From Mobula hypostoma (taxonomy: Eukaryota): 64,000 bases of DNA. The notes under the pieces are model-generated. The model made no database searches and was not told where the DNA came from. It saw nothing but the letters and a program-made list of their open reading frames with translations. The translations under genes and the position numbers were made by a program. Location: contig NC_086100.1 of the NCBI RefSeq assembly GCF_963921235.1, positions 129,022,001 through 129,086,000 on the forward strand, read 5' to 3'. Shown one piece after another: positions 1-64,000 of this stretch (position 1 is the stretch's first letter; every line of letters begins with the position of its first letter).

Positions 1-860
1 CTCAACACTGTGTGCCCCTTCACCTATCTTCCTATTGTCCACAAACTTGGCCCTAAGCCATCAATTCCGCCATCCAAATCATTGACATATAACGTGAAAA
101 GAAGTGGTCCCAATACTGTCCCTTTCAGAACACCACTAGTCACTGGCTGCCAACCAGAATAGGTCTCCTTTATTCCAATTCTTTGCCTCCTACCAACCAG
201 CCAATCTTCTATTGATATTAGTATCTTTCCTATAGTAATATGGGCTCTTTATCTTGTCTAGCAGCCTCATGCAGCACTTTGTCAAATGCCTTCTGAAAAT
301 CCAAGTAAATAACATCCACAAAACTCCTTTGTCTATCCTGCCTCTGATTTCCTCAAAGAGTTCCAATAGATTTGTCAGGCATGATTTTCCTCAAGGAAAC
401 CATGCTGACTTGGACCTATTTGATCATGTGCCTCCAGTTACTCAGTAACCTCATCCTTAATAATGGACTCCAACATCTTCCCAACCACTGAAGTCAGGCT
501 GCCTCGTCCATAATTTCCTTTCATCTGCCTCCCTCCCTTCTTAAAGAGTGGAGCGACATTTGTAATTTTCTAGTCCTCTGGAACCATTCCTCAATCTAGT
601 GATTCTGGAAAGATCATTACTAATGTCTCCACAATCTCTTCAGCCACCTCTTTCAGAACCCTAGGGTGTAATCCATCTGGTCCAGGTGACTTATCTACCT
701 TCAGTCCTTTCAGCTTCCCAGCACCCTCTCCTTAGTAATTGGAACTGCCCTCACTTCTGCCCCCCTGACATTCTCAAATTTCTGGCATTCTGCTATGTTT
801 CCACAGTGAAGACTGATGCAAGTAGGTCCAGAGGGTTCTGAGAGAACATTCTGGGTGGTA
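1..860 (-). mobile_element. CR1 LINE fragment (RT region), degraded
   Basis: Colinear with the better preserved CR1 copies at 33690-35722 and 43059-45172 (e.g. ggaacaccactagtcactggctgccaacc; gtccaggtgacttatctaccttc); frames are broken. Confidence 0.85.
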
Positions 861-899
861 TTGGAGGCATTAAAAAGGTTCAAACCAGAAGTAGGGCTC

Positions 900-1640
900 T
901 CCAGCAAATTCTGGATCAGGGCTCTTTGCTGCCATACTCAGTGAAACACTGACCCGACGTCAAGCACAAACACACACCTCATTTTTAGAATTCAGCCCTT
1001 CAGTCCATAGCTCTAACAAAATCTTGGAATGAGTGGTCCTGACATAATCCAAAATACGTATCAATGGTGAGTTAGTGGTAGATTAGCTCTGTCAATGATA
1101 CCTTCCATTAATGATTGAGAGTGCATGGTTTTGGCCCAATTTTTGTGAAAAGAAGATAAATGAGCAGATATCTATATCATTGGGTAGATATCAAGAGCTG
1201 TACCTATATTGGAGTACCTTGGCCTGAGGCCTGGCTCATTCAGGAGTACAAGTCTCCAATACTATAGCTGGAGTGTAGTATGGTCCCATAGTTTACATTC
1301 TAGCCAGTGCTCTCAGCAGTTTCTTGATATAATAGAGAGGGGATGAAATCGGCAGCAGGCTGGTTTAGCTGATGGTGGGAGACATTATGGATCATTTATT
1401 CTGCACCACTCTGAACAGGGTAGTAAACGCTTCAACCTTCTCTTTCTGTCAGAGTGTATTATGACTGTATTTCTCAAAGTGTACAACCTCCCCTGTGTCT
1501 ATGGAAGACTGGAATTGTACGGTCAGACCATGCACCCACCTCCCTCAGTGAACCAGGATGCATCCCAGCAAGGCTATGTTCATTCTGAGCATAATCAGCA
1601 TTGCTAATGCCTACTCCCTCAGTTTTCACCCACTCATTAT
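900..1640 (-). mobile_element. Highly degraded non-LTR retrotransposon (CR1/L2 group) RT N-terminal region
   Basis: Minus-strand frames give remnants resembling KAMGPD-IP and LFQYSY-GIYP blocks, with many stops and frameshifts. Family assignment is tentative. Confidence 0.4.
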
Positions 1641-2159
1641 CCTCACTGTCTCCCAGTCATTTAACAGTTTGTTCTCTTCTGTGGCAGACTAATACAAAGC
1701 ACTCCCTGGTAGTTAGTTCGTCCTCCATTTACACCTTCTACCATCTTTCCTTTTGCCACAGATCACCTTCCTTATACCTAATGAGCTTCAACTTAATACT
1801 TACCTATAATATACATGCCAATAGAAAAGATTCTCCTTTTTTTATTCATTGCTATTTTCTTATTCTGTCTTTCCTTGCCTCACTTCTCTTTCTACTTTTT
1901 ATCGTCACTTATTATATGCAGATCTGTAATCCCAATGTCTTTTCCCAGGACACATGTTTACAAATTGCAACTGTGAGAATGATATATGTTATATAGTTAA
2001 TATTCAGCAATAGTTGAGTAATATTGTAAATATATTGTTTGATTAAACATTCTTGTTTATTTAAAATATTTCATTACAGGTTATGTAAAAGTACATGAAT
2101 GGCATACATCATCATGTCACCATATCATAAGCACATGCCTCGATCTTTTTTTAGGCATC

Positions 2160-2447
2160 TGTTAGTCTCGTGAGACCATGGATTTGCGCCTTGGAAGGTT
2201 TTCAGGGTGCAGGCCTGGCCAAGGTTGTATGGAAGATCGGCAGTTGCCCATGCTGCAAGTCTCCCCTCTCCACACCACCGACGTTGTCCAAGGGAAGGGC
2301 ACTAGGGCTGATACAGCTTGGCACCAGTGTCGTCGCAGAGCAATGTGTGGTTAAGTGCCTTGCTCAAGGACACAACACGCCGCCTCAGCTGAGGCTTGAA
2401 CTAGCGACCTTCAGATCACTAGACCGATGCCTTAACCACTGGGCCAT
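2160..2447 (-). mobile_element. tRNA-derived SINE
   Basis: Minus-strand head GGCCCAGTGGTTAAGGCATCGGTCTAGTGATCTGAAGGTCGCTAGTTCAAGCC has A-box and B-box-like motifs and is followed by a non-tRNA body. Confidence 0.75.
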
Positions 2448-2779
2448 GAACCAACACCTCAATGCCTCAATTAAAAGTAAACAAAACTAAGAGTAGACAA
2501 ATTATTCCCAGCCCTGTGTTTTCCTTTTAATTATTTTTGTTTTGGAGTTACAAAACAAGTAAGTTTTAAATGAACCAGAGACAACTACCTACCTGTTGAA
2601 GTACAGCAAGATGTTCAAGTTTTGAAAAAGCACAGCAAGATGTTAATTTTTTTAATAAAAAACAGCATAGCATATGCTGCTTCAGGAAGGGGCAGAAATG
2701 GTTGAGATTTAAAAAAGGGAGAAAGTGGACTAAATTCATGGATTCATTAACCGCGAGTACTAGGTGATAATAATCATAA

Positions 2780-3895
2780 CTAAACAAAGAGCAGAGATGC
2801 CTGGCGACATCAGAAAAATAGATGCACAATTGCACAAGAGATAACTGGATACTGTTTACAAAGCGAATTGTGATATATTTTGAAGCAAATGAAATAGCCA
2901 AGGAAAAGCAGTGCCAATTTTGCTGAGTGCATTGGTTTTAAAAACACACAGTTTGCTTTGAAGTTTGACTGCTCCAACCAAATCAGCCAAAACTAGTTTT
3001 GTTGATATTGTGAAAGTAATGCAGGGGCATTTAGAACTGAAATCATTGCTGATTGCAATATACTTTAGGTTTCAGTGGAATCAAAAGGAAGAGGAGTCAA
3101 TTTCAGCACACATGGCTGAATTGAAGAAGTTGTCTGAGCATTGGCAGTTCAGTGATGGGCTTAATGATACATTGAGAGATGGTTTAGTTCATAGAATCTT
3201 CCAATAAAGCATTCAAAATGGCTCCTAACTGAAGCACTATTTTCATTTAAAAGAGCAATTGGAATTGCTGTATCAATGGAAACTGCAGACACAAATGAGT
3301 TGCAGTCAGGAATGAAAGTGAGCATGAATAAAATTGCAATATCTAAACAGAAATGGGCCTGGCTAAACAAAATGTGTTACTATTGTGGTAGGGGCTTACA
3401 TACACTGGACCAATGCAGGGTTAAAGGCAAAACTTGCAGAAAATGCAAAAAAATAGGACACGTACAAAGAGCATGTTGAGCGGACAAAAATAAATGGACT
3501 GCACAAGGAAGAGAAAAAGGTAAAAAGTCAAGTTGCAGTTTCAAAAGACAACTAATCTGCATGCTGTTGATGAAAAATCTGGTAATGATGAGAGTGACAC
3601 AGGAATGAGTAGCCTTGAGATTTACAATGTGAAAGCTAACTATAGATGAGCTATATGGCTTATACCAGAAGCGAACGATAAGTTAATTAAAATAGAGTTG
3701 GACACTGAATCAACTGTTTCTGTCATTCCACAAAATGAGTTTGAGTGGCATTTCAAAAATATTGAACTGAAGCCTGCAGATATCCAACTACAAACTTATA
3801 CAGGAGGAAAGATAACTCCTGTGGGAATGACAGTGAAATACAACAACCAATGAGCCACATTGGGCTTCTATGTAGTAAAAAGAGAAGGGCCTTAT
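2780..3895 (+). mobile_element. Degraded Ty3/Gypsy LTR retrotransposon gag-protease (K02A2.6-like)
   Basis: ORF 2965-3207 (FRFQWNQKEEESISAHMAELKKLSEHWQFSDGLNDTLRD) is a Gypsy capsid block. ORF 3276-3479 carries paired zinc knuckles (CYYCGRGLHTLDQC / CRKCKKIGHVQRAC). A protease-like IELDTESTVSVI follows near 3690-3730. Confidence 0.85.
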
Positions 3896-5049
3896 AGTTC
3901 AGCTGTTTAGCTAGCCTTTTCAATTTCCTTCTTAAAGCCTTTCTCATCATTGTTACAATCTGGTTGTGTTCTTGTGAAATACTTTGACATGCTTTTCTCT
4001 ATTACAGGCACACAGTTGAATAATTTTGCCATTTTCCATAAATTTGGAAACTTCTATTGGATCACTCTGTAACTAGAAAACCTGATAAAATTTAACTTCA
4101 GATTTTGTCCCAGGATTCTCACATGGAGATATTTCATTCTTTTAGTCAGCAATAAATCTTCAATGAGGATTATGCAAAATGACAGGTGTCTAGGTTCAGA
4201 GAACTGTTATTTCCTGATGGTAACTGCTCAAAAGCCTTTCTGTAGATTACTTTTGGGTATCTAGCTATTTGCAAAGACTCCACACCTGGCAGAGTCAGAA
4301 TGAAAGGACACAGGGTGTCATCTTACAACATTTAAACAATAAATATAACGAGAAGCAACTTAAAACTACACACAAAGCAAAAACAAATATGTGGGTGGTT
4401 AACTCTGCCTCAAGAAACAACTACTGAAGAGCCACTCACTTCCTGTGAGCTCTGGTTTTAACTTGTGGTGGAGGGAGAAAAGAACTCATAATAGTTGGCC
4501 GTAAACTTGATATATGGTTCTTTATCTCCTACAGTATCACCTTGGCACAATCTTGTTCTAACAAAAGCCAGCATGATGAAATGTTGGACTTTTTCAGCCT
4601 AGTCAGTGGGAAAAGGAGAAAGAACTATTAAAGATTAGTGAGAAATTCCTTTTATTTTTTCTTTGTGGGACCAAGAGAAGCAGAGAGCCCTACTTGAAAG
4701 GTCTGGTCTTTTTGTCCAGGCTTCTCTCCCCCATCTTACCAATGAGTTAAAAAGCTCTCCTACCTCCTATTCTTCCCAGATAACTAGCTCGGATGACTTC
4801 CTCTGTATTTATTTTATTTCTTTTTTCGATTATGTCATGCAGCTGCCACCACTTCCTGATGAATTTGGGCAACGAACTGTCTTGTTACAAATTAAAACTA
4901 CACACTGTCCAGAGTTGATAAGGTTAGCTGTGCTGTTGGAATTGGTGCTATAAACAATTGTTAGTAGTAATAACATTCATAAACTTCCCAATAGCCTTGT
5001 GAATAAAGGCATTTCTAATGTCGCTTAAACCTGTTACTAAATGTGTTCC

Positions 5050-5232
5050 AGTTTTTAAAATGGCTCCCTTCCCCTCCTGTCTTCTATCATTTCGGATCTA
5101 CCCCCCCCCGCCACTTTCAAATCTCTTACTAGCCCTTCTTTTCGTTAGTCCTGACAAAGGGTCTCGGCCTGAAACGTCGACTGTACCTCTTCCTACAGAT
5201 GCTGCCTTCACCAGCAACTTTTATGTGTGTTG
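5050..5232 (+). mobile_element. Penelope-like element (PLE) 3' terminal fragment
   Basis: Same terminal sequence as 23770-23890 and 36830-36966 (gtctcggcctgaaacgtcgactgtacctcttcc...caccagcaactttt atgtgtgttg). Confidence 0.8.
5147..5182 (+). ncRNA. Minimal hammerhead ribozyme motif, mutated core (CUGACAA)
   Basis: AGTC-CTGACAA-AGGGTCTCGGCCT-GAA-ACGT-C-GACT. The conserved G8 is A here, so it is probably inactive. Confidence 0.65.
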
Positions 5233-7064
5233 CTTTAAAATGTGTGAGGTTGTTGATCTGGGCTAGGCAGTACTCAGGCATTAAGTACAATGATGAGTGT
5301 TTGTTTAAATCTATTTATCTTTTTCTCTGAACTTTATGATCTGACTGTCCACAAGGTTTAAGATCAACACAGCAAGCAATACCCATGACTCAATCATGGG
5401 GACTCATCTGCTTATAAATATTTAGAACAGAATCATTGTTGGAGTGAAGTACATTCAGCAACATTTCAAAATGTTGGAAAACCCCAGAACTTTTCCTATG
5501 TAAATGTTTTTTTTTCACAATGACACTCTAAACATCAAACAGGATGATATTCTCTTGAAATAGCAACAACTAACCACTGGTCCAAGAGTGAGAAATAACA
5601 AAGTAATCAAATTACAACAAGCAACATTAAGGTGATTCAATCAAGTATCACAACATGATCTTTGCATTATAAAATGGGGTATTTCTCTAGCAACTTTCAA
5701 GGGAACCATCGACAGAATTGATCACCTGTACAGCTGGAAACAGACTTCTGAATGATCAAAATCAGATTTATTATCACTGAACCCAGTTGGCTAGCCCTCA
5801 AGAGTTAGTGATTGAAATACGAGAATATTTCTGCAAACAAAGGAGCACTTCCATGTTCATCAGATAAGAAATCAGCAAAAAAAAGGACAAAAATATTTGC
5901 AGGAAGAACTGGTACTTAAATACATTATCCACCTGGTACCCTCTTATCAACGTATCCCACTGGAGTAATATCTATGCAGACAAACCTCACACAAAGTAGT
6001 CCTCACTCAAATCTGTGATTCACCATACCTCAAGCACAAGCTCACATGCGTGGCGCTGTTGCACTCAATGTCAAAGTCAAGGTCAGCTCACTTTCAGAAA
6101 CATAGCCACAAAGCTCTGCAGGTATTTTCTGCCGATACACTCTATGTCTTAAATCACAGCTGCTTAACAAAGGCAAAGGAAGTCCTTTGCCTTTATGGTA
6201 TGGGATCTATGTGCTTTGGTTAATATGGCTTTACCATTCAGAGCTGGAAACTGTATTTGCAGCCTTTCCAGACTAGGCACTCAGAACAGCATCTAAACAG
6301 AGCCAGCATTTAAGAATAAACAGAGGCTACACTGTAACATTCTAAAAGGAGTGTCCCTGGACAGGAGGAGATACCTCCTTCACCAGCCTCAACAGCCAGT
6401 GTAGGGTTCCCTGCCTTCTCGATTATACAGTATCTGCCAAAACATACACACCCACCCCTTTCCTCTCCCCAACCCATCCATAAAGGATTCATCCAGCTCT
6501 TGTCAACACTCCATAGTAGCTGGAAAATTCCTCCTTGCACTGAGGTGCAACTCTCTTAAGGCTGCCTCGTGAAGTCAGAGCCATGACGATAGATGACGGA
6601 AGAATGACAGTTAGACTAGCAACCTCTTCGGTCCTTGCAACAGAGCAACATTTCATGAGCAAGGTGATACAATTGTGTTCAAGCAGGCAGCAAGTACTCA
6701 CTGAAATCGCTAATTCTGTTTTAAAACTAATAAGTACTATTAAAATGTATTAATTCTATTAAAAGCTCATTAGTTTCATCATTACTCTTCTTCTTTCTTT
6801 TAAACTGTTAAGTTTCTTAACTTGGTTTATTTTTAGCTTTCCACATATCCCTATTGTGAGAATTTATAAAATTTTTCAACTACTGAGGTATACAAATTTG
6901 CATTTGTAATATCCCATGCATTTTTGGAGGACTGCCTATTTTCTTAGCAACCCACTTAATATACCTTCAGTTTTGACCTTAATAAAACTTGTGTTTTTTT
7001 GATTATGCATTTTTTTCAGTTCTTATTACTATTTTATGCCATTTCACCATCACTTATTGACGGT

Positions 7065-7315
7065 TTTGTCAGACTCATGTTCCCCTGACCTTGAGCACCC
7101 GATGATCAAACGCCATCTGTTCTATTCACCAAGGGAGTCCTCTTCCATAATCCTGACCACAGTTTACATACCACCAGAGGTCAACTATAATCAAGCACTT
7201 TAGACACTGCATGATGCCTTCTCCATACAAGAAGCAGTCCATCCTGACACATTTCAAATCATAGTTGGAGATTTCAACCAGGCTTGTTTGAAGAACACCA
7301 TGCCCATTTACCATC
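7065..7315 (+). mobile_element. Rex1/Babar LINE, endonuclease part (left piece, interrupted by the chromovirus)
   Basis: Translates to ...SPDLEH.MIK...PRE.SSIILTTVYIPPE...HPDTFQIIVGDFNQACLKNTMPIYH. The frame resumes at 13699 as QHIIC. Confidence 0.85.
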
Positions 7316-7519
7316 TGTGAATGAAAGACCTAGGCCAGGATGGTTGAACCCAAGTGCTGGAGTGCTGGAGTATCCGAGGTCGGAATTGAGACAGGAAGCG
7401 AGACTGAAATGAGAACAGAACACTAAACTAGATGCTAGGCAATAATCCAAGTAGAGCGGATGATTAATCACTGAACTTCCATTCAGGTGCTCTGGTGCGG
7501 TTGGGTTCGTATCATAACA
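7316..7519 (-). repeat. 3' LTR of the chromovirus (204 bp, internally deleted relative to the 5' LTR)
   Basis: TGT...ACA termini, preceded on the minus strand by polypurine tract AGGGGTGGGGGC (7520-7531); alignable to 13403-13693. Confidence 0.85.
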
Positions 7520-10500
7520 GCCCCCACCCCCTTACAAACAACTTCTGGCAGCTCTGGCTGCTCAGACAGACTGTGATGATAGTCATGGATGAGAGCTGGA
7601 TCCAAGATGTTCTTTTCAGGAATCCAGCACCGTTCCTCGGGTCCGAATCCTTCCCAGTCCACGAGGAACTGACAACCACCCCGTGAATGCAAATTTCTTC
7701 TAATGGTGAAGACCTTTTCCCCATTGACAAACCCGGGTGGCGACAGGACTGATGGTGATGGGGCTAAAGGACTGGAGATACCAGGACTTAATTTGGAGAT
7801 ATGGAACGTGGGGTTGATCTAGAGGATCTTGGGGAGCTGCAAGGTGTAAGATTTACTTTATTTGAAAACCTTGAAGGGTCCAACAAACTTGGGCTCCAGT
7901 TTCCTAGACTCCACCTGGAGAGACAAATTCTGAGTAGACAGCCAGACATGTTGGCCAGACTGCAAAGCTGGTTGCTATCTTCTCTTGCAGATAGGCTTTA
8001 CTTCAGCCTGCTGGGTAGAGGCCAACAAAATCTCCCTTGTCCTCGTCCATTTCTCCTTGCCGCGTCGGACAAGATCTTTGGCTGCAGAACCCACATCTTC
8101 GGCCTCCTGCTGAGGGAAGAGTGGCAGGGAAGACCCAAGCAGAGGCATCTTGTGCACCGAATGCTGTAAAGTGTTGTGGGCAACCTCTGCCCACATCAGT
8201 TGGTGGTCACACCACTCGTCTGGTCTTTCTGAGGCCAGGCATCTTAGGATTTATGCCAAATCTTGGTTCACCTGCTCTGTCTGGCCATTGAAACTGTGGG
8301 TGAAACCCAGAGGAACGATTCGCTGTTGCCTCAATCAACTTACAGATTCCCTCCAAAATCGTGATATGAATTGGGGACCACAATCTGGACACACTTGAAA
8401 ACCATGGATCCCGAAGATCTGGTGCAGAATAATTTCAGCTGACTCCACCGCAGATGGTAGTCTTGATGCATCTGCAGGCCTTTGAAAACAATCAATAATT
8501 ACCATGGTAATGGTCTTCTCCTTGGAAGGAGGAAGACCCATAACAAAGTCCATAGACATGTGCGCCCATGGTCTGACCAAAACAGGCAGGGGGTGAAGGA
8601 GGCCTTGAAGTTGGGTATGGGGCTCCTTGATCTAGTTGCACATCTCGCATGCCTGTACGGTCGGACCTCTCTCACCATTCCATGCCACCAGTATCTTCTC
8701 TTGTGATGACCTCAGGGGTCCTGGGTGAGCAGTCGTTCCTGATGAGTGTCCCCATTGAAGAACCTGAGACTGGACAGAACATGGGACGAACTGCCAACCC
8801 AAAGGACTGTTCTTAGGGATCTCCCCTTGTGCCTGGGCCTTGTGAACAAGAGTGTTGATTCCCCAATGAGCTGGCACTCTCACCTTGGCTTGGGGCAAAA
8901 TGGTGATAGGCTGCTCCTCTCATTCAGGTTCATCGAGCAAATTGGGACAAGGCATCTGGTTTCTGTATTTTTTGGCCCGGTCGATAGGTCAGGATGAAAT
9001 TAAAGCAGTTAAAGAAAAAAGACTACTTAGCTTGCCTGAAATTCAGTCTCTTAGCCTCCTGAAGATAAGCCGGGTCCTTGTGGTCTGTCCAAACAATAAA
9101 AGAGTTCTTGGCCTCCATCAGGCCAGTGATGTCAGTTCTCCAAAGCCATCTTGACAGTGAGCAGCTCTCTATTCCTATAGTTCACCTCTGCCGGGGATAG
9201 CCACCTGAAAAATAATGCACACGAGTGCAGTTTACTGTCCAAACATGTCCGTTGAGACAACATTTCTCCCCTACCAACATCTGAGTCGTCCACCCCCACA
9301 CCATGAACCGCTGTTTGAGATCTGCAAAAGTCACCACTTCGGTAGTCCAAACAAAAGGACCTGTGGATTTCTTAGTTAGAGCTGTCAGCAGAGCCGCCAC
9401 TGGGCTGAAGTTTCTTATGAACTTCTGGTTACGGTTGGCAAATCCCAGGAATCATTGGTTGTGGCCAGTATCTGATTGCCTGGGTCTTAGTAGGCTCCAC
9501 CTTGAGATTGCCATTAGAGATTATAAAACCCAAAAATTAAATGGTGGTCACATGAAATTCAGACTTACCCAGCTTGTGATATAAAGTCCATGATCTAAAA
9601 GCTTCTTTAAAATATCCCCGAAGTGAGCAGTGTGCTCCTCCGTGGGTTTCAAGAAGATTAGGATATCATCCAAACAGAGGAAGGCATACTTACGGAGAGT
9701 ATCCCTGAGCACGTCCTTCATAATGGCCTGGAAAACCGCTGGAGACTTGGCGAAGCCGAAGGGCATGTCCGGGTACTTGTAATGCTCCATCAGTGTGTTG
9801 AATGTAGCTTTCCACTCATTGCCCTCTTGTATGCGATCAAATTGTACACGCTCTGCAGGTCTAGCTTCGAGACTACTCTTGCCCCTTGGAGAAACTCAAA
9901 GGCGGTATTCATGAGCAGAAGGCGGTAATGATTTTTGGCCATTGTGCGATTCAATCCTCTGTAATCAATGCTTGGCCGCAGGCTCCCACCCTTTTTCTGT
10001 ACGAAGAAGAAACCCACACTGGCTGGTGTGGTGGAGGGTTGAATGAATCCCTTTGCAAGAGCCTCCTTTATATACTCCTCCATAGCACTTCTCTCTGTGG
10101 GACTGAGAGTGCATATAATCGATCCCATAGAAGACAAGTACCAGCTGGTAGATGTGTAGCACAATCGTAGAGTCGGTGCAGTGGAACAGTCGAGGCCTTC
10201 CCCTTCTTGAAGGTCTCTTCCAAATCCTTGTAGACAGAAGGGATTTTCACTGCTTTGGTTGTTGTAATCCATTCTGAACCTTTCTTCGCTGTTTCTCAGG
10301 TGGCAGGTGTGATTCGACAGACTTCAGGGTCTCGTCCATAGGTTCACTAGAGTCTTTCATTGAAACGGAAACCAAATCAGAGTCCTAATCCTCATCCATA
10401 TCCTCTGGCAATGGCAACGAGGTGCCAAGGGTCTGCGTCTAAGAGTCTTTACTTTAGTTGAGACCTGGTGGCTGGATCCCTTAGGCTCAGCTGCTAGAGT

Positions 10501-11301
10501 TCCAGACTGCTCGGGCACCTCCTTGGTTTGCTCCTGAACTAGAGATCCCCTCTCTCCGGTTCCGGTGCACCCTCAACTCGACAGCATCGGGACTCGCACT
10601 GTCCTGTTGGCCGGAGCCAGCCTGTCTGTCCTTGAGGGCGGGAATGGGTCTCCAAAAGGCTTCCGGTTATCCTGAACTGGTCTGCCCCTCATTGGTTGTT
10701 GGTCTCGAGAGAACCTGGGGGCCGGATCACCAGGTCGAAAACATACCCCCTTGCAATGACTAGACCAAGCAATGACCTTCCCTTCCTTCCAGTTCACAGA
10801 ATGGTTATGCTGAGACTCCCAAGGGTACCCGAGATCAGGGTTATGAGAGGCGAATTGGGGATATAGAAACTAGTGTCCACCACATGATCTTCAATCCTCA
10901 TCCGCAAAGCCAACATCTGCCCGGACCCTAGCAGACAGCCATCCAGGACAGTTGTGGGCATGGACTGGCTCAACTCCAGCAGCGATATGTTTAGCCAACA
11001 GGCAGTCCTCAGGTCCAGGAGATTAGCGGCTGTCCCAGAGTCCACAAAAGCATTCACCTCTCTTCGGTTCATACTCCAGGAGATTTCTGCCTTCAGTGTG
11101 AGACCAGAATCCGTGGGATTGGGATTAATGGCTGTTACCATCACAGTCCTCCCAACACTGGACGGTCTTAGCATTTCTCCCAATGGCTGCAGCTTCGGAC
11201 ATTCAGCCTGCAGCTTCCCTGCCGTAATAGCAGCCACCACAACTCCAACGCCGGAACCTCTCATCAGCAGAGATGCTTGTGCGGCTGATTTGCATGGGCT
11301 T

Positions 11302-12711
11302 GACAGGATCCTGAGCAGGAGACGGACTGGTCATTGTCCAAGGTCGGAGAGTGGAACAGCGATGTGTTGAGGCCGGGCTCAGGCTAGGCCTACTCGACAG
11401 GATCCTGAGCAGGAGACGGACTGGTCATTGTCCAAGGTCGGAGAGTGGAACTGTGACGTGTTGAGGCCAGGCTCAGGCTAGGCCTACTCGACAGGATCCT
11501 GAGCAAGAGACGGGCTGGTCGTTGTCCGAGGTCGGGGAGTGGAACAGCGATGTGTTGAGGCCGGGCTTGGGCTAGGCCTAATCGACAGGATCCTGAGCAG
11601 GAGACGGGCTGGTTGTTGTCTGAGGTCGGGGAGTGGAACAGCGATGCATTGAGGCCGGGCTCAGGCTAGGCCTACTCGACAGGATCCTGAGCAGGAGATG
11701 GGCTGGTCGTTGTCCAAGGTCAGGGAGTGGAACTGCGATGCATTGAGGCTGGGCTTGGGCTAGGCCTACTCGACAGGATCCTGAGCAGGAGACGGGCTGG
11801 TCGTTGTCCGAGGTCGGGGAGTGGAACAGCGATGTGTTGAGGCCGGGCTTGGGCTAGGCCTCATCGACAGGATCCTGAGCAGGAGATGGGCTGGTTGTTG
11901 TCTGAGGTCGGGGAGTGGAACAGCGATGCATTGAGGCCGGGCTCAGGCTAGGCCTCATCGACAGGATCCTGAGCAGGAGATGGGCTGGTCGTTGTCCAAG
12001 GTCAGGGAGTGGAACTGCGATGCATTGAGGCTGGGCTCGGGCTAGGCCTACTCGACAGGATCCTGAGCAGGAGACGGGCTGGTTGTTGTCTGAGGTCGGG
12101 GAGTGGAACAGCGATGTGTTGAGGCCGGGCTCAGGCTAGGCCTACTCGACAGGATCCTGAGCAGGAGATGGGCTGGTCGTTGTCCAAGGTCAGGGAGTGG
12201 AACTGCGATGCATTGAGGCTGGGCTTGGGCTAGGCCTACTCGACAGGATCCTGAGCAGGAGACGGGCTGGTCGTTGTCCGAGGTCGGGGAGTGGAACAGC
12301 GATGTGTTGAGGCCGGGCTTGGGCTAGGCCTCATCGACAGGATCCTGAGCAGGAGATGGGCTGGTTGTTGTCTGAGGTCGGGGAGTGGAACAGCGATGCA
12401 TTGAGGCCGGGCTCAGGCTAGGCCTCATCGACAGGATCCTGAGCAGGAGATGGGCTGGTCGTTGTCCAAGGTCAGGGAGTGGAACTGCGATGCATTGAGG
12501 CTGGGCTCGGGCTAGGCCTACTCGACAGGATCCTGAGCAGGAGACGGGCTGGTTGTTGTCCGAGGTCAGGGAGTGGAACAGCGATGTGTTGAGGCCGGGC
12601 TTGGGCTAGGCCTCATCGACAGGATCCTGAGCAGGAGATGGGCTGGTCGTTGTCCAAGGTCAGGGAGTGGAACTGCGATGCATTGAGGCTGGGCTTGGGC
12701 TAGGCCTCCTC
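11302..12711. repeat. Tandem array, 15 x 94 bp, inside chromovirus gag
   Basis: GACAGGATCCTGAGC recurs exactly every 94 bp from 11302 to 12618. Confidence 0.97.
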
Positions 12712-13402
12712 AACCTCCTGAAATAGTCCCACCCTCACTCCACCAGCTGATTATCAAGGCGGATGGACTGCTTGATTGGAACCTCTAAGTCCTCTTCCGG
12801 CTCTCTCAAGGTGAGGGCATCCTTCAGATTGTCTCGTATTCCATGGCAGTATAGAGTGACCAAGACATCCCCTTTCCAGCCACTCTCTTGGGCCAAAGTC
12901 CAAAACTCGATGGTGTAGTTGGCCACTGACCGTCTGCCCTGGTGCACCCTCATCAGGTTCGGCTTGCTCCAGCAGGGTGATGGAGCACTTCCCTCATGTC
13001 AGCCATGAATTCCTCTGGAATCTCCAGCCTACGTTCCCAATGAGCAGTGGCCCAGGCCAGAACTTTCCCGGTCCGGAGAGAGATAATGAAGGCCACCCTC
13101 CCATGCTCTGATTGCATCCAGGATGGCTGGAGTTGGAACACCAATGACCATTGAATGAGGAAGCCGTGGCAAGAACCCTGGTCACCATCGAATCTCTCCA
13201 GGGTTGGAAGATATACTGGCTCCACAGAGCAACCAACAGCCTCACCCTGAGTGACTCTGGCTTCCCCCCTTGCGAAAGGTGGCACACGGCGACCTGGAGG
13301 TCGTGTATCTCCAGGCCCTGTCTCGAAATCCTCTCACCATCTCTGGCCACAGCGGACAGGAGACTCTCATGCCAGCAGGGTCCATGTCTGGCTCATTCAT
13401 AC

Positions 13403-13693
13403 TGTGACGAGAGACCGAGGTGAGGATGGTCGGACCCAAGTCCTGAATCCAGACATGATGCAAGACTGAAATGAGTACAGAATACTAAACCAGACACTCA
13501 AGTAGAGCTGATGATTGAGCACCGAACCCCCGTTTAGGTGCTCCTTAAGTATTCAAATCCTGGCACCAAAGCATGGCTGCCAATTAGCGAGACGGTCCTG
13601 AATCCTTGAAGGGACTGTGCTAACTATCCATATTCCAGAAAGTTAGAGCGTCTAAACCCCGGAAGCTGGTGCGGTTGGTTGTATATTGTAACA
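13403..13693 (-). repeat. 5' LTR of the chromovirus (291 bp)
   Basis: Starts tgtgacgagagacc and ends ctggtgcggttggttgtatattgtaaca, matching both ends of 7316-7519. The gag ATG follows immediately on the minus strand. Confidence 0.85.
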
Positions 13694-15975
13694 TCTTCAG
13701 CATATAATCTGCAACAATAAGGACTACCTCCCCGACCATGCCCAGACTGCATTTCAGTAAATCTGATGACTTGTCTGACCTTCTCCTACCTGCATACAGG
13801 CAGGGGCTGAAGAGTAGAGCGCCAGAGATTTGGACAACAAGTAGGAGGCTGCGCGATACAGAGAAGCACCTACGGGATTGCTTTGAGTCTGTGGACTGGG
13901 CCGTGTTCAAGGACTCATCTGCGGATCTGAATGAATACGCCATGGTTGTAACAGACTTTATTAAAAGAGTTGTAGACAAGCACGTACCACAAAGTCATTC
14001 AGAGTCTTCCCCAGTCAAAAGCCCTGGAAGAAATACAAGATCTGCAGTCTGCTGAGGGCCAGATCAGAAGCATTCAAGTCTGGTAACTAAGAAAGTTACG
14101 AGAGGTCCAGCACGATCTCCGGAAATCCATCCCTCGGGTAAAGTGGTAATTCCAGACTAAACTTGAATCAGTGATGGATGCTTGACATTTGTAGCAGGGC
14201 TTGAATACTATCACCTCTTATAAAATTAAATCAAGCAACATATGTGACAGCAGGGGTTTGTTTCCTGATGAGCTCAATGCCTTCTATGCGCACTTTGATT
14301 GTCAAAACATGGAGGAGCCATTACAAACTCCCGCTGGCTTTGATGATCCCTGATTCCAGTCTCTGAAGCCATCTTGTGAGCAGCCTTCAGGAGGGTGAAG
14401 CCATGAAGAGCATCCAGCACAGATGGGATACCTGACCAAATACTAAAGACCTATGCTGATCAACTGGCTGGAGAGTTCACTGAAATCCTTAACCTCTTGC
14501 TTTGACAGTCTGAGGCACCCACCTGCTTCAAGCAGGCTTCAATTATACCAGTGCCCAAGAAGAGCGTAGTGTTGTTCAATAGCACTTACATCCACGGTGA
14601 TGAAGTGCTTAAGAGGCTGATGATGAAACATATCAACTCCTGCCTGAGAAGTGACTTAAATCTGCTCCAATTTGCCTACTGTAGAAACAGGTCCAAGGCA
14701 GACGCCATCTCGCTACCTCCTCACTCAACCCTGGAACATCTGGACGGAAAAGATGCATACATCAGGATGCTGTTTATTGACTACAGCTCACCATTCAATG
14801 CCATCATCACTTCAAAACTAACCAATAAGCTCCTAGACCTTGGCCTCAATACTTCCTTCAGTGACTGGATCCTCGACTTCTTCACTTGCAGACCCCAGTC
14901 AGTTCAGATTGTCAACAACATCTCCTCCACGATCTCCATCAGCACAGGTGCACCACGGCCTGTGTGTTTAGCCCCCCCTCAACTCATTGTACACTTATGA
15001 CTGTGTGGCTAAGCACAGATCCAATGCCATATTGTTTGCTGACGACACCAGTGTCATAGGCTGAATCAAAAGTGGTGATGAATCAGCATACAGGAGGGAA
15101 ATTGAAAATCTGGCTGAGCAGTGCTACAACAACAACCTCTCACTCAATGTCAGCAAGACCGGGGGCTGATTATTGACTTCAGGAGAAGGAAAACAGAGGG
15201 CCATGAGCCAGTCCTCACTGGAGGATCAGCAACTTTAAAGTCCTTGGTGTTATTATTTCAGATGGCCTGTCCTGGACCCTGCATATATGTGAATTACAAA
15301 GAAAGCACAGCAGCACTTCTATTTCCTTAGGAGTTTGTGGAGATTTGGCATGACATCTAAAACTTTGACAAACTTGTATAGATGTGCAGTGGAGAGAACA
15401 TTGGCTGCATCAGAGCCTGTTATGGAAACACCAATGCCCTTGAACAGTAAATCCCGGATATGTTCCAGTCCATCACAGGTAAAGCCCTCCGCACCATTGA
15501 GCACATCTACATGGAATATTGCCACAGGAAAGCAGCACCCGTCATCAAAAACCCCACCACCGGGACATACTCTTTTCTCACTGTTGCTGTCAGCAAGAAG
15601 GTACAGGAGCCTTAGGGCTCACTCCACCAGGTTCAGGAACAGTTACTACCTTTCAACAATCAACTTCTTGGACCAACTCACTCAACTTCACCTGTCCCAT
15701 CATTGAAATGTTCCACAACCTTTTAAAGACTTTTCATCTCATCTTCTCAATATTTATTGCCTATTTATTTATTTATTATTATTTCTTTCTTTTTGTATTT
15801 GCGTAGTTTGTTGTCTTTTGCACACTGCTCGAACATTCAAGTCGGTGTGGTCTTTCATTGATACTATTAGAATTACTATTCTATAGAATTATTGAGTATG
15901 CCCACAAGAAAATGAATCTCAGGGTTGTATATGGTGACATATATGTACTTTGATAATAAATTCAGTTTGAACTTC
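13694..15975 (+). mobile_element. Rex1/Babar LINE, RT and 3' UTR (right piece)
   Basis: ORFs 13738-14055 and 14551-15000 (LLQFAYCRNRS...YIRMLFIDYSSPFNAII...WILDFFTCRPQSV). The 3' UTR is shared with the copy ending near 53700. Confidence 0.92.
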
Positions 15976-16168
15976 GGACTTTCATATTTCATCCCACCAG
16001 TGGGACTCTATTGCTCCCTGCACTGCATAGAACCACACCAGCATTTTCCTACTCAGGAAAAAAAACTCTTTGTAAGATATAGAATTGTGGTTAAGTAAGT
16101 GTCTGAATTAATTTCAGATGCACCCTTTTGTCTTTTAAAATCTCCCTATTCAAAAGCAAGAGAGCTCG

Positions 16169-16205
16169 CATCTGGTTTCTGTACTGAAACTACTTCTTAA
16201 AATAG
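16169..16205 (+). promoter_or_regulatory. Candidate JCHAIN proximal promoter motifs (E-box and MEF2-like site)
   Basis: CATCTG at 16169-16174 and CTTAAAATAG at 16196-16205, about 150-180 bp upstream of the ATG. Motif match only. Confidence 0.35.
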
Positions 16206-16351
16206 AACTGAAAATGATCTGGAGCTCTTTGAAGAAACAAATCACAAAACAGGCAAAATGGGTTGGTCTTTCATTTTTCTGAAGCTCACAAATCAGTCTA
16301 GGTGAGCACCAAGGGCACAAGAGGAGGATCGAGGAAGCTGACACTCCAGCT

Positions 16352-16415
16352 ATGAAGAACAAGCAAATGCTGAGACCTTTTGCAGCAATTCTCCTTTTCA
16401 CTGTTCTTGTAACAG
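16352..16415 (+). CDS. JCHAIN: Immunoglobulin J chain, exon 1 (signal peptide)
   Basis: MKNKQMLRPFAAILLFTVLVT+G; 64 coding bp, phase-1 donor ACAG|GTGTGA; hydrophobic leader; human JCHAIN also starts MKN. Confidence 0.9.
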
Positions 16416-17129
16416 GTGTGATGTTTAATTATTACACTCTTCATTATGCAATGTGTCACGTAAACATTTCCTCTTTTGTTTATCAATAGAGACTTAGGAA
16501 ATGTAAAAACATAGAAAGCTGCTGAAGAATGAGAATTTTCTTCCTGATAATGAGAGATATGACTGATTGTACGTGGAGACATTGATAGAGTAGATGTTGA
16601 TTAAGTTTGGTATGGATAGATTTGTAGGCAGTGATATTGTATTTATATGGTCATTCAATCTCTTTGCACATGGATAGGATTGCCTCAACATTTGGTGGTC
16701 CCATTGATTTAGCGATACTGTGTGTCATACTGTGTATTCCCCTTGGTCACGATGTGATCATCTTAGTCAAATTTTCATTGTTTTTCATTTGTTACTTATA
16801 TTGTTCTGACCATACTTGAGTCTCTGTTACAGAGTGTTTAATTTTTAATCACTATAAGTTAGCTAAAGATTAGCACTTGTAGCAGTCTGTCACATGTACG
16901 TCTATTGAGTGAGAGTGTCACCTCTTCACCAGAGACACCTCAGTGGGTTCTTTATCTCCATTTGGTTATGTATACTGAGTGTCAGAACATGTTCTAAAAC
17001 AAGCCAAATGATTTATCCTAATTCCATATCCGAGCTACTACTGGGTCATAAACCAAGTGATTAAGGATTAATTATAACTCATAGTTTTATTGAAGTTTTA
17101 TTTTTTTAAGTATCAAAGTTAATGAAAGT

Positions 17130-18790
17130 TGAGAGTTGGAACATTGCGAGACCATTGTGAAATATAAAACTATGAGAGTACTCCAGGAGCAACAAAAAAG
17201 GATTAGACTTTAACAGTTCATTTAGATTGTAAAAGATTAAATGACGTTACTATGGGTCCCTATCAGACTGAAACTGGAAAAATTGTATTGGATAACAAAG
17301 TAAACCCAGATGGAATAAATAAATATTTTGTGTCTGTAGTCACAAAATAATTCTCAGAAAACTATGTGGAAATATAGAGTAATTGAGAATGAGTAAGGAG
17401 AAAAAGAACTTAACAAACTATCTTTTGTGGTGTATTTGCTATTTCAGAATTTAATCAATAAAGTATTGTAAAATAAAAAGATAATTAAATCCCACAGTAT
17501 TGAAGGTAGTATTCTGGTTAATAGATAGAGAATTCATAAATAGGTTATTTTCGGGTAAAGTGACAATGCAAGGTTCAGTGCTCGGGCAGCAGCTGTTGAT
17601 AATCTACCACATTATGGCTGTAATGTAACATATTTAAATTTGCACTACATTGCTAAGAGGCAATATTGGTTGTGAGAAGGGTGCAGAGAGACATCAGGGA
17701 GTTAGAGACAGATTACAAAAATAGATGAAGCATGATTGTGGCACAATGTGATTTCATCCACTTAGATAGAAAAAATATAGAAAGCCAGTGTTATCTTCAA
17801 AAAGTTGAAGATTGAATGGTTTTGCTGCTTTGAGGAACTTGGGTGCCTTCTTACATGAATTACTAAAAATTCAGGAACAGCTACTTCCCCTCTGCCATTT
17901 GATTTCTCAATGGACGTTGAACCCATGAACACCACCTCACTTTTTATTATTTCTGTTTTTGCACTACTGTTTTAATTTAACTATTTAATATACACTGAAT
18001 AAGTATATATATATTTACTGTAATTTATTTTTCTATATTTTCATGTATTGCATTATACTGCTGCCACTAAGTTAACAAATTTCACAACATGTGCCAGTGA
18101 TATTAAACCTGATTCTGATTCTGAAAAGTTAATGTGCAGGTAAAACAAGCAATGAGGTTGGCTTTTATTGCAAAAAGACAGAAGCACAGGACCTAAAGAT
18201 CTTTTAATGCAACTATGTAGACTTATTGAGACTGAACCTAGAATATCTTGTACATATCCCCTTATGTAAGGCAGTATACATTTGCCATTCAGAAAATGCA
18301 ACAAGGTTCACCAGACTGATGCCAGTTTGAAGGGTTTGTTACACACAGAGAGATTTTGGAGACTGAGGCTCTATTAAGATAGACTTATTAGAGGGCTCTA
18401 TTGCATTGGACCTATTAGAGAGTGTGATGATTTTCCATATCTCATTGAACTATGTGAAATCCTTATGAGCTTGACAGGGTGGAATTAGGGATTATGTATC
18501 CTTTGACTAGAGTATCTATAACCAAGAGTTACATTCAAAAGAAGTTTGGCCATTCAGGAGAGATAAGAAAGGAACTCTTCACCCATGTTTGGAATTATCC
18601 ATCTAAGGAATCTGTAGAAGTTCAGTCACAGAATATGTTCGAGACAGAGATCACTAGATATCAAGGGAATCAAGAGAGATGGGGAAGGGAGGTTGAGGTA
18701 AAACTTCAGCTATGATCTTAATGCCTGGCAAGGGCACAAATGAACAAAAGGCCTACTTTTGCTTCAATTTCTTATGTTCTAATGTATTAC
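17130..18790 (+). mobile_element. Old CR1 fragments plus a LINE/SINE 3' tail in JCHAIN intron 1
   Basis: Degraded similarity to CR1 RT C-terminal blocks. A separate (GATTCT)n-tailed 3' end lies at about 17876-18125. Confidence 0.6.
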
Positions 18791-19365
18791 AAGTTTGAGG
18801 ACAAGAGTAAAGATAAAACAATTTCTACTTAAGATAATATGCTAAATGACTGTGGTCATGGATTATATAATCCACAAGCCTTTCACCACATGTGACAATG
18901 ACTTAAGTGAAACCTTTATTTTCAGAATAAATGTAGTTATATGATTTTGCAGAATAATGCCCGGATATTATCTTGGAACAGCTTAGACAACTTCAGCTCT
19001 TGATATGAAAGCTTGTTTCTAATTAGGCATTGCTGATGAGGTTTGGACATTCAGGGATTGTGCTCACAGTCACTTAAAACTCAGATCGCTTGCTTTTCCT
19101 TTCCAATCCTCTTCTTGAGCCTGACCTCCAATTCCACACCAGTATCCTTTCATCAAAGGACATTTGTGCTTTATACTCCTCTCTTACAGTGATAGATTTA
19201 AAGCAGATAGAAAGCAGAGCTATCTTATCTTCACTTTCTGATACTATAGATTTGCCTGTGCTAGGAAGCCAATTAACAGATATTTCGGTGAACACCCAGA
19301 CTTGCTCTACAGAAGGCACTACTTGCTCACTTATAATAATATTGCTACTGTCTGCTGTTTTATAG

Positions 19366-19492
19366 CCAATGCTGAAAGCCATCTTCTAGTTAAATCAAAA
19401 TGTAAGTGCCTGACTGTGACATCCAAAACAGTTGTTACCAAATTGCCTACTGGTGAACGTGTGGAGCAGCTTATGAGAGATATAAGAATTAT
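19366..19492 (+). CDS. JCHAIN: Immunoglobulin J chain, exon 2
   Basis: ttttatag|CC AAT...ATT AT|gtaagt; 127 bp; (A)NAESHLLVKSKCKCLTVTSKTVVTKLPTGERVEQLMRDIRI(I), matching human LVDNKCKC.R.TS...VERNIRII. Confidence 0.96.
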
Positions 19493-20395
19493 GTAAGTAA
19501 ATGCATTTTAATTTGATGATCACACTGCCTTATGCTAATTTTTGCTACTAATTGGAAAGTGGTTGCAGATAATTTCGTTACTGTGGGTCACTGAATTAGT
19601 TTATCGGACGGAATCAGATCACATCCCCACACCTAACAATCGTTTTATTTCCAAAATGAACATGGAAGCTTGAAAACTATAAAAGCTAAGATTCATTTCT
19701 AAGTGCAAGAACTCCATTGTTAACTTCCAGTAGGAAGAGAAGCATTAGTTAAGGTCCATTTATTAAAGTTGGTGCCTTTTTCACATAACTGTTGCTGCAT
19801 TAAGCTAAAAACTGTATGTAGTGGTATCTGTAGTGAAGATATCTCACAATGAATAGTTAGTTGTTGTTGCTGGGCAAAGAGCAGTCTATGAGCAATTCAC
19901 AGGCTGAGTAGTGACTATAAGAAATACTGGGCTCATGGAAATGAATAGACACCATCAACCCACATGTGGAAGTCTTATCTATCCCCAAAGGCACTAACGT
20001 AATGTGATTCCTATTTATTTCTTGACAACTATTTTATCTAAATTTCTCGGAATCGTTTCTAGATATTGAGATAATTAATTCATGTGCTGACATAAAAGCT
20101 TGCTGTGTATCCTTTTCTGGAACAACCTTCTGTCATCCAAAACTGATTAATGTTCAACTTGATGTAATCATGCATCAGTTAAGTTTGCAACTGATGCATG
20201 ATTAACTGATGCAATAGGTACGCTATTGTTATTGTTGTTGCTACGTAGCTGATTATTTTAGTTATTGACTGTTTCCTTTAATTAACAACATTACCCTAAC
20301 CACATCAGCAATGATCTGTGCAGAATGATGGCAGGGCATTTAATTGCCTATCTCCAGCACTCCTAAAATGACTGCCAATTGTTCTTTTATTACAG

Positions 20396-20476
20396 CGTTC
20401 CTATGAGGAGCAGAGTGAACATGTCAGATCCAACTTCCCCTATTCGGACGAAGTTCGTCTACAAGATTTCTGATTT
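20396..20476 (+). CDS. JCHAIN: Immunoglobulin J chain, exon 3
   Basis: tattacag|C...TT|gtatga; 81 bp; VPMRSRVNMSDPTSPIRTKFVYKISD versus human VPLNNRENISDPTSPLRTRFVYHLSD; N-glycosylation sequon NMS conserved. Confidence 0.98.
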
Positions 20477-20639
20477 GTATGAAATTTATTTTTGTCTCTC
20501 TTTTTGCAATATATATTTAGAACGGGTTTCAGAATACACCCTACACCTGGCATCTGGTGTTTGTACTTCAATATATAGCACGCATGGTGTAACTAGGCCT
20601 GCTCAAGGCATCGCAGGTTACTCAGAAATGAATGAATAG

Positions 20640-20760
20640 CGAGGGCAGCACAGTGGAGTAATTAGTAGAGTTGCTGCTGCGTTCTGCGTTTATTCCTCAC
20701 CTCCAGTGCTATTTTGTGGAGTTTGTACTTTCTCCTTGTAGCCAAGTGGAATCCAGGTTG
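20640..20760 (+). mobile_element. Degraded tRNA-derived SINE head (HE1/V-SINE-like)
   Basis: gggcagcacagtggagtaattagtagag...tgtggagtttgtactttctcc resembles the SINE at 56630. A probable matching tail lies at about 23335-23440, beyond the CR1 insertion. Confidence 0.5.
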
Positions 20761-20764
20761 GGAG

Positions 20765-23040
20765 ACCATAAGACGTTGGAGCGGAATAAGACCATCTGGC
20801 CCATCGAGTCTGCTCCACCATTCAATCATGGTGATCCTTTTTTTCATCTCCTCATCAACCCCTGTTCCCAGCCTTCACCCCGTAACCTTTGATGCCATGT
20901 CCAATCAATAACCTATCAATCCCTGTCTTAAATACACCCAACGACCTGGCCTCCACAGCTGTATATGGCAACAAATTCCACAAATTCGGCAGCCTTTGGC
21001 TAAAGAAATTTCTCCGCATCTCTGTTTTGAAAGGGCACCCCTCCATCCTGAGGTTGTGCCCTTTTGTCCTCGACTCCCCCACTATGGAAAACATCTCTTC
21101 CACATCGACTCTGTCTAGGCCTTTCAACATTCGAAAGGTTTCAATGAGATCCCCCGTCATCCTTCTGAATTCCAGTGAGTACAGAGCCATCAAAAGTTCC
21201 TCATATGATAACGCTTTCATTTCTGGAATCTTCCTTGTGAACCCCCTCTGGACCCTCTTCAATGCCAGCACATCTTTTCTAAGATGAGGGGCCCACAACT
21301 GTTCACAATACTCAAGGTGAAGCCTCACCAGTGCCTTATAACGCCTCAGCATCACATCCTTATTCTTGTATTCTAGACCTCTTGAAATGAATGCTAACAT
21401 GGCATTTCCCTTCCTCACCACCAACTCGACCTGCAAGTTAACCCTTAGGGTGTTCTGCACAAGGACTCCCAATTCCTGGATTTTCTCCACGTTTAGAAAA
21501 TAGTCTGCACATTTATTTCTACTATCAAAGTACATACCCATGCATTTTTCAACATTGTATTTCATTTGCCACTTTCTTACCCATTCTCCTAATCTATCTA
21601 AGTCCTTCTGCATCCTACCTGTTTCCTCAACACTACCTGCCCATCCACTAATCTTCATATCATCTGCAAACTTGGCAACAATGCCATCTATTCCATCATC
21701 CAAATCATTTATGTACAGCATAAAGAGAAGTGCTCCCAACACTGACCACCGACACCACTTGTTACTGGCAGCCAACCAGAAAAGGATCCTTTTATTCCCA
21801 CTTGCTGCCTCCTACCAATCAGCCAATGTTCTAACCATATTAGTAACTTGCCTGTAATATCATGGGCTCTTAACTTGGTGAGCAACCTCATGTGTGGCAC
21901 CTTGTCAAAGGCCTTCTGAAAGTCCAAATATACAACATCCACTGCATCCTCTTTATCTTTCCTACTTGTAATCTCCTCAAAGAATTCCAACAGATTTGTC
22001 AGGCAGGATTTTCCCTGAAGGAAACCATGCTGACTTTGTACTTACTACCTTTGCGGTCCTATATCCACTCTTATTTCTCTTTTATTTTTAACATACTTGA
22101 AAAAACTTCTAATATCCACTTTGATATTATTTGCTAGCTTGCTTTCATATTTCATCTTTTTCCTTCTAATGATTTTTTTAGTTGCTCTCTGCAGGTTTTT
22201 AAAAACTTCCCAATCCTCTACCTTCCTACTAATTTTTACCATGGTTGTGCTATTTTATCATTCAAGTATTTCTTCATTTTTGGAATACACATGTCCTGCA
22301 CCTTCCTCATTTTTCCCAGAAACGCACACCATTGCTGCTTTGCTGACATCCCTGCCAACAGCTCCTTCCAATTTACTTTGACCAACTCCTCTGTCATACC
22401 ACTGTAATTTCCCTTAATCCACTGAAATACTGCCATGTCAGACTTTACTTTCTCCTGATCAAAGTAATCACTGGTTCCTAAGGGTTCTTTTACTTTAAGC
22501 TCCCTCATCACCTCTGGTTCATTACATAACACCCAATCTAGTATAGCTGATCCCCTAGTAGCTCAACGACAAACTGCTCTAGAAGGCTATCTCATAGGCA
22601 TTGAACAAACTCATTCTCTTGAGATCCATTACCAACCTGATTTTCCCAATTGACTTGCATGTTAAAATCTCCCATGACTACCATAACGTTACCCTTTTGA
22701 CTCGCCTTTTCTATTTCCTGTTGTAACCTGTGGTCCACCTTCCAGCCACTGTTGGGTGGCCATCAACGTCCTTTTACCCTTGCTGTTTCTTAACTCAACC
22801 CACAAGGATTCAACATCTTCTGATCCTATGTCACATCTTTCTACTGATTTGATGCCATTCTTTACCAGTAGAGCCACACCACCACCCCCGCTCCGACTAT
22901 CTTCCAATCTCTCCAGTGTAACGTGTAACCTTGGACATTCAGCTCCCAACTACAACTATCCTTCAGCCACGATTCAGTGATGGCCACAACAACATACCTG
23001 GCAATCTGTAATAGTGTAACAAGGACAATAGACCACTGTA
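20765..23040 (-). mobile_element. CR1 LINE (endonuclease to 3' end) in JCHAIN intron 3
   Basis: ORF 20855-21775 (YINDLDDGIDGIVAKFADD...RPHLEYC-like block), 21709-21990 (VVYLDFQKAFDKVPH) and 22689-22949 (GGGVALLVK endonuclease block). Confidence 0.95.
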
Positions 23041-23107
23041 AATTGGCCTTAATATACAGATGAGTGGTAAAAGTTAATAGTAAATGGGGAGAGAATAAAA
23101 TGGTTTG

Positions 23108-23300
23108 AGCAAACACATACAAAATGCTGAAGGAACTCAGCGTGTCAGGCAGCATCAATGGAGGAGAATAAACAGTTGACATTTTGGGCCCGATGAAGGG
23201 TTTCATTCTGATTTGTCGACTGTTCAGTTCCCTCCAGAGATGCTGCCTGATTGCCTGAGCTCCTCCAGAATTTGGTGTGTGTTGCACAACATTTCCAGCA
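23108..23300. mobile_element. Two PLE terminal fragments in inverted (head-to-head) orientation
   Basis: 23108-23192 is the reverse complement of a PLE tail; 23193-23300 is a diverged forward copy. Confidence 0.7.
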
Positions 23301-23769
23301 TCTACAGAATCTTTTGTGTCTACAAAACTGCTTTGATTAGGATTAGTGTTCAAAATAGGTTGCTTGTTGGTTGCTGTAGACTTTGTGGGTCAGAGGGCTT
23401 GTTTCTGAGCCCGTTCTCTCTTTGACTCTGTAACTGTATGATTGCTTTAGTCACACACTTTGGTGGAAAGGAAACCTAGTGTATGTTTTCAGAGCTACAA
23501 TAGCGTTTCACAACGCCAGAGGAACTCCCTTCTCCAGTAAGTAAATGGGTAAACCAGTCAAAACACCCAAATGGGATATTAGGAGAACGCTTTCATTCTG
23601 AGGATCATTAAGATTTGTGATCTGTAGTAAGAAAGAGGAGGAATAAATTCTCAGGCTTCCAGCCAGGTACAGGTATTGATTATTTCTAGATGTTTTGACG
23701 ACAAACTCTGCCGTCTTCTGGAATGATACCTGGATAAGTCTAGTCCAGTGATATTTATACCCCTGTAGT

Positions 23770-23890
23770 CCATCCCTCTTCCTTCAGTTAGTCCTGACGA
23801 AGGGTCTCGGCCTGAAACGTCGACTGTACCTCTTCCTAGAGATGCTGCCTGGCCTGCTGCGTTCACCAGCAACTTTTATGTGTGTTGTTT
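23770..23890 (+). mobile_element. PLE 3' terminal fragment
   Basis: Near-identical to the terminus that follows the GIY-YIG-type ORF end at 36830-36966. Confidence 0.85.
23790..23825 (+). ncRNA. Minimal type I hammerhead ribozyme motif (intact core)
   Basis: Stem I AGTC/GACT, core CUGACGA, stem II AGG/CCU, GAA, palindromic ACGU in place of stem III, cleavage triplet GUC. Confidence 0.8.
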
Positions 23891-23959
23891 GTCCATCCCT
23901 CTTAATTGGTTAGTCCTCATCCAAACAGGTTTCCGCTCTCCCACCTTCTTTACATTCGA

Positions 23960-24270
23960 ATTTCAGGATCAATGAGCTCAGGAGATGTATCCGTTTGGGT
24001 TACCCTGAGAAAGTGGCGGTAGCAGAACATTGCATTCGCAATGGCCATAGAATTAACTTCGATGGTACAAAACTACCGTGCCACACCAATGGCTTTTGGG
24101 ACCGCCCAGTAAAGGAAGCTGTTGAAAGAAAACTAGATGAAAATAACTTTAACAAGGATGAAGGACTCACTCTAAGCAAGAGCTGGAATTCGATTCCAAT
24201 CAGGAGGGATGGACTACTGGGGTGTAAGTACCATAGGACTAGACATACCCAGGCATCATCCCTGAAGAAG
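23960..24270 (+). mobile_element. Second PLE family, C-terminal endonuclease region
   Basis: ORF 23995: VAVAEHCIRNGHRINFDGTKL...VKEAVERKLDENNFNKDEGLTLSKSWNSI, typical of the C-terminus of Penelope GIY-YIG domains. Confidence 0.8.
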
Positions 24271-25439
24271 ATGGAAAAGTTTGTAATTGCAACATTGGTT
24301 ATAAACAATACCTGTACCCAGCTGGAAGCCCAACAAGATGTTATCCATCATATGTGCCAGGTAAGCACTAAAACCTTTTTCATGAAAAAGGAGCTTTCAA
24401 GAGACAATAAAATGTGTATTTAAAGAGGGCTAATTTGGGGGTAAAGCTGGATGTAGAATTAACAGGATACCTATGTTGAAGCACTACAAACAACACTGTC
24501 TGAATGGTCTCTAACGTTCCAAAGCTTTGTTTAATGGCATAATGACAAGGGAGGAAGAAGACAAGAATTAATTGCCAATGTGTGGTTGACACTTAAACAA
24601 GAATTGTCCTCTAAACTGTTCATGTTCCCAAGACCCTGACATAACTTTGATGGAAGTTTAATGTAAGTTCCCTTTAAACAGATAAATGGAGCTACAGTCT
24701 CCCAGCTCCTGTGACTCAGTGCAATGCTGACCTCTGCTGTAAAGTTTGCACATTCGCTTGTGACATGTTTTTTATTCCCGCGAATGCTCTGTTTTCCTCC
24801 TACTTCACAAATGCATGTGGGTCAGTAGATTGTCAAACTCCTGTAAAGTATGTACTAGAATCTTGGGGTGGGGGTGGATGCTGGGAATCCAGGGAGAACC
24901 AGCTATAAGGAAAACTAGTGGGGAATGTGGACCAGCATAAGAGGCCACATAAATCCAGATTGTAAGAAAAGAATGAAACTGCCCATTTACTAGTAACCAG
25001 CTGACTACACAACCAGTCATGGGAAGGGATAGTAGAGCACCCAGGGGAACCTACACAGTTGCAGGAACATGCAACCTCTACACAGAAAAAGGGTGAGATA
25101 TCACAATTGAACTCAAGTAGCTGAAACCGGGAGGCAGCAACTGTACCTGCTAAACTATCCTCAACTACAACTCTTCACATTTACATCTTAGCACGGGATA
25201 ACAAGAGATAACTTCAAAAAAAATATTATAACTTTTCAGTTCAGAATTTGACATATTGCCACAAAAGACTATCGAAGGAGAAAAGAAATTATAAGTAGTC
25301 TTGAGGCCTGTTTGCTAACAGCACTATGATTGGAAGAGTATCAAGATTAATTTTTTAACTTTTACAACAGGGCTGGTTGTATTATTGATTAGAGATAAGT
25401 AGAACATGCTAAATCAATAGGAAAAGTAATTAACAAATC

Positions 25440-27420
25440 AGAGGAATTGTTTTGACATGTTCCTGTCAGAACGAAGGGCAAAAGTGACACAAACAGAGAC
25501 CCCTGGTTGACGAAGGATATCGATGCTCCAGTCAGGAAAAAGGACAATTAAGAGGCCCACATGCCAGCTGTTTATTTCCCTCCATAGATGCTGCCTGACA
25601 TGCTGAGTTCCTTCAGCATTTTGTGTGTGTTGCAGCTGGGGTCAAGCAAATCCCTAAAGGAGTACAGAGATGTAGGAGTGTAATGTAATTTTCCTTTAAA
25701 CCTATAAGGATGCAGACGTACACTGAATAGGGATATAGGAAGGGCAAAGAGAGCCTTGGCAGATAAGATAAAGGAAATTCATAACAGATTCTTTAACTAT
25801 AACAAAGCAGTAACCGAAAAGAGAGTAAGATCCCCTTAAATATCAGTGTTCATCTATGGTGGAGCCATGAGATATGGACAATGTCTTAAGTCAATAGTTC
25901 CTGTCTGTATTTACCATGGAGAAGGTCGAGCAAGCTAGGGATTTCAGGGAAGAGAGCCAGAATGTCCTGAAACATATTGCTACCATGAAGGAGAAGGTGT
26001 TAGCAGATTTAAAGGTGAATAAATCTCTGGGGCCCGACCAAGTGGACATTTTAGGAATACAGGAATTTGCTAAGGCCCTGGCAGAGGTAGATATATCAGC
26101 ATTGGGCTACAGCTGATTTTTTACCCAAAAAAAAGGCTGTAAGGACAACCCAATGAACTACAGGTGAAAAGCCAAACATCAGCAGTGGTAAAGTTACTGG
26201 AAGGAATTCCAACATACAGGACTAGCTGCGTGGGTAAAAGAGAGGACTGATTTGAAATAGGTAATATAGTTTGTGCATGGGACAGTGTGTCTCAATTTGA
26301 TTAAGTTTATTGAAAAGGAAACCAAGGGAATTGACAAAAGCAGGGCAGTAGAAGTTGTCTACGTGGACTTTCACAAGGCTTTCACAGAGGCCCTGTGTGG
26401 TAGGCTGGTCTGGCAGGTTAGATCACATGGAATCCAGGGTGAGCTAGCCAACTGGATACAGAATTTGCTTGTTGGTAGTAATCCAAAGACGGAAGTGGAA
26501 ATTGTTTTTTTTAGTTTGGAGACCAGTGAGCAGTGGTGTGCCGCAAAGATTGGCGCTGGGTTCCCTATTGCTGGCGGTTATATTATCAATTTGGATGACA
26601 GTGTTGTTGGAATAGTAAGCAAGTCTGTGGATGACACCAGAATTGGTGGCATGGTGAACAGTGAAGAAAGTTACCTAAAATCACAACAAAATCAAGATAA
26701 ACTGGGAAAATAGGCCAAGGACTGGCAGATGAAAGTGATGCATTTTGGGAAGTTTAACCAGAGTAGAACATACAGGCCAGAGGACTGGGTAGCGTAAGAG
26801 AATAAAGAGGCCGAGGGGGACAAATACATACCTCCCTGAAAGCGGTGACACAGATAAATGAGGTTGTGAAGGAGGCATTTGGGCATACTTACCTTCATCA
26901 GTCAGGACTTGGGATGTCACGTTAGAGCTGTAGAAAACTTTGAAACTGTACAGTGTGCAAATCTGGTACGTAGCTATAGACAAAATGTCATTACATTGAA
27001 GATTCACAGGGATATAACTGGGATTGGATCATGAGAAGAGAGTGGATAGGCTGGGGTTGTTTTCTCTGGCGTGTAGGAGGCCGAGGGTGACCTTTACAAG
27101 ATCACGAGGGGCAAAGATAAAATGAATGCTCCGAGCTCTTTTCCCAGGGTGAGGGGAGTCTAAAAGTAGAGGGAAAAGATTTAGTGTGAAATGACAAAGA
27201 TTTAAAGGAGGCCTGAGGATGACATTTTCCACACAGATGGCTGTGGGAATATTGAACAAGTTGCCAGAGGAAATGACAAAGGTGGGCACAATAACATTTG
27301 AAAGAAAGACAGGTACATGAATAGAAAAGGGTTAGAGGGATATGGGCAACTGAGGCTAGCTCAGGTAGGCAACATGTTTGGCCTGGACAAATTGGGGAGA
27401 AAAGAGCCTGCTTCAATGCA
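25440..27420 (+). mobile_element. Degraded CR1 LINE in JCHAIN intron 3
   Basis: ORFs 25916-26116 (LKVNKSLGPD) and 26273-26713 (AVEVVYVDFHKAF...GIQGELANWIQN); CR1 3' tail near 27330-27420. Confidence 0.88.
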
Positions 27421-27519
27421 GTAGAACTTTATAACTCCCTGAGAACACACTGTGATTTTCAGAAGACAGCATTTCAAGTGCAATGGAAATTACATCTCTA
27501 ATCAAATATTTTGTTACAG

Positions 27520-27775
27520 CTGCAAGAACTGCAACCAAGAACGAACCTTGCCTGGAGAACCCGAGTGCAAGCCCCCACCTCCTTCTGCAGATACCTGTTA
27601 CAGCCGTCCCAGCACATGCCTGCACCAAACAATCGACATGGGAAATGGCATAAAAATGGACGCTATTCAGAATCCTGAGTGTCTCAACTATAAACCAAAA
27701 CACTGGATCCCAAAGCCTACACTGACTCCTATTGAAACTACACGAGATTTTGATTCCATGTCAGATGCTCCTTAG
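27520..27775 (+). CDS. JCHAIN: Immunoglobulin J chain, exon 4 (terminal coding exon)
   Basis: ttgttacag|C TGC AAG AAC TGC, in phase with exon 3; CKNC...PECK...DTCYSRPSTCL...NPECLNY...SDAP*. The Cys pattern aligns with human CKKC/C/TCY/KCY/ACY. Confidence 0.92.
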
Positions 27776-28265
27776 GTTGTTCTTCAAAGAACTGCATTTA
27801 ATTCTTCAGAGAATGTCATTAGTACATTTTCTACTTTGACATTGTCACTTTTGCTTTTTGTCATCCCTAAACAGATCATAAAATGCTTCATAGCTTCAAA
27901 GCATGTTTTGTGCAAATCCTTTTCTTTACATTACAGCATCGTGTGCAATATGCCAATTTGCTTCTCTCTTTTGGGGACAAACAAAATTAAGCCAATGGAT
28001 AAATCTGGCAGACTACCACTTAATAAGTTTTGTACAAAAAGGAATTGCAGAAGTATATGAATATCTAGCACTGAATTCTGTGGTCAGCATGCAGCAATAA
28101 CAATAACTATTCTAGGAAATCAAAGGCAGATGATGTCTTTAGCAGTCTGACCACATTCAATAATTCTTGTAGGCAACAAAAAAGTGGTGCACTTTTTGAG
28201 AAATATTTCAAACTAAACACAGAGCAAAGCTACATTATTACATAAGCATAGTATAGGTGAAGTTT

Positions 28266-28271
28266 AATAAA
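28266..28271 (+). terminator. Candidate JCHAIN polyadenylation signal
   Basis: First AATAAA after the stop codon (about 490 bp downstream); a second lies at 28467-28472. Confidence 0.45.
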
Positions 28272-28944
28272 CATTTTTAAAATATTTCTTTCATTATTCT
28301 GGATTGCTAATATTTTCAAATACTTCACTGACAAAATCAAAATCCACAAACATAAAATTAATTCTTCATGATTAAAGAATTACTTTAGTAATAATGAAGT
28401 TTAATATCTCATTAAAGATTGGTTATAAACTTTAGTAAAAACATTTTTGCGGTATTTTGCAGTGAGAATAAAACATAAATCTTTGGTTATGAATCAATTG
28501 GTATGATCTACATTCAGATGGAGCAGAATTGAACAGTGAAGGAAGTGAAAGAGGATGTAATAATGTACAGCAACTCTCCTTTGCTCATGTCGCATTATAC
28601 AAATGCAGGAGTGCTGAAAATACCCCCAAACTCATTTCATATAAAGCAAAATCTGTCATCCTCATTGTAATAATAATGCCCTGGTTGTGAGTGGAACAGT
28701 GGAAAGAGCCTAGCCAGGAATGGTGAATGGCGAAGAAAGAGACAGGCTGAGGGAAGAGGGAGGAAGAGAAATATATATATATATTGGGCATGGAGAGGTT
28801 TGTGGAGGGGAATAAGGGTGTTGGTGGATGGGAACTCATTGGATCATTATTGCAAAATGAAGCTGAGGGCTTGAAGACCTTCCAAGTGGGGAATATAGCT
28901 GGTTAAAGACTGGGCAGCCATAGTGAAGTGGGAGTGGGAGCTGA

Positions 28945-31900
28945 TGCCACTGCTCTGCCACTAGGAGATGTGCCGGGGCTAAGGGAGTGAAACATCAGTG
29001 AGTGGTGATCCCTGGCTGATGACCTTGCAGTTGACCTAAGGGCACTGTTGGGGGTGCAGTAGGCAGCAATGCCAAGCAGGAAACATCTTCCTGTAAACAT
29101 CAATGAAACTTCTGGGTATCCAGTGACTACTGTGAAAGGGCAGTTGGAGACCAGGGAAGAGCGGAAGGCATCCAGGAAAGACTGGATGACTGCAGGAAGG
29201 TCTGCACTGAGGGTGGGTGGCTACTCACCCAACCCACTAGTTTCTTGTAGCGGAGACACCTATCAATGACTACAAAGACAAACAAGAGAAGACAACCTGA
29301 AGGACATCCAAGAGGGATGAAAAATGGCCCAAAAGGATGGATTACATGGGAGTGACCAGAACTAATACAGAAGACGAGATAAAGATCCTTCAGAAATCTC
29401 TCTTTGACATTTTAGATGTGTCCTCCACCCCGAAGACCGGCACAACATAGTCATTCAAAGCCTCTGCCTTTTCCTCATTACCCAATATCAATTCCCCTTT
29501 CTCGTCCACCAAGGGACCTACATTCACTTTAGCCACCCTTTTCTGCTTTATATAATTATAAAAACTTTTACTATCAGTTTTTATATTTTGTGCTAGTCTA
29601 TTTTCACAATCTATCTTCCCCATCTTTATTACTCACTTTGTGGTTCTTTGTTGCTTTTTGAAGTCTTCCCAATCTTCCAGTTTCCCACTAGTCTTGGTGA
29701 CTTTGTATGCAGGGTTGATGCCTTCTTTTATTTCCTTAGCTCTCCCCACCTTTACTGTCTTTGCTTTTAACTGGAATATACTTTTGTTGAGCACCGTGAA
29801 AAATCTCTTTGAAAGTCTTCCACTGTTCCTCAGCCGTCCCACCATGTAGCCTGTGTTCCCAGTCTACACTAGCCAAATCCTCCCTCATCCATTGTAGTCT
29901 CCATTGCTTAGGCATAATACACTGGTTTTAGATCAAACTATTGCACCCTCAATTTGCATGAGAAACTCAGCCATACTGTGATCACTCTTTCCAAGAGGAT
30001 CCCTAACTACAAGATCATTAATTTTACCTGTCTCGTTGCACAGGACCAGATCTTAAATAGCACATTCCCTTGTAGGTTCAGTAACACGCTGTTCAAGAAA
30101 GCCATCATGGATGCATTCTATGAAGTCCTCCTCAAGACTGCCTCGACCAACTTGATTATCCCAATCTATGTGCACGTTACCGTCCCCCATGATAAATGCT
30201 GTTGCATTCTTAAATGCGTCAGATATTTCTGTTTACTGCTTGTGCCACTGTAATGCTACTATTCAGTGACAGATAGACAACACTCACCAATGATTTTTTT
30301 CCCTTTACTATTACTAATCGCTACCCAGATTATTCAACATTCTGCTCCTTAGATCTTATATCGTCTCTATCGCCCTGATCTCATCCTCAATTAAGAGTGC
30401 TACCCCACCTCCCTTACCTTCCTGCCTATCCTTCCATATTACCTGATATCCTTGGATATTTAACTCCCAGTTCTCTCCACAGAGTGATGGGAAAGAGTGA
30501 CAAAGAGCTGTGGTGGTGCTCATCCCCAAAGAGCAGAACTACAGTTCAGGACCATTGCACTGCTGAACGTCGAGGGGAAAATCTTCTCCTCTGTTGTGGC
30601 TAAGAGGATGACCATCTACCTCATGGGCAATGGATACATTGACACCCACTGCCAGAAAGCAGGCGTTCGAGACTTCCAGGGATGCATGGCGCATGCGTCG
30701 TTGATATAGGACCAGATCAAATGAGCCAAGAGTGAGGAAGGATGTTGTGTGGCTGGATCTTGCGAATGCCCATCGATCTGCGCCTCACCAGCTCATCAAC
30801 TTTGCAATGGAGTTCTTTTACATTCCCCACTGCATTACAGGCCTGGTTTCCATTTACTTCAGTGACCTCCCGATGGGTTTCTCTTTTTGAGACTTTACAA
30901 GGGGGTGGCAGCAGTTCGAAGTAGGCATAGCAATGGGGTGTTCCATCTCTCCTACCCTGTCTGTGGCAGTCTTCGAGATCATCCTTATTGGAGCAAGGCT
31001 GATGATTGGAGGATAAAGCTGCAGTCAGGACAGAGGCTCCTTCCACTGAGGAGCTACATGGATGATGTCACAAGCACTCTGCCGCCGGCTGCATGCACAA
31101 AAAGGCTGCCGAAGAGGCTGGATGTGCTAGTGACATGGGCAAGAGTGAAGATATAAGCTCTTCAAGTCGCAAAGCCTATCCCTCAGAAAAGGGGTCAGAA
31201 GCAACTACATCACCTTTGCTGTGGGGGGTGAGGGGGGGGTGGTGCAAGGAAATCCTATTGTTGGCCAGGCAGCCCATCCAAAGCCTTGGGAGGCAGTACA
31301 TCGCAGAACACTCTGACAAGAAAATGGGAAAAGCAGCACAGAAACAGCTTGCAGAGTGCCTGGCCAGAACTGACCAGAGCCATCTACTGGGAAAGTATGA
31401 AGTGTGATGCTACCAGTTCATACTGTACCAAAGAGTGATGCGGCCCCTGAAAATGTGTAAAATTCCCTCATCAACAGCCAGCAGAATGGATGAGATAGCC
31501 ATGTCATATATTCGGAAACGGCTGGGGCTGCCTCGTGTTTCTCGGACACTGGCCTCTTTGGGAAGAACATTTTGCAGCTGCCACTGAGATCCATCAGCCT
31601 GGGGTACAAGCAGGAGAAAACCCGACTGACCGGTGTGTTGAGGGAGTCCAGTGACCCACTGGTGAGGAGTGCCAATGCCTCAATCCATACTGGCCATAAG
31701 TGGAGAGCTCAAGCTGAAGTAGACCAGGCCATCAGCAGGCTACAGCACCAAGAGGTTGTCAGCAGAGTCCAGGCTGGACTTGGCTGTAAGAAGGCAACAC
31801 ATTTATGGTCCAAGGCCTCAAAGAAAGAGAGGAAAGCCATGGTGGTGGAGGAGCTGACAAGGACAGAGCAGGAGCACAACAGGGTGAAGGGCCGTGGCAC

Positions 31901-32880
31901 AAGGCCTGCAGGGAAGATGGACAACATGGGAGCCCACCATAAACAGCTGGTCTGACCTGTGGAAGTTCCCACATGCCAGACTCTGCTTCATCAGGATATT
32001 TTGCCCTGCCCCCTAAATCTTCTCCAGTAGTTTGGGGGTAAGGATAGCTGCCCCCCCCCCCCCCGGTGTGATACCACTAATGCCAACCTCTAACACATTC
32101 TGGCAGGATGCAAGACTGCTCTGTCTCAAGGGCTCTACAGATGGTGGCACAATCAGGTCCTAGAGAAGCTGACAGAGATCCTGGGGACCTGCAGGTGGGT
32201 GCGAGAAGCAGCCTTTCCCTAGAAGGACGACAACTCATCCCACTTGTTAAGGCTGGTAAGAGCACTGAATGCAGCCGCCCAAGAGCTCTTTCAAGCCTCC
32301 TCTCCACATCAAGGAGTGGAACATGAGGGCAGATCTCGACAGACAGCTACAGTTCCTCACGGAAATCACCACCCCATCTCTCCACCCAAAGTACTCTGGT
32401 CCATGGTTGCCAACAGAGTTCTCCTTATTGAGTTAACCATCCCATGGGAGGCTGCGCAAGAGCAGAAGAAGCTGAAGTACTCAGACATGGCAGCTGAGCG
32501 TAAGGAAGCAGGCTGGAGGACCACCATATACCCTGCGGAGGTTGGATGACTGGGCTTTGTCGGTGCATCGACAACAAGGTTGCTCCATGATATGGCAGTG
32601 ACTGGAGCGAGCCTCAGGAGGGCCACCAGGGATTTGCCTGAAGAGGCAGAAATGGGCAGCTTTTGGCCATGGCTAAGGAGGAAGGACAGAAACTGGGAGA
32701 CCGCCAAACCACACTGCAGCTGCAGGGGGTCGCTGCTCTGCGTCCGGGAGATGTGCCAGGGCTAAGCAAGTGAAACATCAAAGAGCCGTGGTCCCTGGTT
32801 GACAACCCTGCAGCTGGCCCAAGGGCACTGTTGGAGGTGCGGCAGGCGGCAATGCCAAGCAGGAAACATCTTGCTGTAAA
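28945..32880 (+). mobile_element. Hero-like (R2 superfamily, RLE-type) non-LTR retrotransposon, degraded and interrupted by CR1
   Basis: RT blocks QFRTIALLNVEGKIFSSVVAKRMT, VWLDLANA, LPLRSYMDDVT; CCHC-region HILAGCKTALSQGLYRWWHNQVL; RLE VLLIELTIPWE...KKLKYSDMAAE..EAGW.TTIYPAEVG. A probable N-terminus starts at ATG 29266 (MTTKTNKRRQPEGHPRG). Confidence 0.85.
29390..30480 (-). mobile_element. CR1 LINE fragment inserted in the Hero-like element
   Basis: ORFs 29390-29623 (NIKTDSKSFYNYIKQKRVAKVNVGPL) and 29633-29845 (KLEDWEDFKKQQRTTK); endonuclease end near 30250-30480. Confidence 0.9.
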
Positions 32881-33689
32881 TCTCATTAATCTGGTTGAAA
32901 CTGGATTGCTAAATATATGATTTAAATATGTTCTTCAAGACAGAATCGGGTTTAATATCACTGTCTTACATGACCTGAAATGTGCTGTTTTGTGGCAGCA
33001 GTACAGTCAAAGAAATAAAATTGCTATAAATTATGGAATAAATATAGTGCAAACAAAAAAGGGATAATGAGGTGTTGTTCACAGAAATCTGAAGGCAGAG
33101 GGGAGGACACTCATTCTCAGACCATTACTGTGTAGATTTTGGAGAGCTGGCATGTCTCCTGGCAACCTTCTGATTCATCCGTTTAATCAGCATAACGGTC
33201 AGTCCAACCGCGCGATCTTAGTTACAGAAAACCGTGAGTCACCATTTACAATCATTGCTTCAGCTAGATCACCAGCCACGCTGTTCCTTTCCCGCAGACG
33301 CACACACCTACCACTAGCCACTCTGCAGTACCAAATCAGTCCCCAGAATCCAAAGGCCCAATACCGTCCACAACACCATTTTTAAATGGATTAAATGTCT
33401 CTGATAACAGTTCAGATTTAAGTAAAAAAACCAAAAAACCCACTGACAATAATAAAAATGTCACTTAAAACATCTTAAAAAGTCTAGGAGTAAATTGCCA
33501 TCATTGCAATGAGGCAAAATGTAATAAACAGATCACTTATTGCACCCAGATTTTAACTCACAGTCAGAAATCCTATTGAGCTGAATGGGGTTGTCCAACT
33601 TAAGTGAGGCTTAGCTGCTGTAAACTGAAAGGGTGAGAGACAAATTGCACCTGACTCCCTGCTTGCATACCAGCTCCCAGTGGCAGAGT

Positions 33690-35722
33690 GAGATAGACAA
33701 TAGACAATAGGTGCAGGAGTAGGCCACTCAGCCCTTCGAGCCAGCACCGCCATTCACTGTGATCATGGCTGATCATCCACAATCAGTACCCTGTTCCTGC
33801 CTTCTCCCCATATCCCTTCACTCTGCTATCTTTATCTAACTCTTTCTTGAAAGAATCCAAAGAATTGGCCTCCACTGTCTTCTGAGGCAGAGCATTCCAC
33901 AGATCCACAGCCCGCTGTGTGAAAAAGTTTTTCCTCAACTCCATTCTAAATGGTCTACCCCTTATTCTTAAACTGTGGCCTCTGGTTCTGGACTCCCCCA
34001 ACATCGGGAATATGTTTCCTACCTCTAGCGTGTCCAATCCCTTAATGATCTTATATGTTTCAATCAGATCCCCTCTCATCCTTCTAAATTCCAGTGTATA
34101 AAAGCCCAATCGCTCCAATCTTTCAACATATGACATTCCTGCCATCCCTAGAATTAACCCAGTGAACCTACGCTGCACTCCCTCAGTAGCAAGAGGGAGA
34201 AGGATCTCTTTGCTCCTATACTCAGCTCCCCTTGTTATGAAGGCCAACATGCCATTAGCTTTCTTCACTGTACCTGTATGCTTACTTTCAGTGACTAATG
34301 AACAAGGACACCCAGATCTCGTTGTACTTCCCCCTTTCCTAACTTGACACCATCCAGATAGTAATCTGCCTTCTTGGTCTCGACACCAAAGTGGATAACC
34401 TCACACTTATCCACGTTAAACTACATCTGCTATGCATCTGCCCACTCACCCAACCTGTTCAAGTCACCCTGCATTCTCATAACATCCTCCTCACATTTCA
34501 CACTGTCACCCAGCTTTGTGTCATCTGCAAATTTGCTAATGCTACTTTTAATCCCTTCGTCTAAATCATTAATGTATATTGTAAATAGCTGTGGTCCCAG
34601 CACCGAGCCTTGCGGTACCCCACTAGTCACTGCCTGCCATTCTGAAAAGGACCCGTTAATCCCTACTCTTTGTTTCCTGTCTACCAACCAATTTTCTATC
34701 CATGTCTGTACCCTACCCCCCATACCATGTGCTCTAATTTTGCCCACTAACCTCCTATGTGGAACCTTATCAAAGGCTTTCTGAAAGTCCAGGTACACTA
34801 CATCCACTGGCTTTCTCATGTCCATTTTCATAGTTATATCCTCAAAAAAATTCCAGAAGATTAGTCAAGCATGATTTCCCCTTCGTAAATCCATGCTGAC
34901 TCGGACCTATCCTGCTACTGCTATCCAAATATGCCGCTATTTCATCTTTTATAATTGACTCCAGCATCTTCCATCTTCCACTGATGCCAGACTAACTGGT
35001 CTATAATTGCCTGTTTTCTCTCTCCCTCCTTTCTTAAAAAGTGGGATAACATTAGTTACCCTCCAATCCCCAGGAACTGATCCTGAATCTATAGAACATT
35101 GGAAAACGATTACCAATGCATCCACGATTTCTAGAGCCACCTCCTTAAGTACCCTGGGATGCAGACCATCAGGCCCTGGGGATTTATCAGCCTTCAGTCC
35201 CATCAGTTTACCCAACACCATTTTCTGCCTAATGTGAATTTCCTTCAGTTCCTCTGTTACTCTAGGTCCTCTATTATATCTGTGAGATTGTTTGTGTCTT
35301 CCCTAGTGAAGACAGATCCAAAGTACCTGTTCAGCTCGTCTGCTATTTCCTTGTTCCGCATAATAATTTCACCCGCTTCTGTCTTCAAGGACCCAACTTT
35401 GGTCTTAACTAATTTTTTCCTCTTCACATACCTAAAGAAGCTTTTACTATCCTCCTTTATATTCTTGGCTAGCTTACCTTCATACCTCATCTTTTCCCCC
35501 CGTATTGCCTTTTTAGTTATCTTCTGTTGCTCCTTAAAAGTCTCTCAATCCTCTGGCTTCCTGCTCATCCTTTCTATGTTATACTTCCTCCTTTTTATTT
35601 TTATACTGTCCATTGCTTCCCTTGTCAGCCACGGCCTCTCCTTACTCCCCTTAGAATCTTTCTTCCTCTTTGGACCGAACTGATCCTGCACCTTCCGCAT
35701 TATTCCCAGAAATACTTGCCAC
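33690..35722 (-). mobile_element. CR1 LINE, 5'-truncated, few disruptions
   Basis: ORFs 33783-34268, 34430-34831 (YINDLDEGIKSSISKFADDTKLG), 34949-35221 and 35257-35490; closely related to 43059-45172. Confidence 0.96.
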
Positions 35723-35789
35723 TGAAATGCATGCATGCAGATGATGCATGCGAGGGCTTCTCACCTCCAACTTGGGCATTGTGATGAAG

Positions 35790-36269
35790 GGGTGACGTCT
35801 GAGAAACTACAGGACTGAGAAAAATCCAATCTGATTGCCTTTTACAGGGAGAATGTTGAGGCTTTGGGGAGGGAGCAGAAGAGGTTTGCCAGGATGCTGC
35901 CTGGATTAGACAGCATGTGCTGTCATGAGAGGTTGGACAAACTTGAGTTGCTTTCTCTGGAGCGGTGGGCTGCGAGGAGGTCCGATAGAGGTTTACAAGA
36001 TTGAGAGGCTTACAGAGAAAAGAGAGTATCGTTTTCCCATTGTTGAAATGTCTAAAAACCAGAAGGTGAGAGGGGATCATTTCAAAGGAGGTGCAAGGGA
36101 GCGACACAGAGAATGGCCGGTGCCTGGAATGCACTGCCCGAGGTGGGGTGGTAGAGGCAGATACATTAGAGAAGCTTAAAAGACACTTTGATAGATACAT
36201 GAAGGTGAGGAAATGGACATTGTGTAGGCAGAGGGGATTGGTTTAGTTGACCATTTGATAACTAATTTA
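35790..36269 (+). mobile_element. CR1 3' fragment whose tail (resuming 36982-37030) is split by a PLE insertion
   Basis: gaggtttgccaggatgctgcctggattag...; the tail cacaacactgtgggccgaagggcctgttc resumes after the duplicated target site. Confidence 0.75.
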
Positions 36270-36966
36270 AAAACACGAACACAAGGAATTCTGCTGATGC
36301 TGGAAATTCAAGCAACACACACACAAAGTTGCTGGTGAACGCAGCAAGGCAGGCAGCATCTCTAGGAAGAGGTACCGTCAACGTTAATGGGATGTGAAAT
36401 TAAAATGTGTTTTAATTCCACATCCCATTCCCCATTCTGATATGTCTGTCCACGGCCTCCTCTACTGTAAAGATGAAGCAACACTCAGGTTGGAGGAACA
36501 ACACCTTATATTCCGTCTGGGTAGCCTCCAACCTGATGGCATGAACATCGACTTCTCTAACTTCCGCTAATGCCCCACCTCCCCCTCTTACCCCATCCGT
36601 TATTTATTTATATACACACATTCTTTCTCTCTCTCTCCTTTTTCTCCCTCTGTCCCTCTGACTATACCCCTTGCCCATCCTCTGGACTTTTTCCCCCCTT
36701 GCCCCTTTTCTTTCTCCCTGGGCCTCCTGTCCCACGATCCTCTCATGTCCCTTTTGCCTATCACCTGTCCAGCTCTTGGCTCCATCCCTCCCCCTCCTGT
36801 CTTCTCCTATCATTTTGGATCTCACCCTTCCCCTCCCACTTTCAAATCTCTTACTAGCTCTTCCTTCAGTTAGTCCTGACGAAGGATCTCGGCCTGAAAC
36901 GTCGACTGTACCTCTTCCAATAGATGCTGCCTGGCCTGCTGCATTCACCAGCAACTTTGATGTGTG
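36270..36966 (+). mobile_element. PLE insertion with inverted 5' copy of its terminus and a 15-bp target-site duplication
   Basis: ORF end HSDMSVHGLLYCKDEATLRLEEQHLIFRLGSLQPDGMNIDFSNFR* (stop near 36570); TTGATAACTAATTTA at both 36255-36269 and 36967-36981. Confidence 0.88.
36872..36907 (+). ncRNA. Minimal type I hammerhead ribozyme motif (intact core)
   Basis: AGTC-CTGACGA-AGGATCTCGGCCT-GAA-ACGT-C-GACT; it differs from 23790-23825 only in the loop of stem II. Confidence 0.8.
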
Positions 36967-38696
36967 TTGATAACTAATTTATTTGGTTCAGCACAACACT
37001 GTGGGCCGAAGGGCCTGTTCTTGTGACAAAATGTTCTATGTTCACATTCAGGGTCAGGAGCTCTCCACCTGGGATGGCAGAGGCAGAAACCACATTTAAA
37101 AGGAGCATAAATGTTCACTTTAAGCAGCAGAAACTATAGATTACAGACCAAGAACTGGTAGTGGCTTTAGCCCAAATAGTTCATTTTGGTCGATGACCTC
37201 CTTCAATGCTCCAGATGAAGGATGTCCTAAATACTTTAGACACAGGAGATTGCAGATGCTGGGTCTGAGGCATTTCTCTTGTAGTAGCACTTCCAGAGAT
37301 TATGCTTAGGAGGTTTATTTATGTAAAGTAACATCTCCAACAAGTCCAAAACCTCAGTCACTCTTTTGCCAAGATATTAAAGTCATAGACATTCACAAGG
37401 GCCTAGATCCTCCTTTCAGTGTTCAAACAGGTAATAATTATTTGACAGAGAAATTAAATCTATATAATGAAGGCACTTCCACATTTTCTAACGATTTATT
37501 AGTAAGATTTACATTATACATCAATAGCAATGAGTAGACACAAGTTTTGTGGCAATAGCTTGATCCAGCTGCATAAGTGCTGCATAATTAAAAGCTAATC
37601 TTTTAATTTGAAGGATAATCTGTAATGATTAAGAGAACCCTTTTTACATATTAATCTCTTAAACAATAATTGTAACAATGCAGTATTTGTACTATTAAAG
37701 CTTTGAAATGCTTCCAGAGAAACTAACAAAGGGTTCCATGAACACTGCCAATTATGAAGACTGATATTATCAATGATTTCACATACACAGAACAATTTCC
37801 CTCAATGATCAAACCACCCACTTATGCAGTGATCCTCATACCAACTCCAAACAGAAATACTATCCAGTAGCCCTCCAGATGCAAATGATTCCAACATTTT
37901 TTTTAAAAGTCAAATAACAAAAAAAGTCATGATCACAAGAGATTCTGCAGAGCTGGAAATTCAGAGCAACACACACAAAATGTGCCTTGGTCCATTGCTG
38001 GTATAGAAAAGAACTCTCAAAAATGAACATTAATTAGGCTCCATAACCTGACATGTGTAATGAAGTCCCCACCTTCCTACAGAGTGCTGTGAAAAATAAC
38101 TTTAATTACTTATTTATAAATTGGATTTGGGCATTGAAGACAAGGCCGAATAACTCCAATTTCCTCCAGAGCTGAAAAGGCTTGCTTGGCCACTGCTGGA
38201 TCAGGTAAGAGTTAACACAGCCCAATCAGATAAAGATGACAAATTTCCTTCCATAAAATAACAATAATAAAGCAGATTAATACAAATTAATGTTTATTGC
38301 CACCATCCTCAATTTTGTTTTTAAGTAATGATTGGGATTTGGATTCACTGTTCTAGTAACACGTAGCAGGTCCCCACTTCATTTCATAACTCAGTTGTCT
38401 TAAATGGTATCTGGAGCAAGCTTTTAGTTACCCATTTTATTTCACAGAAATACAATAACAAAAGATACAATGCTTTTTTCCATATTAGTTATTGGATTCA
38501 GCTTAAACTTATTTGCAATAAACAATGCTGCAAAAATCTGATAAATATTTTCAGGAACTCTGAAAGCAGATAAATTTGAACATGCTTTGCAAGCTGTAAT
38601 TCACTGAAGTACGTGTATTACAATGGTACTTGGACAAGCAATTAACAGGACAAAGCTTCAATACTGTCTATGGAACTTATTACTTCAGAAGGAGTT

Positions 38697-38759
38697 TTAA
38701 TTATCTTCACCACCGCAGATGCTTAGAAGGACATTTCTGTAATCACCTGAAGTGTCACT
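38697..38759 (-). CDS. ANXA5: Annexin A5, last coding exon
   Basis: cttttgtag|AGT GAC ACT...; SDTSGDYRNVLLSICGGEDN*. Candidate poly(A) signals on the minus strand at 38436-38441 and 38293-38298. Confidence 0.93.
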   Translation of the reverse strand, partial: SDTSGDYRNVLLSICGGEDN

Positions 38760-40229
38760 CTACAAAAGAAAAGGAATTGTTAATCATTATCCACGTAAAC
38801 TGAGATGCTATGTTCAGAAATGAATCCATTCAGTCTGGGTTGAGGAGAAATTCTCCTCTGACAATAATCAAAAATAGTCTTTGTTAGACTAGACCATTAC
38901 AAAAGGCAGCTACATATCATCCTATAAAATGGAGTACCATGGCACTGCAGATCCAGAGAAGTAATTGTAAAGATACAAGAACAGTTGGCAAGGTGTCTGG
39001 TAAACATCATAGAACAGCTTAGGGTTGCCTATAATCTGAGCAAATAGTCAATGGTCAACTTAGTTAGATATGTTTGTGATCAATACATACTACAATAGAT
39101 TAGTAGCCAGCTCAGTCGGCGGAAAAAAAGTCTAAGCACATCATTTTCTTTGTTAAGTGGAGAAGTTGCCAGAGACATTCAACAATTCTATGACTTAAAG
39201 TATGACTATGACTATTCTCCTCCCACTGTTGTAAAACAACGGACCTTGGACAAACAGAATGGACTCATTCATCTAGTTTCTCCAAATCAGACAAAAGTTT
39301 ATTTTGGATATCCTTAAATTTTTACACCAATGGCTTCCTGCAACTCATTACAGACACATGGATGAAAAATTTATTTTGCTTTTTAATCCAATCTTCTCAG
39401 GTCTTTTTGCACTGTAATACCTCATTTGTTCTTTGTACATCTGCCACCTCCTCTCTCATAACTTTAATAAAGTTATTACATAACTTCACACGCAAAATTG
39501 TTCTATTTATCCACTGTAGCATCATTTACCCACAACCTGCAGTCAGCAATGAGGGGAAAAAAACTTGTTTCACACTTTTCCTCAACTAAGATGCCAGTAG
39601 TATGTACCAATTAGCTTATTTTCACATTGCAATTTGCCTTTTAATAGGTGGAGACATTGAAATGCAATACATATAGTGTTCAAAGATCTATCATGAAAAT
39701 TATGATTGCTACTCTGCTTCCATTCAAGGAGCTCACAATAAATGTTAAACCTAACAGAGAACCTGACACATTGGGTCAAAGAAATGAATCTCCCAACATG
39801 CCAATTCTGAAATACAACTGTTGATGTGAGTCTATTCATGTTATTGGGCCAGATTTTCCGAAGGTGCACTGGCAGTTACCACTGGTACTTATAGCCATCA
39901 TCAATTGGATGTTTGAAAAGCCATTATATATATCAACTCACATGTCAGTGTATGGCCCCAGTACTAGTAATCAAGATGGTATCAGCATGATTTGCTGTAC
40001 CTATATGACAGAAAGGCAGGGGGCACAACCACATTAGGAAATGTCTTGCCAGGGCTCCCAATTACCATCTCCTCCCTATTCCAGTTGCAGGGACGGTGTC
40101 AGCCACTTACAGCCGAAAAAAGGCCTCGTATTGTGAAGGACTGCACCCATAACCTGTGTCGGGAGGTTGCTCCCAGAATGGTATTATATCCGGACTAAAT
40201 AATGGCACGACTAGCAAACATGGCCAGCT

Positions 40230-40545
40230 CAGCAGTCGTGGGAAGATCCAGCTCCATCTTTCTAATCTCATCGTGGATTATGTAAAATTTATCTTGTTTC
40301 CAAATCTGATCACCTATGTGAGGCCCTCCATTGGTCAGAGTCAACTCAGCATGTTGTGTCCTAGCTGTCATATGCAAGCCAGGGCAGTTCGATATGGAAA
40401 GCCAGCTGTTGTCCCTACAGCAGGCTCCCTTCTCCACACAACCGACGAATCCAAACGGTAGGCAGAGACCAATACAGTTTAGCACCAGCAGAACAGGCCA
40501 GTCATCACTGAACTGAACAGAGGACTACCTTAGGGATCACGGCAT
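40230..40545. mobile_element. SINE-like repeat sharing a central block with the SINE at 2160-2447
   Basis: ctcccttctccacacaaccgacgaatccaa...gatacagtttagcaccag-like block aligns with 2255-2330. Confidence 0.5.
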
Positions 40546-41161
40546 TCCAATTGATGTACAAGTCAATTCAAGCTGGCTGTTCTACTGATAATGTCCAATT
40601 TAATATTTTTCCCTTCAGAGTGTCCTAGTGTTTTTCACATTCAAATCAAGTACTGTAATTATGCAGGAAAACTGCTTCAACTTCCATAGTATTCCATATA
40701 GAAGAGTGAATCACCCCTTTCTCCTGTCCTCCAGTTTTTGATAATGATGTAACTAATCCATTGTTCTTCGGGATGCACTTTCATTCAGACATCGTTAAAC
40801 TGTCATTTTGTTTTAAGTAAGCCACTACCTGACAATTCTGCTTTCAACATCACGTCCATCTACACTGACTTCGTTATTTATGTATACCAGTCCCATTTGC
40901 CTACATTAGGGCCATATCCTTTACCTGTCTTAATGCCTCAAAAGTAGTAATTGCATTCAATTCCAGCACCTCCTCTGCCAGCATATCCCAGATAACCACT
41001 CTAATGTACAAAAAAATTACCCTTAAGATCTTCTATATAATTTCTTACCTGTCATTTTTTAAAACATATTTGCACTTCTCCACCTTATTTATTTACAGAC
41101 ACATCACCGACTGGTTTATTTTCTTTATTGCCAGATAGCATATTTTGTTCTATGGTCATAC

Positions 41162-41284
41162 CTTGATCATACTGTGGAGTGATCGCCCATAGTTTTCATA
41201 AAATACCTTACGAATATCCAACAAGTCAACTTCACTCCTTGAAATCATAACCCTGATAAGTGTATCATCATCCGTGCCACTCCC
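41162..41284 (-). CDS. ANXA5: Annexin A5 exon (123 bp, repeat IV)
   Basis: ctag|GGG...AAG|gtatg; [41 protein letters not shown]. Confidence 0.97.
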
Positions 41285-42734
41285 CTAGTTAAACAAGGAA
41301 ATATGCAAAAATATTTAGTTACTTCAACAATCTCAGGTCCGACAATATGATAATGATTTACCAAATAAATTGTTCCTATAGATCAAATTAACCAGTTAAG
41401 ACAAGGCTTTTAAGTAATTAAGAAAGCTGCTAAAGTATGGAGGACAACAAAGACTGCCTGAGAATAATGGAGTCATGTGGCTATTGAACAGAAGAGATCC
41501 CTTCTCATGTTCGAACCAGGTTGGACATTCCAGGGGTGATAACATGTGAAGTTCAGAATTCTCAAGGGAACCCAAAAAAAAAATCATAGATCTAATACAT
41601 CACTACCTGAATTTTCAGACAGTTTGCAAACATTACTAATCCACATTCATTTGAGTTCCACTTCATCAAAACAGCATCAATGGCATCCTTAAGACTACAA
41701 TGCACAGTGATCTAGGACAACATCAGCAGATCAGTTGTCACTACCTTGAGATTAGAAACAGCAAGGTAACACTGCCCTCTGCAGGAAAACAGTGTATGCA
41801 CAGTTTACAAATTACTGATCACAAGGCATGCTGAGATTATTGTCACATGCGCAAGTGCAGTTGAGATACCGATACAATGAAAATTTTTCTTACAGCAGCA
41901 TCACAGACACGTAGATTCAGACAACACACAGGACATAAATGATCTCTAATTCACTGACACCAAAAACCTTGCTACTGAATACACTTTTCCTCAGGAAGAG
42001 AGGCAGAGATGAGTACTTGGTTCCTCGTGCGCTCCTGAAGGAACCCAAGGGATTGCTCATCTTACCCCTGTCCCACAGCTTCAACTCATATAGCGATTTG
42101 GATAAATAGAAACCTCCGAGGAGCACAGTCCTCATGACCTCATGTGTGCCCTCAGGGTGCAGGCTGCCCCCAGCACATCCTCCGAATGTGTTGGTCATTG
42201 ACACAAACTCCACATTTCACTGCATGTTTCCATGTTTCAATGTACATGCAACATTAAAGCTGATCTTTAAATCTTTAATGACTAGAGCAAGTCTCTCTTC
42301 CTCCAGCAGAGAGTATCAGTGGTTTAAACAGGAGTAAGATTACCAAGATGTACTACAATATAGAGTGAATTTTAGAAAGTATATTAATTAAAAAATAATC
42401 CTGGAATTTAGATCAACAGTTTCTTCCTTGAAACACATTTTAGTTATCACTATTCTTTTTATTAACTACACATTAACTTCAAATACAGCTTTTGCTTTGC
42501 CCTGTTTTGGTATATTCAAAAGATAAAGATACCAATATCAAGAACTGGATACCAATAAACTTTGTAAACTGTTTTCTTGATAATGTTATTTTATTATATT
42601 CCCCTCCGAAGTAACTTTTCTTGTGGTTTACACTTAGCACAAAGGACTGGGTATATACATTGTCATTTTTATATTGAGAAAATAACTGGTTATAATAATT
42701 AATCTAATAAATGCAAGCATCTTATTCAACAAAC

Positions 42735-42793
42735 CTTCATGGCATTATAAAGTGTTTCAGCAAAATATCCAGGAACACTTCTTATACACTTCA
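42735..42793 (-). CDS. ANXA5: Annexin A5 exon (59 bp)
   Basis: tttcag|TG AAG...AAG|gtttgt; (V)KCIRSVPGYFAETLYNAMK. Confidence 0.96.
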
Positions 42794-43058
42794 CTGAAAT
42801 AGAACACAAACATAAATTATGTATAGATTATTAATTTTGTTGTTCAAACAAAGTTAACTCATTTAAAACCTTACACTTACTGTGTACAGAGGGAATTAAT
42901 CAATTAGAGCAATTATCAACAATAGCCTTCTGATCCTATTGGCAATTAGATGAAGTGTCAATTCATTTATGGTGAAACAAGAATTAAAATGGAGATAGGG
43001 AGGCACAAGAGGAACAGAAATGTATATTGATTTAAGAACGCTGGAAAGCGTTCTGTAT

Positions 43059-45172
43059 TTCATAGAAACATAGAAACATGGAAGATAGGTGCAGGAGTAG
43101 GCCATTCGGCCCTTCGAGCCTGCACCGCCATTTATTATGATCATGGCTGATCATCCAACTCAGAACCCCGCCCCAGCCTTCCCTCCATACCCCCTGACCC
43201 CCGTAGCCACAAGGGCCATATCTAACTCCCTCTTAAATATAGCCAATGAACTGGCCTCAACAGTTTCCTGTGGCAGAGAATTCCACAGATTCACCACTCT
43301 CTGTGTGAAGAAGTTTTTCCTAATCTCGATCCTAAAAGGCTTCCCCTCGATCCTCAAACTGTGACCCCTCGTTCTGGACTTCCCCAACATCGGGAACAAT
43401 CTTCCAGCATCTAGCCTGTCCAATCCCTTTAGGATCTTATACGTTTCAATCAGATCTCCCCTCAATCTTCTAAATTCCAACGAGTACAAGCCCAATTCAT
43501 CCAGTCTTTCTTCATATGAAAGTCCTGCCATCCCAGGAATCAATCTGGTGAACCTTCTTTGTACTCCCTCTATGGCAAAGATGTCTTTCCTCAGATTAGG
43601 GGACCAAAACTGCACACAATACTCCAGGTGTGGTCTCACCAAGGCCTTGTACAACTGCAGTAGTACCTTCCTGCTCCTGTACTCGAATCCTCTCGCTATA
43701 AATGCCAGCATACCATTCGCCTTTTTCACCGCCTGCTGTACCTGCATGCCCACTTTCAATGACTGGTGTATAATGACACCCAGGTCTCGTTGCACTTCCC
43801 CTTTTCCTAATCGGCCACCATTCAGATAATAATCTGTTTTCCTATTTTTGCCACCAAAGTGGATAACTTCACATTTATCCACATTAAATTGCATCTGCCA
43901 TGAATTTGCCCACTCACCCAACCTATCCAAGTCACCCTGCATCCTCTTAGCATCCTCCTCACTGCTAACACTGCCACCCAGCTTCGTGTCATCTGCAAAC
44001 TTGGAGATGCTGCATTTAATTCCCTCATCCAAGTCATTAATATATATTGTAAACAACTGGGGTCCCAGCACTGAGCCTTGCGGTACCCCACTAGTCACCG
44101 CCTGCCATTCTGAAAAGGTCCCGTTTATTCCCACTCTTTGCTTCCTGTCTGCTAACCAATTCTCCACCCACACCAATACCTTACCTCCAATACCGTGTGC
44201 TTTAAGTTTGCACGCTAATCTCCTGTGTGGGACCTTGTCAAAAGCCTTTTGAAAATCCAAATATACCACATCCACTGGTTCTCCCCTATCCACTCTACTA
44301 GTTACATCCTCAAAAAATTCTATGAGATTCGTCAGACATGATTTTCCTTTCACAAATCCATGCTGACTTTGTCCGATCATTTCACCACTTTCCAAATGTG
44401 CTGTTATCACATCCTTGATAACTGACTCCAGCAGTTTCCCCACCACCGACGTTAGGCTAACCGGTCTATAGTTCCCCGGTTTCTCTCTCCCTCCTTTTTT
44501 AAAAAGTGGGGTTACATTAGCCACCCTCCAATCCTCAGGAACTAGTCCAGAATCTAACGAGTTTTGAAAAATTATCACTAATGCATCCACTATTTCTTGG
44601 GCTACTTCCTTAAGCACTCTAGGATGCAGACCATCTGACCCTGGGGATTTATCTGCCTTCAATCCCTTCAATTTACCTAACACCACTTCCCTACTAACAT
44701 GTATTTCACTCAGTTCCTCCATCTCACTGGACCCTCTGTCCCTTACTATTTCTGGAAGATTATTTATGTCCTCCTTAGTGAAGACAGAACCAAAGTAATT
44801 ATTCAATTGGTCTGCCATGTCCTTGCTCCCCATAATCAATTCACCTGTTTCTGTCTGCAGGGGACCTACATTTGTCTTTACCAGTCTTTTCCTTTTTACA
44901 TATCTATAAAAGCTTTTACAGTCCGTTTTTATGTTCCCCGCCAGTTTTCTCTCATAATCTTTTTTCCCCTTCCTAATTAAGCCCTTTGTCCTCCTCTGCT
45001 GAACTCTGAATTTCTCCCAGTCCTCAGGTGAGCCACTTTCTCTGGCTAATTTGTATGCTTCTTCTTTGGAATTGATACTATCCCTAATTTCTCTTGTCAG
45101 CCACGGGTGCACTACCTTCCTTGATTTATTCTTTTGCCAAACTGGGATGAACAATTGTTGTAGTTCATCCAT
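43059..45172 (-). mobile_element. Young 5'-truncated CR1 LINE with an uninterrupted RT ORF
   Basis: 676-codon ORF 43160-45190 without stops ([48 protein letters not shown]); 3' end (TTTCTATG)2 on the minus strand. Confidence 0.98.
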
Positions 45173-45263
45173 CATTGATTTCAGAATCAATGGAGTTGAA
45201 TGGCCTGGTTTTGAGTTTAAAATTTTGGACTACAGCATGAGAACATCAGCTCTTGCTTCTTAC

Positions 45264-45359
45264 CAACTGCTAGCAAGGCACTTCTTAGATTTCCCGATGT
45301 CTCAGAAGCAATGCTTTCTTCTATTTGGTATCCTGAGATTTTCATATACTCTTTAAAAA
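45264..45359 (-). CDS. ANXA5: Annexin A5 exon (96 bp)
   Basis: tttcag|TT TTT...GTT G|gtaag; (V)FKEYMKISGYQIEESIASETSGNLRSALLAV; the YM-ISG-QIEE pattern is ANXA5-like. Confidence 0.96.
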
Positions 45360-45810
45360 CTGAAAGTGACCACATATAAAAAGAAATATAATTACCAACA
45401 ATGAGTAAGAAAGCACATGTAGATACTTAAAATGTGAAACTTCACAATGATTTTTATTTAATACAACTGGTAAAATTAAATTATTGTGCATTTCATTTCA
45501 CTAGAAACTCTATTGATCCAAGCAATATTACTCTACAATCCAGATTCATTTCTACACTACAGCTTTTGCAAAGAGCTAGAAACATACATTTTTTCTGTAA
45601 AAGAAATGCAATCAAATTGAACAAATTCAAGGTTACTTTCTGACTAATTCTTTTATGAGAATGACACCTTAAATTTAACTTAGCACACAAGAAACTTTCT
45701 TAGCAACTGATCGTCTGAGGTAAAATTCAGCCCAGGAACTCGTAAACAATTTTTACCAGACACAAGTCACATCAAGGACCAAAACAGTTCTTATAAAAAC
45801 ATTCCAGCAG

Positions 45811-46400
45811 TACAGACTGATAGACACGGAACACAAGAGACTACAGACTGATAGACACGGAGCACGAGAGACTACAGACTGATAGACACGGAACACGAGA
45901 GACTACAGACTGATAGACACGGAGCACGAGAGACTACAGACTGATAGACACGGAGCACGAGAGACTACAGACTGATAGACACGGAACACGAGAGACTACA
46001 CACTGATAGACACGGAACACAAGAGACTACAGACTGATAGACACGGCGCACGAGAGACTACAGACTGATAGACACGGAACACGAGAGACTACACACTGAT
46101 AGACACGGAACACGAGAGACTACACACTGATAGACACGGAACACGAGAGACTACAGACTGATAGACACGGAACACGAGAGACTACACACTGATAGACACG
46201 GAACACGAGAGACTACACACTGATAGACACGGAACACAAGAGACTACAGACTGATAGACACGGAACACAAGAGACTACAGACTGATAGACACGGAACACA
46301 AGATACTATACACTGATAGACACGGAACACAAGAGGCTACAGACTGATAGACATGGAACACGAGAGACTACAGACTGACAGACACAGAACACGAGAGACG
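45811..46400. repeat. 31-bp minisatellite (about 19 units)
   Basis: Unit AGACACGGAACACGAGAGACTACAGACTGAT, period 31; it merges at about 46400 into a minus-strand PLE tail. Confidence 0.96.
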
Positions 46401-47174
46401 ACAGATGCTGGAAACTAAGGGAAAACAGAATGAACAGCTAGAGGAATTCAGCAGGTCACATAGTATCTGCAGAGGCAAAGGAATGGCCAAGGCTTCAGGT
46501 CCAGATCCTGTATCATTGCTTAAGAGGGCTTACATCATTTTGCTGAACAAGTTTTTTTATATTGCTTTACATTTTACAGTAGCTATTTAACACCTCTGAA
46601 ACCCATGACCTCCACCAGCAAGGGAAAGGACACCAAGTGATTGGAATTCTACCACATGCATATTCACACATCATCCTCACACCGCTGTTCCTTCTTCATC
46701 ACCGGCTCCGGATTCTGGGAAACCCTACCCAAACAGCAATGTGGGAATATCTTCAATACAATGAAAAAAAAAACAGGTCAAAAAAACAGTTTTGCACACT
46801 TTCTCAGAGGCAATCAGGAGAGAGTAATAAATAAATCCAAATAAATGCTGGTGTTACCTGCGCCAGCCACATTCAGTAACTGAAGCAAGCAATTTTGGAT
46901 CCAAATATTGAAACACCATGCAGTTAAAATACTTGCTTTGTGCAAACCATGCAGGCATCATTGTTCAAACTTCACACCCAGCTTTTGTTGAGTTATTAAA
47001 TGCAACAATAATAATTCAACAAAAATTGCATCTGTGCACTAAATAAACTTGATACTGTCGTAACGGAGGACAAAGCCGGCTTACATGCTCAAAACCCGAA
47101 CAGTTCTGACTAAAGTCAAGTCCAGTATGACTTGTAATCATATCAAATGTAATCTAACTTTCCTTGCTCATTTC

Positions 47175-47711
47175 AAACTCTACAAAGCCTTTGAGTTCTA
47201 CGAGTTTTGTGTTCTACGAGTCTGTGGTGGCCAGTGCTATCATCTTTGCTGTTGTGTGCTGGGGCAGCAGGCTGAGGGTAGCAGACACTAACAGAATCAA
47301 CAAACTCATTCGTAAGGCCAGTGATGTTGTGGGGATGGAACTGGACTCTCACGGTGGTGTCTGAAAAGAGGATGCTGTCTAAGTTGCATGCCATCTTGGT
47401 CAATGTCTCCCATCCACTACATAATGTACTGGGTGGGCACAGGAGTACATTCAGCCGGAGACTCATTCCACCGAGATGCAGCACAGAGCGTCACAGGAAG
47501 TCATTCCTGCCTGTGGCCATCAAACTGTACAACTCCTCCCTTGGAGGGTCAGACACCCTGAGCCGATAGGCTGGAACTGGACTTATTTCATAATTTCCTG
47601 GCATAATTTACATATTACTATTTAACTATTTATGGTTTTATTACTAATTATTATTTATGGTGCAACTGTAATGAAAACCAATTTCCCCCGGGATCATAAA
47701 GTATGACTATG
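47175..47711 (+). mobile_element. Rex1/Babar LINE 3' fragment
   Basis: FYESVVASAIIFAVVCWGSRLRVADTNRINKLIRKAS...RKSFLPVAIKLYN; ends AATAAA-like cataaagtatgactatg. Confidence 0.85.
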
Positions 47712-48869
47712 TGGTTGATCACTCAGTGCTCCTTCTACACTGCTTGTCTATCATCCAGCTAAGTAGGATAACTGTTGTTTATATTTTTGTCAATACAGTC
47801 AAAACCAGAAAACACCAACAGTAGCTTTTCATGTCTTCACATGTATCTCTAGTAAGTCCAAAAATCCATCCTAGACTTTAACTTCACATCAGAATATTGA
47901 TGTTTAACATACAAAAAATAATTGGTTTCCATGCACCCTGATGACTCCTAACGTTATCTACGTTCTCTCTCTTAAACCTATTCACTGCCTCCAAGCAGTC
48001 AGGTCATTTTTCCATGAGCAGAAATGTCCTGAAACTAAACAAAAGGGGAGATAGCAACTAACCAAGTCTTCTGTGTCCATCCCTTGCCATCAAGAAAATC
48101 ACTCTCCCTGACACCTGTCTGAAACTCAACGAGCTCCCACATACAGTGCAAGTCTAGTTTCTTATCTTGTCATTTTGAACACCTACTTACAATGCCTTAA
48201 CACTGCCTGGCATTATCCAAGTTACTTACTGCTGAACCCTCATCCACATTTAGATATGTTTATTTATATTTAGATAAACTGCCAAAGGGAGTAGTAGAGA
48301 CAGGTGCTCTCACTACATTTAAAAACATTTCGCCAAGCACTTGAACCAACTAGGCATAACGGGTTATGAACTAGGTGTCGGCAAAGGGGACCAGCATAGA
48401 TTTGGATTTATTGCCCATCATGCACATGGTGAGCTGAAAGGTCTATTTCCTGTGTTGTGATTCTACAGCTCCATGCAATCTGTAACACCTTCCACTTTAA
48501 CCAAGCTTTCTGTCATCTGACCCAATATCAATTATGTAGCTTCATTGATAAGCATCATTATTTATTCCTATGAAGCACCTTGCTGTGTTACAGTTACCAA
48601 ATAAATGGAAATTGTTGTTAGGCCCTACCACATTCCTGCTGTATGATCGATATTACTCAGGTGACATGTTACCAAATAAATGAGTTCACCTTGACACAAC
48701 ATTTGACATGGGTGAATGACATCCAAGGAAGCTCAAGTATTCCAAAGTAATTCATTAATAATCTGCACTGTTCTTTTCAGAAATTGAACTAAACATTTTC
48801 TTACTTATGCATTGTGTGCATCAACTTTCAAGCTAGTTCCTTTAACAACTGTTGCCTTGCACTATGTTT

Positions 48870-50085
48870 TAAAGGTTACTTTCAGACGGACAGGCATAAC
48901 ATGATTAGGAATAGTCAGCATGCCTTTGTGAAAGGCAGGTCGTGCCTCACGAGCCTGATTGAATTTTTTGAGGATGTGATTAAATACATTGATGAAGGTA
49001 GAGCAGTAGATGTAGTGTATATGGATTTCAGCAAGGCACTTGATAAGGTACCTCATGCAGGGCTTATTGAGAAAGTAAGGAGGCATGGGATCCAAGGGGA
49101 CATTGCTTTGTGGATCCAGAACTGGTGTGCGCACAGAAGGACAAAAAGTAAAGAGTGGTTGTAGACGGGTCATATTGTGCATGGAGGTCGAACACCAGTG
49201 GTGTGCCTCAGGGATCTGTTCTGGGACCCCTACTCTTCGTGATTTTTTATAAATGACTTGGATGAGGAAGTGGAAGGATGGGTTTGTAAATGTGCTGATG
49301 ACACAAAGGATGGAGGTGGTGTGGATAGTGTGGAGGGCTGGCAGAGGTTACAGCGGGACATTGATAGGATGTAAAATTGGGCTGAGAAGTGGCAAATGGA
49401 GTTCAACCCCGATAAGTCTGAGGTTGACTGTGGTTAAGAAAGCATACAGTGCATTGGCCTTCATCAATCGTGGGATTGAGTTCAGAAGCTGAGAGGTAAT
49501 ATTGCAGCTATATAGGACCCTGGTCAGACCCTACTTGGAGTACTGTGCTCAGTTCTGGTTGCCTCACTACAGGAAGGATGTGGAGACTATAGAAAGGGTG
49601 CAGAGGAGATTTACAAGGATGATGCCTGGATTGGAGAACATGCCTTATGAGAATAGATTGAGTGAACTCGGCCTTTTATCCTTGGAGCTACAGAGGATGA
49701 GAGGTGACCTGATAGAGGTGTATAAGATGATGAGGGGCATTGATCGTTTGGATAGTCAGAGGCTTTTTCCCAGGGCGGAAATGGCTAGCATGAGAGGGCA
49801 CAGTTTTAAAGGTGCTTGGAAGTAGGTACAGAGGAGATGTCAGGAGTAAGTTGTTTTTTTTTTTACGCAGAGAGTGTTGAGTACATGGAATGGGCTGCCG
49901 GCGACGGTGGTGGAGGTGGATATGATAGGGTCTTTTAAGAGACTCCTGGACAGGTACATGGAGCTCAGAAAAATAGAGGGCTATGGGTAACCCTAGGTAA
50001 TTTCTAAGGTAAGGACATGTTCGGCACAGCTTTGTGGACCAAAGGGCCTGTATTGTGTTGTAGGTTTTCTATGTTTCTATATGGG
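48870..50085 (+). mobile_element. CR1 LINE 3' half (different subfamily)
   Basis: ORFs 48814-49164 (SQHAFVKGRSCLTSLIEFFEDV) and 49502-49825 (LYRTLVRPYLEYCAQFW); tail tttctatgtttctat. Confidence 0.93.
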
Positions 50086-50701
50086 CTTAATATTTCCTTC
50101 ATTTGTGCAAACTTGGCTTTTTGACTGAGGACTCCTCTAATTTGCAATGTGACACTTCCATTAGGCGAAATGGGTGAGATTCAGAACACATGGATCTTCA
50201 GAAGCAGTTCATTGGCTAGGAATATTTTGGAATATTCAAAGATGGGCACTCCATAAATTCGTGACCTTAACTATATCGTCTCCCACTAATATGTGAAAAA
50301 TATTTTCTCCAGTTTGATTAGTGTTCTCCCAACTCAGCTTAAATACTGCATGCAGAGTTCTGATGATGAATGTGGGGGAAGGAACAGAGAAATAAAGTAG
50401 AAAAAGACTAGAAATGTCCAAATCCTAGAATGTACAAGTTTGAAATTTCCACCCAAATACTCATACAATCAGAGAGCACTACAGGACAGAAGCAGGCCCT
50501 TCAGCCCGTCTAGTCCATGCTAAACTTGTTATTCTACCTAGTCCCATCAACACACACCTGAATGATAGCCCTCCAGGTCATTGATATAGATGACAAATAA
50601 CATACTCTATTAAAGTCACAAAAACTTGAAGTGTCACATGACATAATGCCACACTATAATGAGTAAACATCAGTAATGAAAGCAAAGCCAGCAATGCAAA
50701 C

Positions 50702-50795
50702 CTTGCCGAAGATGATGAACACTCTTACTGCCTATGATGGACAGGAACATTGACTCATCAGTACCACACTTCAGTTCTCCAGCTTGAAACAGTTC
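50702..50795 (-). CDS. ANXA5: Annexin A5 exon (94 bp, repeat III loop)
   Basis: caacag|GAA CTG...CAA G|gtttg; ELFQAGELKCGTDESMFLSIIGSKSVHHLRQ versus human ALFQAGELKWGTDEEKFITIFGTRSVSHLRK. Confidence 0.96.
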
Positions 50796-52124
50796 CTGTT
50801 GTATAGAGATGATACAAATTATCGATCCACAGCACACAGGAGGAGAAGATTCAACTCTTTCAACAGTATTCCACTTTACACTCATCTCCACACTTCCCTC
50901 CTTTCCTGCCCCTGGCCCTGAAAGTTTGTTCATACAAGTAAAACGTGATTATGTCAGATTCTGAGACCTGGATCAACAACCTGGAAAAGAAATACAAATC
51001 CAACAAAATTCCTGGGGAATTCAAATCATCAGAGTAACACTCAAGATATTGGATTATCAAAAGACTCAACTAATTTAATAACTGACCTTTAAACAGAAAT
51101 TGGGAATATATAAATCTAGACCATTCTCAAGTAAAGTATCTACAAACGTCCTGCTTAGCCTTGACAGAGCTTTTTCATTATAGAGTGTCACCAACAAATT
51201 CCTGAGGGTCACCATTAAATAGAAACTTCACTGAACCAGCTGTGCAAGTGCTGTGATTATAGAAGCATGCTACTTAATATTTCATGCTGACTGACTCACG
51301 GAGGCACAAATCAGCAGAGCTCAGGAAAAACTCTGTATCTGGCTGGATAAGCGTACCTCACAAAAGTCAATAGCATTCAGAACAAATTAATTTGCTTAGT
51401 TGACCCCCACCATAAAGTAAAAGCGCCCCTCTTCACCACTGGCAGCACATATACTAGTTGCAGATGGGTTTGTCTTCGAAATATCATTAGAAAACACAAG
51501 AATCAGGAGTAGCATTCTCTCCCAAGCTCAAAAGTCAGGTGATCCAATATGGACTTCTTGACAAGTTGATGCATTCAATAAAAAAGAATGACCCATTCAT
51601 TAATATTTAATTCCCTATTTCATTTTATGATCCAAAGCATTTTTGACAGCTTGTTCCCAATTTATGTTTCCTCTGCCTCAATCTGGTAACCTAACACTCA
51701 TTTCCAGATGGAATTGAGGATTATTATCAATAGTCAAAAGCAGTGAGCAGAAGTTTTGCATTAATTCATACTAACTGCCTCTTATCTACTTTTCCTCTTT
51801 CAGAGGTTTTCCATCTACAGAAGCCCTTCCAAAAACATAGAAGTTGAGGTAATTGGATTGTTCTTTCTAACTTTAACCTGCTGCTACTGTATTCTACAGA
51901 GCACCCACATGCAAATCACATACACTCACACATCAACAATTGGCCACTCTGCCAGTTAACTTACTTCAGAAATTTTATAAGTAATGTTCTTCCCCTCCAT
52001 TTCCTCCAAAAGGTGGAACAAGTATAGTTTAAAATTAAAGTTTTACAAACATTTTCTCTGAAGTATGGCGAGAGAATGGGGCCAAATTACATTCAGACAT
52101 TATTTTTGTATGGAACTTTGTATA

Positions 52125-53700
52125 GACCTTGGCCTCAATACCTCCTTGTGCAATTGGATCCTCAATTTCCTCACTTGCAGACCCCAGTCAGTTTGGATTG
52201 GCGACAACATCTCCACAAACTCCAGCATCACAGGTGCACCACACGGCTGTGTGCTGAGCTCCCTGCTCTACTCTCCTTACACTTATGACTGTCTGGCTAA
52301 GAATAGCTCCAATGCCATTTTCAAGTTTGCTGATGACACCGGTGTCATAGGCTGAATCAAAGGTGGTGACGAATCAGCATGTAGGAGGGCGACTGAAAAT
52401 CTGGCTGAGTGATGCCACAACAACTTCTTACTCAATGTCACCAAGACCAAGGAGCTGATTACTGACTTCAGGATGAAGAAAACAGGTCCTCACCAAAGGA
52501 TCAGAGGTGGAGAGGGTCAGCAACATTAAACTCCTTGGTTATTATTTCGGAAGACCTGTCCTGGGGACAGCACGCAAGTGCAATTATGAAGAAAGCACAG
52601 CAGCATCTCTACTTCTGTAGGAGCTTACGAAGATTCAGCATGACATCTAAAACTTTGACAAACATCTACAGAAGCAACACACACAAAATGCTGGAAGAAC
52701 TCAGCAGGTCAGGTAGCATCTATGGAAAAGAGTAAACAGTCGATGTTTTTAGACTCAGACCCTTCTTCAGAACTGAGAAAGAAGGGGGAAGATGCCCAAA
52801 TAAAAAGGTTGGGGGAGGAGAAAGAAGATAGCTGGAAGGTGATAGGTGAAGCCAGGTGGGTGGGAAAGGTCAAGGGCTGGAGAAGGATGAATCTGATGGG
52901 AGAGGAGAGTGGACCATAGGAGAAAGGGGAGGAGGAGGGGACCCAGGGCAAGAATAGGGAGGCGAGAAGGTCAGAGTGGGGAATAAAGGAAAGTGGGGGG
53001 AGGGCAGAAAATTTGTTCACTGGAAGGAGAAATCAATATTCATGCCATCAGGTTAGTGGGGTGGTTGGGGGTTGGGGAATGGGGATATGTTTACTGGTAA
53101 ACTTTTATAGGTGTGTAGTGGAGAGCATATTGACTGGTGGCATCACAGCCTGGTATGGAAAATCCCACAAAAAGTAATGGATAGGGCCCAGTCCATCACA
53201 GGTAAAGTGTTCCCCACCATTGAGCACATCTACATGAAGCGTTGTCACAGGAAAGCAGCATCCATCGTCAGGGATCCCACCACCAGGACATGCTCTCTTC
53301 TCATTCCTATCATCAGGAAGGTAGTACAGGAGTTCAGGACCCACAACAACAGGTTCAGGAACAGTTATTACCCCCCTCCCAAACATCAGGCTCTTAACTC
53401 AAAGGGGATAACTTCACTTGTCCCATCATTGAAATGTTCCCACAACCTATAAGCTCACTTTTTCCATCTCATGTTTTCAATATTTATTGCTTACTTATTA
53501 TTATTTATTTATTTTTGTATTTTACTCAGTTTCTCATCTTTTGCTCACTGGTTGAACACCCAAGTTGATGCAGTCTTTCATTGATTCTGTTATAGTTATT
53601 ATTCTATTATCGATTTATTGAGTATGCCCACAAGAAAATGAATCTCAGGATTGTATATGGTGACATATATGAACTTAGATAATAAAATTTACTTTGAAAT
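52125..53700 (+). mobile_element. Rex1/Babar LINE 3' half, interrupted by a PLE fragment
   Basis: [26 protein letters not shown]...FKFADDT; same 3' UTR as 15700-15975. Confidence 0.9.
52670..53050 (-). mobile_element. PLE terminal fragment with a degenerate hammerhead
   Basis: Minus strand reads CTGAAGA-AGGGTCTGAGTCT-AAAAACATC-GACT (core GAA lost), followed by the usual PLE tail. Confidence 0.7.
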
Positions 53701-53858
53701 TTGTCTTCAGTAGTGATGCTCTGGTTGAGTTCAGTCAGCAACTGAGACAAAGGCTGTTGTACAGCAACAACAAATAACGTAAAGTTTAAAGAAACCATTT
53801 AAGGTTTATAAACAATTTTTCTTTCAAGAAAAATAAACTATAAAATGCTTTCACTCAC

Positions 53859-53915
53859 CTGTGCATCTATTTTAACTGCTCCTTCATTATATGTTGTGCT
53901 CTCGTCTCTGTTGGC
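53859..53915 (-). CDS. ANXA5: Annexin A5 exon (57 bp, repeat II-III linker)
   Basis: tttattag|GCC...CAG|gtgagt; ANRDESTTYNEGAVKIDAQ (human ANRDPDAGIDEAQVEQDAQ). Confidence 0.96.
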
Positions 53916-54995
53916 CTAATAAAGATGAAGAAATATCAATTTTAGTGTGTTGTCTCTCCCTCCCCCCAACAGTTGATCACATAACCATGGGTTATATTCA
54001 TACAACTGACTGACAATGTTTTGTTATCACTAATGGCGCAGAAGAGGAGGAACACATTAACCAAAAATTGCTATGTGCATTTCACAGTGAACCCCATGAG
54101 TTGCAACTCTCACTCGGATTGGTGAGGCTGCAAATTAATATTGTAGTACCATTTAATGTTGCACCATCCCATCTCAACACCAGCACTTAACAGTCTGTCA
54201 CACTGTTCATCAGCATTCAGGATTGGATGAGCTCCACTTAAATATTGGGAAAGCCAGACTCATTCTGTTCGTTACCACCATTAACTGATCTCCTGGAATT
54301 TTTTTTATCCCTTTCCCTGAGCATCTTCTGAGAACTAATTAGAGTCAGCATTCTAGACTAAACCTAAATGTCATACCATCTCTATCATATGTCTTACATC
54401 AATCCTTTCTGCTTTAAATCCCTCAATCACTCCTTTGTTCAACGACTACTAAAATCCTCCCAGGGTCGGTTTTCTATCACACCCAAACCTACACACTCCA
54501 TTTTGCAATGCACACTAAGGTCAATCACAAGCTCTTTATTTCTACTGGCTACCAGTACAGCAACAACTTAATTTGAAAGATCCGGTTTTACTACTCCCTG
54601 TGTATGTTCTTGCAGCCCAGCCCCCAATTCAACTTCCTATCATTCAAGGGAGGCATTCATTTGCCCAGGTCTTAACCCCGGCAATTTTCCCCCTCCAATC
54701 AATAATGTTTCTCTCTCCTCCTCACCTCTTTAGGACACTACTTAATACCCACCTGCGTTCCCAAGCCCAGACCCAATATTTGCTTTTGTATCTGGTATCA
54801 GACTTTATTTGATAATGCTCCCGTTAAGTACCCTGGGCTTTATCGCATTAACATTCAAGTTGATACAATGTATGAACAAAACCAATAGTAAATCTGCAAT
54901 ACTATTTCCATAGATGTGACACTTTAAAACTTACAATAAATCCAATGGTTTGGCATTTTAAACATTGATAAACATTTAATTTTCTATATTTCTAC

Positions 54996-55075
54996 CTGTA
55001 GTAGAATCACCAAAATCCTTTGGAAATGTCCAGAAGTATCACTGACAATAGATTCCTCCAAATCTTTGCCATATT
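54996..55075 (-). CDS. ANXA5: Annexin A5 exon (80 bp)
   Basis: cttttag|AA TAT...CAG|gtaga; (E)YGKDLEESIVSDTSGHFQRILVILLQ. Confidence 0.96.
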
Positions 55076-55244
55076 CTAAAAGGTGTTAAAAGAGATGGTT
55101 AAGAACAAAAACTATTCTTGTGGTTCACAAGTTAAAACAACAAAAGAGACAGTGATGTCTGGAGTTCATTACTAATAGCAACTACCTAGACCTCACAGAA
55201 CAAATTAACTGTCTTTGCCAAAATATATCAGCATGAATACCCCC

Positions 55245-55790
55245 TGTAACTAATAAAATGGCCACTGGGTGTATGTTTCATGGTCTTCTGCTGCAGTAGC
55301 CCATCCACTTTAAGGTTCAATATGTTGTGCATTCAGAGATGCTCTTCTGCACACCATTGTTGTAACTTGAGGTTGTTTGGATTACAGTCATCTTCCTGTC
55401 AGCTTGAAACAGTCAGAGAGGAATCACCAAACCTCTTTCATTAACAAGGCATTTTTGCCGACAGAACTGTTGCTCACTGGATGTTTTTGTTTTTTGCTTT
55501 TTGCATCATTCCCCGTAAAGTTTAAAGACTGTTGTGTATGACAATCCCAGGAGAACAAGAGTTTAAGACACTCAAACCACTTCGTCTGGCACCAACAATC
55601 ATTCCACAGTCAAAGCCACTGAGATCACATTACTTCCCCATTCTCATGTTTGGTCTGAACAACAACTGAACCTCTTGACCATGTCAGCATGCTTTTATGC
55701 ACTGAGTCACTGACACATGATTAGCTGATTAGATATTTGCATTAATGAGCAGCTGTAGAGGTGTACCTAATAAAGTGGCCACTGAGTGTA
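55245..55790 (-). mobile_element. Tc1/mariner DNA transposon 5' fragment
   Basis: Minus strand starts TACACTCAGTGGCCACTTTATTAGGTACACC, a Tc1-type terminal repeat; a second copy in the same orientation lies at 55245-55274. Confidence 0.7.
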
Positions 55791-56263
55791 TTTCATTTGG
55801 TATGTCAATTAATAACATGGATCATAGTACAATGCAAGGATGAAAAGCAGGTTTATATCATTCCACCAAGTGCTGATGCTAACTTTTGAAACAATCTTTT
55901 AAAGCTGGAGTATGAGAAGACTCTTAAGTGAAAGGAGGTGCAGAACCTAAAATTTAAAAGTCACCTAACAGCACTCAAGGTACCATCTCATGTTCAAACA
56001 ATTTCAATACCCTTAAGTTCATCTAGCAACAAGTAGAGTAGCCCAGCACATTAATTTTGCAGCTCAAAGACCTTCCATCAGAATTTCAAGTAAGTGACTG
56101 AAAATATTACTTTGTTTACTCCCTCCACAGATGCTGCCTAACCTATTAAAAATTTCCAACTATTCCAGGCTTTTATTTCAGATACTTTGCTTTCCAAACA
56201 AATCATGTCTCACCTGCTTTTGAACCAGTGTTATTACATACTAAATGAGGTACTAGATCATAC

Positions 56264-56354
56264 CTTCATTATAAGCCTGAATAATTGCTTTCAGTTCCTG
56301 ATTAGTTCTTGAGGCAAGAATTTCTATCAAGCATTTTTCATCAGTTCCAGCACC
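56264..56354 (-). CDS. ANXA5: Annexin A5 exon (91 bp, repeat II); most 5' exon present in the window
   Basis: tttgcag|GGT...GAA G|gtatga; GAGTDEKCLIEILASRTNQELKAIIQAYNE. The exon sizes 91/80/57/94/96/59/123 are the canonical vertebrate annexin series. Confidence 0.96.
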
Positions 56355-56629
56355 CTGCAAAGATACAAATCAAATATCCGTCAACAAGTTTAGAAAGGAA
56401 CAATATATCACTTATATGCTTCAGAAGCTTCAATCTGAAGTCAACCTTGACTCGCAAACAGTAAAACAGAAGTGGACTTGGCACTTGTAAAAATGTAACG
56501 AGTTGGATTGTACAATCCCATCTGATTCACTATCGTTATCCTCAAGGGAGAAAACCTCCCACCCCTTCTTGAACTTGCCCGTGTGATTTCAGACAGGGAG
56601 CAGTTCATGACCCTGGGCCACACCTCTGT

Positions 56630-56912
56630 GGGTCAGCACAGTAGTGTAGTGGTCAACACAACACTTTATAACTCAGGCCACCCGGGTTCAATTTCCAACA
56701 CTGCCTGTAAGGAGGTCTTCACCACATGGGTTTCCTCCAGGTGCTCCAATTTCCTCCCACAGTCCAAAGACGTACTGGTTCGCAGGTTAATTGGTCATTG
56801 TAAATTGTCCTGTGATTAGGCTAGCATTAAATTAGTGGGTTTCTGGTGGCGCGGCTCAAAGGCCCAGAAGGATCTACTCCACGCTGTACTTCAATAATAA
56901 AAAATAAATAAA
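56630..56912 (+). mobile_element. tRNA-derived SINE (HE1/V-SINE-like), near full length
   Basis: Head gggtcagcacagtagtgtagtggtc...ccgggttcaatt; core gggtttcctccaggtgctccaatttcctcccacagtccaaagacgt; A-rich tail aataataaaaaaataaataaa. Confidence 0.8.
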
Positions 56913-58600
56913 CCTCTATCAGATCTCCCCTCAGCCTCCGGTGCTCCAGAGAAAACAACCCAAGTTGTTCCAGCCTCTCGTGATAGCACATGCCCTCTAA
57001 GCCAGGCAGCATCCATACACACTTTTCCACTGTCACACTTGATTGGTCCTATTCCCTCACGTCTTATCCTCTTGCTCTTCACATACTTGTAGAATGCCTT
57101 GGGGTTTTCCTTAATCCTGTCCACCAAGGCCTTCTCATGACCCCTTCTGGCCCTCCTAATTTCATTCTTAAGCTCCTTCCTGCTAGCCTTATAATCTTCT
57201 AGATCTCTAACATTATCTAGTTTTTTGAACCTTTCATAAGCTCTTTTCTCCTTGACTAAATTTACAACAGCCTTTGTACACCATAGTTCCTGTACCCTAC
57301 CATCCTTTCCCTGTCTCATTGGAACATACCTATGCAGATCCCCATGAAAATACCCCCTGAACATTTGCCATATTTCTTCCATATGTTTCCCTGAGAACAT
57401 CTGTTTCCAATTTATGCTTCCATGTTCCTGCCTGATAGCCTCATATTTTCCTTTACTCCAATTAAACATTTCCCTAACTTGTCTATTCCTATCCCTCTCC
57501 AATGCTATGGTAAAGGAGATAGAATTTTGATCACTATTTCCAAAATGCTCTCCCACTGAGAGACCGGACATCTGACCAGATTCATTTCCCAATAGTAGAA
57601 CAAGTACAGCCTCTCCTCTTATAGGCTTATCTACATATTGTGTCAAGAAACTTTCCTGAACACACTTAACGAACTCTATCCCATCTTAACCCCTTACTCT
57701 AGGGACATGCCAATTGATATTTGGGAAATTAAAATCTCCCACAACAACCCTGTTATTATTACTCCTTTCCAGAATCTGTCTCCCTATCTGCTCCTTGATG
57801 TCCCTGTTACTATTGAGTGGTCTATAAAAAACACCAGTAGAGTATTGACCCCTTCCTATTCCTAACTTCCACCCACAGAGACTCCATAGACAACCCCTCC
57901 ATGACTTCCACTTCCTCCTTTTCTGCAGCCGTGACACTATCTCTGATCAACAGTGCCACGCCTCCACCTCTTTTGCCTCCCTCCCTATCCTTTCTGAAAC
58001 ATCTAAAGCCTGGCACTTGAAGTAGCCATTCCTGCCCCTGAACCATCCAAGTCTCTGTGATGGCCACAACATCATAGCTCCAAGTGCTGATCCACGCTCT
58101 AAGCTCATCCACTTTATTCATAATACTCCTCGCATTAAAATAGACACATCTCTAACCATCGGTCTGAGTACGTCCCTTCTCTATCATCTGCCTATCCTCC
58201 CTCTCGCACTGTCTCCAAGCTTTCTCTATTTGTGAGCCAACCTCCCTTTCTTCTGTCAAGTCAGTCCGATTCTCACTCCCCAGAAATTCTAGTTTAAACT
58301 CTCCCCAACAGCCTTTACAAACCTCCCCACCAGGGTATTGGTCCCCCTCAGATTCAAGTGCAACCCATTCTTTTTATACAGGTCACACCTGCCCCAAAGA
58401 GGTCCCAATGATCCAGAAATCTGAATCATTTATCACGCATTTATCCTCCACCTCATTCTATTCCCCTACTCACTGTCACGTGGTACAGGCAGTAACTCCA
58501 AGCTGACTACCTTTGTGGCCCTGCTTCTCAACTTCCTTCCTAACTCCTCGTTTTCAGGACCTCCTCCCTTTTCCTACCTATGTTGTTGGTACCAATATGT
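56913..58600 (-). mobile_element. CR1 LINE (endonuclease region) with internal deletions
   Basis: ORFs 57822-58121 (SYDVVAITETW...GGGVALLIRD), 57686-57937 (VVVGDFNFPNINW) and 56891-57646 (GEHFGNSDQNSI). Confidence 0.93.
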
Positions 58601-58939
58601 TAATTATCGTTTGTTATAAGGCATAGCCAAAAGGTGCTCAGCAGAATTTGGAGTTCCCTCTGAGATCGCACTTTCATGTGTGGGAGTAGGCCAAGGGGGA
58701 TTCTGGTGACCATCTGCTCCCAGGGAACCTCCATTAGAGGAGTGATCACCAAAAAGTAAATTTGTTTTTTTGCTTTGTGTGGCCTTTCCAGGTGAGTAGC
58801 AGATACCAGGGCTCTGCACCCCCTCCCGTTCTATACACTACGATCTGGGCTGCTATTGAGTGGATCAGTTTCTTTCTCCGTGATTTGAAAGCTTTCCATC
58901 AGCAACTAGAAACATACAGTCATCAATAATCAGATTTGA

Positions 58940-61900
58940 CAGGTAAAGAGTGCCAGAGACATTTATGACATGAGGGACACACCAGATTTGACCGCTAAGT
59001 GTGTCAGAGGCAGCTATGATACGAGGGACGCACCAAATCTGACCAGTGTGTCAGGGATGCACCATATTTGTACGGTATTGTGTCAAGGACACCAAAGATC
59101 GTCAGGAACACACTGGTACCAGTATAATGAGTAAGTAAGAGTGAGATTTGTGGAAACTGAGCTCATGAATTTAATCTCTACAGGACATTGTAGTGAACAA
59201 AAGAAAGAGAAAGTATGGTAAAGTAGGGCGAGGAAGAGACACTGGAAATAAGGGACATAAGCACGGTATATGTTTTAATAATTATGGGAAGGGATCAGTG
59301 GAAGAAATACATGTAACACGCTGTAAGGTTTTATGGCTAAGGCTAATGTAATGGCTTCTATGTAATGTCTCACTGTTAATGTAATGGTTTCTCTGTAGCA
59401 GCAATGTTTGGGTTACGGCTGAAGATAACGGGACTTTGGAATGTATGTTATCCAATGGAAGAAATGTTGTTCTTTCTTGTGTGTGGGGGAGTCGGGTTTT
59501 CTGCTGTCTTTCATCAGGGAGCAATGGAGAGAGGTTGTGAATGGAGAGTCGGAAGACCACTGGACGGAGTGGACTGAGGATCCGAGGGCCGGCTACACTT
59601 GGAGGTTGATGGGAACAAATGAACGAACAGTGAGCTCCAACGATGCCCAATAGACTTTTTTCTTAAAATGGGCCCTTTTACTTTTTATTTTCTTTACTAA
59701 CCCTCTATCCAGATTAAATTATTAAAGTTCCATCATTTAATTGCATATGGTGTACTGGCTGATATTTTGCGGTGCAGATTTGTAATCAGGCAACACGTCA
59801 CACAGCATCCACACAAACAAGATTTTTCAGTTTGGCTGGGCCAGAAGTTGTTTTCCCCTAGATGAACACGTGCTGGCCGAGCCTGAGGGTCACAATTTTG
59901 GGGGCTGCGTTTGGGATTGATTCCATGGGATGCTGCGTGATTGCCCTGAGCATTGAACCAGTGGGTTGTGTATTTAAGTCTGTGCTGGTATGGATGCCGG
60001 TGGGGTGAGGCAGTGGTGTGCCTCTGTGGGGTTACCGGTAACTAATGTGTGCGTGTTGAGTGGGGTGGATAGTACCCTGGATGAATTGTTAATTCGATTT
60101 CTGAGTACGGTTTTTGAGCTATTAGCAACGTTGAAATTGTAGCGCAGAGTTTTGATAAAATAGCAGGCTCAGACCTTGTTTTAGTTCAGACTAGCGCTAA
60201 CATAACGGCCATGGGACTGCCAGCGTCTATCGGTGCACCAGGTGAGGCGGGGCCATGGCCTGTCCATACGGTCAGGGAGGAGGAGAAGGTAGCCAAGCGG
60301 ACCGAGTCACAAGCTGAGATGCCCGCAGTTGGAGGCGGAGACTTCAAAGACAGAGTTCTATCCCTTCTGAGGAGGCTTATGGGGGCCTGCAAGGAGAAAG
60401 CTGGTGGGGAGCTTTCTGGGGACATTGTCCGTGCACCCGGTGTTTCAAGCTGCTTTTGAGGAAATGAGTGGCTGCATTGGGTCAGATACCAAATTTAAAA
60501 GAGGGACTGTGTGGTTCACCCAGTCGAAGCCAATGCTGGTATGGCCCGGGGAAGTAGAGAGACTGATGGGGACCCCAACTTTTCCAGAGTGCATGAAGGC
60601 GAGGCCCTCTTAGTGGATGCTCCGGAAGACTTCGAGGGGGATGCCCCTGGCACACCTGTTCCCGGTGACGGTAATGTCCAGTGTCCCTGTGACACAAGCT
60701 GGGGAGAAACTATAGGAAAAAGGGGGAAAGTTGACAGTGAAGATAGAGGCGGTTACCACTTGGCCAAGACCCCAGACTGTGAGCGCTCTGTGCATACGCT
60801 GCCTTTCACCAACTCCCCATTGACTGAGGAAGAGACTCCCAGCCCTTCTCCCATTGAGTTAGATGAGGAAGTGCGGAGGTCTCAGAGAATTAGGAGACCC
60901 CCAGATAGGCTGGCCTATGTAGCCCCAGGGGAACAGATTGTGACCCCTACTGTGTTGGGGAGCTATGTCACTGCCTTTTACACCAGAATTGGGCTTTGTG
61001 TTTTGCAGGAAGGGTTGGCGAATTATCTCAACATCATGAGGACATGACTAAATTCAGTGGGGGGTGAGAGTGTAACACGCTGTAAGGTTTTACTGCTAAG
61101 GCTAATGTAATGGCTTCTATGTAATGTTTCACTGCTAATGTAATGGCTTCTCTGTAGCAGCAATATTTGGGTTATGACTAGAGATAACGGGACTTCGGAA
61201 TGTATGTTATGTAATGGGAGAAATGTTGTTCTTTCTTGTGTGTGTGGGAGCCGGGTTTTCCGTGGCCTTTCGTCGGGGAACAATGGAGAGAGAGGATGCG
61301 AATGGAGAGTCGGAAGACCACCGGACGGAGTGGACTGAGGAGCGAGGGTCCGAGGGCCGGCTACACTTGGAGGTCGACGGGAACAAATGAACAAACAGTG
61401 AGCTCCAACGATGCGCAATAAACTTTTTCCTTAAAATGGGCCCTTTTACTTTTTATTTTCTTTACTAACCCTCTATCCAGATTAAGATTAATAAAGTTCT
61501 ATCATTTAATTGCATGTGGTGTACTGTCTGATATTTTGCGGTGTGGATTTGTAACCAGGCAACACGTCACACAGCATTCCCACAAACGAGATTTTTCAGT
61601 TTAGCAGGGCCAGAAGTTGTCTTCCCCTAGATGAACACATGTTGGCCGAGCCTGAGGGTTACATATGGATGGGGAACTAAGGGGTGTACATCGACCTTGG
61701 ATAGCAGGAGAATTAAGGGCTATGCTAGAAGAACTGCCCGACACAGAGGCAGGTTTGGAAAAAGCAATTCAGAAACTTAAATTATTATTTTGTGTCACAA
61801 ACCTAGTATTATGGATTTGGGGACCTTAGAGAGGGCATGATTAGGCCTTAAATTCAAATTTTATGAGGTTAAATTTCAGGGCTTTCTAGAGCACCACAAC

Positions 61901-62460
61901 AGTGCCAGGCTAGGACCTGCCACCACACCAATTGAAGATTTCTATAAAAATATGTACAATGGATTACATGCTGCCTTTCCTCAAAAAAAAAGGCTAATTG
62001 GTTTAAGATTATGGAGGCACAACATACAGGCGAATCTGTAGAATATATACAGAAGATAGTATAGAAAATGGAACAACATTCAGTACTGCCAAAAGAGCAG
62101 GTTATGGGACCTACAATTAGTGTTATTGCAAATGGTCTTCGGCCCGAATCACATTCTGTCCCTCCCAAACAGAGGACAGCCTAATAATGTCCCAAAATAG
62201 ACCTGGTGGAGATTAGCATAGGATTTACATCAAACCTTTCTACTTTCTCCGGATGTGCCTGTAAACTTATGTGGAAGAGATTTATCAAGCAGAATGGGAG
62301 CTACTATGACCTACACTCCTGAGGGACTTAATGTGTGCACACCGGCGAGCCACTGTGGACGATACTATTTCAGTAGCAGTCAACCTATTTTGTGGAAGTG
62401 GCAGTTACTCACTACCCACACATCAAGGAGTCTGGAACATTTTTACGAGAGTGCCTAGAT
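58940..62460 (+). mobile_element. Endogenous retrovirus relic (gag-pro), split by the LTR element at 59312-61663
   Basis: ~61940-62070 gives LHAAFPQK.ANWFKIMEAQHTGESVEYIQKI (one frameshift; retroviral capsid-like). 62237-62335 gives FLLSPDVPVNLCGRDLSSRMGATMTYTPEGL (retroviral protease C-terminal motif PxNLxGRDL). A repetitive leader-like stretch lies at 58940-59130. Confidence 0.6.
59312..61663 (+). mobile_element. Internally deleted Gypsy LTR element with PNMA-like gag start
   Basis: LTRs 59312-59894 and 61071-61663 (TGT...ACA); PBS-like TGGGGGCTGCGTTTGGGAT; PPT AGTGGGGGGTGAGAG. The internal 1.18 kb holds a gag N-terminus (MDAGGVRQWCASVGLPVTNVCVLSGV) fused to an integrase-tail motif (RRSQRIRRPPDRL). 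Confidence 0.92.
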
Positions 62461-62479
62461 TCTGTTTAGACCTACAGCT

Positions 62480-64000
62480 CAATAAGATTTGGTAAAGTCA
62501 GGCAGTGCAGTAGTTACAGGGGACAGAAAGGAGATTCTGTGGCTGCAAAGAGACACCAGGGTGGTTGGTGTATTGCCTCCCGGGTGCTAGGGTCCAGGAT
62601 GTATCAGAGCAGCTGCAGGATATTCTTGGGGGGAGAACAGCCAGAGATTGTGGTGCATGTTGGCACCAATGACATAGGCAAGGAAGGTGAAGAGAAGTCC
62701 AGAGTGAATTCTGCCATTGAATGTAGGTTTACTGTAAGGCATGTTTCGTAGCTTTCCAAAACAAAGCTCACGCTTCTGGCTGAATGCAGTCAGGAGCAAA
62801 CTACAGTCTCGTCTACCGTAGTTTTCAATGATGCATCAGCCAGGCACCAGCTGAGCCACGCATACACAGTGAGCGTAGAGTTAGGAAAGAGACTGAAGAG
62901 AAGGACGTCCAAGGTTGTAATCTCTGGATTACTCCTGGTATCATGGGCTAGTGCAGGTAGAAATGGGGTGATAGCACGGTTGATGCAGGGGGCAGGATTT
63001 CAAGTTCTTGGATCTTTGGAACCTTTTCTGGGGAAGGGGTGACTGGTACAAGAGGAACAGACTGCATCTGAACTGGAGGGGAATTAATATCCTGGCCAGG
63101 AGGTTTGCTAATGCTACTCAGAAGAGTTTAAACTAGTTTTGCAGTGGGCTAGGAACTGAAGCCCCAGATCAAAGGGAAGGATCGGACCAGAAGGTAGATG
63201 TTAGGTAAAGTTTTGAAAGGCAAAATCAAAATAACAGGCATGATGGGTCGGATAGAATGAAGTGTGTATATTTTAATGCTATGAGTATCATGGATAAGAA
63301 TGATTAACTTAAGAGCATGGAGCAGTACATAGAACTATGATGTTGCAGCCATTATTGAAATTAGGTTGAGAGAGGGACAGGAATAAGTGATTAATGTACC
63401 AAGTTTTTGAAGTTTTAGAAAAGAAAGGGGAGGAAGTAAGGGGGTGGGGGCATAGAAAGAGTTGCATTACTAATCAAGGACAATACCACAACTGCACTCA
63501 GGAGAGATATAATAGAGAGGTCAGACTGAGTCCATTTGGGTTGAACACAGGAATAGGAAGGGTGCAATCACTGTGATGGGATTGTACTATAGAACAACAC
63601 CTCCCTCCCCCATAGCCACCGGGACATTGTAATTAGATTAAGGAAATGTGTAAAAATAATAGGGTTTAATAGGGTTGTTGTCTTGGGGATTTCAACTTCC
63701 CTAATATAAACTGGGCCCTTCTTAGTACAAGGGCTTCAGATAAGACAGAATTTGTTAAGTGCATCCAGGAAAGTTTTATAAATCAATATGTGGACGGCCC
63801 AACAAGAGAGGGGGCTGTACTGGACCTGGTGTTGGGTAATGAGCCTGGCCAGGTTACTGGCCTTTCAATGGGTGAACAGTTAGGAAATAGTGACCACAAC
63901 GCCTTAACTTCTTTGAGGATAGCTATAGATAAAGACAAGTATGGCCCTCGCAGGAGAGTTTTAAACTGGAGTAGGGCAAATTATGAGGGCATTAGGCAGG
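62480..64000 (+). mobile_element. CR1 LINE 5' part: ORF1 SGNH-esterase and ORF2 endonuclease, degraded
   Basis: GEQPEIVVHVGTNDIG...ELGKRLKRRTSKVVISGLL (CR1 ORF1 esterase), then GDFNFPNINW-like and LDLVLGNEPGQV...LGNSDHN endonuclease blocks; runs off the window. Confidence 0.9.

What the first reader, a model, noticed from the sequence alone, without database searches (positions are those of the whole stretch)
27520..27775. J chain with all eight cysteines and a 30-residue Pro/Thr-rich C-terminal tail
Seen: the spliced 175-aa protein has CKC, CKNC and four further Cys. After the last Cys it continues LNYKPKHWIPKPTLTPIETTRDFDSMSDAP instead of ending like human CYPD. Known: the J-chain C-terminus forms part of the pIgR/secretory-component binding surface in mammals. 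From recollection, the published nurse shark J chain (Hohman et al. 2003) lacked three of the eight Cys. Inference: this lineage keeps the full disulfide scaffold but adds a possibly O-glycosylated tail. That tail could block or replace the transport-receptor interface, which would point to a different mode of polymeric IgM/IgW handling.
Basis: partly seen in the sequence, partly recalled or inferred. Interest (0 to 1): 0.75.

Follow-up and report, generated by a model that had tools for sequence, protein, structure and literature searches.

The report
Ray J-chain gene with conserved tail
This is the last exon of a devil ray's antibody joining-chain gene; its 30-residue tail is real and transcribed, but most sharks, rays and chimaeras share it, so it is an old feature of unknown function, not a novelty of this lineage.

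Summary
Window 27520-27775 (+) is exon 4 of a single-copy, four-exon JCHAIN gene that encodes 175 aa. The mature protein has all eight canonical cysteines, followed by 30 residues after the last one.

Transcript contigs from four runs (two organisms, two studies) join exon 3 to position 27520. One contig covers the tail, the stop and the 3'UTR without a single difference.

The animal is a mobulid ray: the protein is about 98% identical to the annotated Mobula birostris 'J chain-like' protein. The tail was not added in this lineage. Its last 20 residues form the motif [KP]PTxxP[VI]ETTxDxxS[MIF]SDAP, which ends the J chains of rays, sawfish, all sharks sampled and the chimaera Callorhinchus. Tetrapod J chains all stop 2-3 residues after Cys8, and the coelacanth chain has no such motif.

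The motif is a conserved island. Its mean pairwise identity is 0.64, against 0.19-0.28 for the flanking segments, and its dN/dS is 0.17-0.49. It is nevertheless dispensable: skates and a numbfish lost it through stop codons.

The eight-cysteine scaffold is probably ancestral, and the nurse-shark-type loss is derived. The tail's function remains inferred; my best guess is a flexible, possibly O-glycosylated linker ending in a docking motif.

The parts
16352..16415 (+). JCHAIN exon 1, coding part: ATG plus the signal peptide (21 codons + 1 base), followed by a phase-1 GT donor.
   Evidence: Search for an ATG, a hydrophobic stretch and a phase-1 donor. tblastn with the spliced protein. The 175-aa product matches P0001.
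19366..19492 (+). JCHAIN exon 2: start of the mature protein, with the CKC motif (Cys1, Cys2).
   Evidence: The Pfam PF15097 match on this piece is below the cutoff (23 bits against 27; E = 8.1e-05).
20396..20476 (+). JCHAIN exon 3: the conserved block around the N-glycosylation site (NMS) and DPTSP.
   Evidence: Pfam PF15097 gives 36.6 bits on this piece alone. Its last 30 bases are the loose end of the RNA contigs at 27520.
27520..27775 (+). JCHAIN exon 4, coding part: CKNC (Cys3, Cys4), Cys5 to Cys8, the 30-residue tail and the TAG stop.
   Evidence: Covered by RNA contigs with 0 differences.
27683..27772 (+). C-terminal tail, 30 residues after Cys8. It has a variable 10-residue linker (27683-27712) and a conserved 20-residue terminal motif (27713-27772) ending SMSDAP.
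   Evidence: Alignments. Segment identities. dN/dS. pLDDT is below 40 in the monomer model.
27776..28271 (+). 3'UTR. Contigs reach 28208-28230. An AATAAA signal lies at 28266-28271.
   Evidence: Depth falls to zero after about 28275.

Best explanation
The stretch is the terminal coding exon of the single JCHAIN gene found in this window. The animal is a devil ray (Mobula-like).

What the protein is. It is a secreted, basic J chain. The N-terminal half carries CKC, the N-glycosylated NxS-DPTSP block and CKNC, and is the conserved module that becomes disulfide-linked into polymeric IgM. The C-terminal half keeps Cys5 to Cys8, that is, the two hairpins known from tetrapod J chains.

What the tail is. 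After Cys8 comes an extension shared across chondrichthyans: a variable linker of about 10 residues, then a 20-residue terminal motif, [KP]PTxxP[VI]ETTxDxxS[MIF]SDAP, kept by purifying selection.

Shown here: the gene model, transcription and splicing, the eight Cys, the distribution and conservation of the tail, and its loss in two batoid lineages.

Inferred (about 0.35): the tail is a flexible, probably O-glycosylated arm. Its conserved end would act as a short docking motif on the exposed J-chain face of polymeric IgM, contacting either the Fc itself or a chondrichthyan partner protein. It would be an accessory to polymer formation, not a requirement for it.
For: Gene model and splice phases 1-2-2. 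These match the JCHAIN/CXCL rule in PMC10801876.

Homology:
- E = 4.6e-50 to M. birostris J chain-like protein.
- PF15097 gives 84 bits for the 98%-identical P0001 and 36.6 bits for the window's exon 3.
- PDB J chains match at E = 1e-15 to 1e-20.

Transcripts: the exon 3/4 junction is seen in four runs, and one contig is identical over 27520-28230.

Cysteines: all eight Cys fall in the tetrapod columns. A BLASTP alignment of the Heptranchias and caecilian proteins runs through to just before Cys8.

Tail distribution: the motif is present in 12 of 15 chondrichthyan species sampled, counting the window. P, T, P, D, S, D, A and P are invariant.

Tail conservation: mean pairwise identity is 0.64 for the motif, 0.19 for the linker and 0.28 for the Cys6-Cys8 segment. 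dN/dS of the motif is 0.17-0.49 while dS is 0.5-0.9.

Absence elsewhere: the tail is absent in all tetrapod hits and in coelacanth. In the 1.84-billion-protein search only the elasmobranch cluster representative matched over the full profile including the tail; Callorhinchus matched in two stretches and no non-chondrichthyan reached past profile position 141.

Accessory role: the tail is lost in skates and Narcine. In mammals, deleting hairpin 3 still allows pentamers to form (PMC11729874).

Charge: the mature protein has pI 8.8, as reported for cartilaginous-fish J chains.
Against: No direct evidence bears on what the tail binds, whether it is glycosylated, or whether it survives in the mature protein.

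The AlphaFold monomer model is poor (mean pLDDT 51; tail below 40), so it says only that the tail is not predicted to fold alone.

The dN/dS values rest on 20 codons and three species.

Two independent losses in batoids show that selection on the tail can be relaxed.

The tail matches no family in Pfam or the PDB.
Confidence: 0.8

Rival explanations
1. The tail is a functionless leftover. It would be an unconstrained extension that persists only because chondrichthyan genomes evolve slowly.
For: It was lost by a stop codon in skates and by a stop plus indels in Narcine, while J chain expression or annotation persists. The post-stop remnant in skate is still readable, which shows slow decay. 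It is predicted to be disordered.
Against: The motif is far more conserved than the adjacent coding segments of the same exon (0.64 against 0.19-0.28). Synonymous sites in the motif are heavily substituted (dS 0.5-0.9) while dN/dS is 0.17-0.49. Eight positions are invariant from chimaera to rays.
Confidence: 0.1
2. One reading: this lineage added the tail to a full-Cys J chain, and the tail blocks or replaces the pIgR/secretory-component interface.
For: The tail starts directly after Cys8. In mammals, the hairpin closed by this Cys is needed for binding of pIgR and secretory component (PMC11729874).
Against: The tail is shared with lineages that lack Cys2 and Cys8, and with Callorhinchus, so it is not a lineage addition. 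No pIgR homologue is known in cartilaginous fish.
Confidence: 0.03
3. The tail mimics an immunoglobulin heavy-chain secretory tailpiece and adds a strand to the tailpiece beta-sandwich of the polymer.
For: There is a superficial resemblance to the human mu tailpiece: KPTL at the start and MSD.A near the end. The tailpiece string was verified in the literature.
Against: Shuffle tests give p = 0.07-0.66 across seven species. Neither the tail nor its profile retrieves any Ig heavy chain from the PDB, even at E up to 10. The conserved prolines and the missing penultimate Cys argue against a tailpiece-like strand.
Confidence: 0.05
4. The tail is a pro-segment or quality-control tag that acts only inside the plasma cell and is removed or irrelevant in secreted IgM.
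For: Mammalian J chain is an unstable, late-folding protein whose incorporation is kinetically controlled (PMC11729874). A conserved C-terminal peptide could serve that step.
Against: There is no dibasic or other obvious processing site in front of the motif. No data are available either way.
Confidence: 0.1
5. The tail is an assembly or annotation artefact, such as a wrong stop or a wrong exon.
For: None found.
Against: An RNA contig is identical to the genome across the exon, the stop and the 3'UTR, and the junction is seen in four runs. The same 175-aa architecture is found in independent genomes.
Confidence: 0.01

Closest known systems
Predicted 'immunoglobulin J chain-like' proteins of Mobula birostris (P0001), Hypanus sabinus (P0002) and Pristis pectinata (P0003)
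   Same: Length of 175-176 aa, eight Cys and the same tail. P0001 differs from the window product at 4 of 175 residues.
   Different: They are automatic annotations only. No publication on batoid J chain was found in the library.
Nurse shark J chain (Hohman et al. 2003) and other galeomorph shark J chains (Rhincodon P0011, Hemiscyllium P0015, Scyliorhinus, Mustelus, Cetorhinus)
   Same: The same N-terminal half, a basic protein, and the same terminal motif ending S[IF]SDAP.
   Different: Galeomorphs have CKL instead of CKC (no Cys2), lack Cys8, and have a shortened or diverged Cys7-Cys8 region. The ray keeps all eight. I could not read the Hohman paper itself. The statement that three Cys are missing in nurse shark is from memory; Tacchi 2013 as read names only Cys3 and Cys6 as missing or not conserved in shark.
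Mammalian and tetrapod J chain (PDB 6KXS, 6UE7, 7K0C, 9EC7 and others)
   Same: Four exons, the CxC and CxxC motifs, the N-glycan block, eight Cys in the same order and a similar spacing for Cys5 to Cys8.
   Different: Tetrapod chains are acidic and end 2-3 residues after Cys8. The ray chain is basic (pI 8.8), has a shorter Cys4-Cys5 hairpin, and carries 30 extra residues. The Pfam model aligns only to residues 25-99.
Skate J chain (Raja eglanteria cDNA protein P0008; Amblyraja radiata P0007)
   Same: Batoid J chains that are nearly identical up to Cys6.
   Different: They are truncated by TAG right after Cys6 (122 aa), so they lack Cys7, Cys8 and the tail. The old frame is still readable downstream.
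CXCL chemokine genes, the proposed ancestors of JCHAIN (PMC10801876)
   Same: Four exons, intron phases 1-2-2, a signal-peptide boundary at exon 1/2, a CxC motif in exon 2, and a basic protein.
   Different: There is no detectable sequence similarity, and the disulfide pattern differs. No CXCL exon was recognised in this 64-kb window.

Membership tests
Immunoglobulin J chain (JCHAIN, Pfam PF15097) | Match to the family profile above the curated cutoff. | tested here: met
   Window exon 3 alone scores 36.6 bits (cutoff 27). Exon 2 scores 23 bits. The 98%-identical P0001 scores 84.1 bits over residues 25-99. Exon 4 alone gives no Pfam match.
Immunoglobulin J chain (JCHAIN, Pfam PF15097) | Four coding exons with intron phases 1-2-2 and the signal peptide ending at the exon 1/2 boundary (PMC10801876). 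| tested here: met
   Exons are at 16352-16415, 19366-19492, 20396-20476 and 27520-27775, all GT-AG, with phases 1, 2 and 2. The cleavage site was not predicted with a dedicated tool.
Immunoglobulin J chain (JCHAIN, Pfam PF15097) | CxC motif in exon 2 and CxxC at the start of exon 4. These cysteines link to the heavy-chain tailpieces or start incorporation. | tested here: met
   CKC and CKNC are present.
Immunoglobulin J chain (JCHAIN, Pfam PF15097) | Eight conserved cysteines of the tetrapod scaffold. | tested here: met
   All eight fall in the tetrapod columns of the MAFFT alignment. The disulfide pairing itself is not testable here.
Immunoglobulin J chain (JCHAIN, Pfam PF15097) | Conserved N-glycosylation sequon in the N-I-S-D-P-T-S-P block. 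| tested here: met
   NMS is at residues 72-74, followed by DPTSP.
Immunoglobulin J chain (JCHAIN, Pfam PF15097) | Transcribed and spliced as modelled. | tested here: met
   The exon 3/4 junction is seen in four runs, and an identical contig covers exon 4 plus the 3'UTR. The tissue of the runs is unknown.
Immunoglobulin J chain (JCHAIN, Pfam PF15097) | Linkage to a CXCL chemokine cluster. | tested here: inconclusive
   No CXCL-like CxC exon was recognised in the window. A 64-kb window is too short to judge.
Immunoglobulin J chain (JCHAIN, Pfam PF15097) | Covalent incorporation into polymeric IgM. | not testable with these tools
Chondrichthyan J-chain C-terminal extension (defined here) | About 30 or more residues after the last Cys, ending in [KP]PTxxP[VI]ETTxDxxS[MIF]SDAP. 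| tested here: met
   Window 27713-27772 reads the motif with every invariant position kept.

The most novel reading that the evidence does not exclude
The conserved terminal motif of the chondrichthyan J-chain tail is the docking site for a still unknown partner of polymeric IgM in cartilaginous fish, such as a transport, clearance or effector receptor, or a serum protein. In that case J chain's role as a receptor handle, together with the Cys7-Cys8 hairpin used by pIgR in mammals, would predate pIgR. Tetrapods would have swapped the tail for the hairpin-pIgR interface. Skates and numbfish, which lost the tail, would be natural knock-outs.
Probability: 0.15. Interest if true: 0.7.

Novelty: new member of a known kind. 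Interest (0 to 1): 0.33.

Why it matters
The current picture of 'the shark J chain' is a poorly conserved C-terminal half with missing cysteines and a role only in polymerisation. That picture rests largely on the nurse shark.

The ray gene, read together with sawfish, stingray, numbfish and sevengill-shark sequences, shows that the full eight-cysteine scaffold exists in cartilaginous fish. This includes the hairpin that mammals use for pIgR. The scaffold is therefore probably ancestral to jawed vertebrates, and the nurse-shark state is derived.

The work also defines a short C-terminal motif that is strongly conserved from chimaera to rays. Its function is unknown, and there are natural loss-of-tail lineages for comparison.

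This is useful for anyone who models or solves a cartilaginous-fish IgM polymer, but it is an incremental comparative-immunology point, not a new kind of system.

Tried and rejected
- **Pfam on exon 4 alone:** no family.
- **PDB search with the 30-residue tail:** nothing at E up to 10.
- **PDB search with a 13-sequence tail profile:** only a chance hit to an RNA polymerase subunit, E = 2.3.
- **Tailpiece-mimicry idea:** shuffle tests were not significant.
- **AlphaFold2 monomer with a 12-sequence alignment:** mean pLDDT 51. It is usable only to say that the tail is not predicted to fold, so no fold search was run on it.
- **Complex prediction:** not run, because no ray or shark IgM heavy chain could be obtained with the tools, so the relevant pair could not be built.
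- **DNA of other loci:** the Mobula, Hypanus, Cetorhinus, Mustelus, Scyliorhinus and Hemiscyllium loci could not be fetched. dN/dS is therefore limited to the window, Pristis and Heptranchias.
- **Papers not held:** Hohman 2003, Castro and Flajnik 2014, Castro 2013, Flowers 2021 and the PNAS 2024 datasets.
- **Second JCHAIN copy or duplicated exon 4 in the window:** none found.
- **CXCL neighbour in the window:** none recognised.

Full report
**1. The observation**

Window 27520-27775 (+) follows a good splice acceptor. From 27521 it reads CKNC, then four further Cys, then 30 residues and a TAG stop at 27773-27775.

I located the rest of the gene with motif and ORF scans:
- Exon 2 (19366-19492) carries the CKC motif.
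- Exon 3 (20396-20476) carries the N-glycosylation/DPTSP block.
- Exon 1 (16352-16415) is a 64-nt ATG/signal-peptide exon.

All introns are GT-AG with phases 1-2-2. The spliced CDS is 528 nt and encodes 175 aa. tblastn of the product against the window finds only these four pieces, so there is one copy and no duplicated exon 4.

The mature protein has eight Cys. It is basic (pI 8.8) and has one sequon, NMS. The tail (27683-27772) has 5 Pro, 4 Thr and 2 Ser in 30 residues.

**2. It is a real, expressed gene**

Exon 4 alone matches a 175-aa 'immunoglobulin J chain-like' protein of Mobula birostris (98% identity, E = 4.6e-50) and one of Hypanus sabinus (81%). The whole window product differs from the M. 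birostris protein at 4 of 175 residues. The genome is therefore a close mobulid relative, in line with another agent's 'devil-ray' label for this genome.

Pfam Ig_J_chain scores 36.6 bits on window exon 3 alone, and 84 bits on the M. birostris protein. It aligns only to residues 25-99. The C-terminal half lies outside what the tetrapod-dominated model recognises (exon 4 alone gives no hit).

I laid the contigs of four public runs (two coded organisms, two studies) on 26000-28700. All four have contigs that begin to fit exactly at 27520. The preceding unaligned letters equal the last 30 bases of exon 3.

One 1083-nt contig in run X1 fits 27520-28230 with zero differences, and 346 nt of it lie upstream of the junction. 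That length is what exons 1-3 plus a short 5'UTR would give. No joint lies inside exon 4, and coverage stops near the AATAAA at 28266.

None of them occurs.

**3. The tail is not special to this lineage**

A full-length search and a profile search returned J chains of 14 further chondrichthyan species and about 50 tetrapods.

Every tetrapod protein with a normal C-terminus ends 2-3 residues after Cys8, as CY[PSA]D or similar. The coelacanth protein (identified) ends 12 unrelated residues after its last Cys. The lungfish entry in the library is partial.

By contrast, twelve chondrichthyans share the ending [KP]PTxxP[VI]ETTxDxxS[MIF]SDAP:
- the window, Mobula, Hypanus and Pristis;
- Heptranchias and Pristiophorus;
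- Cetorhinus, Mustelus, Rhincodon, Hemiscyllium and two Scyliorhinus species;
- the holocephalan Callorhinchus.

P, T, P, D, S, D, A and P are invariant. In an exhaustive profile search of 1.84 billion cluster representatives, only 16 clusters matched. Only the elasmobranch representative matched over the full profile including the tail; Callorhinchus matched in two stretches, and no other hit reached past profile position 141.

**4. The motif is a conserved island**

Mean pairwise identity across 13 tail-bearing sequences, by segment:

| Segment | Mean pairwise identity |
|---|---|
| Last 20 residues (motif) | 0.64 |
| 10-residue linker after Cys8 | 0.19 |
| Cys6-Cys8 segment | 0.28 |
| Exon-2 part (Ig-binding) | 0.61 |
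| Exon 3 | 0.84 |

I made codon alignments of exon 4 from the three genomes whose DNA I could fetch with an intact tail: the window, Pristis (L004) and Heptranchias (L005). For the motif, dN/dS is 0.17-0.49 with dS of 0.5-0.9. For Cys6-Cys8, dN/dS is 0.47-1.04. The numbers are small, but conservation is not merely a result of slow mutation.

**5. The tail is nevertheless dispensable**

In Amblyraja radiata, exon 4 has a TAG directly after Cys6. The annotated product is 122 aa, the same length and ending as the cDNA-derived Raja eglanteria protein. The former frame is still readable downstream, including a recognisable remnant of the motif.

In Narcine bancroftii all eight Cys are kept, but the Glu codon of the motif is a TAA. 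Further downstream there are indels, with a remnant of the ending.

These are two independent losses within batoids. They fit the mammalian result that hairpin 3 is not needed for pentamer formation, whereas the CxC and CxxC cysteines are (PMC11729874).

**6. The cysteine scaffold**

| Lineage | Cysteines relative to the tetrapod eight |
|---|---|
| Window, Mobula, Hypanus, Pristis, Narcine, Heptranchias | All eight present |
| Galeomorph sharks | Lack Cys2 (CKL) and Cys8 |
| Pristiophorus | Lacks Cys3 |
| Callorhinchus | Lacks Cys3, Cys7 and Cys8 |
| Skates | Lack Cys7 and Cys8 through truncation |

The Heptranchias protein aligns with a caecilian J chain by BLASTP all the way to just before Cys8, including a CY.Y[DN]..KC block. 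The homology of the C-terminal hairpins is therefore real.

By parsimony, the eight-Cys scaffold predates the split between chondrichthyans and osteichthyans. The literature I could read generalises from the nurse shark. It speaks of poor C-terminal conservation, a 'unique' elasmobranch C-terminus, and a function in polymerisation only (PMC4279169; PMC10801876; PMC3743840). I found no paper on batoid J chain.

**7. Mechanism**

Shown: the gene encodes a secreted J chain with the conserved Ig-joining module plus the tail.

Inferred: the tail is flexible. Its pLDDT is below 40 in a model that is poor overall. The invariant P-T-x-x-P core fits the proline pattern that favours mucin-type O-glycosylation; this rests on general knowledge and was not tested. 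The invariant acidic ending looks like a short linear docking motif.

The tail starts at Cys8. In mammals that residue closes the hairpin which is exposed on the polymer and used by pIgR. The tail should therefore project from the J-chain face of the IgM polymer. Whether it folds back on Cmu4 or recruits another protein cannot be decided here.

No pIgR homologue has been found in cartilaginous fish (PMC4016189).

**8. Ideas rejected**

- Tailpiece mimicry: the tail starts KPTL and contains MSD.A, like the human mu tailpiece, whose string I verified in the literature. Shuffle tests give p = 0.07-0.66. The tail profile retrieves no Ig chain from the PDB.
- Artefact: excluded by the RNA contigs.
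- Neutral leftover: unlikely, given.

**9. Verdict**

This is an ordinary, correctly read JCHAIN orthologue. Near-identical proteins are already in public annotation. The tail is genuine but ancient and shared across chondrichthyans.

Three points have modest value:
- the full Cys scaffold is ancestral;
- the terminal motif is sharply conserved, yet was lost twice;
- the lineages that lost it are natural knock-outs for testing its function.

Interest is about 0.33. I class it as a new member of a known kind.

Noticed in passing
L001:19725-19950; further copies at L001 23131, 25015 and 28408, and L002 10002, 13750 and 17168: In Amblyraja radiata, JCHAIN exon 4 occurs in at least seven tandem copies, mostly about 3.4-3.7 kb apart. 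All carry the same premature TAG after Cys6, and some have further stops. Two annotated gene models use different copies and give the same 122-aa protein.
   Followed up: partly
L003:16460-16540: In Narcine bancroftii JCHAIN, the tail motif is interrupted by TAA at the Glu codon. It then decays by indels but still ends in a remnant of the old terminus. This is a loss of the tail independent of the one in skates, seen in a single assembly.
   Followed up: partly
P0005 residues about 24-36 (Heptranchias perlo): The predicted Heptranchias J chain has 11 extra residues at the boundary between the signal peptide and the mature protein. No other species has them. This may be a mis-called exon 1 donor in the annotation.
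   Followed up: no
window 27196-27347 and 27054-27087 (intron 3): Short stretches of intron 3 fit the inside of many unrelated RNA contigs at 90-95% identity, with loose ends on both sides. They are therefore copies of a dispersed, transcribed repeat (SINE-like). An ORF resembling a reverse-transcriptase fragment lies at 26270-26710 (+).
   Followed up: no
window 26000-27549: One contig of run X3 (1946 nt, low depth) runs unspliced from intron 3 into exon 4, and a shorter one in X2 does the same. This is either pre-mRNA of a heavily transcribed gene or DNA carry-over.
   Followed up: no
window 28068, 28092, 28094, 28171 (3'UTR): Runs of coded organism B differ from the window at four 3'UTR positions, while organism A is identical. 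B is therefore another individual or a close sister species with the same J-chain exon 4.
   Followed up: no
window 23790-23825 and 28945-32880: Other first-reader notes on this window report a minimal hammerhead ribozyme in JCHAIN intron 3 and a Hero-like retrotransposon just downstream of the 3'UTR. I did not examine either.
   Followed up: no
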